DNA of 64,000 bases from the NCBI GenBank assembly GCA_965237955.1, contig OZ250169.1, forward strand, positions 7,168,001 through 7,232,000. Reading direction: 5' to 3'. Shown here one piece after another: positions 1-64,000 of this stretch. Made by a program: the position numbers and the translations under genes. How positions within the stretch are numbered: the first letter of the stretch is position 1; each line of letters starts with the position of its first letter. The notes below the pieces were generated by a model. It was not told where the DNA came from and searched no databases. It worked only from the letters and a program-made list of their open reading frames with translations. The DNA comes from Candidatus Marinacidobacterales bacterium (GTDB lineage: Bacteria > Acidobacteriota > Vicinamibacteria > Marinacidobacterales > SMYC01).

Positions 1-208
1 GGACTCCGAACAGGTCCAAGTGCCGCCAGTAGCGATTGTAGCGATCTTTGTTCTTGCGGACCTTTCGTCCGCAAATCCCGCACAGAGGCTTCCTCCTCCG
101 TGGTACTACATCCACCACCACTCTGGCTTTGTCCGCCTGGAAGTGGAAACCTCGGACCCACAGGCCTTGCAATCCGATGAGCTTGTTGACTAACGTAGTA
201 ACGCGCAT
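1..208 (-). CDS. ISL3 transposase N-terminus (partial, runs off the window)
   Basis: MRVTTLVNKLIGLQG...LCGICG, same as 59603-60823. Confidence 0.9.
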   Translation of the reverse strand, partial: MRVTTLVNKLIGLQGLWVRGFHFQADKARVVVDVVPRRRKPLCGICGRKVRKNKDRYNRYWRHLDLFGV

Positions 209-691
209 CGCGGGAACGCTCTTTTCTCTTTCGGAAAAAAAGATTCTAGCGTTCTCGCCGATGCGCATCTACACATGGCTTACCCTCTCAACCCACGGGC
301 CTCACCAAATGCCACTGCCCCTCAGCGGGAGACGAGGCTGTGGGAAACGCCCCCACGGTTCTGGTCGTTCAGACCTTGCTCACGACTGAGTTCTCTTCGA
401 AGCCTGGAAGGGCGTTTTCCATAGCCTCCACTAATCGAGCCCCCCCTTCCTTATTCCATATGAATTAATCTTTCTTGTATATATATCAGGAGGGGCCTGT
501 GGGCGCTCGTGGGAAACGCGAAGCGTTTTCCAAGCGATTGTGGAAAACGCCGCTCCGCGTTTGTACGTGCTCACAACCTTTCCCTAAACGCCTCTCTCGC
601 CCGGAGTTTCCGGCGTTTTCCACAATCGCGGCAGCGTCCATAGGCCATGCCCTCCAACACAAATCAGATCCCCCGAAACGACAGGAGAACC
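1..691 (-). mobile_element. ISL3-family IS, left part, cut by the window edge; near-identical to 59120-60838
   Basis: 1-691 is the reverse complement of 59120-59810 with a few SNPs; terminal IR ends ...ACAGGAGAACC at 691. Confidence 0.93.
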
Positions 692-969
692 GCTTTTTGT
701 TTCTCTGTTGGGAACGGCATGATTATCGTAATCGTCGATGGCGAGTTTATGAAGCTAACGCCTTCACTACGAAATGCCGCAACCGCTACGTTACTCGCCA
801 GGCTAGCAATTGCGTTCTTCTCACTCTCACTAGCGGTCCCCCAATCAAGCTCCTGCTTGCTCGTTTTGGAACAGCCTACGCTTGCCGCCAGTAGTGTGCA
901 AAACACCGCCACCACTCGGCGACGCCCGATTCGTCTTCGGCGTTCGTTTCGATTAGCCGTTTTCGGCAT
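692..969 (-). pseudogene. Putative lipoprotein interrupted by the ISL3
   Basis: Basic N-terminus, hydrophobic stretch and lipobox-like LAASVGC; the frame runs into the IS end at 691. Confidence 0.5.
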
Positions 970-2038
970 TCTTCTCTCTCTCTCTCTCTTCGCATCACAT
1001 CGTGTATCGGCCCGAATGAGCGTAGGATACACCTTCCGGGACCACCGCGAAAAAGGGTCGCGAAACCATTGTCCAGCGTCAACCGATATTCTCTGCCTCA
1101 CTAGACTAGGAATCGTGGTGCCTGCCATCGACTGTTGTCGTTACGCTGCCGCTTCATTTCGTCTCCCTCTGGATCAGAGGTGATTCGGTCCGCAGGTTCG
1201 TAGTTGACGTTACGGAGAAAGAACGTAATCGCTCGATACTTGAGTTGCCCGGAATAACCGTTCGTGGTGCGGACTATATCGATTCGTTGTGGAGCGGCAG
1301 CGCCCGGATGACGACGAATGGGAATCCGTAGGAAGTGTACCGATCCGGGTAATAGTCGACACTCAGCAGGTTTCGGAGGAAGAAACCTCGGCGGGTACCG
1401 CCGGCTCAAGCTCCAAGTAACTAGGTTGACCAAGAATAAAAGCGGCTCGATTCCGGAGAAGTGCGGCCCCGAACAGTCGAACGCGATCGCGCTGAAATGA
1501 AAGCGGCTCACACCCTCGCAATCAAAGCGATCTTTAGCCCACGAGTTGCATCCTGAGACATGAACGCCGGAGACTCTCCAGAGGACCGGCGATTGCGCTC
1601 GGAGAGTTGATACGAATCGTCGATATAACTAGTAAGTGAGCAGCAAAAGTATAGGTTATTCGGGTTCGAGTCGCTCGATATTGAGTATCGAGATCCCAGG
1701 CGAGACCGGCACTGCCGGATACGATGGTGTTGGGAGGGATGGATCACGCGGACGGCCGATATGAAGTGGGATCTCCGAGGGATATTGATATTGGGTGCGA
1801 AGGGCTGATCGGGTTCTTCTTTATCTGGGAGACCCCGCTCTCCGCCGCAGACGGACCGATCAGACGCCTCAGGACCAGCTTTCAAATAGTCAGTATCGTG
1901 AGGGCGACTAGGCGTACGAGAACGTCTAGATCCACCCTCTCGTTAGGGCCGCCAAACTCGCCAAGAGAGCTGACCCCAACGCGAAGGCACCGGCTGCCGC
2001 GAGTCGCTCTCGTCTCGTCCAACGATTCATCGTGCATC

Positions 2039-3646
2039 TCAATTCGACTCAGCGGGTTGGCGCGCGAAAGCGGCTCCGCGTACGACACGCCCCGCGCGTC
2101 TATCGGTGAGCTTCCCGTCGTCGACCATGAGCTCTCCGTTCACGAGCACGAAATCGAACCCCTCGCTGAACTCGTGCGGGTCTTCGAACGTGGCACGGTC
2201 CTGAACCCGTGCCGGATCGAAGACGACGAGGTCGGCGACGAATCCCTCCTGGACGAGGCCTCGGTAGCTCAAGCGAAATGTGCGCGCGGGAAGCGATGTC
2301 ATGCGCCGCACCGCGTCTTCGAGACTCAGGGTTTTCCGCTCGCGCACGAACTCGGCGAGGACGCGCGCGTTCGTTCCGTAGGAGCGCGGGTGCGGTCTGC
2401 CGACACCTTGCTGCTGCACGCCGCCGTCGCTGGCCACGGCGGTGTTGGGGTAGCGATAGATCGTCTCGACGTCATCGACGCTCATGTAGTGGTATACGAG
2501 AGACGCGCCGCCGTCGGCCATGAGCTCGAGGATCGTTTCCATCTCCGCCTCGACCGTGGGCTCGCGTCCTCGCTCGAGATTGACCTCGCTCAGGGTCTTG
2601 CCTTCGAGCGATGGATCGGGTGTGAATCGCGCAATCGTGGCGAAAGAAAAATCCTCGAAACCCAAATAGTCGAGCTTGTCGCGCATCTCGTCGAGGATGC
2701 GCGCACGTGTCTCCGGGTCGCGTAGTCGCTCACGAATCGCCTCGTCACCATCGGCGAGCGCCCAGCTGGGAAGGTTCACGGAGAGTCCCGTGCTCGCGCG
2801 CTCATAGGGGTAAGCGTCAATGACGACGTCGACGCCCTCTCGCCGGTACTGTTCGACGAGCTCGAGCGCACGGCCGATGGTGCCCCAGCGCTGCTTGCCT
2901 TTGATCTTGAAGTGCGAGATTTGAACCGGCATGCCCGCTTCGCGCCCGATGGTAGCCGCCTCTTCGATCGACGCGTGCAGATCGTCAGCCTGCTCGCGGA
3001 TGTGGCTCGCATAGACGCCGCCGTGGCGGGCGGCTGCGCGCGCGAGCTCGATCACTTCCTCGGTGTTGGCATAAGTACCAGGGATGTAGAGAAGTCCTGT
3101 GGACAAACCGATGGCGCCTTCCTTCATGGCGACGTCGACGAGGGACTGCATGTGCTCGAGCTCTTCGGCCCGCGCCTGGCGATTCGCCGTGCCCATGACC
3201 TCGCGGCGTATCGAGTTGTGTCCAATAAAGGTGGCCACGTTCAGCCCGAGGCCGAGCTCGTCGAGCTTCTGGAACCACGCGCCCACCTGGATCTCGGAGC
3301 TTCCGCAGTTGCCGGTAATGATGGTCGTAACCCCGTCGAGGAGGAAATTGTCTCCCCGCGGCGTCGCCTCGAGCCCCCCACGCCCGCTACGGGGCTCGAC
3401 ATGGGTGTGCACGTCGATGAAGCCAGGGGCGACGATGCGGTCTTGAACATCGATGATGCGCTCGGCGGTTGCTTCCTCGCCCGCGCCGACGAGCACGATT
3501 GTGCCGTCTCGGATGCCGACATCAGCGCGAAACCACGGATTGCCGGTGCCGTCGACGACGCGAGCGTTCACAAACAGGATGTCGTAGTCGGCGGCTTGGA
3601 TCGCCGGCGCCACGAGCGCGAACAAAGGCGTCAACAACAAGCGCAT
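2039..3646 (-). CDS. N-acyl-D-amino-acid deacylase (amidohydrolase), signal peptide
   Basis: VVDGTG, APGFIDVHTH, GNCG, HPRSYGT motifs; ATG at 3646. Confidence 0.9.
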   Translation of the reverse strand: MRLLLTPLFALVAPAIQAADYDILFVNARVVDGTGNPWFRADVGIRDGTIVLVGAGEEATAERIIDVQDRIVAPGFIDVHTHVEPRSGRGGLEATPRGDNFLLDGVTTIITGNCGSSEIQVGAWFQKLDELGLGLNVATFIGHNSIRREVMGTANRQARAEELEHMQSLVDVAMKEGAIGLSTGLLYIPGTYANTEEVIELARAAARHGGVYASHIREQADDLHASIEEAATIGREAGMPVQISHFKIKGKQRWGTIGRALELVEQYRREGVDVVIDAYPYERASTGLSVNLPSWALADGDEAIRERLRDPETRARILDEMRDKLDYLGFEDFSFATIARFTPDPSLEGKTLSEVNLERGREPTVEAEMETILELMADGGASLVYHYMSVDDVETIYRYPNTAVASDGGVQQQGVGRPHPRSYGTNARVLAEFVRERKTLSLEDAVRRMTSLPARTFRLSYRGLVQEGFVADLVVFDPARVQDRATFEDPHEFSEGFDFVLVNGELMVDDGKLTDRRAGRVVRGAAFARQPAESN

Positions 3647-3713
3647 CGCGGTAGCTCCTCTCAGGCTCCCTATTCTAACAGCCGGTGAAACGGTCGGGGA
3701 CGAGGATGGAGGT

Positions 3714-3886
3714 CTATGCGGACTGATAGTCCGCGAGCAGGGGCTCGGTCCCGTTGTCGTGCTCGAGGAGGCGGAGCGCGGCTTCGAGCACGGCGTGCTA
3801 TCGCTTGGCCTTACCAGGGACGTCGAGCGGATGCCCATGTCGAAACGGGACGTAAAGAGGAGGCGTGGGCGAGCTCGGGCAGCATC
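3714..3886 (-). pseudogene. Decayed fragment resembling the C-terminus of a PrdB/GrdB-like reductase subunit
   Basis: MLPELAH, frameshift, PPLYVPFRHGHPLDVPG..*HAVLEAALRLLE; internal TAG at 3798-3800. Confidence 0.45.
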
Positions 3887-4082
3887 AGTGCGCTCCTTGC
3901 CTGTTGGCGAAGACAGGGCAGTCTGCGACCGGCTGAGTAGGATATTTTGGTCGCGTGGGCTCCTCACACTTCAGAAACTGCGTGCCCCGTGTGCTCCCGA
4001 TGATGCGAAGGTGAACGCACCGGTGACACTGGCTGTCGGGGAACGGCCGCCGGCTGGTCGGTTGGTTAGTCACGGGAGGCAA
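3885..4082 (-). CDS. Small Cys-rich hypothetical protein
   Basis: CxxC..RG..FLKC..PKYPxxPVxxC pattern. Confidence 0.65.
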   Translation of the reverse strand: MPPVTNQPTSRRPFPDSQCHRCVHLRIIGSTRGTQFLKCEEPTRPKYPTQPVADCPVFANRQGAH

Positions 4083-4498
4083 CAGCCTGTTCCCGGGGTG
4101 TGAAACCGGTTTCGTCTTGGGATGGAAGCCACGGTTAGGACTTACCCGCGGTTTCGGAGCCCGTCCTCGGGATCGTCTTCTCTGTCGCCGGTGCGCGGGC
4201 GTCTGAGAGCGGCCTTGCAGTGCTGGCGTCGGCGGTAGCTCTCGCCTTACTGATCGTCACCGACGGGTGAAGCAGGGCCGGCGAGGATGCCGCGATCACG
4301 ACCCGGCTGGAAGGATGTCTCTCAAGGCGCTCAGCCCCTGTTCGACGTCGCCGGCGAAGCCGACACTCATGATCCACGTGTGGGTGGGTTCCTTGTTCAA
4401 CTAGGTGCCGACCCCCTGCGTTCGGAGGTATGACAACGGATGTTTTTCGATAGTCTCTTATTCACATTGGAGCCCAACGTCTTGTCCGTCCCGAGGTC

Positions 4499-5278
4499 TT
4501 ACGTCTTGTCCTTCTTGTCTTTGATTTCCTCGAGCATTTTCGAGGCTTCCGCTTTGTGGGCTGGATCTTCCCACCACACTTGCGGTAATTCGATGCACGT
4601 TATGAGCTGTTCCCTAGCCTCTGAGTATCGCCCCAGTTCCTTCAGCGTTCGAGCATATTCCAGATGATGACCCGGCTTGGTTCCATCGATTTCTATAGCC
4701 TTCGCAAACATCTCCGCCGACTCCTCCACCGACGCACCCGGCGGCACTCCGCCATAGATTAGTTTGGCAAACGCCTTGAGCACCCAGCTGAGTGTCGCAA
4801 TGCTGTAATGCCAGCGACCGAGAATATGATAGGCGTTGTCGTCGTTGGGATCGATCTCGATCGCGCGTTCGGCCTCCTTTCTGACCTCTTTGGAAAGTCG
4901 AATTTGCGTCTTCCCTCCCTCGAACAGTGCGAGCTGGCCTAGGCACCGGGCGAGGACGAAATGCGCTTCTGCTGCGTCTGGATACAGCTCGACCACCTTG
5001 CGGGCGAGACCGTCACCCTGCACGTACAGCTCTTTCGCTTTCCTCCTGTCAACTTTCTCCAAGCTCTTGCCAACATCTGCGTACGCGCGCGCTCCCTTCC
5101 ACAGCGCCTCGTAGCTGCTCGAGTCTCCTTCGAGCGCCTTGAGGTAGTGCATTAACGCCTCCTCGTTATCGGAGCGAGCATACGCTTTGTCTCCGAGAGC
5201 AATCTCCTCGGAAGGTTGGGCGTCCAGAGTCTGCCCGCAGGCGAGAAGCATGACCAAACCCAGTAACCAAATCACCAC
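4499..5278 (-). CDS. Secreted tetratricopeptide-repeat protein
   Basis: GGAGG RBS before GTG 5278, signal peptide, TPR-like helices. Confidence 0.8.
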   Translation of the reverse strand: MVIWLLGLVMLLACGQTLDAQPSEEIALGDKAYARSDNEEALMHYLKALEGDSSSYEALWKGARAYADVGKSLEKVDRRKAKELYVQGDGLARKVVELYPDAAEAHFVLARCLGQLALFEGGKTQIRLSKEVRKEAERAIEIDPNDDNAYHILGRWHYSIATLSWVLKAFAKLIYGGVPPGASVEESAEMFAKAIEIDGTKPGHHLEYARTLKELGRYSEAREQLITCIELPQVWWEDPAHKAEASKMLEEIKDKKDKT

Positions 5279-5559
5279 GCACCTCCCTTCTCCGTCTGGT
5301 CGAAGCCGGCGGCGTCTATGGTAGATGAACGTTCTATCCCCGACAAATTGCCCGTTCGATCGCGAGCTCATTTTCGCGCGTCGCTCCAGAAACAAACCTC
5401 GCGGTTCGAAGCGAAGGGACGGGGGCTTCAGGTACCGACAAACAACTTCGGTTGCCCTTTCGCCATCGCGGTCACAGCAAGCAGCGGTGTGACCATGTTT
5501 TGAGCCGACCGTTCCCGTAGCGTCCGAGCTTGGAGTTGCCGCCGAGGTTTGTCGTGTAG

Positions 5560-5690
5560 TCTTCTCGAGGGCAGACCACTCGGTGTCGCCGGCACCCGCG
5601 AGGGCTGAAATATCTCGCTCTTGTCGATGACCGTCGATCTCGACAAGACCACGGAGCGCTCGATGATGTTCTCGAGCTCGCGTAGAGAAC
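5560..5690 (-). pseudogene. Fragment of a sigma54-dependent activator (AAA+ lid)
   Basis: LRELENIIERSVVL matches the NtrC-family RELENxIERxxxL motif; no rest of gene. Confidence 0.55.
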
Positions 5691-5887
5691 GGAACTGTCA
5701 AGGGAACTCGGAACTAGTTCACCTAAGGGCCCCACGTCCCTTCCCGCAGAGACGGCGACTCATTTGCGCCTCCTCAGAGCGCCAACGAGGCGTTTGCGCC
5801 AGAATTCGGGGGCGGATAGCATCGCCCTACGCGTCACGTGCTATCTCTTCCGTGTATCATGAGGATCTCTCCAAGGGAGTCAGCCTC

Positions 5888-6934
5888 ATGAGGCTGGGTG
5901 CTATTCCTGAGAACATCCTCGAGAGGATCCTGATGCAGCTCGGTCTGCTGCCGGCTCCCCTTCTGGACACGCAAGTGGCGTACACATTGGCGCGCACCAT
6001 CATGTTGGGCGTCCATGCGGACGTCTTCGAAGCGCTCGCCTTGGAGGCTCTCACCGCAGAGGAAGTCTCGAAGCGGTGCGAGACGCATCCCGCCGCGACG
6101 AAGAAACTATTGAATGCTCTCGTGGGCGCGAGGTACCTTCGGAGCAACGGCGAAACGTACACTTTGACGACGGTTGCTCGGAAATGGCTCGTTCGGTCGA
6201 GCCCGCAGTCGCTCCGTGACAAGCTACTCATGCAGTTCCGGGAATGGGACTTCGTCGCATACTATGAGGAATTCCTAAGGACGGGAAAGCCGCTCAATAT
6301 CCATCAGTCACTTTCGGAGAAGGATTGGGAGGTTTACCAGCGTGGTATGCGGTCTCTGGCGGGAGTCTCGGCTCCCGAAGTTGCACGGCGGACCCCCGTG
6401 CCCCATGGCGCGCGGGACATGCTCGACATCGGAGGCTCACACGGCTACTACTCGGTGGCACTCTGTCGCCGCCACGCGGCTCTTCGTGCGGTCATTCTCG
6501 ATCTTCCCGAGGCTGTGACGCATGCTGAAAGAATCCTGGATAGAGAAGGAATGGGTGACCGGGTGATTCATCGCGCCGGCAACGCGGTGACGGAAGACCT
6601 CGGCAGCGAAGCCTGGGACGTGGTCTTTGTCGCCCAACTGTTGCATCACTTCGATGAACCGACGAACCGCGATCTGGCGCACCGCGTCGCTCGAGCTCTC
6701 CGTCCCGGCGGGGTTTTCGTGGTTCAAGAAATGATCCGACCTAGTTCCCCGCAGAGGGCCGGGCAAATCGGTGCCCTCCTCGATCTGTACTTCGCTGCCA
6801 CGAGCGAGGCCGGGACGTGGGCGGTCGAGGAGATCGTCACCTGGCAACGAGACGCCGGCCTAGTGCCCCGAAGGCCCACCTGGCTGCGCTCCTTGCCAGG
6901 AAGCGCTCAGCAGGTTGGTGTGAAACCCCGCTGA
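5888..6934 (+). CDS. SAM-dependent O-methyltransferase with dimerisation domain
   Basis: LDIGGSHG, LDLP, LLHHF, ALRPGG motifs. Confidence 0.88.
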   Translation: MRLGAIPENILERILMQLGLLPAPLLDTQVAYTLARTIMLGVHADVFEALALEALTAEEVSKRCETHPAATKKLLNALVGARYLRSNGETYTLTTVARKWLVRSSPQSLRDKLLMQFREWDFVAYYEEFLRTGKPLNIHQSLSEKDWEVYQRGMRSLAGVSAPEVARRTPVPHGARDMLDIGGSHGYYSVALCRRHAALRAVILDLPEAVTHAERILDREGMGDRVIHRAGNAVTEDLGSEAWDVVFVAQLLHHFDEPTNRDLAHRVARALRPGGVFVVQEMIRPSSPQRAGQIGALLDLYFAATSEAGTWAVEEIVTWQRDAGLVPRRPTWLRSLPGSAQQVGVKPR

Positions 6935-7186
6935 CCCAGTGCTCGGCCGATCACTGCCGCTTACCGCCCCGCCCGGCGAAGCGGCCCAGAACTTCAAGGG
7001 TCATTCGACCCGGCCAACGTTGTCTAGTCGCATGTTTCAGAGGGCTATTCGTAACCTTATTAATGAGGAATCTAGCGGCCTGGGAGGAGGGGGTCCAACG
7101 GTAGGGAGGCTCCGCCGAGACGCCTCCTGGATGCAGAGAGCAGAATTTCGTGCCCCGGTCGGTCAATACCCGAGGGGGGTCGGGCG

Positions 7187-7490
7187 ACGTTCCAGCGACC
7201 AGGTAGATTCACCTGAAACCGAATCGCCGGTGGGATGAGACCGGAAACCCGACAATGCTCGGGGACGCCGACGGCAGCGGCGACAATCTCGGCCGTGACG
7301 ATGGTGTATTTCCACTGGGTGCGTGATCGGAGGGACTCGCACGTGCGCCGGGCGACGACGTCGGTACGCGTGTAGTGAACGCCGGACTCGTCGGCATCCA
7401 GAAAACTGTAGCCGTTTTGCGCGGTCCCCGCGCACGGCGTGAGCACGAAGACGGCTACCGAGAGCTAGTGGAGTTTTCGATTCTTACTCA
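7187..7490 (-). pseudogene. Tannase/feruloyl esterase N-terminal fragment
   Basis: CESL..PEHCRVSG..IRFQVNLPGRWN then similarity stops; stop in the signal-peptide region. Confidence 0.65.
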
Positions 7491-7583
7491 CTTCACCACC
7501 AAAGGACACGGTCATTGTAGCACCGCACTCGTGGTTGGGCTGGCCGTCCGCCCGCGGGCCCGAGCGGAGACGAAGGGTGGGAG

Positions 7584-9077
7584 TCAAACGAGCGAGTAGC
7601 CTGCCTCGGTACGGTGGATGCGACCCTCTTCTTCGAGCTTGATCAGCCCGGAGAGGAGCGAGCGTTCCGCGAGCGCGTGCATCTGGGATGGAACGTCGTT
7701 ATAGATCGCCTCCACGAGGGCGCCTGCGCTCTGTGGCTCCTTCGACAAGGCGGCGACGAGCTGGCGTTCACGCTCCGCTCGATGCTCGAGGGTCTTCCGG
7801 ATCACCTTCTTGCCGTCCGGCACCGGTGGCCCGTGGCCCGGGTAGAGCGTGCCCTCGGTGACCGATTCCAGGAGCTCGAGCGACTCTAAGTAAGTCGCGA
7901 GATGCCCATCTCTCGGATCGATGAGAATGGACGAAATCGTCGATACGAGATCGCCGACGATGATGGCACCGTAGCGGGAGTCTTGAAATGCCAAATGCCC
8001 GCGGGCGTGTCCGGGCACGCGGTACGCCTCGAGCTTCCAACCAGCGCTGGTATCCGGAGCACGACCGAGCTCGATCGTATCCCCGTGCTCGAGCGCCCTC
8101 CCGAACCGCCCACCGGGAAGCTCGGTGATGCAGTCCGCGTGCGCGTACGCGGGGACGTCGTAGCGTCGCTGCATTTCAGCGAGCGCGCCGACGTGGTCGG
8201 GGTGGTAGTGCGTCAGCAAAATGCCCTCGAGTGTCCGCCCCTCGGCTCGCAAGTCATCGAGCAGGTCCCACAAGCGCGCCTGCTCTCGTTCATCGACGGG
8301 AGACGGATCGACCAGATACAACCTCTCCTCTCCGACGATACACGTGTTCGTATGCGTTGCTGGCGGCAGCGTCGGCGTTTGGAGCGGTACCAGAAGGATC
8401 CCGGGCGAGAAGTAGATACGGTGAAGTTTGCCCGCTTCGTAGGATTCGGTCATCGCGCGGATGCGCTCACCGAGCGCGTCCTGCCCCTTCGCCCACTCTT
8501 CGAGAAGTACTACCATCGGCGGTGCGATCAGGAGCTTGCCGTTTTTCCAACGCGCGAGGGTCTTCTCCGGCTCGACGAAGTCGCCGTCCACGAGCTCGCC
8601 GTCCCAGATCTCGACTTCGGTGTCGTCAGGCACGAGTCCGCGAAGAAACCACGTGTCAAAGCGGACGGGGGCGAACGGCGGCGTGGTGATGCGGCAAAGG
8701 GGGGCGAGATCGCAGCTGTCGAGATGCTGTCCGTTTCTCTCGAGGAGCGCGCTGAAAGCAACGTCTTCCGCGAGAAGCCGTCGGCGATCCTCACGAAGCT
8801 TGGAGGTTTCCGGAGTGTCCCCTCCCTTGCCGAGCCAAATGCCCGTTTCCTCGAAAAGCTCCCGTGCGCCCGCCACCACGAAACGGCTCATGGCTTCGGT
8901 TTTGGCTTTATCAGTGAGCCCACGAACCGCGATCGACTCGTCGTCCGCGTCGAGCGTCCCGCCGGGAAACGCGAGAAAGCCCCCGAAGGAGCGCAGCTTC
9001 TTGCTGCGCTCGACGAGAAGAAGCTCCTCGGGACGGCTACGGCGCGAAAGCGCGAGGCTAACGGCAAGTCGCTTCAT
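7584..9077 (-). CDS. NUDIX plus metallo-beta-lactamase-fold fusion hydrolase
   Basis: FPGG..ARELFEETG Nudix box; THYHPDH, PGH, GD, PGHG MBL motifs. Confidence 0.88.
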   Translation of the reverse strand: MKRLAVSLALSRRSRPEELLLVERSKKLRSFGGFLAFPGGTLDADDESIAVRGLTDKAKTEAMSRFVVAGARELFEETGIWLGKGGDTPETSKLREDRRRLLAEDVAFSALLERNGQHLDSCDLAPLCRITTPPFAPVRFDTWFLRGLVPDDTEVEIWDGELVDGDFVEPEKTLARWKNGKLLIAPPMVVLLEEWAKGQDALGERIRAMTESYEAGKLHRIYFSPGILLVPLQTPTLPPATHTNTCIVGEERLYLVDPSPVDEREQARLWDLLDDLRAEGRTLEGILLTHYHPDHVGALAEMQRRYDVPAYAHADCITELPGGRFGRALEHGDTIELGRAPDTSAGWKLEAYRVPGHARGHLAFQDSRYGAIIVGDLVSTISSILIDPRDGHLATYLESLELLESVTEGTLYPGHGPPVPDGKKVIRKTLEHRAERERQLVAALSKEPQSAGALVEAIYNDVPSQMHALAERSLLSGLIKLEEEGRIHRTEAGYSLV

Positions 9078-9149
9078 GACGCGATTATAGCCGTCTGCCG
9101 GGTTTTAAAAGCGGCGCTATAATGCACCGACTTCAGAAAGGATTCATGG

Positions 9150-10703
9150 ATGATCACGTTGAAGAGCTATGCTGCGGGGGAGTGGAAAGATGGCACCGGG
9201 AGGCCGCGGGTTCTCCGGCACGCCGTCACCGCGGAGGAGATCGCCCAGCTCGGGAGCGAAGGCGTGGACTTTGTCGCTATGCTCGCGTACGGTCGCGACA
9301 AGGGCGGCCCGGCGCTCCGGCAGATGACGTTCCCAGAGCGCGCGTCCATTCTCAAGAAGATGTCAGGGGTGCTCAACGAGCACCGTGACGAGCTCAACCA
9401 GATCGCCGCCAGCTACGGCGCCACCGCCAAAGACGCGGCTCTCGACGTGGACGGTGGTATCGGGACCCTCGCGTTCTACGCGAGCCTGGGCGCGAAGAAA
9501 CTTCCCGACTCGACGTTTCTCGTGGATGGCGATGCCGCACGTCTGTCGAAAGACGGCAACTTCGTGGGCCGCCACATCTACGTTCCTCTCGAGGGCGTCG
9601 CCGTGCAGATCAACGCCTACAACTTTCCGTCCTGGGGCATGCTCGAAAAACTCGCGCCGGCGGTTCTCGCCGGGATGCCGAGCATCGTCAAGCCTGCAAG
9701 TCCTTCGGCGTGGCTCGCGTTCCGTATCGTCGAGCTTCTCATCGAATCCAAAGTCGCTCCCGAGGGCACTCTCCAACTCATCTGCGGGTCGGTCGGTGAT
9801 TTGTTCGACCACATGACGTGCCAGGACCTGGTGTCGTTCACCGGCTCGGCGTCTATTGGTAAGAAAATTCGCTCGCACACAAACATCGTCGCGAGTGCGA
9901 TTCGCGTCAACATCGAGGCCGACTCGCTCAACTGCATCGTTCTCGGACCCGACGTCGAGCCCGGCTCGGACACTTTCGAGTTCTTCAGAAAAGAAGTGCT
10001 GCGCGAAATGACGGTGAAAGCCGGGCAAAAATGTACCGCGATCCGTCGCGTTCTCGTACCAGCAAAACGCGCGGACGCCGTGGTCGATGCTCTGAAGGAA
10101 GGCCTCGCCAAGATCCAGATAGGCGACCCCTCGGCGGAAGGCGTTCGCATGGGCCCACTCGTCGATGAAGACGCGGTGCGCGCTGCGCGCGAGGGCATCG
10201 CGACCCTTTCAGGCGAAGCCGAGATCGTTTACGGCGATCCGAGCCGCAGTGATTTCGAGCCGAAGGGTGGAGCTTTCATGGAGCCCGTGCTGCTTCTGTG
10301 CCGCGAGGGCGCGCATGCGAAAGCGATCCATGAAGTCGAAGTCTTCGGACCGGCGGCCACCGTCGTCGGCTACGAAGGCGTCGACGAAGCAATAGACATC
10401 GCACGCAAAGGCGGTGGCAGCCTCGTCGGTTCGATCTTCACCGAAGATGAAGACTTCGCCGCCAAGACGACGTTCGAGCTCGCGCCGTATCACGGGCGGC
10501 TCATGGTCATGAACGCGAAGTCCGCGCCCGAGTCGACGGGGCACGGCGTGGTGATGCCGCACCTCGTACACGGTGGTCCCGGACGCGCCGGTGGCGGCGA
10601 AGAGCTCGGCGGCGTGCGGAGCCTCTACCACTACATGCAGCGAATCGCGCTCCAGGGCGATCCCGAGCGGCTCGAAAAGATGCTGGCGCCCGCATTGCGT
10701 TAG
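9150..10703 (+). CDS. Aldehyde dehydrogenase, PaaZ-ALDH/BoxD type, no MaoC domain
   Basis: INAYNFP, FTGS, EADSLN, KAGQKCTAIRR, HGGPGRAGGGEELGG. Confidence 0.85.
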   Translation: MITLKSYAAGEWKDGTGRPRVLRHAVTAEEIAQLGSEGVDFVAMLAYGRDKGGPALRQMTFPERASILKKMSGVLNEHRDELNQIAASYGATAKDAALDVDGGIGTLAFYASLGAKKLPDSTFLVDGDAARLSKDGNFVGRHIYVPLEGVAVQINAYNFPSWGMLEKLAPAVLAGMPSIVKPASPSAWLAFRIVELLIESKVAPEGTLQLICGSVGDLFDHMTCQDLVSFTGSASIGKKIRSHTNIVASAIRVNIEADSLNCIVLGPDVEPGSDTFEFFRKEVLREMTVKAGQKCTAIRRVLVPAKRADAVVDALKEGLAKIQIGDPSAEGVRMGPLVDEDAVRAAREGIATLSGEAEIVYGDPSRSDFEPKGGAFMEPVLLLCREGAHAKAIHEVEVFGPAATVVGYEGVDEAIDIARKGGGSLVGSIFTEDEDFAAKTTFELAPYHGRLMVMNAKSAPESTGHGVVMPHLVHGGPGRAGGGEELGGVRSLYHYMQRIALQGDPERLEKMLAPALR

Positions 10704-10707
10704 ACCC

Positions 10708-11583
10708 TTAGTCGTGAAATCGCGGCGCGCGTTCGATCAGATCCTCGTCGTCGAGCACAGCGGCTAGAGCCTCGATCCGTTCCCGGTCAGCGCCCCGCCA
10801 CTCGAGCGCGGCTATATCTTCCTCGAGCGGAACATCGACGCGGAGTGTTGCGAGCTTGCGATACAAGAGTGCCTCGTCACGTTCGTGCCGCAGGTTGGCC
10901 GCGAGATCATAGGCCCGTCGGGACTTCACCTCCCAATCCGCGGCATTGTCGGGAATGGACTCGATGTGGCGGTAGCGATCGAGGAGCGCGGCTGCGGATT
11001 TCTTGCCCCAACCGAAGATTCCCGGAATGCCGTCTGCCGCATCACCGACGAGAGCGAGGTAGTCCGGGATCGATTCGGGGAGCACACCGAATTTCTCCTT
11101 CACACCGCTCTCATCGAGAACGATCTGCCGCCTGCGATCCCAGCACACGACGCGCTCGCCCTCGACACACTGCGTGAGGTCTTTGTCGGGCGACGCGATC
11201 ACGACCTGTTGCACCGCATCCTCTCGGGCGAATCGTGCGGCAGCCGTCCCCATGGCATCGTCCGCCTCGAACTCCACCATAGGCCAGGTGACGATCCCGA
11301 GGGCGCGGGTCACGTCTTCGGCAAGCTCGAACTGCTCCCAAAGCTCGGCCTCGATGCCTTCACCGGTCTTGTAGCCTTCGAAGAGATCGTTCCGAAAGGA
11401 TTCGATGACGTGGTCGAACGCGCACGCGACGTGAGTGACGTCATCCCCTCGCAACAGCAGGAGGAAACTACGGAGAAGCACGATACAAGCTCCGACTTCG
11501 CGCCCCGAGGCATTGGTTCGCTTCGGTGCACCGTAGTAGGCGCGGAACAGCTCGTAGGTGCCGTCGATGAGGTGGACTTTCAC
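10708..11583 (-). CDS. Stand-alone 5'-3' exonuclease / flap endonuclease
   Basis: LIDG, EADD, SPDKDL, LVGDAADGIPG motifs. Confidence 0.9.
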   Translation of the reverse strand: MKVHLIDGTYELFRAYYGAPKRTNASGREVGACIVLLRSFLLLLRGDDVTHVACAFDHVIESFRNDLFEGYKTGEGIEAELWEQFELAEDVTRALGIVTWPMVEFEADDAMGTAAARFAREDAVQQVVIASPDKDLTQCVEGERVVCWDRRRQIVLDESGVKEKFGVLPESIPDYLALVGDAADGIPGIFGWGKKSAAALLDRYRHIESIPDNAADWEVKSRRAYDLAANLRHERDEALLYRKLATLRVDVPLEEDIAALEWRGADRERIEALAAVLDDEDLIERAPRFHD

Positions 11584-11623
11584 GAAGCGGCATTCTAACT
11601 CGCGCTCGATGCCGATCAGGCAG

Positions 11624-11737
11624 AAAAAAACAACGCAAAGTCGCAGGGGCGCAAAGACGCAAAGGTTCGCGTTAATGCTTCAAGCGACTCGGATACTTTG
11701 CGCCTTCGCGTCTTGGCACCTTTGCGTTGGTTTTTTT
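11624..11737. repeat. REP-like imperfect palindrome built from CGCAAAG units
   Basis: CAACGCAAAG..CGCAAAGACGCAAAG opposite CTTTGCG..CTTTGCGTTG, flanked by A7 and T7. Confidence 0.7.
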
Positions 11738-11760
11738 GGAATCAGCCGCTCAGCCTGCCT

Positions 11761-12478
11761 CTACAACTTGCCTTCGGCTTTGCGGTCCTCGGCATCCCAG
11801 AACGTCTGGTACACACGACGTCTTTCGATCATCGTCCGCGCGACGATACGCTCGCCCGTCGCGGCGTCGTTCGAGTGGATGACGAGGTCGGCGAGCACGG
11901 CGAACGCCTGCGTGCCTTCGCCGGTCTTGAACTCGTCACCGACGAGGACGAGAAACACCCGGCGCCGGATCTCCGGAGACAGAGTGCACACGATGCGATA
12001 GAGGTTTCTCTCCTCGGGGACTCCGTTCCGGGTCGTCGCGACAACGGGATACTCGCCCTGCTGAAGCCTCAGGACTTTCTCTTCGAGCTGAGGGTCGAGT
12101 CCCTCTGAGGCGAAGCCCAGCTTTGCGAGCATCGTTTCCAGGCTCTCCGCCTGCTCGCTGTTCGGGACGGAAATGAGTGCGGTTCCAATGGGCGGCGCCG
12201 ACGGTGGTCGGACCGGCGCAGGCGGCGCAATCACCGAGCTACTCGGAGGCTTGGCCTGCGATTGCGATGCAGACGGTTGAGCCTGCTGTTCCTGTCGAGC
12301 CTGCTTAGGTTCCGGGGCTGGTGCGGCGGCGGGGCTGCGGCGCTTCGCCATTTCCGTTCTTTCCAGGAAGCTTGACCGTGGCCTGACACTTCGGGCACTT
12401 GAGCATGAACGGCGTATCCGGAATCTTTGCGTCGTCGAGGACGAGTCGATTGGAGCACTTGGGACAGTTTATTTGCAC
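11761..12478 (-). CDS. MJ0042-like zinc-ribbon domain protein, frameshift near 12330
   Basis: GTG 12478 gives VQINCPKC..DDAKIP..KCPKC; continues in the 11761-12351 frame after a C-run. Confidence 0.7.
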
Positions 12479-12482
12479 GTCA

Positions 12483-13708
12483 CTACCTCTCGATCAGGTT
12501 GTCCATCTCGGTCGCGGGCGCGGGCGCTTCTTCGGTAGCGGGCGGGCCGCCGTTGCCGGGCCGCGCGCCTTCCATCGACAACCTCAACTTGAGGTTGGCC
12601 GCGTTCGAGGCGTAGGAGAGTCCAGTCTCCGCATCGAGCACGCCCGACTCGATGAGCCGCTGCAGCTCCGAATCGAACGTCTGCATGCCTTCGAGAGCCC
12701 CGTCTTCCATGGCGTCCAGAAGGCTCTTCCCTTCTTTCTCACCCTCACGGATATAGTCGCGAGTTCGGGACGTGCCTCGCAAGATCTCGCACACCGCCAT
12801 GCGCCCCCCACTCCGCTTGGGAATGAGGCGTTGGCTCACGATCCATTTGAACGACTGCGCGAACCGCGTGCGAATATGGCGCTCTTCGTTTTTGGGAAAC
12901 ACACCGACGATACGATCGATCGTCTTCGACGCGTCGATGGTGTGTAGCGTCGACAGCACGAGATGGCCGGTCTCGGACGCTTCGAGCGCAGTGTTGATCG
13001 TCTCGGTATCCCGCATCTCACCCACGAGAATCACCTTGGGCGCTTGCCGAAGGGCGGCGCGGAGAGCGAGTGAAAACGTCTCGGTGTCGGCGCCGACTTC
13101 GCGCTGGTTGATAGTGGCGTTCATCGCCGGGTAGAGATACTCGATGGGATCTTCGGTAGTGTCTCAGTTTGAATTTTTCAAACTGAGACACTACCGGATC
13201 TTCGATCGTAATAATGTGGATCGCTTTCTCGTAGTTCATCTTATTGAGGAGCGCGGCGAGCGTCGTCGACTTTCCCGACCCCGTGGGACCCGTGACCAGG
13301 ACGATGCCGTTGCGTTCCTCTGTGATCTCATTGAGCTGGGTTGGGATGCCGAGCTCCTCCACCGTGGGAATCTTGTTGGGGATGACCCGGAACACGACCG
13401 AGTAACGACCCCCGCTGGGAAAAAATATTCACCCGGAAGCGGGTCTTGTGCGCGAGCGAATACGAGAGATCCACCGATCCGGTGCGCAGGAGCTTTTCGA
13501 TCAGGTCCCGTTTGCCCCTCAGAAGCCGCATCGCGATGAGCTCGGTCTGGTACGGGGAAAGCTTCTCGACTCCGGCATAGGGTACGGCTTGGAGCTTGCC
13601 TTCGATTTCCACCTGGGGCGGTTTCCCTACAGACAGATTCAAGTCGGAAACGCCCTCAGCAGAGTCCAGCATCTTCGCGAGGAGCGGGTTCATGTCGAAA
13701 TACGCCAT
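12483..13708 (-). pseudogene. pilT: PilT/PilU type IV pilus ATPase disrupted by a 41-bp insertion and a G-run frameshift
   Basis: GPTGSGKSTT, TIEDP, ALRQAP..VGEMRD, ETGHLVLSTLHT across three frames. Confidence 0.88.
13155..13195. mobile_element. 41-bp palindromic miniature element with 8-bp TSD
   Basis: GGTAGTGTCTCAGTTTGAA-TTT-TTCAAACTGAGACACTACC flanked by GGATCTTC at 13147-13154 and 13196-13203. Confidence 0.85.
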
Positions 13709-13794
13709 GGGCGAAAGGCCTCCACGGGAAAAAGCAAAATTCTGTTGTTTTAGTTGTTTCGGAAGGCTTTTAGTATACCATGCGAAACTCGCTC

Positions 13795-14640
13795 ATGACG
13801 AAGACAACCCCTTTTGCCGGTTGTTTCGCGGACGACGACGAGTCTGAGTTGGTCTTTCTCGGCCTCGCCGACGACACACAGTCGAGGTACCTCGGCGGCT
13901 GCGCCGGCGGGCCGGCTGCGATCCGCAACGCCGACGACGGCAAATGTTTCAATGCCACCACCGAATCCGGCGTCGATCTCGAGCACGCGGTGAGCGATCT
14001 CGGAGACCGCTATCCCGGCGACAGTTGGGAGGCAAGCGCTCGCGATTACAAGGCGCAGGCGGAAGCGCTCTTCGAGGCTTCTAGAGTCCCGTTCATCGCT
14101 GGCGGCGACCACGCCGTCACCATCCCCGTCGTCGAAGCGCTAGTCCCCTGTATCAGAACAAACTAGATAAAACAGAGCTTGCCGAAACCCTTCTAAGTGC
14201 ATGAATCTTATGAATCTTATGGGCTGGCGAAAAGCCTAACTTTGTATAGTAATCAAAGATCCAGGGGACTAGAGGTGCTAGAACAACCGGTCCACGTCAT
14301 TCAGATCGACGCGCATCCCGACCTCTAACCCGAATTCGAAGGGAATCGGTTTTCGCACGCGTGTACCGGCGCTCGCATCCTGGAGATGGATCACATCGCC
14401 AGTCTCACCCAGCTCGGCATCCGGACGATGAATACGCAGAGTCCTTTTCTCGACCGCTACTCCGATCGCCTCATCATCCACGAGGCACGTGAGCTCCCCG
14501 CGGAGCTTCCGGAGCTCACCCACATTCCCGAAGACGCCTTGGTCTACATCACCATCGACATGGATGGATTCGACCCCGGGGTCTCCCACGCCGTCCCCGG
14601 AGGGTTGAGCTCGCGCCAAGTGCTCGACTTCATCCAGCTT
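13795..14640 (+). pseudogene. Arginase/agmatinase-family pseudogene
   Basis: GGDHAVT, IDAHPDL, SHA, TIDMDGFDP, PGGLS; MITE insertion, TAA at 14326, C-terminus missing. Confidence 0.85.
14144..14268. mobile_element. 125-bp AT-rich MITE-like element with CTAG TSD
   Basis: IRs TCCCCTGTATC and GATCCAGGGGA; CTAG at 14140-14143 and 14269-14272; removal restores EALEVLEQPVH. Confidence 0.8.
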
Positions 14641-16897
14641 AAGGTCGGTCTGACAAGACCAGCGCTGGGTCTCCCATCAGGTGGTAGATGCTCAGGAGCT
14701 CGTTGCGAGCTCCTGTCTCCGCGAATTGGATCTGAGCTTCGAGCAAGGCGTCTCCGAGACGCACGTGATTTCCGCGCACGAGCTCATGGACGATGGTCGA
14801 ATGAAAACGACTCGCGGGCTCATGCAAGCTGAGTCCACTCGGTGAAAACGTGGCGATCGCACCCTTCGCCTCAGCTTTGAGCAAGGCTTCACTCAGCGAA
14901 TCGAAAAAGGGAAAGTGAAAGTAGCCGTTGAGACAGTTCATCGTGAGCACGATCGGTTGTCGGGGTTGTGTGGAAAGCAAGCTCACGTCACGAGAGCGCA
15001 GCAGGTTCTCGTCAGCCCATAGATTGATCCCACCGTGCCCCAAGTAGCTGACCAGTGAGGCGCCCGAGTCGAAGGCGTCCAAAACGCGCGATCGCGTTTC
15101 CGATACACCAAGCTGGCTCAGATAGATCTTCTCGACCGACCGACCGCCAGAGATCGTTGCCGCAAGCGTGTCGGCATCACGCTCGAACTCACCCGCGCGA
15201 TCAGAATCGTCCGCGACGAGAACGATCGGGCCCTCGGAGTCGTCGACGCCGGCCTCGAAGGTAAGGATTTTCGTCACCATCGTGGCGAGCTCGGATACCG
15301 AAGCGGCCGGTAGGCGCCCGATTGCCAAATCAGGAAGCAGATCGTCACCGTTTATCGCAGCGTAAGCAGGATCCGACGCGGTCCAAAGAAATTCCGTTTT
15401 GACCATAAACGGTGGCAGCTGAAGACGTTTTCCACCTAGACGCAGATAGTCTTTGAAATCGTAGGTTCCGTCGCCGAGCAGCAGCACGTACCGAGGGGAC
15501 GGCGCCCGCCAGTGATGGTAGGCGTAGCTCAGGAACGATTGGATCGCGCTCGGCCGGGCTTCACCGAAGCCGAACTCGGAGTAAATCTCCTCGAGCGAGA
15601 CCCCCCGGACATCCAAACCTTGATTCTGTCGATGCGTCAGAAGAGGCCTAGCGGCAACGACGAGCTCGCTTGGACCGATGACGAGGTAGTCCGCATAGTT
15701 GAGGCTGTTCTTCAACCGGCTCACCACCGGTTCGCTGACCGCCGGCCTGGCCACCGCCTCTGGGCTCGACGCCACGTAGCGATGTCCCGCCCGAGCTCGA
15801 AACGCCGCGCCGTCAGCGCTATCTATCTTCAACCATCGCGGTGCGGCGTCCGTCGCGTCCACCACGTAGCTTCCCGTTCCGAGATTCGACAGGGTTGCTC
15901 GACCGCTCCCGTCGAAGCGTCCCTCGAACCGGCCCGCAACCGCTTCCAACTGTCGCGAGTACTCGAGCGCCCATCGGTCGACGAACACCATGGAGTACGC
16001 CGCTTCCGTGTCACCGACGTTCTCGATTTCGAGGACGTTCTCGCCATCACGCAACACGCCGGGCGGAACCTCGGCTTCCAGTTTACGGGGACGCTTCGCA
16101 TTCCAGCTGTCTTCACCTACGAGCGACCCATTCACCCAGACACGGACGTGGTGATCCGGGGACGCGGGAAAGTCGCTACCTCCTTGAAGCCACAAGCTCA
16201 AATGCGCCGCTTCCGCGCGTGCCGCGAGCCCCGAGATCGCGAACGGGAAACGCTTGCTGGCGCCTCCGAACACCGTGTCCCAGAGCCACGGGTCAACGGC
16301 GTCGACAAGAGTCGCCTGGTACAGACGATTCTCCTGTCGATCGATTCGGTGTCGGTACACGGAGACGGGACCTTCACCAACCCCCATCAACTCGACCGGC
16401 ATCCGTTGGCCCCGTACGCCGATCTCTAGCTCGTAGACGATCTCGTTCCCGTACGGATTGGCCGCCTCACCGTCCCCAAGAAAGAATAGAGTCGAACCGG
16501 GCCCGAAACGCCGGCGTTTGGGCTCGACGTGGAACGCCACGCTCTCACCTTGATGGCTCAACCGGAGGTTGGCCGTCGAGATGCCGCGTCGTCGGATTCC
16601 AGAGATGCCTTCGAAATCCACCGCGTGGAGCCCTCGCTCGCGCGTGGACAGGTGCGCTATCACCCTCTTGCGCTCGTGACTCGCGTCGTGCGCGTGCTGT
16701 CGAGCACCCCCACGACGTGTCGTCTCGAGAAGGCCCCCGCGAAATCGCAATCGAACGCGAAGGGTCCGGACCATCAGCAAGCGCTCCGTCTGCGGCTCCC
16801 ATCGCAGTGGCGCGAGCTCGACAAGCGCTCTTCGCGTGTCCCTCAGTTGAACCGCCCCGGCTTTTCCGGAGACTCCAACTCTTGAGAGGATGGAGTC

Positions 16898-18132
<1,235 letters not shown>

Positions 18133-21100
18133 AACAGTCTCCGGGATTCCCGGGGCGGTTCACAGTATAGCGATGTCGAGGATGCGGGACGCGTGAGAGG
18201 GCGATAGTCCATCGCCCGCAAAGGTCCGAGCGAGCCGCCTTCCCTGCTCTAGCCGCACCGTCCCGGAGGAAGCCGCGACGACCTCGGGCACCTCGGCCTC
18301 CGCTGGGCGCAACGAAAAACTCTCCACCTGGTTCGCCCGAATGGAAACGATCTCGACGTCGTTCGATGCGAGTGCGTCAACCCAAGCTCTTCTCACCGGG
18401 AGCGAGATCTCGTCGTCCATTGCAAAACCGGGAATCTCGACGCGCACCGAGCCGTCCTCGAGGGGCGTCGCGTTAAAACCTGAAACTCTGAGCTCGAGCT
18501 CGAGTTGCCGCCGGCCCCGCTGACGCACTGTCAAAGACGTGGCATTCGGATCTCCATAAACGACGCGCGGGGGGAGCGCCTCGCCATCCGTCCCCGGCAC
18601 AAAGGATTCCGGCGGCCGCGCGAGGCCACTTTGAGGTGTTGCCACGACCGGACCGTGGCGTTCGAGGCTTCCCGTTGTCTCGATATCTTCCAACTCGTAG
18701 AAATAGGACGTGCCGTTCGTTACGTCGCGATCGACGAAGCGGTAGCGCGCCCCCGACGGAGAGGAGCCCAAGCCCGGGATCAGCGAAGTGTTGATGCGCT
18801 CGAACGGTCCCGCCTCGCTCGCACTGCGGTACACGTGAAAGCCGAGGTTGTCGACTTCGGCGCCCGTCTCCCACTCGAGCACCACGGAGCTGTCACCGCC
18901 ATGGGCGTCGAACGATACGAGCTCGACCGCGGTTGTACACGCGACGATATTGTCGCTATCGGTATTCCGTACGACGAGGAGTTGATAACCGGAGATGGCA
19001 GCCGGGGTGACGGCCCTGCGAACGACGGCGCCGTCGAGAAACCGTACTTCGACGACGTAGGTACTGTTCGGGCCCCTCGACGAGCCGCACGTGAGCAGTC
19101 CCATGTGAACATACGCGGGGTCTTGCGATCCATGGCCTCGGCCACCGTTGACTTCGCGGACCCCCGAAACGGGGCTCAGCCCGCAGTCGAGCAAACGGAT
19201 CGTCGCGCCGATGGCATCACGGTCGGCCCCTCCCGCATCGTGCAGCGCCCGGATGACGAGATAGCCGTTGTTATTTGTCTCGTTACGCCACAGCTCGTTA
19301 GCCGTATTCTGGTTGATCAGGATGTCGACATCCCCGTCGCGATCGTAGTCGCCGAACGCCGTCGCTTCGCCATTGTCGACACCGAAACCTGCCGGCGAGA
19401 TGTCGGTGAACGTGAAGGCGCCGTCGTTCCGGAAAAGCTGGTCGTTCCCGTCGCTCGTGAGCATCAAATCGAGATCGCCGTCGTTATCGACGTCACCACA
19501 CGCGACGCCGTCGATGTTGCCGAGAATACCGGCCGGAACACCGCGAGCGGTGAACGACGCCGAACCGACACCCGTCTGTTCCCAGATCTGGCTGACACCT
19601 GCGTCTGTCCAGAAGAGATCGAAATCACCGTCGTCGTCGAGATCGCAGGTCGCGATACCGCCCTTGTTGCCGTTCGTAGCCGCTTCGTCGAAAGTCCCGG
19701 CGGTAAAGGTGCCGGCGTTCGCGTCGTTCAGATAGAGGTCTGGGGAGCTCCCGCGACGGTTGAGGATGTCGACGTCCCCGTCGACGTCGATATCGGCCAC
19801 CGCGGTGTAGTCGCTCTTTCCGGCTTGCGTCGCGGGAAGCGCGGGGGTGGCGACGTAGCTGAACGCTCCCGCCACGTTCTCGAAGATCGAGATGCCTCCG
19901 TCTTGATCCGCCATCAGATCCAGGTCACCGTCCGCATCGTAGTCGATGAACCCGAGTCCTTCCGAGTTGAACTGGAACGGTTGTGAGCTGGCATCGAGGA
20001 TCTGGCTCGGGGTGCCGCCGGCGCCGAAAATCGTCCAGGCGGCACCGCATCCGGACACGCCCGCGCCGTTGTTCAGGTAAATCTCGATGTCCGGCGAGCT
20101 CGTGTTGCGGGCAAAGTCCAAAAACCCGTCGTTGTTGACGTCGCCCCAAATGACGCTCCGCTCTCTCACATTGACGAGCCCGGGAGCAAGGCACGCGCTC
20201 ACATCGGTAAACGTTCCGTCGCAGCTTCCGCTGTTGTCCTGCATGTAGAGACGCGTCCCGAGCGTCGCGTCGTCAGTATTGACGAGAACATCCAAGCAAC
20301 CGTCGTTCTTGAAATCGCCCCACGCCAGTCCACCGTCCTTCGCTCCGGCGGTGTTCAATCCCGAAGGGGCGCTGACGTTCGTGAACGGCGCGGGTAGAGC
20401 GCCCTGCGCCCCCACGCAGATGAAGCTAGTGTTGGTGCAAGCGGCGTCCTTTGTAGGGATGTTCTGGTTGTTGAACGATGTCTGGATCCAGCCGTCGCTC
20501 CGGATGACTCGCGATAATCGAATCTCGTCGAGCAAACCGTCGAATCCGAAGTCGGCCGCGAGACGGTTGCCTAAATAGAACGAGTAGGCCGCGTCGGAAT
20601 CGGCGGGAAGCGTTCCGTTCCCGCTGGCTTGATAGGCAAGTTCCGCCCCGTTTTTGAAGATGCGGATGTTCGTGCCGATCTCGGAGCCGCCCCAGGTCAC
20701 CGTCACGTACTGCCACGCGCCGTAAGAAACGACATTGTTGTTGCTCACGCGTCTGACCGACGCCGAAGAGTAATTCTTGTTGAACTCGAACGCGTTGACC
20801 TCGGGCGCGGTGTTGTCGATCTCGAGAAACCACCGTCCCACGGAAGATGCTCCATACTTCGAGACGATATTCGCGGCGCTGTTGCCGCCAGCCGTCCGGG
20901 GCTGGATCCAAGCCGACATCGTCAACGGACCGAGGTCGTCCAAGATCGCGGCGGATCCAGCATCCACGAGATCGTCGATGCCATCGAAGTCGAGCGAGCC
21001 GCTGATCTTCCCAGCGACCTGGTCGCCGGTCGTCATCCCACCGCCGGAAGTCCCGTGATTTCCAAAGAACGAGCTGTCGGTGATCTGCGGTGCGGCGGTC

Positions 21101-21868
21101 GACGGGTCCTCGGCGAGATGCCACACGCCCGAGTAGTTGCGATCCCATAGGCTTTCCGGACTCTCCAGTGAGCAGGTGACCCCGGAGTCGCCATAATAAA
21201 TGTAGAAAACGGTATCGGCGTCGAATCGCAGTCTCGGAATACGAACCCAAGCGACCAGCGTCCCCGTCACCGCGTCGTAGCTTTCGATCTCGTGGCTCAG
21301 GATTTGAATGCCGTCTGCCGCTCGAAATTGGATGTCGAAACCGCTCGCGCTCGAGACGTTCGCCTGCAGATCCGGATCACTTTGCAAGCTAACGAGAACG
21401 GGAAGTCCAAAATGATCGGAGGCGCCGCTGACGCGGGTGTTGTCGATCGTAAGTTGCTTGCGGAACGCCATCGCGGCGTCGAGACGCACCGCTCCCAATA
21501 CGAACGAGGCCGTGATGATGGCAAGACGCAGATATGGCAGATATAAGGAGCCCATGGTATCCGTGTAGATATTGCAAACCGCATGCCTAGGGCATTACAC
21601 GCAGAGGCGTTTAAAAATGGGGGTTTTAACTCGTTGTACCCGATAACAGTTGGGGTGTTTGCGCTACGGTGTGTGGGGCTTTGGCTACGTAGGAGTCTTT
21701 TCTCTCACAAATTCCCCCGGCGCATTTCTTCGGCCAGATAGTCGGTCGAGCGCCACGAGAGCGCCAAGATAGAAAGCGTCGGGTTCGTCTCGGAAGCATT
21801 GGTAGAGGCGGAGCCGTCGACGCGTTTGAGTGCTTATCTTCGATTAATGGGACCAATGCGTTCCATGC

Positions 21869-22972
21869 TCATGTCGGGAGTATATCCTTTCGTCCACGCC
21901 ACCAAATTGACGCGATGGTCGTGATCGCGAGTGCCCAATACGGCCACAGGGGCTGGACGAAACCGCCGATGAGGGCGAGAAACGCCACGATGACGAGCAT
22001 GGCAAGCCTCACGAGGACGTACCGCGCGCGTGGCGACCACCACAGCACGACATCGAAAGGCACGAAAACCAACATGAGCTCGTTGACGCGTAGCTCGGGC
22101 CACGGCGACAAGATCGCCCCCCCACACACCAGAGCTCCCATGAGGGCGACGACACCAATCGCGAAGGCGGCTCCCCAGCGTGAAATCCACGCGAGTGCCG
22201 CGATCACGAGCACAAGAACCCAGAAGCGAACGAGCGCTGCGCCGACGTCAGCGGACACGGTCGGCCCCTGACGCTCGTAGACGCCCTCCGGTGCAACCCC
22301 GAACTCGTCAGTTACGGCTTCGGCGAGAACTTCGGGTATGAACATCGCCGCGTGAGCGTCGATATCTTGGTCGACCCACCGTCCGAGGATCAAATCGCCC
22401 GCCGGCACGAGCGCCCAGTGGAAAGCGGCGAACCCCGCGCGCGCGTGGTCGCGATACGTCCGCTGGCTCGGGATCGTCGAGCGCCGGAGTGCCCCATTGG
22501 CTGCTGTGTCGATGAGGTCGCGCGGGCGCGTGGAGCAATTATCGAGAAAGTGGCTGTAAATGTATTCGCGATTCTCGGGGAGAGCGTCGTTCTCGAGTGC
22601 TTCGACGAGGCTATCGATTTGCTCGTCCGAGAGCGGTAGCACTTGCCTGTAAATACTCCGGTCCTGGCTCTGGAACGCGATCACGAGGCTGACCCAATCC
22701 GATACCGAGACCCAGAACTTCGCGCGGCCGCGGACGACGTCCCATCCGAGCCCGAGCGGGCGCGAGAAATCTGCCGTGCCGTAGTTGTAGCAAAGGCCAC
22801 CGCCGGGAAGATCTTGGTCGACGACGCAGAGCGCAGCGTGTCCGAATTTCGAGAACAGGGCGTCCCCCGGCCCCATGGTGTAGAGCTCGACGCGAGGCTT
22901 GGCATCCGCTGGCGTTACTGCCGCCAGCAGCAGCACGAACACAAACAGGCTGAAATCGCGCCGAGCATACAC
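21869..22972 (-). CDS. DUF4105 / Lnb-like lipoprotein N-acyltransferase domain membrane protein
   Basis: FGHAAL, YNYG, DNCSTRPRD, C-terminal TM helices. Confidence 0.8.
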   Translation of the reverse strand: MYARRDFSLFVFVLLLAAVTPADAKPRVELYTMGPGDALFSKFGHAALCVVDQDLPGGGLCYNYGTADFSRPLGLGWDVVRGRAKFWVSVSDWVSLVIAFQSQDRSIYRQVLPLSDEQIDSLVEALENDALPENREYIYSHFLDNCSTRPRDLIDTAANGALRRSTIPSQRTYRDHARAGFAAFHWALVPAGDLILGRWVDQDIDAHAAMFIPEVLAEAVTDEFGVAPEGVYERQGPTVSADVGAALVRFWVLVLVIAALAWISRWGAAFAIGVVALMGALVCGGAILSPWPELRVNELMLVFVPFDVVLWWSPRARYVLVRLAMLVIVAFLALIGGFVQPLWPYWALAITTIASIWWRGRKDILPT

Positions 22973-22995
22973 AGGAGACCATCATACCGCGGAGT

Positions 22996-23430
22996 ATGTT
23001 ATTCTCCGCCGCTCAGAGAGCCACGTTGGAATCGAAAAAGCTGGAGCGCAGCATCGGCCTCATCGGAACCGCCGTAGGGTCGACGATCACGCGTTACGCG
23101 GTGGCCGCGGTCATGGCGATCATGGTTCTCCAGACACTGTCAGCGGCTGCGGTGTTTGCCCTTCCCAAGCGGAGCCCCGAGCATTTCGCAAACGCCGCGT
23201 TCCGCTTGTCGCCACTCTGGCGTGTCGTATGCAGCGTAGGGCTAATCTTGGTTTCGCTCTTGTTCATCGGAGGCGGCGTTGCCCAGGATCGTTCCGCCGC
23301 AAACATTTTCGTCGTCCTCATGCTCCTCGGCGCCGCCTACTACGGCGTTCGCAAGGCCATGTTGCGCCGCCAAGGCCTTCGGATCGAGGACGTGCTCAGG
23401 AAGGATCGCGCTCTCGCGTCCGCGAACTAG
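22996..23430 (+). pseudogene. Probable C-terminal fragment of an amino-acid permease
   Basis: Only about three TM helices, no good start, directly upstream of OCD. Confidence 0.45.
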
Positions 23431-23434
23431 CGTC

Positions 23435-24421
23435 ATGGAAATCGTCGTTCTAAACCACAAAGAGATCGAAGGGCTGCTTCCCATGGACGAGTGCATCGAC
23501 GTGATGTCCGAAGTGCTCTCGGCGCTCGCGCGGGGCGAAGCGCACAGTCCGCTCCGCTCGGTCGTTCGTCCTCCCGACACCGGCCACTTCCTCGGGCTCA
23601 TGCCTGCCTACCGCGGAGGTGCGAACCCCGCCTACGCCCTGAAGGAATTTTGTATCTTTCCCGATAACCCGACGCGCGGGCTCGATCGGCACCAGGGATC
23701 GGTGCTGCTCCATAGCGCCGAGACCGGCGAGCTCATGGCGGTCATGAACGGCTCCGCCATCACCGCGATCCGCACCGCGGCGGTCTCGGGCCTCGCGGCG
23801 AAACTGCTCGCGCGCGACGACGCCAAAGAGGTCGCGATCATCGGAACCGGCGTTCAGGGACGAATGCATCTGCAAGCGATGGCCGCAATAGGCGGCTTCG
23901 AGCGCGTGCGGGTGTGTAGCCGGCGTCGAGAGAATGCGGAAGCGTTCGCGAAGGAGCTCGGCCCGAAGATGCCGTTCACGATCAAGCCCGTCGACGACGT
24001 GAAGAGCGCGGTGGAGTCTGCCGACGTCATCAACACCACCACCAATGCCCGTGAGCCGGTGCTTCACCGGGATTGGGTGAAGCCCGGAACTCACATCAAC
24101 GCAGTGGGCTCGGCCATCCCCACGACTCGAGAGATCGACACCGCCACGATGACGGCGTCGACGCTCTTCGTCGACCGTCGCGAAGCGACGCTCAACGAAT
24201 CAGGTGACTACCTCTTCGCCGCGAAGGAAGGTGCCATCGGCCCGGATCACATCCGTGCCGAGCTCGGCGAGATTCTCATCGGCGAGCAGGTCGGCCGCCG
24301 TTCGCCCGAGGAGATCACGCTCTTCAACTCCCTCGGCATCGCCGTCGAAGACCTCGCCGCCGCGCAGTTCCTCTACAAGCGCGCGCTAGAAAAAGACGTC
24401 GGCACCCGCCTCGAATTCTAA
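23435..24421 (+). CDS. Ornithine cyclodeaminase / mu-crystallin family protein
   Basis: TAIRTAA, IGTGVQG, HINAVGS, FNSLGIAVED. Confidence 0.92.
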   Translation: MEIVVLNHKEIEGLLPMDECIDVMSEVLSALARGEAHSPLRSVVRPPDTGHFLGLMPAYRGGANPAYALKEFCIFPDNPTRGLDRHQGSVLLHSAETGELMAVMNGSAITAIRTAAVSGLAAKLLARDDAKEVAIIGTGVQGRMHLQAMAAIGGFERVRVCSRRRENAEAFAKELGPKMPFTIKPVDDVKSAVESADVINTTTNAREPVLHRDWVKPGTHINAVGSAIPTTREIDTATMTASTLFVDRREATLNESGDYLFAAKEGAIGPDHIRAELGEILIGEQVGRRSPEEITLFNSLGIAVEDLAAAQFLYKRALEKDVGTRLEF

Positions 24422-24531
24422 CCCCTGCCGATGCCCTGCCCCTGCCCCTGCCCGTCCCGGCTCAAACTCTCCCCATCGCCGTTTCCCTCCGTTAGTTGCT
24501 AAACTGCGGGCTGACGATTTGGGAGGATTTA

Positions 24532-25767
24532 ATGACCACGGCATGGATTCTGGACGCGGCGCGCACACCCCGCGGCCGCGGCAAGAAGGACAAGGGAGCT
24601 CTGAGCGGCATTCACTCCCAAGAGCTCATCTCTCAGACATTGAACGCGCTCGCCGAGCGCACCGACATCGACAAGAAAGACGTCGAAGACGTCGTCATGG
24701 GCTGCGTCAGCCAGGCGGGTGAGCAAGGCGCCAACATCGCGCGCAATGCGCTCCTCCTCGCGGAGTGGCCGGACGAGGTCACCGGCGTCACTCTGAACCG
24801 TTTCTGCGGCTCCGGGCTTCAAGCCGTGAACTTCGCCGCAATGGGTGTCGGCTCGGGCCAACAGGACCTCGCGATTGGCGGCGGTGCCGAAAGCATGTCG
24901 CGCGCGCCCATGGGCTCGGACGGCGCGGGCGCAGACGGCAACAACGAGATTCTCCGTGAGAAAGTCTTCCAAGTGCCGCAAGGCATCAGCGCCGATCTGA
25001 TCGCGACCATCGAGCGCTTCTCCCGCGAAGACGTGGACCGTTTCGCGCTGCAGTCACAGCTGCGAGCGCAGGCGGCTCAGGAATCCGGCTATTTCTCGAA
25101 GAGCCTCGTGCCGGTGAAAGACCCGAAGACCGGCGACGTCGTGCTCGAAAAAGACGAACACCCGCGCGCGGGTACGACGCTCGAAGGCCTGGGCGAGCTC
25201 GACGCGGTGTTCACCAAGTTCGGAGGCTCCGCCGCCACCGAGGGCGGCGAGACGTGGGATCAAGTCGCGCTCCGCCGTTATCCCGACGTCGCCTCGATCA
25301 TCCACGTGCATACCGCGGGAAACGCGAGCGGGATCGTAGACGGGGCGGCCGCTGTGCTCGTCGCCTCGGACGACTACGTCAAAGCTCACGGCCTGAAGCC
25401 CCGTGCGCGCATCCGCGCGACCGCAACCTACGGCTCGGAGCCCGTCATCATGTTGACCGCACCGGCGCCGACGTCGGAGCGCGCTCTCGCGAAAGCAGGC
25501 ATGAGCGCATCGGACATCGACCTCTGGGAGATCAACGAAGCGTTCGCCGCGATACCACTGCAAACGATGAAAAAGCTCGGCATCAACGACGAGAAAGTGA
25601 ATGTCAACGGCGGGGCGATCGCACTCGGACATCCGCTCGGTGCGACCGGGGCCATGCTCCTAGGGACGGCCCTCGACGAGCTCGAGCGCCGCGATCTCAC
25701 CACCGCGCTAATCACGCTTTGTATCGGCGGCGGTATGGGGATTGCGACGATTATCGAGCGCGTCTAA
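24532..25767 (+). CDS. Acetyl-CoA C-acyltransferase (thiolase)
   Basis: [29 protein letters not shown]. Confidence 0.95.
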
Positions 25768-26049
25768 ACTCAACTGGCCCAACTGGCCGAATCGCTTCGC
25801 CGCGCGCGCACGGGCCCTGGCGGCTTCTATTTCGCGATCGCGCGCCGGCGCGTTCGTGACGAGCGAGTCGATGAGCGACGTTGCGACTCGGGCCACGTCC
25901 TCGACCGCGCGCTCGAACGCCTCCTGGTTCACCTGCGACGGCTTGTTGAAGCCCGAGAGTTTGCGCACGAACTGGGCCGACGCAGCGCGGATCTCCTCTT
26001 CCGTGGCAGGTGGCTCGAAATTGAAAAGCGTCTTGATATTCCTACACAT
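25708..26049 (-). CDS. DUF2277-family protein
   Basis: [24 protein letters not shown]. Confidence 0.85.
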
Positions 26050-26072
26050 GGTTGTCTTCCTGTTGCGAGGAG

Positions 26073-26957
26073 TTAGGCTAGGCTCCGCGTCACCCTCCGT
26101 GGCTCCGTGGTGAAGGATCCCATACGGTACATACCTACCACCGCGAACGCCAGAGCCCAACCGGCGAATACGTCCAGGGCGTAGTGGAAGCGTCCGTAGA
26201 CGGCCGCAAAAACGAGGCCGGTGTAAATCGGAAGGAGCCAGTAGAGCCACCGGGGTTGGTACTTCATCGTCACCAGGACAATCACCGTCGAGACCGAGAC
26301 ATGGGAGCTCGGAAACGCACCGCCCCGTGCACCCCCGCGCGCCGCTAAGAAGTGGACCAGCTCATAGAAGAAGTTCCCAGAGAGAGGCTCTGGTAGCGAC
26401 TCGGACAGATAGAAAGGACTGTCCACGGGAAACAAGATGTAGAACACGTAGCTCGTCGCGAACGTCACCGAGACCAGAAAGAGGAGCTCTTGGAAGGCAC
26501 GCCGCTTTCCAGTGAAGTACCAGATGCCACCGACGACGGGGAACAGACAAAGGTGCGAGAAGTAACAGAAGTGAAGGTACTCGGAGAACACCACCGAATC
26601 CAGATGCTCGCTCAGATAGTGGCTCGGGTGACCCTGGAACAAGCCCACCTCCAACCGCTGGAGCGAAGTGGTCAGCCCCCAGTTCCCGAAGGCGTTCGCG
26701 AGAAGCTCGACTTCTTTGTAGAAAATCGGAAACGCCATCGCCGGGTACCAGTCGCGGAAGAATCGCGCGATACTCGGCAACGTCGCCGGCAGGAAGGCGA
26801 GAGCATAGACCGCGCCCGCGGCTGCAAGATGCACGAGTGCCAGGCTCTTCCAGTTCGGGCAGCTCGGGAGCGATTCGCGAAAGACAACAATGAGGGCGCC
26901 CACCACGACAAGGTAGGCAAGAATGACGATATCGGTGCGCCGTGTGAATCCGCCCAA
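26073..26957 (-). CDS. PAP2-superfamily (Aur1-like) membrane phosphatase/phosphotransferase
   Basis: AFPSSH and HYALDVFAG motifs, multiple TM helices. Confidence 0.85.
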   Translation of the reverse strand: MGGFTRRTDIVILAYLVVVGALIVVFRESLPSCPNWKSLALVHLAAAGAVYALAFLPATLPSIARFFRDWYPAMAFPIFYKEVELLANAFGNWGLTTSLQRLEVGLFQGHPSHYLSEHLDSVVFSEYLHFCYFSHLCLFPVVGGIWYFTGKRRAFQELLFLVSVTFATSYVFYILFPVDSPFYLSESLPEPLSGNFFYELVHFLAARGGARGGAFPSSHVSVSTVIVLVTMKYQPRWLYWLLPIYTGLVFAAVYGRFHYALDVFAGWALAFAVVGMYRMGSFTTEPRRVTRSLA

Positions 26958-27052
26958 GGTGATATCCTTACGCCGCCTCGACGGGGGAGACGTGAACTGT
27001 TGAAAACGAAGCCCATTCTAGCACTGTTGACGGTGTTTCAATCGGAGGGATC

Positions 27053-27349
27053 GTGCACCAAGATCGAACGAAGCTGTCGGACGACGAAGTCCAGGAAGAG
27101 CTCAAAGCTCTTGCCAATTGGGAGATTGTCGAAGGAAAGTTACATCGCGAGTTCAAATTCGAAAATTTCATCGAAGCGTTCGCATTCATGACAAAACTCG
27201 CTATGGTCGCCGAGCGGCTCAACCATCATCCGGAGTGGACGAACGTCTACAACAAAGTGAGCGTGTGGCTCACGACGCATGACGTCGATGGGATTTCGCG
27301 TTTCGATTTCGACCTGGCTCAGGCGGCGAATCGCTATTACGGAGAGTAA
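27053..27349 (+). CDS. phhB: Pterin-4-alpha-carbinolamine dehydratase
   Basis: AExxNHHPEWxNVYNKV..LTTHD. Confidence 0.92.
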   Translation: MHQDRTKLSDDEVQEELKALANWEIVEGKLHREFKFENFIEAFAFMTKLAMVAERLNHHPEWTNVYNKVSVWLTTHDVDGISRFDFDLAQAANRYYGE

Positions 27350-27351
27350 CG

Positions 27352-28248
27352 ATGGCCTCACATCAAGCCGGTATCCTGGCGCCGGGCCCGAGCCTCGGCC
27401 GGTTTCTCTTCTTCCAGCTCCTCGCCGGCGACGATCCCGACACGGCGGTGAGCGCACTTTCAGAGCTCGATGACGACGAGGACCTCGTCGTTGGGCTCGG
27501 CAGCTCTATCGTCCTCGCGGCCGGTGGCAACGTCGAGGGACTCCGAGTTTTTCCGAGCCTGACCGGTCCCGGTATCGAGATCCCCTCGACCCAGACCGCC
27601 GCATTTTGTTGGCTCCGGAGCGAGAGCGACCGCGGTGAGCTCATCCACGGCTCGCTCGAGCTCGAGCAGATGCTCGAGCCTCTCGAGCTGTCCCACGTCA
27701 TCGACAGCTTCAAGCACGATCCCACGCCTTCGGGACTGGGCAGAGATCTTTCCGGATACGAAGACGGCACCGAAAATCCGGCGGGAGACGAAAGGAGCGC
27801 CGCCGCGATCGTGTCGGGACGAGGTGCCGGTCTCGACGGGTCGAGCTTCGTCGCCGTTCAGAAATGGCAGCACGATCTCGTCGGGCTCGAAGCCATGACC
27901 GAGGACGAGCGCGACAACATCATCGGTCGGCGACAAAGCGACAACGAGGAGCTCGAAGACGCCCCCGAGTCCGCTCACGTCAAGAGGACCGCTCAAGAGA
28001 GCTTCGAGCCGGAGGCGTTCGTCGTCCGGCAGTCGATGCCTTGGTCCGACCCCGACGGCGAAGGCCTCGTGTTCGTGGCCTTCGGCCACACGCTCGATGC
28101 GTACGAAGCGCAGCTCAGAAGAATGGTCGGTCTCGATGACGGGATCGTGGACGGTCTCTTTCAGTTCTCACGGCCGGTGTCGGGCGGATATTACTGGTGC
28201 CCACCGGTTGCGGACGGCAAGCTCGACCTGCAAGTGCTAACCAGTTAG
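27352..28248 (+). CDS. Dyp-type peroxidase
   Basis: GYEDGTENP, IIGR, AHVKR, SRPVSGGYYWCP. Confidence 0.92.
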   Translation: MASHQAGILAPGPSLGRFLFFQLLAGDDPDTAVSALSELDDDEDLVVGLGSSIVLAAGGNVEGLRVFPSLTGPGIEIPSTQTAAFCWLRSESDRGELIHGSLELEQMLEPLELSHVIDSFKHDPTPSGLGRDLSGYEDGTENPAGDERSAAAIVSGRGAGLDGSSFVAVQKWQHDLVGLEAMTEDERDNIIGRRQSDNEELEDAPESAHVKRTAQESFEPEAFVVRQSMPWSDPDGEGLVFVAFGHTLDAYEAQLRRMVGLDDGIVDGLFQFSRPVSGGYYWCPPVADGKLDLQVLTS

Positions 28249-28261
28249 GAGCATCGCCGTG

Positions 28262-28283
28262 GGGCTGCTCCGAAGAGCAGCCC
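28262..28283. terminator. Hairpin between convergent dyp and peroxiredoxin genes
   Basis: GGGCTGCTC-CGAA-GAGCAGCCC, a C(UUCG)G loop on the minus strand; weak U-tract. Confidence 0.55.
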
Positions 28284-28295
28284 TATTACACGGAG

Positions 28296-28916
28296 CTACT
28301 TGGTAAGAGCTTCGTGAACGTTCCCGACGAGCTCTGGGCCCGGCGTGAGGGTTTTGTCGCCATCGTCTTTCCACTGGGCAGGGCAAACCTCGGCTTGCTT
28401 GCGGGCGACATAGAGGTTCGCTTTGAACTTCCGCATGAGCTCGTCGATGTTACGGCCCACGTTGAAGAAACTGACCTCGGAGCTCAAGAGCGTGCCTTCC
28501 GGGTTGATGATGAACGTCCCCCGAAGCGCCAAACCCGCGCCCTCGACGTACACGCCGAAAAGACGCGAGACGGCGCCGTTCGGGTCGGCACCCATCTGGT
28601 ATTGCACGTTCTCGAGACTCTTTTCGTGTCGCTTCCACGCGAGGTGGACAAACTGTGTATCCGCGCTCACGGTGATGAGCTCGGCACCCAACTTCTTGAA
28701 GCGATCTTGCTGCTCTGCCAGAGCAGCGAATTCGGTCGCTCAGACGAAGGTGAAGTCCGCCGGGTAGAAGAACAAGATCGTCCACTTCCCATCAGACTTG
28801 ATTTGATCCAGGCTCACCGTCCCGAAATCGTTTTTGACCGGGTCGTAGGTCGCGAGCTCGAAATTGGGAACGCTCTGGCCAAGCTGAAGCCCGCTCCCGT
28901 TCGTCGACTCTGTCAT
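28296..28916 (-). CDS. prxU: Selenocysteine-containing AhpC-type peroxiredoxin (Sec59)
   Basis: GGAGG RBS, ATG 28916; FFYPADFTFV-TGA(28742-28740)-ATEF at the peroxidatic Cys position; hairpin just downstream. Confidence 0.9.
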
Positions 28917-29011
28917 GTAAGGTCCTCCTTTTGTAGATCCGAACCGCGAATTCTTGCGCTTTCGCTCCCTTAATGCAACCCTTGTCGATATTAGATGCGA
29001 GGAGAATCACC

Positions 29012-30415
29012 ATGACCAAAGATACGACGCGGATCGAGTCCGATTCTCTCGGACCCGTCGAAGTACCGGCAAACCGCCTCTGGGGCGCGCAAACGGAGCG
29101 CTCGCGTCAAAATTTCAGGATCTCCGGCGAGCGGATGCCGGACGAGTTGATCAGAACGCTGGCCCTCGTCAAAAAGGCCGCTTGTGAGGTCAACCGCCAG
29201 CTGGGGCTTCTCGACGCCAAAACCGCGGACGCTATCGTCTCGGCAGCGGACGAAGTCCTCGAAGGCAAGCACCCCGAGGAGTTTCCCCTGGTGGTGTGGC
29301 AGACGGGAAGCGGCACCCAGACCAACATGAACATGAACGAAGTGCTCGCGAACCGGGCGAGCGAGATCCTGGGCGGCGAGCGCGGTGAAAAGCGCCTCGT
29401 GCATCCCAACGACGACGTCAACAAGAGCCAGTCCTCGAACGACGTCATCCCGACCGCGATGCACGTCGCCGCGGTCGCGGCATTGCGTACGAGGCTCATC
29501 CCCGCCGTCACCGAGCTCGCCGCTCGGTTCGCGGCAAAGGCGCGTGAGCTCAATGACGTCGTCAAGATCGGCAGAACGCATCTGCAGGACGCGACGCCGG
29601 TGACGCTCGGCCAGGAGCTTTCGGGCTACGCCTCCCAACTCGAGCATGGCGTGGCGCACCTGGAAGCGGCCCTACCGCATCTCGAAGAGCTCGCGCTCGG
29701 CGGGACCGCCGTGGGAACAGGACTAAACGCGCCCCCGAAGTTCGCCGAGAAAGCGGCAAAGAGGATCGCCGAGCTCACGGGCTTTCCCTTCGTGACCGCA
29801 CCGAACAAGTTCGAAGCGCTCGCCGGAAAGGACGGCCTCGTGCACGCGCACGGGGCGCTCAAGACGCTTGCCGCATCGCTCACAAAGATTGCAAACGACA
29901 TCCGCTGGCTCGCGTCGGGTCCGCGAAGCGGTATCGGGGAGATCACGATCCCGGCGAACGAGCCGGGAAGCTCGATCATGCCCGGGAAAGTCAACCCGAC
30001 ACAGTCGGAGGCGATGACGATGCTGTGCGCTCAAGTCTTCGGAAACGATGTCACCATTAATATCAGCGGTGCGTCCGGCAACTTCGAGCTCAACGTGTTC
30101 AAGCCTGTGATGATTTACAATTTCCTCCAAAGCGCTCGCCTTCTCGCCGACGGCTGCGACAGCTTTCGCGAAAAACTCGTCGTCGGTATCGAGCCAAACG
30201 CCGACCGCATCCTAGAAAACGTGGAACGATCGCTGATGCTGGTCACCGCTCTGAACCCTCATATCGGCTACGACAACGCGGCGAAGATCGCGAAGAAAGC
30301 GCATGCAGAGAACACGACGCTGCGCGAGGCTGCGATCGCTCTCGAGCTCGTCACCGGCAAGCAATTCGACGAATGGGTTCGTCCCGAGAAGATGGTGGGA
30401 AAGGAGACGAAGTGA
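29012..30415 (+). CDS. fumC: Class II fumarate hydratase
   Basis: [33 protein letters not shown]. Confidence 0.97.
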
Positions 30416-31323
30416 TGCAGATCGGGATGATCGGTCTCGGCAAGATGGGCGCCAACATGACGACGCGTCTCGTGAACGGCGGGCATCATATCGTCGTCAC
30501 CGACCGGAAACCCGAAGCAGTCGAAGCTGCTGCGGCTGGCGGCGCCGTCCCGGCGAAATCCCTGGACGATCTCGCCGAGAGTCTCGACGCACCGCGGGTG
30601 ATCTGGGTCATGGTGCCTTCGGGCGCTCCGACCGAGAGCGTCCTTGACGCGCTCTCCCAACGCCTGGATGACGACGATCTCGTCGTCGACGGTGGCAACA
30701 GCAACTACAAGGAGACCTTGCGACGCGGCGAGCTCTTGAAAGAGAAAGGAATCAACTTCGTCGACGTCGGTACGAGCGGCGGAGTCTGGGGCCTCACCGA
30801 GGGCTACGCCATGATGGTGGGTGGCGACGAGCGTGCGGTCGAAAGACTACGACCCGTGCTCGAAACCCTCGCGCCCGCGCCGGACCGTGGATGGGGCCAC
30901 GTCGGCCCGAGCGGCGCCGGCCACTTCGTGAAGATGATCCATAACGGCATCGAGTACGGCATGATGCAGGCCTATGCCGAAGGGTTCGAAGTGATGAAGC
31001 AAAAGGAAGAGCTCGAGCTAGATGTTCATCAAATCGCCGAGATTTGGCGCCACGGGAGCGTGGTGCGCTCGTGGCTGCTCGACTTGACCGCGCGCGCCCT
31101 CGAAGAGGATCAGGACCTGACCGATATCAAAGGGTGGGTCGCCGACAGTGGCGAGGGCCGGTGGACGGTCGCGGAGGCGATCGACCTCGACGTGCCTGCT
31201 CCGGTGATCACGATGTCGCTCCTCATGCGCTTCGTCAGCCGTCAGGACGACAGCTACGCCGCGAAGCTTTTGGCAGCGATGCGCAACCAGTTCGGCGGCC
31301 ACGCGATCCAAAAGCATGACTAG
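30415..31323 (+). CDS. gnd: 6-phosphogluconate dehydrogenase, short type
   Basis: [29 protein letters not shown]. Confidence 0.95.
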
Positions 31324-32734
31324 CACTTGCATTGTCATCTTCGGCGCGTCCGGAGATCTCACCAAGCGCAAGCTCATCCCCGCGCTCTCGCGCTTACATC
31401 AAAAAGGACGCCTCGATGGAGATGTTCGTATTGTCGGGTTCGCGCGCCGCTCCTACACCGACGACGCTTTCCGGGCGCTCTTCGCAGACAGCATCGACGA
31501 CGAGCTCGCCCGCCGTCTCTTCTACGTTCGCGGCGATCTGGGAGACGCCGAAGACTACGCGACTCTGGACGCCCGTCTTTCCGAGCTCGAGAACGGAGCC
31601 GCGGACCGCCTCTACTACTTCTCCGTCGCCCCGCGGTTCAACGAACCGATGGTCGCGCACCTCGGTGCCGCCGGCATGGTGGCCGAGACCGGAGGCTATC
31701 GCCGCGCTGTCATCGAAAAGCCCTTCGGGCGTGATCTCGAATCCGCAAGATCGCTCAACAACGCGGTTCAAGCCGTGTTCGATGAAAGCCAGGTGTATCG
31801 CATCGATCACTATCTAGGGAAGGAAACCTCCCAGAACATCTTGTTCTTCCGTTTCGGGAATACGGTATTCGAGCCTCTGTGGAATCGAAACTTCATCGAC
31901 CACGTTCAGATCACCGTCGCCGAGTCTGTCGACGTCGGTCATCGAGCCGGGTTCTACGACACGACCGGTGTGCTTCGCGACATGTTCCAGAACCACCTGC
32001 TGCAGCTTCTGACTCTCATCGCGATGGAGCCACCCGCGTCGTTCGACGCCGACGAAGTGCGCAACGAGAAAGTGAAACTGCTCTCCGCGGTACGAGCCGT
32101 GACGTCGGAGCGCGTCGCAGTGGATACGGTCCGCGGTCAATACCGCGGTTACACCGAAGCGGAGGGCGTCGACGATGCATCGCAAACGGCCACCTTCGGT
32201 GCGGTCAAGCTCTTCATCGACAACTGGCGCTGGCAGGGCGTCCCGTTCTACTTGCGCTCCGGTAAGGCGATGAGCGAGAAAGTCTCCGAGATTCTGATCC
32301 AGTTTCGACGTCCCCCGTACATCATGTTCCCTCTCGCACCGGGCGCACGGCTTGCCAACAACTACCTCGCCATCTGCGTGCAACCGGATGAAGGCATGCA
32401 TCTTCGCTTCGAAACAAAAGTGCCGGATACGCTGTCGGAGCTTCGATCCGTCGACATGGAGTTTCACTACGCCGACGACTTCGACAGCATCGCGATCCCG
32501 GACGCCTACGAGCGATTACTGCTCGACGCGCTCCAGGGAGACGCGTCCTTGTTTTTGAGACGCGATGGCATCGAGCGCTCCTGGGAGATCATGGACCCGA
32601 TCATTCGAGGCTGGGACAGCGACGACGCTCTCCCACTCGAGATCTACGAACGCGGCAGCTGGGGCCCGGGCGCATCGGGAAAGCTGCTGGCGGCAGACGG
32701 TCGTGAGTGGCAACGCGGCTGCGGAATCCATTGA
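31316..32734 (+). CDS. zwf: Glucose-6-phosphate dehydrogenase
   Basis: [20 protein letters not shown]. Confidence 0.96.
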
Positions 32735-33432
32735 ACGTCTTCTCCGATCGAGACGCGATGAGCTTCGCCGTGGCCCGAGCCTTCGTCGACACGGCGAAAG
32801 CCTCGGAGCGCTTCGCGGTCGCGTTGATGGGCGGTAGCACCCCAGTGTCTTTCTATCGACACCTGGCCACCAACTTCGCCGACCAGGTTCCGTGGACGCG
32901 TGTTCACATTTTTTGGTCGGACGAACGCTACGTGGCGCCTGACCATCCGGACAGCAACGTCGGGATGGCGCGGAAAACGTTCATCGACGCCGTGCCGATT
33001 CCCAAAGAGAATGTGCATGCCCCGAGAACGGATCTGGCGGATCCCGACGACGCGGCGCGGCTCTACGAGGAAGACCTCCGCAGTCTCCTCGGGCACGAAC
33101 CTCGTTTCGATTGGATGCTCCTCGGCCTCGGCGAAGACGGCCACGTCGCGTCGTTGTTCCCGGGCGGGGGAGCGGTCGAGGAACGTGATCGCCTCGTCGT
33201 CGCCGTACGCGATAGCCCAAAACCACCACCGGTCCGCCTCACCGTGACACCGCCTCTCATCAATCTTTCTCGAGAAATTCACATGCTCGTCGCCGGTGCA
33301 TCCAAGCGACACGCGCTTGAGAAATTCGCGGGAAAACAGTCAACGACGTGGCTACGCCCTCCGACCCTTTGGGTTGACCGCGCCGCTTCGATTGGAGATG
33401 ATCCGCGCCGCGCCGAGACCATAAATCAGTAG
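32707..33432 (+). CDS. pgl: 6-phosphogluconolactonase
   Basis: [24 protein letters not shown]. Confidence 0.92.
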
Positions 33433-33439
33433 GAGCGGG

Positions 33440-34063
33440 ATGAAGAAGACCATCGCCATTAGTGCACTCGCGCTTGCGTTCGCCGCAGGCACCTACGCCC
33501 AACAGGGGCACAAAGAGACAGACCGCCTCATCAAGAGAGCGGAAAACATGAAAAAGGACCTCGAAACCGCTACGGCCCAGGTTCACAAAACGCTGGACTA
33601 CTACAACACCATTATGAAAGGTGGCTCCGGCGACACGCGCAAGCTGTACAAAGACCTCACGAAAGCCATCGAGAACACCGAGAAGCGAGCCGCAAACGTG
33701 ACGAAGCGCGTCGAGGAAATGGAAGCCGAAGCCCACTCGTTCTTCGGCGAGTGGACCCAGAGCTTGCAGGGAATCACGAGCGAGGATTTGAAGAAGCGCA
33801 GCCAGGACCGGCTCAACAAGACACGCGTCCACTTCAGCGAGATTCTTGCGGCCGGCCGCCGCGCGGGTGCGGTGTTCAATCCGTTCATGGGCGCGCTCAA
33901 GGACCAGGTGGTTTACCTCGGCTACGACTTGAACGCGAGCGCGGTCGCGAGCCTCTCGGAGGACGCGAAAAAACTCAACGCAGAGGCCGACAAGCTGTTC
34001 GCGAGCATCGACGACGTCCAGAACGTCGCGGGCGAGTACGTTCTTTCGCTGAAGCCCGAGTAA
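33440..34063 (+). CDS. Secreted helical protein (DUF2959-like)
   Basis: AGGAG RBS, signal peptide, FxEW and LxxDLNA patterns. Confidence 0.7.
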   Translation: MKKTIAISALALAFAAGTYAQQGHKETDRLIKRAENMKKDLETATAQVHKTLDYYNTIMKGGSGDTRKLYKDLTKAIENTEKRAANVTKRVEEMEAEAHSFFGEWTQSLQGITSEDLKKRSQDRLNKTRVHFSEILAAGRRAGAVFNPFMGALKDQVVYLGYDLNASAVASLSEDAKKLNAEADKLFASIDDVQNVAGEYVLSLKPE

Positions 34064-34071
34064 GATTCTCT

Positions 34072-35524
34072 CTAGGGGTTGTCGGACGCCGCAGGGATAC
34101 GGGCGGCGTCCACATCCCATCCGCCACCGAGGGAGCGGTACAGCACGACCAAGTTCTGCACCGCCAAGCCTTCGCTTTCCGCAAGCTGGTCCTGGAACCG
34201 AAATAGAGAACGCTGGCTGTCGAGCACGTTCTGGAAGTTGGTCAGACCGGCGAGGTATTGGGTGCGCACCAGGTCGACCGAACGCTGAGCGGCGTCGGCG
34301 GCTTCTCTCAGACGCTCGCGGCGCTCCTGCTCCTTGACGTAGGCAATCATCGAATTTTCGACGTCTTCGATCGCGATGAGCACCGTTTGCTCGTAAGCGA
34401 GAAACGCCTGCTGAGTGCGGGCCTCCTCGACACGGACGCGGCTATGAATCCGTCCGCGGTCGAACAGGTTCCAATTGAAGCCGGGGATGATGCTCCATGC
34501 GGTGCCTGTGCTTTCGTTTCCGATATTTCCCCAATTGAACGTAAAAAAACCACGCAGGGAGAAGCTCGGGTAGAGATCGGCCGTCGCTACTCCGATAAGA
34601 GCCGTCTGAGACGCAAGGGAGCGCTCGGCGGCGCGAATGTCGGGGCGCTGCCGCATCACGTTCGCCGGGATACCAACGGCTATGGAGGCTGGTGGCGTTG
34701 GGACCTCGCTTTCTAGTGAAAGCTCTTCGTGGAGCGCGCCCGGCGTCACCGCGAGAAGCACAGCCAGCCGGTTGAGGGCAAAGTTCAGATTTTGTTCGAG
34801 TCGCGGGATCGTCGATTCGGTATCGCCGAGATTCGACTCTGCTTGGGCCACGTCGAGCGCCGAGGTGAGTCCGGCATCGAAGCGATCGCGCGTGAGCTGC
34901 AGACTTTCTCGCTGCGATTCGACGTTTGCGCGTGCAAACTCGATACGCTTCTGAAACGCCCGGACATCCACGTACGCGAGTGCGACTTCGGCGAGAAGCG
35001 ACACGAGCACGTCTCGATAGTCTTCGATGGTCGCCTCGTAGCCGGCTTCAGCGGATTCGATGTTGCGAGCGAACTTGCCGAAAATATCCATCTCCCACGC
35101 CGCATCGACGCCGATGGACAAAAGAGCGTTGGTATCGGTGGCTCCAGGAAGCGCAATCGGGAGCGCCGCTTTGCTCTGTTGACCGAGGTTGACATCACCG
35201 ACGGCGTTCACGACCGGCATACGTTCCCCGCGTGCGACGCCGACGAACCCGCGCGCTTCGCTAATGCGTGCGACCGCCTGTCGCAGATTCAAAGTTCTCC
35301 AGCTGGGCACGCTGGAGGAGCTCCTCGAGCTTGCGATCGTTGAACACGGTCCACCACGTCTGGAGGTCCGACTCGCCCGCGTCGAGGCCGTTAACGGCTG
35401 CCGTACGCCACTGGTCCGGGAGCGGCTGCTCGTTCGGAAGTGGCGCCGGCTGCTCGTAGTCCGGCCCCACTTTGCACGCGGACGCGAAAGCGGCCGCGAC
35501 GAAGAGAACCTTGAGAGTCTTCAT
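34072..35524 (-). CDS. RND outer-membrane efflux lipoprotein (OprM/NodT type), frameshift near 35292
   Basis: ACKVGPDY lipobox, [24 protein letters not shown]. Confidence 0.85.
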
Positions 35525-38090
35525 GGCGACTCCGTTGCGCTCGTCGCCGTCGGAATAGGCTCCTTACCGCTCCGGTCGCGCAGCTTTTGTACGAGCACGA
35601 AGAACACGGGTATGAGGAAGACGCCGACAATCGTCGACACGATCATACCGCCGAACACCGCTGTCCCGAGCGCTCGCCGGCTCGCGGAGCCGGCGCCCGA
35701 GGCTACCAGAAGAGGCAGGACGCCGAAAATGAACGAGAACGCTGTCATGAGAAGCGGCCGGAATCGGAGACGAGCCGCTTCCACCGCGGCCTCGAGCGTC
35801 GGCTTGCCTTCATCACGGAGCTGCTTGGCGAACTCCACGATGAGGATCGCAGTTTTCGCCGAGAGACCGATGAGTAGCACCAGACCGATCTGTGTGTAGA
35901 CGTTGTTGTCGAGCGCTCTCAGCCAAGTCGCGAGAATCGCACCGAGGAGCGCGAACGGAATCGAGAGCAGTACAGCGAACGGAATGAGCCAGCTCTCGTA
36001 CTGCGCGGCCAGGAAGAGAAACACGAAGACGAACGCTAGGCCGAAAATCATCGGGGCCTTGATTGCCCGCGGCCAACTGCTGGTACGTAACCCCCGTCCA
36101 CTCGTACCCCATGGACGGGGGGAGGAGCCGCTCGGAAAGCTCCTCCATGGTTCGAACGGCCTCGCCCGAGCTGAACCCGGGCCGGGGAGCGCCGGTGATG
36201 CTTGCGGCTGGGTAGAGGTTGTAGCGGGTAATCGCTTGGGCCCCGACAGTGTTTTGAATACTCAAAAGCGTCCCGAGCGGGATCATGTTGCCCTGGGCGT
36301 CTCTCACTTCGAGCTGATTGATGTCTTCGACGCGTGAGCGGAACTCGGCATCCGCTTGGATCATGACGCGATACGTGCGTCCGAAGAGATTGAAATCGTT
36401 CACGTACGCCGAGCCGAGATACGCTTGCAGCGTGGCGAAGATATCCGAGAGCGGGATTCCGAGTGTTTTTGCCTTGGTGCGGTCGAGCTCCAGGTAGAGC
36501 TGGGGCACGTTCGCGCCGAAGCTGTTGTTCACGCGGGCAAGGTTCGGCTGCTGGTTCCCCTCGAAGGCGAGGTCATCGGCGATGGTTTGGAGCTGCTGCA
36601 CCCCGGCCGCCCCGCGATCTTGGAGCATGTACTCGAAGCCGCCCGCGCTCCCGAGGCCCTGGATGGGTGGAGGGATGAACGCAAACGACGTGCCCTCCTG
36701 AATCTGAAGGAGCTTCTGCGTCACCGCGTTCGCGATGGCGGTGGCATGCAGCTCGGCGCTCGGTCGATCGCTCCAGTTCTCGAGCACCGCGATGGCGGCG
36801 CCGCCGTTGCTGCTCTGGATCCCGTCGAGGAACGAGTAGCCGCCAATGGTGATGACGTCGGCGACGCCGGGCGTCTCCATCAGCGTCTGGGTTATTCCCT
36901 CGAGCACCTCCGCGGTGCGCTCGAGCGACGCACTATCGGGCAGCTTCACGTTAGCGTAGAAGTATCCCTGGTCTTCGTCGGGGATGAACCCCCCGGGAAC
37001 GACCATGAAACCGAATCCGGTCATGACGACGACCGCGACGAACAGGACCATCATGACGGCGACCCGACGCACGAATAGCTGGACGTAGCTCATGTAGGAC
37101 CTGGTCGTGCGATCGAAGATGTCGTTGAACTTGGTGAAAAACCAACCACGTTTCGCCGTCGACGACGGACGAAGCAGCATCCCGCAAAGAGCCGGACTCA
37201 GCGTCAACGCGTTGATCGACGAGAACACCGTAGCCACCGAGATGGTGATGGCGAACTGTGTGTAGAGGCGCCCGGTGATACCGCCCATCATCGCCGTGGG
37301 TACGAACACCGCAAGTAGCACTAGCGTCGTCGCGATGACGGGACCGGACACTTCATCCATCGCCTTCGCGGCGGCCTCCTTCGCGGAAAGCCCTTCGTCA
37401 TTGATGAGGCGCATCGTGTTCTCGACGACGACGATCGCGTCGTCCACGACAATACCTATGGCGAGCACCAGCCCGAACAGAGACAGCGTGTTGATCGATA
37501 GCCCCATCGCCAGCATCACGCCGAGGGTACCGAGAAGCGAGACCGGGATCGTGATCGACGGGATGAGCGTCGTCCTAAAATCCTGCAAAAAGACATAAAC
37601 CGTGAACACGACGAGAAGAACGGCGATGAACAGCGTCTCCACGACTTCCGCGATGGAAGCTTCGATCGAACGCGTCGAGTCGAAGGCGATCGTGTACTCG
37701 AGCCCGTCGGGAAACCGCGTCGCCATCTCGTCCATCGCTTCTCGGATGCCCGCAGCAATCTCGAGCGCGTTCGCGCCCGGAAGCTGATAGACCGCGAGCC
37801 CGATTGACGGCTTGCCGTTGAGCTGGACGAACCAGTTGTACGCCTGAGCTCCGAGCTCGACCCGAGCCACGTCGCGCACCCGCACGATGCGGCTCCCGTC
37901 GACTTTGAGGATCATGCTCTCGAACTCCTCGACGGTGGACAGGCGCCCGAGCGTGTTGACGGTGTACTGGAAGTCGAGTCCCATCGGAGCCGGGGGCGCT
38001 CCTATCTGTCCCGCGGCCACTTGCACGTTCTGCTCTCGAATGGCGGTTACTACGTCGTTGGTGGTGAGTCCGCGCGCCTTGAGCCGCTCT
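35521..38090 (-). pseudogene. HAE1 RND efflux permease, 5' part missing, frameshift near 36055
   Basis: [21 protein letters not shown]; begins abruptly at PERLKARGL. Confidence 0.88.
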
Positions 38091-40392
38091 GGCGGTGGAG
38101 CTCGCAGAGTTCCGCGCGGTCGGATTGGATAGCGCCGTCGAGGTTTCCTGGGAGACCGCGACCGAGCTCGACAACGTGGGCTTCCACCTCTTCCGCGCCA
38201 CATCGCCGTCCGGGCCCTACGTGCGCATTACCGGCCAACCGATCCCCGGCCTCGGAAGCTCGCCGGTGGGTGCGTCGTATCGATACGTCGATCGCGACGT
38301 CGTCAACGACATCACCTACTATTACGAGCTCGAGGACATCGACTCCGCGCGCACCGAGCGGCACGGTCCGGTGCACGCGGTCCCAACGAAAGTGGACACG
38401 CCGGAATCCGCCCCCGAACCCCCAGACGACACGACCCGCATCACCTACGGCACGCCCGAGAACAACTCCATCGAGGTCATCCGCCGAACCCGTGGCTACG
38501 TGATCGTCGAGCTCGTGACCGAAGGTTTCTACGCCGAGCCCGTCGAAGACGGCTCGGTGCGCATCATCGTCCCGGGATTCGAAGAGGCAGAAGCCGCGGC
38601 GCTCCCTGTCGAGCGTATCTTGCTCGACGCTGTCGCGGGCCGACGGGTCACGATCGGCAAGGCAAGAGCATCCGGTATCGCGACGTTCTCGGGATTGAGG
38701 CCCGCGGGGGCGTCCGTGCCTGACGTCGTTGCATCGCGGGACGGCACCGTGCGCGCCCGCAAGCGCCGCGCACGGCGAGCGCTCGCGTCGCGCGAGCTCG
38801 TTCCCGGCGAGTGGGCGCGCCTCGTCGACGTCGCCTATCAAGGCGAGGCCAAAAAGGCGCTCATCGAGCTCGCACCTGTGAGGTGGGATGGACCGAACGG
38901 CGAGCTTCTTGTCGCGAAGCGACTCAGGGTTCGCGTCAGCTTCCGCGGACGGGACGAGACGCGCCGGCGCACCGCCCGTCGTGGTGCCGTCGTGGCGCGG
39001 CTCGCTACCAGGGAACGCGGGATCTACGCCGTACGCTTCGAGGACGTCTTTGCGCGGCGGCGTCCCCGAACCGATCTGCGTTTGAGCCGCCAAGGTGCAA
39101 CCGTTCCGTTCCACATCGAGCCCCCGGGTCCGTTCCGTCCAGGCTCTGTCCTCTACTTCCTGAGCGATGGGGCGAACGCCAACCCCTACGGCCACGAGGC
39201 GGTGTACGAGCTCGAGGTCAGTAAGTCGGGTGAACGGATGCCGATGACCGATAGCGCTCCCGGTTCGACCGCACGCCACTATTGGACAACGGAGCGACGC
39301 GAAGAGAATCGCTACTACCAGGCCGCGCTCGTCGACGCGGAGGACCGATGGCTGTGGGATCTGCTCTTGGCCCCGGCGACGAAGTCGTACGAGTTCTCGG
39401 CGTCCGGACTCGCGCCGGGGAACGAGCCGAGCCGCGTGCGTGTGTGGCTTCAAGGAGCCACTCATTCATCTCACTCCGTCCGCTTGAGCGTGAACGGTGT
39501 CGCTCTAGCCGAGGCACGTTGGAACGGAAAGACGGCCCACCGGATCGATGCGGACATCCCGTCTGGAGCTCTCGACGAACACGCCAACCAGCTCGAGCTC
39601 CAAAACGATGCGAGCTTCTCGATGGTCATGCTGGATCGCTTCGAGGTGGACTATCCTGTAAGGCGTCGAAACGCGGCGCCGGTCGTGGTCCTCGATGTCA
39701 CCGACCACGCTCCGCGCTGGCTCGAGCCTCCCTTCCGCATCGAGGATGGGCGGCGCTACGAATGGCGACAGAACCGCTCTCGGCAGAGGTGCGACGGGCG
39801 CGGGACATGAAACGTTTTCTCAAGCGTCGCCGCGCCGAATGGATCCTGTTGGGACCACGGACGCTTCTCGACGCGGCGAAGCCACTCGTCGCGCACCGGC
39901 GGCGCCAAGGTCTCCGCACGAGGAGCGTTGCGCTCGAGGACGTCTACGAAGCGTTCGGACACGGCGAAACACCGCCAGGAGCGATCCGCGAGTTCTTACG
40001 TCATGCATACCATGAGTGGCGCGGTCTCCGGTACGTCGTGCTCCTCGGCGACGCAACCTTCGATTTCAAGGACCACCTCGGCACCGGCGTCCAAAACCAG
40101 GTACCACCTCTCATGGTGCGTACGAGCTATCTGTGGACCGCATCCGACCCTGCGTATGGCGCCGTCAACGGAGAGGATCTGCTTCCCGATATTGCCGTCG
40201 GTCGACTGCCGGCGGCATCACCAGAAAGAAGTCCTGACGATCGTCGAAAAGATTCTGGCGCATGAACGCGTCGCATCACACCCGGGGCCGGTCGTGCTCG
40301 TCGCCGACAACCCCGATCGCGCCGGCGACTTCGTCGCGCACGCGGAGGAGCTCTCGGCGAGCGTGCTCTATGGCTGGGAACAAAAGAAAATC

Positions 40393-41776
40393 GGGTCTAC
40401 GCGGGTTCGTGTGGGTTGAAAACGGCATTTCTGGGTAATGGCGGAAGGAATGCCGCCACGATCTTCAGCTTGAGATATCCCTCGTCACGATAGCCGTAGG
40501 CGCGTCGTTGCAGAACACGGATTTTGTTGTTGACCCCTTCAACCAGTCCGAGACTGACTTTGTTCTCAGGATGACAGTAGGAGGCGATACCATCCCAATG
40601 GGACTCAATCATTCCGGCGAACTTCTGGTAGGGATGCAGGCGCTGCCATTTGAGGCTGTCTTTCCAACGTGTGAAAAAGGCGCGAGCCCCGCGTTCGGTG
40701 CGGTAATCCCAGAGTTGCCCGAAGGCCTCCTTCAAAACATAGGCGGTGTTCAGGCGCCGGTTGGCCTGGAGCAACTTCTTGAGTGCGCGGCGACCGTCCA
40801 GGCTCAGGTTCTCCCGCCGGGAAAGCAACGTGTAACGCTGCCCCTTGATATACGACCGGTCCTCGCCGCTGAGGCGTTTGTACTCACGGCGCCGGACCTC
40901 ATCGAGAGCCTTTGACAGGTGACGCATGATATGAAACTTGTCGAAGATGATCCGCGCATTGGGTGCGTTGTTAATCACCGAGTTCCGGAAGGGCTTCCAC
41001 ATATCCATGGCGGCCAGCTTGATACGGGCGCTTTTCTTCCCGCCCAGCGCCTTGAAGAACAAATCGATGTCGGTTTCTTTGCGACCCTCACCGCCCACCC
41101 AGATGGGACGCGCCCGCTCCAGGTCGCTGACAATGACACGATAGTTATGTCCCTTGCGGATGGAGATCTCATCGATACCGATGGCCCGAGGCGCCGGCAG
41201 CCCCGCCCGCTCGACTTGCTCTTGCATGTAGAGCTTATCCAGGTCCTTCACCGTAGTGTGGTGCAGACGTTCCATCTCGGCCACCGCCTTGTTCGGCATA
41301 TCCCGGCACAGCTTGCCCACATGCGTCGCAAAGCGCTGGGTGTAGCGCGGGTTGTTCGCCAGCCAGTCCAAGTGTTCTACATGCACACCACCGCACCCAC
41401 GACAGTTGACGCGCCAACGCTCGTATTCCAGATAGATCCGCCAGCCTGCCAACGACAGGTCGCGGACCCGGCACACTTGCTTGTCATAGCGCCCCCGGCA
41501 CCGATGCCCACAGTACGAGCACACGGCTGTTTTTTTCGCCTCTTGAGCTGGATGACGCGGGCGTATCGGTCACCGAATACACCGTTCAATCGGGCGCCAG
41601 CCACGAAACCTGGTAGCGCAAAAAGCGAGCGGATCGACTGGGGATTTTTCACTCGGTTAGCCTATCCTAAAAACGGATCACTTCTCAGCACCTGATGAAG
41701 TGCTGAATACCTTTTCCACACAATGAGTTACACTATTTCTCCGTCAGCATTCGCCCACAGATTTCCGCGTAGACCC
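40393..41776 (-). mobile_element. ISL3-family IS, TSD AGAAAATC
   Basis: IRs GGGTCTACGCGG and CCGCGTAGACCC; TSD at 40385-40392 and 41777-41784. Confidence 0.93.
40397..41652 (-). CDS. ISL3 transposase in two frames joined at an A7C slippery site near 41530
   Basis: CSYCG zinc finger, IGIDE, MDMW, FDKFH, EGVNNKI. Confidence 0.88.
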
Positions 41777-42408
41777 AGAAAATCTATCTCACCGAGCAGT
41801 CACCAGCGGAAGCCCGCGCGGCCATCGTCGATGCGTTCGGTGCCGAGGCGTCGCTCGTGAGCTACATCGGTCATGGCGCGATCCACTTCTGGGCTGACGA
41901 GAACATCTTCAATAGCGGCGACGTCGCGACGCTCGGCGAGCGCGACCGCCTTCCGCTTCTGCTGACGATGAACTGCCTGAACGGATACTTTCACTTCCCG
42001 TACTTCGATTCCCTGAGCGAGTCGCTTCTAAAGGCCGATGGCCGTGGAGTCGTGGCCGCTTTCTCCCCCACGGGCCTGAGCCTCGAAGACCCGGCGCACG
42101 TGTATCATCGCGCACTTCTCGAGGAGCTCATGAGCGGCCAGCACGAGAGACTCGGAGATGCCATCCTCGCTGCGCAGAGCGTGTATGCGAAAAGTGGCGA
42201 GCTCCCCGAGCTTCTGAGCATTTATCATTTACTCGGCGATCCGGCTCTCGTCATAGAGACCCGCTAGCGCCCGTACTGTACTTCTAGATCCAAGCCAGCA
42301 AGATTCTCCTCCTCACGCGCAGATGCCATTCGTCCATGAAAGGATTATGTCCTTTCTAGTTGCAGTCCTATCTGACCGAAGGACGCAGTAAACTAACTTG
42401 GCATCTTC

Positions 42409-43683
42409 ATGTATCGTTTTTTCGTTTTGGTCGCGACTCTGTCGATCGCACTTCCGTCGTTCGCTCAGGAGACGCGGCAGGAGCTCCTGCGGGAACAGCG
42501 CGAAGAAAAGCGAGCGCACGTCGAACCCTACAAACTCAACCGCGTCGAAGAACAGATGGTTCGATTCGACAAGGCAGAGTCGCCGACGATCGCCGATCGG
42601 AATTGGAAGGGCTTCTATCCCCGCATTGCTTGGCCGGCTCGGGGCTCGGGCGCGGCGCTCGGGTTCCGGTACTGGCAGCGTGATTTTTGGGGGCGCATCG
42701 ACGCGGCAGGTGCAGCATTCTATTCGCTGAAAAGCTATCAACATTATGACGTTCAGCTCGGGCTCATCCCTCACGTGGGACGGCGCATTCCGCAGAAGTC
42801 TTGGAGGGGGGACGATGTCTACGAGCTCGCGAGCACGCAGCCGGGCTTTGCGCGCATTCCGTTCTACATGACGCTCCGCTATCGCTACCTTCCACAGGAG
42901 GACTTCTACGGGCTCGGACCGGACTCAGAGCTCGAGAATCGGACGGCCTATCTCCAGGAGGAGGGCCGTCTTTATTTCACGACCGGATATCAGTTCACCA
43001 GTCACTTCGTTTGGCTTCTCAACGGCGGTTACCAACGGAACGAGATCAGAGCGGGCAAGTCGAGCACTTTCCCGAGCACCGAGGAAGTCTTCGACGATAT
43101 GACAGCGCCGGGCTTGGCGAGTCCTCCGAACTACGTTCGTTGGGGCACCCAGTTCTTCGTCGACTACCGGGACGAACCCGGAAACCCTCACAGGGGATTC
43201 ATGGTCGCGCTCGCGTACGCGCGGTTCGATGACCGAACCGAGGACAGTTTCAGCTTCGACCGCTATGGTCTCGACGCGCGCGCGTTCGTCCCGCTGGGCT
43301 CACCCCAGCGCGTCCTCGCCCTTCGAAGCGCGTTCCTCATCGACGAGGCTGACAGCGGAAACGTGGTGCCGTTTTTCATGCAACGCTCGCTCGGTGGAAG
43401 CCATACGCTTCGCGGATTCGACAGCTTCCGATGGCGCGGCGCCAGGGTCATGCTGTACCAAGCCGAGTACCGCTGGGAGCCGCTTTCGTTTTGGGACCTC
43501 AACATCTTCGTAGATGCCGGCGCAGTGGGCGGGCCGGTCGAGAGCTTGAGCTTCGACAACCTCGAAGTGGACTGGGGGTTCGGCAGCCGCTTCAAAACGT
43601 ACCGCGACATCGTCGTGCGGTTCGAGATTGCGTTCAGCAACGAAACGACTCGTTACTACCTTCGCGGGTCGACATCGTTCTAG
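42409..43683 (+). CDS. Omp85 (BamA/TamA-like) outer-membrane barrel protein
   Basis: Signal peptide, LGG..LRGF motif, FVDAG, C-terminal Phe. Confidence 0.8.
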   Translation: MYRFFVLVATLSIALPSFAQETRQELLREQREEKRAHVEPYKLNRVEEQMVRFDKAESPTIADRNWKGFYPRIAWPARGSGAALGFRYWQRDFWGRIDAAGAAFYSLKSYQHYDVQLGLIPHVGRRIPQKSWRGDDVYELASTQPGFARIPFYMTLRYRYLPQEDFYGLGPDSELENRTAYLQEEGRLYFTTGYQFTSHFVWLLNGGYQRNEIRAGKSSTFPSTEEVFDDMTAPGLASPPNYVRWGTQFFVDYRDEPGNPHRGFMVALAYARFDDRTEDSFSFDRYGLDARAFVPLGSPQRVLALRSAFLIDEADSGNVVPFFMQRSLGGSHTLRGFDSFRWRGARVMLYQAEYRWEPLSFWDLNIFVDAGAVGGPVESLSFDNLEVDWGFGSRFKTYRDIVVRFEIAFSNETTRYYLRGSTSF

Positions 43684-43692
43684 GAGTTTTCG

Positions 43693-44710
43693 ATGAAAGC
43701 CGTTCTATTGTTGCTGCTGCTGGGACAGAAGTTCTACTCAGACGATCCCATCAAGGACGACCACGACAATCTGCCGATCGATCCGCCCGCGATGATCGAG
43801 CTGAGCGCGACGTACGACTTGTTGTCGAACACCTTTGCTGCGCCGGAGCTCGAACAGCCGATTCCACGCGCGATGAACACCAACACCCTCGGCGAAGTGC
43901 CGAACTCGAGCTGGTTCACGAACCGCATCGGCGTGAGGAACATGAGCCTCGAGGAGCTCGCCCAAGGTCCCGGAAGCGGGGGGGGGCCGATGTCAGCCGA
44001 CCACTCACCATCGTCAGCGCGAAGCAAGGTGGTATCACCCCCGGCTTCACCATCCGCGACTCCCGAGGCAACGTGTACTTCATGAAGTTCGACCCAAAAG
44101 CGCATCCGAGTCTGTCGACCGGAGCAGATACAGTTTCCAAGAACTTTTTCCACGCGATCGGCTACAACGTTCCCGAAGCCTACATCGTTTACGTTCGAGC
44201 GGATAACTTCATTCTCCACGCCAGCGCGGTGATCAATTTGCCCGGCGGCAAGGAAGTACCTATGGATCGCGAGTACCTGGAGTTCATGCTCGATAACGCC
44301 GCCCGTGTCCCCGACGGCAACATCCGGGCGGTAGCGAGTCTCATGGTTGAAGGGGAGCTCCTCGGCCCGTTCAGGTTCCACGGCGCCCGGCCCGACGACC
44401 CCAACGATATCTTTCCTCACCAGCATCGGCGTGAGCTCCGCGGCTACCGCATTTTTTGCGCATGGCTCAACCACGACGACTCTCGCAGCATCAACACGCT
44501 CGACACGTTCTCGGACCAATACGTACGCCACTATCTGATCGATTTCGGTTCGACACTAGGAAGCGGCTCGGACGTGTTCAGCAACATCGCACCGCAGGAC
44601 CCTAGAGCTGGCAACGAGTACGTGATCGACCTGTCCGCGGCGTGGAAGACGGCTTACACGCTCGGGCTCTGGGAGCGGCCATGGCGGCAGGTGAAGTACC
44701 CGTACTCCAA
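43693..44710 (+). pseudogene. Secreted protein with atypical kinase-like motifs; G-run frameshift near 43980; appears 3'-truncated
   Basis: GITPGF..YFMKFD, GYNVP, WLNHDDSRSIN, YLIDFGS. Confidence 0.65.
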
Positions 44711-45154
44711 CTTAAGGATACGCGGTTTTCGACCAAGCCGCCAACTGACACGAGTCAGCAACCACGGTGAGAATCGTTTGCCGAAATAAGGATTAAATGA
44801 CTCCGTCTCCGGTGGGGATGCCCGACAGCTCTTGCCGGCCGAGCGCGGTGTAAACGGCCAGAACTCGGCACGAAATTCATCGCCCTACTGTGCGCCGCAA
44901 CAAAGTCTCTTCAGATGGCGCTTGTGAGAGTAAACTCCCGTCTTCATTACCGGGATACGCATCACCTGGAGATCACCCTGGGCGAATACGCGCACCTTGC
45001 AGGTGAGTTTCGGTGTTATCAGAGGAAGGCCAACGGGTTCGCGCGGGGTGCAGACGTTGCCATTCTCCGGGAGTAGTTAACGAGTAAGGGGCAAGCCCTC
45101 ATAGACCTAGGTCGGAGCCGCGGCTCCGGCGCGGGGATAGACTAGGAGAAAACC

Positions 45155-45391
45155 ATGAGTGACGTAATTCCGTACCCTATCAACTTCGAAACCAAGGGAA
45201 TCACCGGCCGTGATGGTTACATCGTTGCCGAAGCCCTCTATTTTGCCACCAAGTGGATTGACGAGATGCCAGACAAAGTGCGGCCATCATCCGACCAGCG
45301 CGACATTTTGCGAATATTGAATGCCGCCTTTCCGGGATTGGGTAGATGTTTTCGGGCCCGCCTAGAGAACCTGCAAATTGTCCACCTCTAG
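45155..45391 (+). CDS. Small hypothetical protein in a lower-GC insert
   Basis: AGGAG RBS before ATG, 78-aa ORF. Confidence 0.55.
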   Translation: MSDVIPYPINFETKGITGRDGYIVAEALYFATKWIDEMPDKVRPSSDQRDILRILNAAFPGLGRCFRARLENLQIVHL

Positions 45392-45400
45392 CACGCAGAC

Positions 45401-45442
45401 GGGTTAGGGACTGGCCGCCAACACTTGGTTGCGGAAGCACCC
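45401..45442 (+). repeat. 42-bp dispersed repeat, copy 1
   Basis: GGGTTAGGGACTGGCCGCCAACACTTGGTTGCGGAAGCACCC. Confidence 0.85.
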
Positions 45443-45568
45443 GCACTCCGGCGTTTCGAACGTCGGCTCTCCGAACCCGAGGTTGATTGCATCCGGCGGC
45501 GCCGCCTCCACCACGCGACGGATGAGAGAGATGCCGAGGCCTTCGAGACGAGAAGCGGGCTTTGGCAA
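45443..45568 (-). pseudogene. N-terminal fragment of a class I/II aminotransferase (possibly DapC-like)
   Basis: SLIRRVVEAAPPDAINLGFGEPTFETP directly after dapD, cut at the 42-bp repeat. Confidence 0.7.
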
Positions 45569-45573
45569 CGGGT

Positions 45574-46413
45574 TCAGGGACGCAAAGCGTCCTCGAGCGC
45601 GACCGCGGCGTCGGTTCCCGGGTCGCGATATTTGACGATCACGGGTGCGTAGAGATGCACACCTTTCGAGGCGGCGAAGCTTCCGCCGGCGGGCCGGCTT
45701 CCGGGAACCACGACCGCTCGCGGCGGTATGGTCAGCGGCGAGTCGGCGCTCGCCCGGAGCACGTCTTCCTTGACCAGATCGTAGACCGGTGTCGAGCGAG
45801 TCAGGACGGTGCCCGGCGCGAGCACCGCTTCGTCGCGGACGAGCGTTCCCTCATAGATGCCGCAGTTGCCTCCCACGAGAACGTTGTCTTCGATGATGAC
45901 GGGCCGTGCGCCGATCGGCTCCAGCACCCCGCCGATTTGAGCGGCGGCCGAAAGATGAACCCGCTTACCGACTTGTGCGCACGAGCCGACGAGAGCATGT
46001 GAGTCGATCATCGTGCCTTCATCCACGTACGCGCCGACGTTGATGAACATGGGCGGCATGCACACCACGCCCGACCCGACAAAAGCGCCATCGCGGATCG
46101 AGGAGCCGCCGGGCACGACGCGCACTTGCTCCTCGAGCTCCAACCCTCGAAGGGGCAACGTGTGCTTGTCGAAAAAACGCATCCGCGGCTGGTCCATGGA
46201 GAAGTCCGTGACCTGCCCGATGCGGAAACCGAGGAGGATGCCTTTCTTGACCCAGGTGTTCACCACCCAACCGTCGCGCCCGGGCTCCGCCGCCCGAACC
46301 TCACCCCGCGACAGCTTCGCGCGAAGCTCCACGAAACTGCTCTCCGCGTTCGGTGGAAGCCGGGAACTCTCGTAAAGCTCTTCGATCGCGTTTTGCAGCG
46401 CGGTCGTGCTCAT
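45574..46413 (-). CDS. dapD: Tetrahydrodipicolinate N-succinyltransferase
   Basis: WVKKGILLGFR, INVGAYVDEGTMID, IGGVLEP. Confidence 0.95.
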   Translation of the reverse strand: MSTTALQNAIEELYESSRLPPNAESSFVELRAKLSRGEVRAAEPGRDGWVVNTWVKKGILLGFRIGQVTDFSMDQPRMRFFDKHTLPLRGLELEEQVRVVPGGSSIRDGAFVGSGVVCMPPMFINVGAYVDEGTMIDSHALVGSCAQVGKRVHLSAAAQIGGVLEPIGARPVIIEDNVLVGGNCGIYEGTLVRDEAVLAPGTVLTRSTPVYDLVKEDVLRASADSPLTIPPRAVVVPGSRPAGGSFAASKGVHLYAPVIVKYRDPGTDAAVALEDALRP

Positions 46414-47324
46414 CGAGATGTCTCGGCGCCCCGAGACGCTTCGACCAGGTCGAGACGCGCCAGGTGCCCTCGAAGCTCGTCGCGGTTTTCGAGCTCCATC
46501 GGGACCAGGGGAAGCCGGTAGTTCTCCTCGATGAGGCCCATCATCGAAAGCGCCGCCTTCACCGGAATGGGGTTGGTCTCGATGAAGTTCGCTTTCATCA
46601 ACCCCAGTAGTCGGAAGTGCATATCGCGCGCATCGGGAAGCCGACCCGCGAGCGCGTGGCGGACCATGCTGCTCATCAACTTCGGTGCCTCGTTGCTGAC
46701 CACCGAGACCGCACCGTCACCGCCGAGCGCAATGATGGAAAAGGTCAAGTCGTCTTCGCCGGAGAGGACGCTGAAACCCGGAGATCTCTCCGACAAGATT
46801 TCCATGGCTTGTGACACGCTGCCCGAGGCCTCCTTGATCCCGCGGATGTTGCCGTGCGCGGCCAGGCGTTTTACCGTCCCGGGCAGCAGGTTCGAGCTGG
46901 TTCGACCCGGCACGTTGTAGAGGATGACGGGTACTGAAACTGCGTCGGCTAGCTCCGAGAAGTGGCGGTACATCCCTTCCTGCGTGGGCTTGTTGTAGTA
47001 CGGTACCACCGAAAGAATGCCGTCGATCCCGAGCGATGCCGCGGCTCGTGCTTGAGCGACGACGCGTTCGGTGCTGTTTCCGCCCGCGCCGGCGATCACC
47101 ATCGTGCTCGTGTCGGTCCGTTGGCGCACGATCTCGATGACGCGCAGCTGCTCGGCGTTGCTGAGAGTCGCGCTCTCCCCGGTGGTCCCGCAGGGAACGA
47201 TTCCTTCGACGCCTCCCTCCAACTGCAACCCCACGAGCTTCTCGAGTGCTTTCTCGTCGATGGATCCATTTCCGGTAAACGGCGTCACCAGAGCGGTAAA
47301 CGTTCCTTGCCATTGCTCAGCCAT
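46410..47324 (-). CDS. dapA: 4-hydroxy-tetrahydrodipicolinate synthase
   Basis: GTTGES, PYYNKP, YNVPGRT, IKEAS, NPIPVK. Confidence 0.96.
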   Translation of the reverse strand: MAEQWQGTFTALVTPFTGNGSIDEKALEKLVGLQLEGGVEGIVPCGTTGESATLSNAEQLRVIEIVRQRTDTSTMVIAGAGGNSTERVVAQARAAASLGIDGILSVVPYYNKPTQEGMYRHFSELADAVSVPVILYNVPGRTSSNLLPGTVKRLAAHGNIRGIKEASGSVSQAMEILSERSPGFSVLSGEDDLTFSIIALGGDGAVSVVSNEAPKLMSSMVRHALAGRLPDARDMHFRLLGLMKANFIETNPIPVKAALSMMGLIEENYRLPLVPMELENRDELRGHLARLDLVEASRGAETSR

Positions 47325-47327
47325 GAC

Positions 47328-48065
47328 TTACTCCAGCTCCATCAGAGCAGAAAACTCGAAGACTCCTCGTTTGCCACGAATCCATTCCGCGGCAAAGAGC
47401 GCTCCTCGAGCGAAGCCCTCCCGGCTTCTCGCGGTGTGAGCAATCTCCACGCTGTCGGCGACGCTGTCGAAGCCCACGACATGCCGACCGAAGGCGGCCC
47501 CCGCCCTCAGCGATGACACGTGGAGGGCGTCGGGAGCGATCTTTCCCGTTGGATTTCCCGGTTGCACGTGGGTTTTCGTCGGCGTCTCCGCGAGCACGAT
47601 CTGCGCTAGTCGGTGCGCCGTTCCACTGGGAGCATCGACCTTGTCGCGGTGATGGTGCTCGAGAATGTAGGCGTCGTAGTCGGGAAAGCGGCCGAAGAGG
47701 CGCGCGCCGTTCTCGGCGAGCTTCAAGAAAAGGTTCGCCCCAATCGAGAAATTCGCCCCGTAGACGAGAGCGGTACCGTGCCGCTCTACCGACTTCCGCG
47801 CATCGTCGAGTTCATCGTACCACCCCGTTGTCCCGACGACGATTGGCACTCCCGACTCGGCAGAGCGACGGATGTGGGTCAAAGCGGCGTCGCCGCGGCT
47901 GAAGTCGACGACCGCGTCGGCGGCGGAGAGAGCGCCCGCGTCGAGGCCGACCCCGTCTCGATTCGAGCCGCTGTCCAAAACCAGCACGATCTCGTGCCCG
48001 GCGTCGGACGCGAGCCTCGACACCTCTGAGCCCATCCGACCCTTTCCCACGAGGACCAATTTCAA
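47328..48065 (-). CDS. dapB: 4-hydroxy-tetrahydrodipicolinate reductase
   Basis: GKGRMG, VGTTG, EHHHRDKVDAPSGTA; TTG start overlapping the lysC stop. Confidence 0.93.
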   Translation of the reverse strand: MKLVLVGKGRMGSEVSRLASDAGHEIVLVLDSGSNRDGVGLDAGALSAADAVVDFSRGDAALTHIRRSAESGVPIVVGTTGWYDELDDARKSVERHGTALVYGANFSIGANLFLKLAENGARLFGRFPDYDAYILEHHHRDKVDAPSGTAHRLAQIVLAETPTKTHVQPGNPTGKIAPDALHVSSLRAGAAFGRHVVGFDSVADSVEIAHTARSREGFARGALFAAEWIRGKRGVFEFSALMELE

Positions 48066-49495
48066 GTTGTCGACTCCGTGTCCACTCGCGCCGTGTCTGC
48101 CGGCTCTGCCTCCACCGGCTCGAAGAGCTCGGGTTGGTCCACGCCCGCGAAGAACTCTCGATGAAGCCGCCGAACGACTACATCGGCATCGCGCTCGCGC
48201 ACCACGAAGGAGAGGTTCATCTCCGACGCCCCATGAGAGATCGTCCGCACATTGACCCAGTCGAGGGCGCCGAACGCGCGCGCGGCGATGCCGGGAGTCG
48301 AGCAAAGCTCCTCCCCGACGACACACACGATGGCGCAGCCGTGCTCCACGGTCACTTCGGCAAACACCGATAGCTCCTCGACGGCGTCGGACAATTTCTC
48401 GATAGAGTCGACGGTCAAGGAGACACTGACCTCGGAAGTCGAAACGAGGTCCACCGAGACCTCGTGACGATCGAACACCTCGAACATCGACTTCAAGAAA
48501 CCGTGAGCCATCAGCATGCGGTGTGACTTCACGTCGATCACGGTGATGCCCTTCTTCACCGCAATGGACTTTACCGGTACGCCCGCCCGACGCAACCGGG
48601 CGGTGATGGTCGTGCCACTCGCGTCGGGCCGGCGTGAGTTCAGGATCCGCACCGGGATGTTCCGGGCGACGGCGGGCTCGATCGTGGCCGGGTGCAGCAC
48701 CCGGGCACCGAAGTACGCGAGCTCGGCGGCCTCGTCGAAAGACAGCTCCCGAATTTTCCGGCTCTCGGGCACGATCCGATGATCCGCGGTGAGCATCCCG
48801 TCCACGTCGGTCCAGATCTGGATTTCGTCGGCATCGAGTGCCGCTCCGAAAAGCGCGGCCGTGTAGTCCGAGCCGCCCCTGCCCAAGGTCGTTGTCTCGC
48901 CGTCCGGTGTCGCTCCGACGAAACCTTGCACGACGGGGATCTTACCGGCCGCAAGCTCGGGAGCGATGGTCTCCTGGCAGCGCTCGGCGACTCCCGTGAG
49001 CATGGGACGTGCCTTGCCAAAACGCGCGTCCGTCAGCATGACGTTCTTCGCCTCCACCGGCACGACGTCGAGTCCCCCGGCGCGCGCTTTCGCCGTGAAC
49101 AAGAGTACCGACAGCCGCTCTCCGTAGCTCACCATCGCGTCTTGGATGCGCGGGGTGAGCTCTCGCAGCAGAGCGACGCCGCGCACGAAATCCGTGAGCT
49201 CTTCTTCGCAATGCGCGGCCTGCTCCATGACTTCGCCCTGGGCGCGTTGTCCGAGCTCCAGGTCCAGCGCTATCGCACAGTGCTGGCTGACGAGGTCGGA
49301 CAGGATCTGGCGGGCCGCGGCGACATCACCGGAGAGCGCCGTTCGCCCGACGCTGAGGAGGGTATTCGTTGCGCCGGCGACCGCGGACAGCACGACCAAA
49401 GGACCGCGCTCCCGCTCGCCGGCCACGATCTCGACGGCTCGGCATACGGCCGGCGCGTCTTGCACAGACGTGCCGCCAAACTTCATGACAATCAT
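48062..49495 (-). CDS. lysC: Aspartokinase
   Basis: KFGGTSV, TLGRGGSD, WTDVDG, ACT domains. Confidence 0.95.
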   Translation of the reverse strand: MIVMKFGGTSVQDAPAVCRAVEIVAGERERGPLVVLSAVAGATNTLLSVGRTALSGDVAAARQILSDLVSQHCAIALDLELGQRAQGEVMEQAAHCEEELTDFVRGVALLRELTPRIQDAMVSYGERLSVLLFTAKARAGGLDVVPVEAKNVMLTDARFGKARPMLTGVAERCQETIAPELAAGKIPVVQGFVGATPDGETTTLGRGGSDYTAALFGAALDADEIQIWTDVDGMLTADHRIVPESRKIRELSFDEAAELAYFGARVLHPATIEPAVARNIPVRILNSRRPDASGTTITARLRRAGVPVKSIAVKKGITVIDVKSHRMLMAHGFLKSMFEVFDRHEVSVDLVSTSEVSVSLTVDSIEKLSDAVEELSVFAEVTVEHGCAIVCVVGEELCSTPGIAARAFGALDWVNVRTISHGASEMNLSFVVRERDADVVVRRLHREFFAGVDQPELFEPVEAEPADTARVDTESTT

Positions 49496-49780
49496 CGACG
49501 TCTAAGGATAGGAAAATTCACACGTGTCTGGCCCCGGTCCGCACGAAATTTCCCCACGGGGATGGGACTGTGCAGTCCGATTGAGTCCTGGTGAGGGTAG
49601 CAGAACTCGAGCAAACAGGGCAAGGCGGCTGAGAGTGTCTCCCGCCGGCACCAGCGCCCTGAGAAGGTTAGACTCTCCCCGCCGATTTTCTTGAGCGCTT
49701 CTCTCTGGACAAGCGTTCGAGGAATCGGGCATACTCGGGACCGAACGAAGACTCTTCCTCGACTGCAAGGAGGTGGTTGA

Positions 49781-50368
49781 ATGGCTCTCGTTAGCCTCGT
49801 TAGCCTCGTTAGATTGTTCGGTGCTCTATGCCTAGCTCTCGCACTTCTTGCGCCTGCCAATCTGGCCGCGCAGGATAAGCCGGTCGTGGTCATCGAGACG
49901 AGCATGGGTGACATCACGGTCGAGCTCAATCGGGCGAGAGCTCCAAAGTCCGTGGAAAACATCCTTTCCTATGTCAACGGCGGTTTTTACGATGGCACGA
50001 TCTTTCATCGCGTTATCTCCAACTTCATGATCCAGGGAGGAGGTTTCACACCCGACATGGAGCGGAAGCCCACTCGGGATCCCATTCAGAACGAAGCGGA
50101 CAACGGGCTGAAGAACCGGCGCGGCACGCTGGCGATGGCCCGCACCGCAGAGATTCACAGTGCAACCGCCCAGTTCTTCATCAACGTCAAGGACAACTCT
50201 TTCTTGGATCACAAAGGGAACAGCTCGCGCGATTATGGATACGCCGTCTTCGGGAAAGTCACCGATGGCATGGATGTCGTTGACAAGATCAAAGACGTCA
50301 AGACAGAAAAAGACGTCCCGACGGAGACCGTTCTCATCAAGACGATCCGGCTTCAGACGGTGGAGTAG
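49781..50368 (+). CDS. ppiA: Exported cyclophilin-type peptidyl-prolyl isomerase
   Basis: [29 protein letters not shown]. Confidence 0.92.
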
Positions 50369-50482
50369 CGTCGCGGCGCAGGTGTCGCACGACCTGCGTC
50401 CAAGCGTGGCGTGGATGTTTTACGCTCCTTCGCCCGGTCTTGACGCAAGCGTAGGCATCGCGCGTCCCCGCCTCTGTGCCGC

Positions 50483-50845
50483 CTAGTAGCTCAGGTTGCG
50501 GTCGTGCTCCACCGCCAGGTCCGCGTATCGCTTTGGATCCATCCAGCTCGCGTTGACAGCGTTCAAGTCGTCCTCGGAGACCCCCCGGGCCTTCCCGCAG
50601 AGTCCTCAGACGTAAACAGGGATGTTGTGCTCCACCGCGAACTGAAAAAGCTCCTTGAGCGGCGGCAAACTCACCGGAAAGATGCTCTCGCGAATCGCCT
50701 GCTTCATCAGCAGGGTGCCATCTCCGACGACGGCCACACTCACCTGGTGGCCTCCCTCTACGGCACCCTTCGCAACCACAAACGGAAGTCCGGCCCGAGT
50801 GGGATCTTCCGAGCCGTGGGTTGAGGTAATGAGAATCTTGGCCAT
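50483..50845 (-). CDS. DsrE-family selenoprotein with UxxC motif (Sec80)
   Basis: GGAGG RBS; THGSEDPTRA..PVYV-TGA(50608-50606)-GLCGKARGV, open 40 more codons to TAG. Confidence 0.82.
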
Positions 50846-50940
50846 AGGAAACCTCCTAAGAACCAGATTGTACGAGGAAAAGGCCGGCGAGTGAAAGCGT
50901 GGAATGGCGAGCTTCGTCTTCACCTCCTGGCTGTCCAACC

Positions 50941-51810
50941 TCAGGGCTCGACGTCCAGGGCAACGTCGAGAGCGCGAGCGCTGTGGGTCAAGGCGCCCAC
51001 CGAGATCCGATCGACGCCCGAATCGGCCACGGCCCGAATGTTCTCGAGGGTGATCCCTCCGGAGGCCTCGGTGAGGATCTTCCCGGCACACATTTCGACA
51101 GCGCGCCGCAGGGTGTCGGGGTCCATGTTGTCGAGCAGAACGGCATCGACTCCGAGGAGGAGAAGCTCTTCGAGCTGATCGAGGCTGTCGACTTCGACCT
51201 GGATCGTCGTCAGAGCGCCAAGGCTCTCGCGAGCCCGCTCGACCGCCTGGCGGATGCCGCCGGCGAGCGCGACGTGATTGTCCTTGACGAGCACGGCGTC
51301 GTAAAGCCCGTAGCGGTGTGTTCCTCCTCCCCCCGCGATGACGGCGTATTTCTCCAGAACGCGGAGCCCCGGCGCCGTTTTTCGCGTGCTCACGAGGTCG
51401 GGGGGATTGCGGCCGATGGCCTCCTGAAACGTGCGTGTAGAGGTGGCAATGCCGGAAAGCCGCCCGACGAAATTGAGCGCGGTGCGCTCACCGGTGAGGA
51501 TCGAGCGGGCGTCTCCGGAGAGACGAGCGAGAGGCTCGCCGTACTGCACGTCGCTGCCGTCGGCGGCGAGCGATTCAAAGACGAGATCGGGATCGAGCCG
51601 GGCAAAGACCCGCTCCGCCATGAACAGGCCGGCGAGGCGCCCGGGCTGTCTCGCAACGAGGTGCGCGATCGCCTGCCTTTCCGGCGGCACGATCGCGTTC
51701 GTGGTGATGTCACCTGCGGCCGCCAAATCCTCTCTCAAGGCGTCCTCGACGAGAGTGTCGGTGACGGTCGCGTGAGGCGGCTGCGGGTGCAGCTCGTTCG
51801 GCCTGTTCAT
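50941..51810 (-). CDS. nadC: Quinolinate phosphoribosyltransferase
   Basis: GDITT, TRKTAPG, KDNH, LLDNM, EASGG. Confidence 0.96.
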   Translation of the reverse strand: MNRPNELHPQPPHATVTDTLVEDALREDLAAAGDITTNAIVPPERQAIAHLVARQPGRLAGLFMAERVFARLDPDLVFESLAADGSDVQYGEPLARLSGDARSILTGERTALNFVGRLSGIATSTRTFQEAIGRNPPDLVSTRKTAPGLRVLEKYAVIAGGGGTHRYGLYDAVLVKDNHVALAGGIRQAVERARESLGALTTIQVEVDSLDQLEELLLLGVDAVLLDNMDPDTLRRAVEMCAGKILTEASGGITLENIRAVADSGVDRISVGALTHSARALDVALDVEP

Positions 51811-51820
51811 CGGCCACGTC

Positions 51821-52846
51821 TCACAGCTCGAGCATCCGCTCCACGGCTCGTCGCGCCCGCGCCGCGATCTCCGGGGCGATCTGGACCCGATGCGTCATCG
51901 TCTGGAGCGCGTGGAGAATGTTGGCGAGCGTGATGCGCTTCATATGGGGGCAGAGATTGCAGGGACGGATGAACTCGGTATCCGGGTTGTCGATCTGGAC
52001 GTTGTCGCTCATCGAGCACTCCGTCACCATGAGAACCCGGCCGGGTTTGTGGTCCGAGACGAAGCCGCTCATCGCGGAAGTGGAGCCGACGAAGTCCGCT
52101 TCCGCGAGCACACCGGGTGGGCATTCCGGGTGCGCCAGAATCGTGATGTCGCCGTACTGCTCGCGCGCGCTCAAGAGATCCTCTGCCGTGAAACGCTCGT
52201 GCACCTCGCAGCGGCCTTTCCAGAGGATGACGTCGACCTTCGTCTGCTGGCTCACCCAGCGCCCAAGGTACTCGTCGGGGAGGAAAATGACCCTTTCGGC
52301 GCCGAGCGACTCGACGATCTCAACGGCGTTCGACGAGGTGCAGCAAACGTCACTTTCCGCCTTCACTTCGGCCGAAGTGTTGACGTACGTCACGACCGGA
52401 ACGCCGGGGTAGCGCTCCCTGAGAAGACGCACGTCCGCACCCGTGATGGAGGCGGCAAGAGAGCAACCGGCTTCCGTGTCGGGAATGAGAACCGTTTTTT
52501 CCGGGTTCAAGAGGCTGGCAGTTTCCGCCATGAAGTGCACGCCGGCGACGACGATGACCTCGGCGTCCGTCTCCCCCGCGAGTCGGGCGAGAGCAAGCGA
52601 GTCCCCCGAGCGATCGGCCACGCCGTGAAAGATCTCCGGCGTCTGGTAGTTGTGGGCGAGCACGATGGCGTTTCGCCTGCGCTTCCACTGCTCGATAGCG
52701 TGGATGTAGGGGGCGTGCACGCGCCACTCGAGCGCCGGCACGACGGCTCGCAGTCTCTCGTAGAGCGGCTCGGTCTCTCTCGCAATCTCGGGCGTCCACG
52801 GGGGCGGCCCCAGGGCGACCGCGGACTCGGTATGGCCGTGTGTCAT
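51821..52846 (-). CDS. nadA: Quinolinate synthase
   Basis: LAHNYQ, GCSLA, YVNT, AHPEC, CPHMK. Confidence 0.96.
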
Positions 52847-52900
52847 GGTTCTCGTCCCTTCATTATGCTCGCCAAATAAAAAGCGCGCCAACGCGCCTGA

Positions 52901-52921
52901 TTATGCTCTGGAAGAGTATAA
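52901..52921. promoter_or_regulatory. NadQ-type operator, with a weaker site near 52863
   Basis: TTATGCTCTGGAAGAGTATAA fits the TTATRCTC-N5-GAGYATAA NadQ motif, between nadQ and nadA. Confidence 0.75.
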
Positions 52922-52939
52922 AGTAGCCTGGAGAAGTTG

Positions 52940-53827
52940 TCAACCGCGCCGGGGAAATCGCACTCCGGCACTCGGCCGCTCGCGTACGACATCGCGTCGA
53001 AACCGAAAGATCTCCGCCGGACGTCCGCCCGTTTCGGCAAAGCTGGCGCCGGTGCCTTCTACGAGCCGGCCCGTCTCGAGAAGTCGCCGGAAGTTCTGCT
53101 TGTGCAGGCGCACCCCGGCGAGAGCCTCGACCACCTTCTGAAGCTGGAGCAGCGTGAACGTCTCCGGCATGAGCTCGAAGACGATGGGCCGGTAGCGGAT
53201 CTTGCTCCGCAGGCGGCCGAGCGCGGTGGCGAGGATGCGCCGATGGTCAAGGGCCATTTCGCGGCCGGAGTGCGTTGCCAGGCGCGCCTCCCAGAGAATC
53301 TCGTAACGTTCCAGCACGCGCTCGGGATCCCACGGTGCTTTTCCTTGACCGAAAGCGATCTGGACTCGCTCTTTCCGTTGTTTCGGGGCTTTGTCGACCC
53401 AGCGCCTGAGCCTGGGCAGAAGCTCCTTCTGGAATTGGGAAGTCGGTCCCTCCCGACGATCTTCCCACGGGAAGAACGAGTAGACGTCGAGCCACCCGGC
53501 CGTGCCCTTCACGAGCGCCTCCTCGCGGACGAGGGCGAGATACGCGACGGAGATCACGCGCATCTCTGCGCTGGCGAACGGATCGCGGTCGAGATCGCCG
53601 AACGTGTAGAGCTGCTCGACGTAGCCGAGCTCGAGGCCCGTCTGTTCGCGGACCCAGCCTCGAAGACCGAGCTCGAGCGTCCGGTCCTCGATGGGATCGA
53701 GAGGTCCGAAGGGAAGGGCGGAAATCCCGCTCGGCTCCTGCGTCACGGTGAGCACCCGCGGGCTGTCCCCGGTCACGGCGAGAATCGCGGCGTTGAGCCC
53801 CACGCGGAGCGTGGAATGTCTTCTCAC
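52940..53827 (-). CDS. nadQ: NadQ/NrtR-type NAD regulator (Nudix-like plus wHTH)
   Basis: LPFGP, YVEQLYTFGD, DHRRILATA, LHKQNFRR, GGRPA; upstream of nadA. Confidence 0.85.
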   Translation of the reverse strand: MRRHSTLRVGLNAAILAVTGDSPRVLTVTQEPSGISALPFGPLDPIEDRTLELGLRGWVREQTGLELGYVEQLYTFGDLDRDPFASAEMRVISVAYLALVREEALVKGTAGWLDVYSFFPWEDRREGPTSQFQKELLPRLRRWVDKAPKQRKERVQIAFGQGKAPWDPERVLERYEILWEARLATHSGREMALDHRRILATALGRLRSKIRYRPIVFELMPETFTLLQLQKVVEALAGVRLHKQNFRRLLETGRLVEGTGASFAETGGRPAEIFRFRRDVVRERPSAGVRFPRRG

Positions 53828-53953
53828 GAAGCCCGGAAACTAGCACGAGCGCCGTCCGCGAGGCAATGTGGGACGATGGTTTGTGCGGCGACAGCCCCGT
53901 CAGGGAGTCTCCGGTGTCTCGTCGAAAGAGATGAGCCAGATGTCCGACTCGTT

Positions 53954-53995
53954 GGGTGCTTCCGCCACGAACTGTTGGTGGCCAAGTCCTAACCC
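53954..53995 (-). repeat. 42-bp dispersed repeat, copy 2 (inverted)
   Basis: Minus strand GGGTTAGGACTTGGCCACCAACAGTTCGTGGCGGAAGCACCC, 35/42 identical to copy 1. Confidence 0.8.
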
Positions 53996-54104
53996 GCTTG
54001 CGTGCTTGAGCCTGAATTCGAGAGACGCACTTCTTTCGTCCATAGGGCCGACGCGAAGTGAAGAATCTGAGCTGTCTCAACCCCGAGTGTCCGCTGCATG
54101 GAAA

Positions 54105-54300
54105 AGTCGGTTCCGGCCGCAAGCAAACCGAAGCGTCTACGCCGCTCTTCGACGGTCCGCAGCGAGCCCGCAAACCCGAGTGAGGCGTAGGCGGCGACGA
54201 CGGCGACCACAACGGAGAGCCCCACCAGGATCGGGTGATACGTTCCCTGAATCACGAGAGTCTTCTCGGACGCGTCGCGCAGAAACTCCAAATACGGCAC
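54105..54300 (-). pseudogene. N-terminal fragment of an MHYT-domain sensor
   Basis: GTYHPILVGLSVVVAVVAAYASL then similarity stops. Confidence 0.6.
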
Positions 54301-54305
54301 GGGTG

Positions 54306-55451
54306 CTACTTTAGGAAGATGCTCTTGGGGATGTACCCGGTGACGACCTGAGTGAGGTCGACGACCTCGCTGACGCGGAAATCAACGGCGATGCTGGCGA
54401 GCGAGAGTGCCTTGTCCGGCGTGAGCCCCTTTTCTTTCACGAGAAAGTCCACGACCTCCCATGTCGCGTGTCGGGTCGCTCGGTCGAGATCGAGGTCGAT
54501 CCCCATCAGGAGGTAGTGGGTATCCGTTTCCGCGCGCGGGCCCGCCAGGCTTACACCTTTGTGGACAATGAACCGAAAGACGCCGCTGAGCGACTGCTCG
54601 ATCGCGGTGCCGCTCACCTCGCCGTCGCCTTGTGCCCCGTGCGGATCTCCGGTGTAGAAGAGCGCACCGGGGTGGAAGACCGGAAGGTAGACGGTCGTTC
54701 CAGCCTTGAGATCCTTGACGTCCAGGTTCCCACCGAAGGCGCCCGGAGGTCGAGAGCCCTGCACGCCGGGAAGCGTTACTCCGGGTTCGCCGACCACGGG
54801 GTCGGGGGCCACCGCAAGGATACCCATGAAGGGCGCGAGCGGTACCCGGATGTTCTCAGCGATGAAAGCAACTTCACGTCCGTCGACCTCGCCGGTACGA
54901 ATCACGTGCCGCGTCCTCTGTGGGATGTCCAGCAGGGGGTCGTCGGCACGGACACCTGGATAGCTCGACGAGAACACGCCTCCTGTGGCGCTCGTGTTGT
55001 TGATTCCCCAGGGTACACGCGTCTCTATATCGAGAATCTGCACCTCGAGCATGTCACCGGGCTCCGCACCCTCGACATAGATGGGGCCGGTAATCACGTG
55101 GCCGCTGCGACCTTCTCTCGGACGCTCGTCGCGCGAAGCCCAAAAGTCCACAACGTCCTCGAGAATCTCTTCCCGGGGTACTCCCAGCCCGGTTAGATAG
55201 GTTTCGGGATTCTCATTCTGGGTCGCGCCTGCGTGGGTCAGGGTGTCGATGCGCACCGTCTGCCCGGAACGAACGGTTAGAACGGGCTCTTTGTCGATCG
55301 GATACCAACCCCAACTGAGATTCTCCGGTCGCGAGGGCACGTAGTGATCGGCTGCCAGGGGTTCGTCCTGAGCGGCCGTGACGCCAGGAAAGCCGATAAC
55401 GCAGAGCGCGATCACGAGACGACGCGCGCGTCGAGCCCATCCGCGTAACAC
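54306..55451 (-). CDS. Acetamidase/formamidase-family protein, signal peptide
   Basis: HVITGPIYVEGAEPGD, GGNLD, GDPHGAQGDGEVSGTAIE. Confidence 0.9.
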   Translation of the reverse strand: MLRGWARRARRLVIALCVIGFPGVTAAQDEPLAADHYVPSRPENLSWGWYPIDKEPVLTVRSGQTVRIDTLTHAGATQNENPETYLTGLGVPREEILEDVVDFWASRDERPREGRSGHVITGPIYVEGAEPGDMLEVQILDIETRVPWGINNTSATGGVFSSSYPGVRADDPLLDIPQRTRHVIRTGEVDGREVAFIAENIRVPLAPFMGILAVAPDPVVGEPGVTLPGVQGSRPPGAFGGNLDVKDLKAGTTVYLPVFHPGALFYTGDPHGAQGDGEVSGTAIEQSLSGVFRFIVHKGVSLAGPRAETDTHYLLMGIDLDLDRATRHATWEVVDFLVKEKGLTPDKALSLASIAVDFRVSEVVDLTQVVTGYIPKSIFLK

Positions 55452-55542
55452 CGTCGCATTGTCCTCTATGCCGGATCCAAAAAGCTAACGCCGGAAGCCG
55501 GAGATACCATCGCGCTCTCAACCTGCATCGTTGGAACTTCCG

Positions 55543-57255
55543 CTATTGCCCTCGATAACCGGGCCCTCTGAGGACCTGCCCTGGACGCTCGTCCGTGATC
55601 TTGCCGTCGTCGACGACTGCGCGGCCATTGACGAGGACGTAGCGCACCCCCACCGAGTAATGGTTGGGATCTTCGAACGTCGCGACATCGCGGATGGTGT
55701 TCGGATCGAACACGGTGATGTCCGCCGCCATCCCGGGCCGGAGAATGCCTCGGTCCTGGAGTCCCACGCGCGTCGCGGCTCGAGACGTCATTTTGCGGAC
55801 GGCTTCCTCGAGGGTGAGGAGCTTTTCATCACGCACGTATTTTCCGAGGATGCGCGCAAACGTCCCCCAGGCGCGAGGGTGCGATTTGCTCGTCGAAAGA
55901 GACCCGTCCTCCGCACGCGCGGAAGAGTCGGTATCGATCGAGACCAGAGGGTGACGCAGCGCGGCCCGCACATCGTCCTCGGTCATGATAGAGATGATGC
56001 ACGACGACTCGGCGTGGTCGGCGATGACGAGGTCCATGAGCGCATCGCGCGGATCCTTGCCCATTTCACGCCCGATCTCCGCGAGGGTCATTCCCTCCCA
56101 CTTCCGCAGGGCGGGGTCGAGCACCGAGCTGAGCATCACGCCCTCGGCACCCCCCGAGCCGTACCACTGGTTCTCCCACTCGGTAATGGAGGCGTCGGCC
56201 ATCTCGGTCTTGATCCGCTCCCGTAGCGCGGGGTCTCGCAATCGCGCGATCATCTCGTCGGCGCCACCTTCTCGAACCCAGACGGGAAGGCAGGCATCGA
56301 GGCCATTCGAGGCTCGATCGTACGGATACTGATTGGCGCTCACGTCGAGGCCGCGTGCCCGCGCCTCCTCGAATCGAGCGAGAACTTCTGGCATCTTCCC
56401 CCAGTTGACCTTGTAAGCCGTCTTCAAGTGCCAGACCTCGGCCGGGATCCCGGCGCGCTCGGCGATCGTGAAGACTTCGTCGAGAGACTCGAAGATGAGG
56501 TTGCTCTCCGAGCGCTGGTGGGTGATGTAGATGCCACCGTGTTCGGCGGCGACCTTGGCCAGCTCGATCAATTCCTCCGTCGAGGCGAAGCGGTCTGGAA
56601 CGTATTGAAGCGAGCTGCTGAGCCCGAGCGCTCCGTCCTCCATCGCCTCGGCGACGAGCTTCTTCATCGCTTCGAGCTCATCTGGGGTCGCCGGGCGATC
56701 CTCGCGTCCGATCACATAGTCGCGCACGCCGCCCGAGCCGACGAAGGTAGCGATATTGATGGCGGGGCGAGAGCGGGTCTCGACGCGGTGGAAGTACTCC
56801 GCCAGGGTGTGAAAGTCCTGCTCGATACCGAATCGGCGGTAGCTCGCGGACGCCGCTTTCATCATGCGATCGTTGACCGGCGCGATGGAGGCTCCCTCCC
56901 CGGTGACCTCGGTCGTGATGCCCTGCATGATCTTGCTCGCCGCCCGGCCGTCGACCAGGATGCTGAACTCCGACTGGCCCAGCATGTCGATGAACCCGGG
57001 GGCAACGACGAGACCGAGAGCGTCGATACGTTGCCCGGCGTGCGCGCCGTCAAGTTGTCCCAGGGCTGTGATACGGCCGTCCGTGATCCCGACGTCACCG
57101 ATGAACCAGGGCGCACCCGTCCCATCGACAATCCGCCCTCCCTCGACGGTGACGTCGAAGGACGGGGGCGTTTGGGAGCCGAGCGCGAAGACCTCACCGA
57201 GCACGACCACCAGGGCCGCGAGGAACAAGAGCGTTTCGCCGCGGTTCGATATCAT
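55543..57255 (-). CDS. N-acyl-D-amino-acid deacylase-family amidohydrolase
   Basis: IVDGTG, APGFIDM, HPRAWGTF; paralog of 2039-3646. Confidence 0.88.
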   Translation of the reverse strand: MISNRGETLLFLAALVVVLGEVFALGSQTPPSFDVTVEGGRIVDGTGAPWFIGDVGITDGRITALGQLDGAHAGQRIDALGLVVAPGFIDMLGQSEFSILVDGRAASKIMQGITTEVTGEGASIAPVNDRMMKAASASYRRFGIEQDFHTLAEYFHRVETRSRPAINIATFVGSGGVRDYVIGREDRPATPDELEAMKKLVAEAMEDGALGLSSSLQYVPDRFASTEELIELAKVAAEHGGIYITHQRSESNLIFESLDEVFTIAERAGIPAEVWHLKTAYKVNWGKMPEVLARFEEARARGLDVSANQYPYDRASNGLDACLPVWVREGGADEMIARLRDPALRERIKTEMADASITEWENQWYGSGGAEGVMLSSVLDPALRKWEGMTLAEIGREMGKDPRDALMDLVIADHAESSCIISIMTEDDVRAALRHPLVSIDTDSSARAEDGSLSTSKSHPRAWGTFARILGKYVRDEKLLTLEEAVRKMTSRAATRVGLQDRGILRPGMAADITVFDPNTIRDVATFEDPNHYSVGVRYVLVNGRAVVDDGKITDERPGQVLRGPGYRGQ

Positions 57256-57337
57256 GCGGCGATGCTATCAGCGCAGGAGGGCGTTTACCATTCCATCCGC
57301 ACTCGCTTGCCTCAGTACGGGAAATTGTCCCGCAGGG

Positions 57338-57451
57338 CTAGGCGCGGTTCGTTTCCGCGCCGAACTCCTCTCGCATGATCTTGACGATGTCCTCAGCGTG
57401 GCTGTCGTCCTTGGCGTAAACGAGCGTCTTCGGCACTTCCGTGCGACCGGG
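57338..57451 (-). pseudogene. hsdR: Internal fragment of a type I restriction endonuclease R subunit
   Basis: PGRTEVPKTLVYAKDDSHAEDIVKIMREEFG. Confidence 0.65.
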
Positions 57452-57491
57452 GTTAGGGGCTGGCCATCAACACTTGGTTGCGGAAATACCC
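57450..57491 (+). repeat. 42-bp dispersed repeat, copy 3
   Basis: GGGTTAGGGGCTGGCCATCAACACTTGGTTGCGGAAATACCC, 37/42 identical to copy 1. Confidence 0.85.
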
Positions 57492-57562
57492 ATTGAGTCG
57501 GTATCAGCTATACTTGGGAGTTACAAGAACAATCCATGATGTTTGCCCTCTAGGCGGAGACC

Positions 57563-57970
57563 ATGACGACGGACCACGCAGACCCGCGGAACCGGCGCGG
57601 TTCGAAGCGCATCAACGCGCGAATACGCATCTTGTTTACCCGCGCGGGAACCGGCGTTGCCATCGAGGCGGAGACCGACGACATCAGCGCGGACGGTGTG
57701 TTTGTTCGAACCCGCCGTCGACCGCCGGACGCGGGTACCAAACTCGCGCTGCTCCTGAAGCTGGAAGATCCCGCTCAGGAGTTGATGCTGGAAGGAATCG
57801 TGGCCTGGGTGAGCCAGGGTGTACTTACTGAATCTGGGCAAACGTCGCGAGGGATGGGCATCCGCTTCGTGGATGTGGATGACGAAACGCGAAAGGTTCT
57901 GACGCAAGCCCTCGAGCGGACTGAGGAGGCAAGTGCTCCACCGCAGGAAGTCGGCGATGGCAGCGCCTAG
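57563..57970 (+). CDS. PilZ-domain protein
   Basis: RRGSKR and DISADG motifs, GMGIRF. Confidence 0.85.
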   Translation: MTTDHADPRNRRGSKRINARIRILFTRAGTGVAIEAETDDISADGVFVRTRRRPPDAGTKLALLLKLEDPAQELMLEGIVAWVSQGVLTESGQTSRGMGIRFVDVDDETRKVLTQALERTEEASAPPQEVGDGSA

Positions 57971-59119
57971 TGCTCGAACGCGCACCCGTTAAAGGACTCG
58001 GAGCGACGGGATCTCAGGGAGGTCATCGAAGACCGCGCCGAGAGTCTTGCTGTGCCCTCCGCAGACGGGGTCAGTTCGAGAGCCGATAGGTAAACTTTAT
58101 GCGCTCATCGGCCACTCCGCTCAAGCGGAACACGATGCGGCGGGCGTCGATTGAAAGCACGTGACCTTGCGCCGCTTTGATGCTCCCCGGAACGAAATGC
58201 TCGGATCTTGAAAAATCGAACCTCCAGAGGCCCTCACCGCTGGCTTCGGGGGACAAGAAGGCTTCGATAGTGTTTTCACCGCGGCGTCCCTCGAAATCGT
58301 GTCTGAAAGGGCCCGCACTGTTGGTGTTGTCGAGCCGGGCGCCATTCAACACGACGCTTCCGCGAGATGTTCCGTCGGAAGGGCTCATTCCCAGAAAGCT
58401 CGTGAACGAGCTTCGGAGAGCTTGCCGGAGTTTCAGGGGGAGCGTGATGCCCTGCACGGTTACGTCGCTGGCGCTTGCTCCATCCGTCACAGTCAAGGTG
58501 ATGGTGACCACCTCGTTGTTGCATGACGGCCAGTTCCGGGTGGGTTTTTGCTCCGAGTGGTTGGTGACACCTCCACCGGCGGCGCCTCCGTCGATGACCC
58601 AGGCGTAAGTGGTGACGGGCCCGGTCGAGCATCCGCCATCGAGTTTCAAATTGCAGGATCCACCGGGGAAGTTGAATGTGAAGCAGGCTGTCACTGCCGG
58701 TGGCGGTGGTGGTGGTGGTGGCGGTGGCGCACCTGGTGGTGCTGGAGGCGGTGGCGCACCTGGCGTCGCGACGGGATCTTCTGGGGTTTTCGGGTCCGAG
58801 GGTCCCGTCGCGACGACGACAACCCCTCCGACGCCGGCAGCGCCCGCACCGATGGCAACGGCCGTCCCGCTGCCTGCTCCACCAGCGATTCCGGAGGTCA
58901 CAACACCCGTCGTGGCAATAGTCCCTATGATTTCCACGGTCTCGAAGCCGGGAGGAAGTGCTGATGCTCCAGCTTCCGTGGCCCCTACGATGATGCCCGG
59001 TTCTTCGCCGGGCAAATAGGCGCCTGGGCGGTCCTTGCATTTCTCTCGAACCTCGGGGTCGTGCTCGACATCCACGGCATTGTTAAAGGCGACGTCCACC
59101 GCCTCGATGTAATAAATGA

Positions 59120-60838
59120 GGTTCTCCTGTCGTTTCGGGGGATCTGATTTGTGTTGGAGGGCATGGCCTATGGACGCTGCCGCGATTGTGGAAAACGCCG
59201 GAAACTCCGGGCGAGAGAGGCGTTTAGGGAAAGGTTGTGAGCACGTACAAACGTGGAGCGGCGTTTTCCACAATCGCTTGGAAAACGCTTCGCGTTTCCC
59301 ACGAGCGCCCACAGGCCCCTCCTGATATATATACAAGAAAGATTAATTCATATGGGATAAGGAAGGGGGGGCTCGATTAGTGGAGGCTATGGAAAACGCC
59401 CTTCCAGGCTTCGAAGAGAACTCAGTCGTGAGCAAGGTCTGAACGACCAGAACCGTGGGGGCGTTTCCCACAGCCTCGTCTCCCGCTGAGGGGCAGTGGC
59501 ATTTGGTGAGGCCCGTGGGTTGAGAGGGTAAGCCATGTGTAGATGCGCATCGGCGAGAACGCTAGAATCTTTTTTTCCGAAAGAGAAAAGAGCGTTCCCG
59601 CGATGCGCGTTACTACGTTAGTCAACAAGCTCATCGGATTGCAAGGCCTGTGGGTCCGAGGTTTCCACTTCCAGGCGGACAAAGCCAGAGTGGTGGTGGA
59701 TGTAGTACCACGGAGGAGGAAGCCTCTGTGCGGGATTTGCGGACGAAAGGTCCGCAAGAACAAAGATCGCTACAATCGCTACTGGCGGCACTTGGACCTG
59801 TTCGGAGTCCGGACCTATCTTCGCTACTCGATCCGACGAGTGGTATGTCGGCGGTGTGGAGTGGTCAGAGAAAAGGTGCCTTGGGCCGACAAGGGAAGCC
59901 GCTTTACCAAAAGCTTCGAACAAGAGGTAGCGTGGCTGGCACAGAGGACGGACGTCAGCGCCGTAGCGAACTATTTCCGAGTGACGTGGCGTTCGGTGCG
60001 ACGGATCATCCAGCGAGTGGTTGCCGAGCAGCGGGATGAGCGGCGCGAGCTCGATGGATTGCGGGTGATTGGGATGGACGAGATCAGCTACCGCAAACGC
60101 CACAAGTACTTAACAGTGGTAATAGACCATCTCAGCGGCCGGGTCGTCTGGGCGGGAAAGGAGCGCAAGGCCAAGACGCTGCTGCGGTTTTTCCGCAAGC
60201 TCGGACCACAAAGAGCCGCGGAGCTCGAAGCGGTCAGCATGGACATGTGGGAGCCGTACATAACTGTCGTCGGCAAAAAGGCTCCTCAGGCACGGGTGAT
60301 CTTTGACCGCTTCCACATCGTCAAGCATCTGAACGAGGCCGTGGATAAGACCCGGCGCGAGCTGGTGCGCGAGCTCAAAGGGACTGCCCGGCGCAACCTC
60401 AAGAACACCAAGTTTCCCCTTCTCAAGGCCAAACACAACCGCAGCGCGAAAGACAAACGGGTGCTCCGCGAGCAGGTGCGAGCTAATCGTCGCCTCTACC
60501 GCGCCATGCTTCTGCGCGACGACTTCATGGACCTCTACACCTACAAAACCGAGACATGGGCCAAGAAGTTTCTCCGAGGATGGCTGCGGCGCGCTATGAG
60601 CTCGAGGATAGAGCCCGTCAAACGCGCGGCGAAGATGATCCGCAGCCACTTCGATGGCGTCATCGCGTGGGTCACGTGGAGACTCAGCAACGGCCGACTC
60701 GAAGGAATGAACAACAAAATCCGGCTGCTGAGCCACCGCAGCTTTGGACTCCACTCTGCCGAAGCTCTCATCAGTCTCGTCTACCTAAACTGTGGCGGTC
60801 TCACCCTCGAGAGGATCCACTGAAATGGCAGGAGAGGC
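59120..60838 (+). mobile_element. ISL3-family IS with long structured leader, TSD ATAAATGA
   Basis: Imperfect IRs GGTTCTCCTGTCGTTTC and GAAATGGCAGGAGAGGC; TSD at 59112-59119 and 60839-60846. Confidence 0.95.
59603..60823 (+). CDS. ISL3 transposase
   Basis: CxxC zinc finger, IGMDE, SMDMW, FDRFH, EGMNNKI. Confidence 0.93.
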   Translation: MRVTTLVNKLIGLQGLWVRGFHFQADKARVVVDVVPRRRKPLCGICGRKVRKNKDRYNRYWRHLDLFGVRTYLRYSIRRVVCRRCGVVREKVPWADKGSRFTKSFEQEVAWLAQRTDVSAVANYFRVTWRSVRRIIQRVVAEQRDERRELDGLRVIGMDEISYRKRHKYLTVVIDHLSGRVVWAGKERKAKTLLRFFRKLGPQRAAELEAVSMDMWEPYITVVGKKAPQARVIFDRFHIVKHLNEAVDKTRRELVRELKGTARRNLKNTKFPLLKAKHNRSAKDKRVLREQVRANRRLYRAMLLRDDFMDLYTYKTETWAKKFLRGWLRRAMSSRIEPVKRAAKMIRSHFDGVIAWVTWRLSNGRLEGMNNKIRLLSHRSFGLHSAEALISLVYLNCGGLTLERIH

Positions 60839-61384
60839 ATAAATGATCCGTGCCGTTCCCGGGCTGGGCTTGGGCAGGATGCTGACAAAGTTGTCTTCAT
60901 GGATGACCATCTCCACCCAGTAAAATTTCGGATAGTGGTCGGCGCGGAAATAGACCTTGGCGGTCCGAACGTCCTTTCCGGGCTGGATGGCTGCATCGAC
61001 CACCGGGTATTTGCCCACGCCGGTACAATCGAGCGGGTCGTGGGAGATGTCGGGAGTTGTTTGAGTTCGAGCCGGTGCTGCGAATCCGAGAACGACGAGG
61101 AGCGGGAGACTTTTCAGACCCATCTTCGTCACGGTACGCGCGCGTCTGGAGGGCGACGACGAACGCGTGCAGTTCTGACCCATGGGCTCTTGACTCCGTC
61201 TTAGCTCGGCTTTCGGACGAGGGGATCTCGATCGATAAACTGGTCCCGCAGTAAGTACGCAAACCCTATGCCAAGGGGAGCAGACGTTTTCCGACCCGTA
61301 TCCCATTGATCGAAAAGGGGATACGTGCGATTCTCGCGAAGAAAAGGCATAGCTGGCGTGGCCGTTTCCCCACACTGAGACAAG

Positions 61385-62030
61385 AGTTAAAGTGACCCCC
61401 GGCAAAGCCGGGGGCCTATTCATAAGAGCCCCTCGAAGGGGCTGTTCATGAGCCCCCTAAAGGGGGCGATCTTGCTCCCCAACTACGAGCCCGACCAATC
61501 CATATTCAGCTGGTCCAGACGTTGGTCCTCCTGCTCTTGGAATGTACTTGCGGACCATCTCTTCGTCCAAGCCTACGGTCGACACGAAGTAACCGCGTGC
61601 CCAGAAGCTTTCGCCGGTGAAGTTGCGTCTGCGTCCGCGGAAGTTCCGTGCCACCGAGATCGCACTCTTGCCTTTGATGAACCCCACCACGTTCGACACC
61701 GCAAACTTCGGTGGGATGCTGATGCACATGTGGACGTGGTCCGACATCAAGTGGCCCTCCAGAATCCAGGCCTCTTTTTGTTTCGCCAGCTCGTGGAGAA
61801 TCTTTCCCAGATGCGTTCTGATTGCACCATACATCTTCTTCCTTCGGTACTTCGGGATGAACACAACGTGATATTTGCAGTCCCATCGTGTGTGGGATAG
61901 GCTCTTGTATTCTTTCACCTTGGTAGTCCTCCTTGTTTGGAAGTTCGCGCTTTCCAAGGAGGACTTTCTTTCCTACTTCCTTACACGGTCAAACCTCTGG
62001 GAGTCACCCCGGCAGAGCCGGGGGTTTACC
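61385..62030 (-). mobile_element. IS200-type element, tnpA only; ends approximate
   Basis: Subterminal hairpins CCCCGGC-AAA/AGA-GCCGGGG near 61395-61415 and 62007-62025. Confidence 0.85.
61457..61918 (-). CDS. tnpA: IS200 Y1 transposase, frameshift near the 3' end
   Basis: CKYHVVFIPKYR, DHVH, IKGKS, FWARGY, VRKYI. Confidence 0.9.
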   Translation of the reverse strand: MKEYKSLSHTRWDCKYHVVFIPKYRRKKMYGAIRTHLGKILHELAKQKEAWILEGHLMSDHVHMCISIPPKFAVSNVVGFIKGKSAISVARNFRGRRRNFTGESFWARGYFVSTVGLDEEMVRKYIPRAGGPTSGPAEYGLVGLVVGEQDRPL

Positions 62031-62108
62031 TCAATGAATTATCCAACTAGGTCCTCGAACCAGTGTCGGTCGTCGAGCTCGGATTTCCGGTGCTCGCGGA
62101 GATCTTCC

Positions 62109-64000
62109 TCACCAGCTGATGCTCTTCGAGAACTTGCCGCCGTCCGCAAGCGTGACCGTGGCTGCGATCTCCCCCTGGTGCTGCGACTCCTTCCAGGTAC
62201 CCGCGATCTCGTAAACAAGTGCGGTGGCTTGCGGGTCGATTCGCTGGATGCGAGTGGGAATCTGGGCCCCCTTGCCGGTGGTCTTGCCCCCGAATCGGCT
62301 CACCAGCTCCAGGCTTCGGACCTCGATGGGTCGATATCCCTCGTTAAAGACTCTCACCCGGAGCACATAGGGCTCGCCCGGCTTGGCGTCGGTTGGGTTG
62401 AGCTCGATGATGATCTGAGCTGGGAAAAAGGGATCGGCCGTTTCATTGACCTTGAACCGGTCTTCCATCTCGAATCCCACAACTTCTTCCGTGTCGGATT
62501 GGCTCGGAGTAAATTCGGTCTTACTCTCGACGAAGCGTCGTGCCGGCGCCGCGGCCTGCCGCTTGGCCTCCGCCTGGTGTTTGAGACTTATGGCTCGATC
62601 GAGCCCGTTCTGGGCTTCGCGGCTTTCCGGCTCGTACTCCATGGCCTTTTTGTAGGCGTCAATGGCTCCTTGATAGTTACCTCCCTCGAGAGAGAGCCTT
62701 CCCTGTTGGACATATTGCGCAGCGAAGGATTTCAGCTCTGCCTCGGCTTGCTTGGCTCGGAGCTTGTCGCTCAGCTCGCTCCAGCGCGGGCTTTTAGGGT
62801 CCAGACGCTGCCCACGGGCAATGAGCGACTGGGCCTCTTCGAGCTGGCCGTTACTGAGCGCCAATGCGGCGTCGGTGGCAAAGGTTGCGGCCTGCTCACG
62901 AGGAGTCGGCTTGGATGAAGGAACGGGCCTGAGCTTTTCAACTGGCGGGGACGGTTGAGCCGGCTTGGATTTCGCTTGGTCTTCTGCCGCTTTCCTGACG
63001 GCTTCCTGAAGCTCGAGAGCTCTCGGGTTTCCCGGCTCAATCGTCAAGATGTTTTGCACCGCTTCGAAGGCCTGGGCGATTTGTCCGTTCTCGAGAAGCC
63101 CCTCGGCAAACTGGAAACGCTTTTCCAGATCGACGGGGGCGGGGGAGGACCCCAATGCCGACGCGGGGGGTGGAGAGCTCTCGGGTTGATGGAACACGAG
63201 AAGATACGCCCCTACTGCCGCGCCAAGAAGGACAACCGCAGCCGCCACCTGTGGCAGCCGGCTGGGGGCGGGCGGGCGGGCAACCCTCGTGGGCCGGATG
63301 CGACTCTTCGAGGGTGTCGATGGTCTAACGGGAGCCGGCCTCACCTCGGTGGCAGGCATCCCCTCGCTGGGTGCCGGTTGAGCCACACCGATCTGGGTGG
63401 ACGTTCCGGTCTGTTGTACGGGAACTGCGGCCGCGTCGGTGCCACCGGGCCGCTTGGCTCCATGGCTTGTCTGTCGAAGGGATCCCGGGTCAAGAGCGCG
63501 AAAGATGGGTTTTTCGGGCAACCCCGCTGAATGATCACGCAAGAAGTTCTCGATGGCCTTCGCCATCTTCTCGGCGCTCGAGTAGCGATCCTCGGCATCC
63601 TTGGCGAGGGCCGAGCTTACAATCTCCTGGAGCTCCGGGAGTTCCCGTCCATCGGGCATGACCAGCTCGGGCGGGTCTTCCGTGAGAGTCTTGAAAAAGA
63701 CCGTCTCGATGCTCTCTCCGGAAAAGAGCATTTTGTCGGTCAAAAGCTGGTAGAGGACGATGCCAACGCTGAAAATGTCCGAACGGCCATCAACCCTCTC
63801 GCCACGAATCTGCTCGGGAGACATATAGCTGGCGGTCCCGAGGACCATCCCGCTCTGGGTTTGAGAAGACTTCATCCAGCGGGCGACGCCAAAGTCCATG
63901 ATCTTTGCACCGTCTTTGGTGACGAAAATATTGGCCGGCTTGACGTCACGATGGACGACCCCGGCGCCGTGGACGTGATGCAGTCCTCGACATACCTGGG
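62109..64000 (-). CDS. Membrane Ser/Thr protein kinase with TPR region (5' end outside the window)
   Basis: HRDVKPANI, DFG, YMSPEQ, DIFSVG, TM helix, TPR repeats. Confidence 0.92.
   Translation of the reverse strand, partial: QVCRGLHHVHGAGVVHRDVKPANIFVTKDGAKIMDFGVARWMKSSQTQSGMVLGTASYMSPEQIRGERVDGRSDIFSVGIVLYQLLTDKMLFSGESIETVFFKTLTEDPPELVMPDGRELPELQEIVSSALAKDAEDRYSSAEKMAKAIENFLRDHSAGLPEKPIFRALDPGSLRQTSHGAKRPGGTDAAAVPVQQTGTSTQIGVAQPAPSEGMPATEVRPAPVRPSTPSKSRIRPTRVARPPAPSRLPQVAAAVVLLGAAVGAYLLVFHQPESSPPPASALGSSPAPVDLEKRFQFAEGLLENGQIAQAFEAVQNILTIEPGNPRALELQEAVRKAAEDQAKSKPAQPSPPVEKLRPVPSSKPTPREQAATFATDAALALSNGQLEEAQSLIARGQRLDPKSPRWSELSDKLRAKQAEAELKSFAAQYVQQGRLSLEGGNYQGAIDAYKKAMEYEPESREAQNGLDRAISLKHQAEAKRQAAAPARRFVESKTEFTPSQSDTEEVVGFEMEDRFKVNETADPFFPAQIIIELNPTDAKPGEPYVLRVRVFNEGYRPIEVRSLELVSRFGGKTTGKGAQIPTRIQRIDPQATALVYEIAGTWKESQHQGEIAATVTLADGGKFSKSISW

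Follow-up and report, generated by a model that had tools for sequence, protein, structure and literature searches.

To our knowledge, PorU-type chemistry has been described only as a trans-acting component of the attachment complex of type IX secretion systems (T9SS). Gingipains unite a C25 domain with adhesin domains, with the prodomain and catalytic domain placed first and the adhesins and the C-terminal domain (CTD) last. The mapped cleavage sites of PorU (PG0026), the C-terminal signal peptidase/sortase of the Bacteroidota T9SS, follow X/(GSA)(VLI), with Thr at P1 in 9 of the 17 sites listed, and PG1427 of Porphyromonas is cut by PorU at T/AVE (PMC4560394). As far as the accessible part of PMC11285876 goes, signal recognition by PorU is not pinned down by published work, and the T9SS CTD needs a position near the C-terminus. 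Gram-positive sortase A cuts after Thr and then performs an acyl transfer (PMC4560394).

The window analysed is a 64,000-nucleotide stretch of the genome of a Candidatus Marinacidobacterales bacterium, in which two loci share a C-terminal module. As the original prediction stated, the module starts with (T)AVELxxF..WET and terminates in a C25 peptidase whose GHG and NC catalytic motifs are intact in both copies, each matched by PF01364. Intact relatives present the order signal-peptide-like start, variable cargo, Thr-x-Val, a domain of fibronectin type III (FnIII) fold (the TAV domain), an optional gingipain-type prodomain, a PorU-like body and a C25 end. A literature search covering main texts found no description of this architecture. 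Given the observed architecture, module boundary, catalytic pair and Thr conservation pattern, together with the modelled fold assignments, it is on balance probable that such a chain, made of cargo, Thr-led FnIII domain and PorU-like C25 peptidase, cuts itself after the Thr. The chain would be exported via the predicted Sec route, its own peptidase would cut just after the Thr, and the cargo's new C-terminus would be passed to a cell-envelope amine, as with PorU, or the cargo would be released. By analogy with PorU, transpeptidation to an envelope acceptor probably follows the cut.

The first copy, on the reverse strand, had been read as a single gene spanning 14639-21555; that reading does not hold, as the locus consists of two open reading frames, 18160-21555 (1131 aa) and 14639-16780 (713 aa), split by an IS3-family element. 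Discounting the element, the halves share a frame of 1865 codons, and the stop codon of the 5' half (18160-18162) comes from the end of the element. The intact ortholog P0151 has 1881 aa and presents 69% identity to the 5' half over 1122 aa, with homology beginning at residue 25. Eight further full-length copies of the element, at least 99% identical, are found in the genome. Short-read contigs from two studies (runs X1 and X2, one of them possibly the source) enter the element by about 25-30 bases on both sides and then end; hence, the insertion is no assembly artefact. Among the matches listed, beyond which there are 10 further joints, none is an element-free contig bridging the two halves. 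Feature coordinates are presented in the table.

Table. Features of the two module copies and their insertion elements in the window.
Feature	Position	Strand	Details and basis
Copy 1, 5' half of cargo-TAV-C25 gene	18163..21555	-	1131 codons; comparison with ortholog P0151
Signal-peptide-like N-terminus, copy 1	21472..21555	-	by-eye call from sequence
Cargo DUF2341 (aa 72-127) and LamG-3, lectin-like (aa 194-357), copy 1	20485..21342	-	Pfam, E 2e-7 and 2e-15
Cargo FG-GAP repeats (5 stretches) and ASPIC/UnbV-like domain, copy 1	19030..20394	-	Pfam; outer limits of the repeats approximate
Thr875, where the shared module opens; candidate P1 of the cut	18931..18933	-	Thr in 118/120 homologs
TAV domain, about 100 aa, predicted FnIII-type beta-sandwich	18634..18933	-	model of the ortholog's domain
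Gingipain-type prodomain (predicted), portion ahead of the IS3-family element	18163..18558	-	ortholog model and profile, E 0.0035
Copy 1, 3' half: prodomain end, PorU-like N-terminal domains (with CBM-like jelly roll), C25 peptidase	14639..16847	-	
C25 catalytic domain, copy 1	14654..15688	-	His codon 15035-15037, Cys codon 14933-14935
IS3-family element, 1315 bp	16848..18162	+	terminal inverted repeats, 4-bp target duplication
orfA and orfB of the IS3-family element	16898-17218; 17215-18132		
Copy 2, decayed	38092..42267	+	begins at AVEL; His 41872, Cys 41974
ISL3-family element within the copy 2 C25 domain	40393..41776	-	

The lectin/adhesin-like cargo proposed for copy 1 was confirmed by the Pfam matches to DUF2341, LamG-3 and FG-GAP, the last (PF13517) with an E-value of 1e-28. 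ASPIC/UnbV (PF07593) is weak in this copy (E 7e-4, below the cut-off) and above the cut-off in the ortholog. PF01364 matches 14642-16780 with an E-value of 7e-76 and 256 bits against a cut-off of 23. A search of RNA data for the gene returned none among the matches listed. In this genome, each of the seven copies that bear TAV is broken. The genes in the window are dead, and the proposed mechanism concerns the intact relatives.

Copy 2 has neither cargo nor Thr, and its AVEL start abuts a 5'-truncated AcrB-type gene on the opposite strand. Its frame shifts twice, near 39760-39830 and 40220, PF01364 matches it in two pieces (E 4e-30 and 3e-24), and pieces of the two copies present 39-58% identity. 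Given copy 2 is without cargo, the window copies alone cannot show different cargos on the same module; the relatives do. The predicted design of cargo plus shared module is real, but both window copies are broken. The break point of copy 2 lies within the Thr codon, a single event and possibly chance.

The structural comparison suggested along with the original prediction placed the modelled body on PorU and the gingipains. The ortholog's TAV domain was modelled with a pLDDT of 89.6, and FnIII domains make up its listed structural matches, 3mpc among them (Z 10.4, rmsd 2.2, 89 aligned). The best 50 matches are of FnIII type and no CTD chain is among the matches listed, which leaves a CTD-type Ig fold within range. 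Residues 128-303 of the ortholog model align with the Kgp prodomain 5mun (Z 12.0, rmsd 3.3, 164 aligned), and residues 313-1000 with residues 27-789 of PorU 6za2 (Z 22.9, rmsd 6.0, 572 aligned). The catalytic domain model is nearest RgpB 4ief (Z 41.2, rmsd 2.2, 320 aligned; clan CD fold). By its PF01364 matches, His-Cys pair and modelled RgpB-like fold, the peptidase belongs to family C25, with predicted activity. The resemblance of the body to PorU extends past the catalytic domain, so that it is to be called PorU-like and not an ordinary gingipain, a point in favour of self-cleavage. NF033707 matches the 3' half of copy 1 over positions 155-733 with 204 bits, below the cut-off of 420, and the 10 of 11 scanned proteins in which the body is present with 192-232 bits (also below 420) over positions of about 103-732. 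An 'ASxxGTVR' pseudo-substrate hairpin was considered as a conserved feature of the prodomain and dropped, since the pattern occurs in 43 of 202 proteins only.

In comparison with PorU, the fusions share the C25 His-Cys domain and the PorU domains upstream of it, and their proposed T/AVE site is identical to a mapped PorU site. They differ in carrying the substrate signal and the cargo ahead of the enzyme, in scoring below the NF033707 cut-off, in the prodomain of one subfamily and in their many copies per genome. In comparison with the gingipains RgpB and Kgp (PDB 1cvr, 4ief, 4rbm, 5mun), the modelled catalytic fold (Z 37-41) and prodomain fold (Z 12) are alike, whereas the fusions run from cargo through TAV, prodomain and PorU-type domains to C25, where the chain ends. 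Like the T9SS type A CTD (TIGR04183/PF18962), the TAV domain is a predicted beta-sandwich of about 100 aa right after a Thr-small-hydrophobic site; it differs in its FnIII best matches, in its internal position and in matching neither family, with no match in the window proteins or in 22 homologs. The proposed cut after Thr, followed by acyl transfer, resembles that of sortase A (LPXTG, C60), which has an unrelated fold, is a separate membrane enzyme and recognizes a motif plus transmembrane tail.

The Thr marks a sharp boundary. Among the 120 close homologs listed, Thr opens the module in 118 and Val stands at +2 in all, with unrelated sequence upstream, which counts for self-cleavage. Pairwise identity is 0.97 at the Thr against 0.11-0.37 across the 30 positions ahead of it, and the same homologs fall into 31 N-terminal clusters with 11 classes of last cargo domain, so both the abrupt start of homology at TAVEL and the varying N-termini were as predicted. 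(Alignments A1-A3 exclude L047, L051, L025, L056 and L058.) The Thr codons vary synonymously (n = 27: 14 ACG, 12 ACC, 1 ACA); hence, the constraint acts on the protein. On the same grounds, the boundary is rejected as a site of DNA recombination.

The distribution of the Thr provides natural controls that speak for self-cleavage. The motif is found by pattern in 47 of 50 cargo-bearing fusions (49 by eye) and in four of five cargo genes adjoining a stand-alone C25 gene, against one of 14 cargo-less fusions. A by-eye reading finds the Thr in none of three orthologs with cargo and domain but without the peptidase body. In one genome (G163), a cargo form with Thr (L128) occurs alongside a cargo-less form that lacks it (L143). 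The 14 cargo-less proteins all stem from a single family (11 genomes), where a FastTree tree places them in three groups. As the three protease-less orthologs represent one event, the controls correspond to roughly two to four independent losses.

These controls bear on the reading that no cut occurs at the Thr, the fusions being surface proteases that their N-terminal binding domains direct to a target, in a reversed gingipain layout, and the Thr being structural or a glycosylation site. The union of C25 and adhesin domains in gingipains and the structural proximity to RgpB suit such a role, as does the high variability of P1'. A structural Thr, however, would be expected to persist without cargo, yet it is nearly absent there; it is also lost together with the peptidase body, and the same Thr-led domain terminates cargo proteins encoded beside stand-alone C25 genes. 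We consider this reading quite unlikely. The invariant Thr at the domain start and the residue at -1, which is small (T, P, A or V) in 120 of 120 homologs, would also suit an enzyme-independent N-to-O acyl shift with the Thr as nucleophile and a cut before it, as in CwpV, GAIN and SEA domains; CwpV is described as cleaving via Thr-413 in the accessible part of PMC3256870. The acyl shift is extremely unlikely, given that the Thr disappears when the peptidase body does, that the His-Cys pair would require another role, and that Pro at P1' in some sites is ill-suited to either route.

For the favoured cut by the chain's own peptidase, His and Cys are retained in 201 of 202 full-module proteins, whereas homolog P0354 counts against it, having lost the Cys and kept the Thr. 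P1' is Ala or Ser in 91 of 120 homologs and Glu in 22, and the PorU pattern X/(GSA)(VLI) is matched by the window gene and by 91 of the 120. In distant members P1' is Leu, Arg, Phe, Val, Tyr, Pro or Lys, thus not always small, which counts against. In the ortholog model, residues upstream of position -1 are disordered (pLDDT below 50), which, as expected, fits an accessible cut site. A complex prediction of TAV domain and peptidase body scored 0.31 against a mark of 0.32, with controls not folded, and weighs neither way.

Several observations bear on what would follow the cut. PorU Arg722, a conserved Arg 32 residues past the Cys and a proposed sortase hallmark, aligns to Gly in 120 of 120 homologs. 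In 119 of the 120, 8-18 residues separate the last GDP motif from the end of the chain, so that PorU's own C-terminal domains and CTD are absent. No anchor is present at the C-terminus, and no conserved neighbour suggests an acceptor or exporter, which, like the Gly at Arg722, counts against the favoured reading; across 36 loci, the only conserved neighbours are other cargo fragments and the synteny of three close orthologs. The original prediction had proposed a check for T9SS core genes, and PorV was found in none of 31 related genomes, the positive control being detected; SprA, GldN, PorP and GldM were not found in the one genome searched, where these searches had no positive control above the cut-off. 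Self-cleavage might merely release parts, the module being a carrier or maturation device whose freed cargo or peptidase acts alone without anchoring. The Gly at Arg722, the negative search for an A-LPS-type partner such as PorV in these genomes and the gingipain-type prodomain of the window's subfamily agree with mere release. Nevertheless, the extra PorU-type domains (model residues 313-650), present in all fusions examined, have no obvious need in a plain release protease, and the many adhesin- or lectin-like cargos fit surface display. Release alone is considered unlikely.

Beyond the favoured self-cut, we tentatively suggest, at less than even chance, a one-gene display system across Acidobacteriota: cargo, signal and own PorU-type transpeptidase in one chain, cut after a fixed Thr and ligated to the envelope without T9SS or a separate sortase, with cargos freely swapped and the same FnIII signal serving stand-alone C25 enzymes in other lineages. 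If true, sortase-like processing would extend to a phylum of major standing in soils and the sea, seemingly without T9SS, and a role would be found for many of its unannotated giant 'C25 family' proteins. Such fusions would offer a single-chain system for studying signal recognition by a C25 transpeptidase and, as a self-cleaving, self-ligating tag whose cargos range between a few hundred and more than 5000 residues, a possible protein-engineering tool.

The cargo-C25 fusion is found in 16 Acidobacteriota families. Almost all TAV domains in this order are accompanied by their own peptidase, which favours the self-cut: of 115 TAV-domain matches in the 31-genome sample, 98 have a C25 match no more than 6 kb downstream. 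Cleavage in trans, with the fusion only ensuring a matched enzyme supply and one molecule's peptidase processing another's TAV site, accords with the mode of action of PorU, with the 10-17 TAV-domain matches of some genomes and with the separate enzyme and cargo genes in the phylum that carry the same domain (L132, L147, L148, L150). Peptidase-free cargos should then pile up; the 31 genomes hold one orthologous set of three, and these have lost the Thr, which makes cleavage in trans very unlikely.

The studied genome has four weak Por_Secre_tail matches (best E 4e-6), three of them in frames of about 1040 aa. A related domain ahead of type IX tails, as stated in the prediction, does precede Por_Secre_tail/FlgD-Ig in P0005, P0021, P0032 and P0074. 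In an Atlas search the nearest clusters are unnamed (0.93-0.95), and a Por_Secre_tail cluster at 0.84 serves as a lead only.

The gene at 14639-21555, taken as a single gene in the original prediction, is in fact two ORFs (copy 1) separated by an IS3-family element. The two halves are in frame once the element is discounted and sum to 1865 codons, and an intact ortholog of 1881 aa exists in a same-family genome (69% identity across the 5' half). Eight further full-length copies of the element, with at least 99% identity, lie elsewhere in the genome. Given that contigs from two sequencing runs of separate studies, X1 and X2, run into the element from either side and then end, the insertion is real, with the proviso that one of the runs may be the source of the window. 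The 5' half presents DUF2341, LamG-3, FG-GAP repeats and a weak ASPIC/UnbV match, followed by TAVEL at residue 875, while the 3' half presents a C25 domain with His and Cys. The second C25 locus (copy 2) is more decayed: it begins at AVEL, has neither Thr nor cargo, shifts frame twice and contains an ISL3 element.

Features at the two C25 loci of the window
Feature	Coordinates	Strand	Remarks
Arginase-family gene	13780-14832	+	two ORFs; converges on and overlaps copy 1 end
3' ORF of copy 1	14639-16780	-	713 aa
IS3-family element splitting copy 1	16848-18162		1315 bp; two transposase ORFs; terminal inverted repeats; 4-bp target duplication
5' ORF of copy 1	18160-21555	-	1131 aa
Lnb_N (DUF4105) membrane protein gene	21869-22972	-	immediately upstream of copy 1, same strand
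AcrB-type efflux gene	35813-38091	-	5' part missing; abuts copy 2 start on the opposite strand
Copy 2	38092-42267	+
ISL3 element inside copy 2	40393-41776
Omp85-superfamily gene	42409-43683	+	immediately after copy 2

In the window's genome, of 8.13 Mb and 98% completeness by markers, there are 14 C25 matches and seven TAV domains, i.e., the Thr-led domain of about 100 aa that opens the shared C-terminal module. All seven sit within C25-type genes, of which none continues unbroken from cargo into peptidase, the remainder being fragments. With no intact read-through copy present, the family is in decay here and the mechanism must be read from relatives. The IS load is very high, with dozens of IS3 and ISL3 copies, and many genes around the C25 loci are split, which resembles genome decay; some of the frameshifts may stem from errors of assembly. 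The junction between the AcrB-type gene and copy 2 falls within the would-be Thr codon of TAVEL. In read contigs the arginase-family gene presents variant alleles carrying small insertions at positions 14435 and 14495. In the neighbour comparison of loci, neither the Lnb_N gene nor the Omp85-superfamily gene emerged as a conserved neighbour.

Of 31 related genomes, 21 contain C25 matches; a single genome has as many as 20, and the open frames reach 6188 aa. From 40 regions fetched around the longer frames, 41 frames were aligned over their last 1120 residues, and conservation starts abruptly at T-A-V. Cargos vary among the 22 proteins scanned, and include beta-helices, LamG, DUF11, SdrD-B, LTD and DUF5122 propellers, among others. 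A database search yielded 302 longer homologs among 7985 scored candidates, and the 120 listed were analyzed. In each of these a single TAV domain lies 964-1015 residues ahead of the C-terminal end, with Thr in 118 and Val(+2) in all 120. The proposal that homology begins at TAVEL while N-termini vary holds for these listed homologs: pairwise identity is 0.11-0.37 across the 30 positions preceding the Thr versus 0.97 at the Thr, and the N-termini form 31 clusters. When their 11 classes of last cargo domain are mapped on the module's FastTree phylogeny, 40 changes are required (minimum 10, shuffled mean 59), a count that tree error inflates; the agreement between cargo and module tree is no more than loose, consistent with repeated swapping. 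Among the C25 matches listed, one lies within 6 kb downstream of 98 of the 115 TAV matches in the 31 genomes. Of the other 17, eight are near contig ends, and the eight fetched comprise four broken copies, three orthologs truncated after the prodomain and an unrelated FnIII protein. In one relative (G025:C1:596000-672000; L023-L026) six or more giant cargo-TAV-C25 genes stand in tandem; their frames measure 1857-6188 aa, and one has a frameshift within the TAV domain.

Among 251 genomes sampled from the Acidobacteriota, 101 gave a match to the PorU-like body. Three candidates were scored per genome, and 40 regions out of 157 matches were fetched, picked by score and frame length; their long frames are again ordered cargo, Thr-led domain, body and end. 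Together with the closer relatives, this places the fusion in 16 families, and a library search added three fusions (P0033, P0038 and P0055), one labelled Dehalococcoidales on a 5.5-kb contig. A split form also exists, in which a C25 gene that lacks a TAV domain stands alone, next to cargo genes ending in TAV (L132, L147, L148, L150). On the C25 tree (FastTree support 0.92, midpoint root), fused forms cluster apart from stand-alone enzymes, which hints that the two may be separate. Some split-form cargo genes and one stand-alone C25 (L147:1084-4479, L148:4288-5928, L150:6454-9609) end in a short repeat after the TAV or C25 domain, which we take to be dockerin-like and which suggests an extra docking step. 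In P0013 and P0050 the layout is reversed, with the C25 body followed by TAV-like domain(s), as PorU carries its own CTD. Cargo-less proteins of family f41 (L133-L145) present a signal peptide, a TAV-like domain without Thr, and a PorU-like body.

The model of the ortholog's 1000-aa module (pLDDT 87, pTM 0.82) matches both PorU and RgpB, the two structures proposed for the comparison. An FnIII-type sandwich (residues 1-100) is followed by a stretch that matches the Kgp prodomain (128-303; Z 12.0) and by a body that matches PorU 27-789 (313-1000; Z 22.9, rmsd 6.0, 572 aligned), the last part of which (651-1000) also matches RgpB (Z 41.2); the chain ends where the peptidase ends. PorU is also the top match by both Foldseek and sequence. 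The prodomain is absent from a shorter subfamily (~810-860 aa). His and Cys are retained in 201 of 202 full-module proteins.

On the preferred reading this C25 family would act like PorU, yet it differs from PorU in score, CTD, Arg and partners, by which PorU membership is judged. The NF033707 match, over positions ~103-732, reaches 192-232 bits, below the cut-off of 420, and the position of PorU's conserved Arg (Arg722), 32 residues downstream of the Cys, is occupied by Gly. PorV was found in none of the 31 related genomes, with the control detected; the window's genome yielded no SprA, GldN, PorP or GldM, in searches where no positive control exceeded the cut-off. Two secretins are present there. 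At E <= 0.001 the TAV profile retrieved 46,682 cluster representatives, including many generic FnIII repeats; some true TAV relatives do precede Por_Secre_tail or FlgD-Ig tails, in line with the noted similarity to a domain preceding type IX tails. No description of the fusion was found in the accessible literature that was searched. This is a real, widespread and apparently undescribed variant of PorU-type processing, of which the window copy is broken.

According to PMC4560394 (Table 2 and Discussion), mapped PorU sites obey X/(GSA)(VLI); of the 17 sites listed, 9 have Thr at P1 (the residue before the cut), and the cut in PG1427 lies at T/AVE. PorU is called an enzyme of low specificity in PMC5445135. 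In the family, pattern matching finds the Thr motif in 47 of the 50 fusions that bear cargo, and reading by eye raises this to 49 by adding one parsing failure and one sequence outside the pattern. It occurs in 1 of 14 fusions whose TAV domain directly follows the signal peptide (one family), in four of five split-form cargos and in none of three orthologs without the peptidase body (one event). A purely structural residue would hardly require cargo ahead of it as well as enzyme behind, and by analogy with PorU the Thr looks like the cut site. This reading is limited by P1' residues that are not always small and by P0354, which retains the Thr without the Cys. Rivals are a targeted protease that stays uncut, cleavage in trans among copies, and autoproteolysis driven by the Thr itself.

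Under the preferred reading, the fusion would be exported by Sec, as N-termini judged by eye suggest, and would fold after export; the prodomain, where present, would be relieved, and the Cys would attack the bond following the Thr. The acyl-enzyme would then be resolved, as in PorU, by an envelope amine or water, the weakest step because Arg722 is missing and the acceptor is hypothetical; release without anchoring is the rival here. We consider self-processing at the Thr, jointly across the leading readings, to be probable, and its anchoring version, strictly in cis, to be a tentative proposal. Orthologs at L074:4212-6605, L075:3-2216 and L076:4866-7205 consist of cargo, a degenerate TAV domain and a prodomain, with no peptidase; their free prodomain could be a candidate inhibitor of the family's peptidases.
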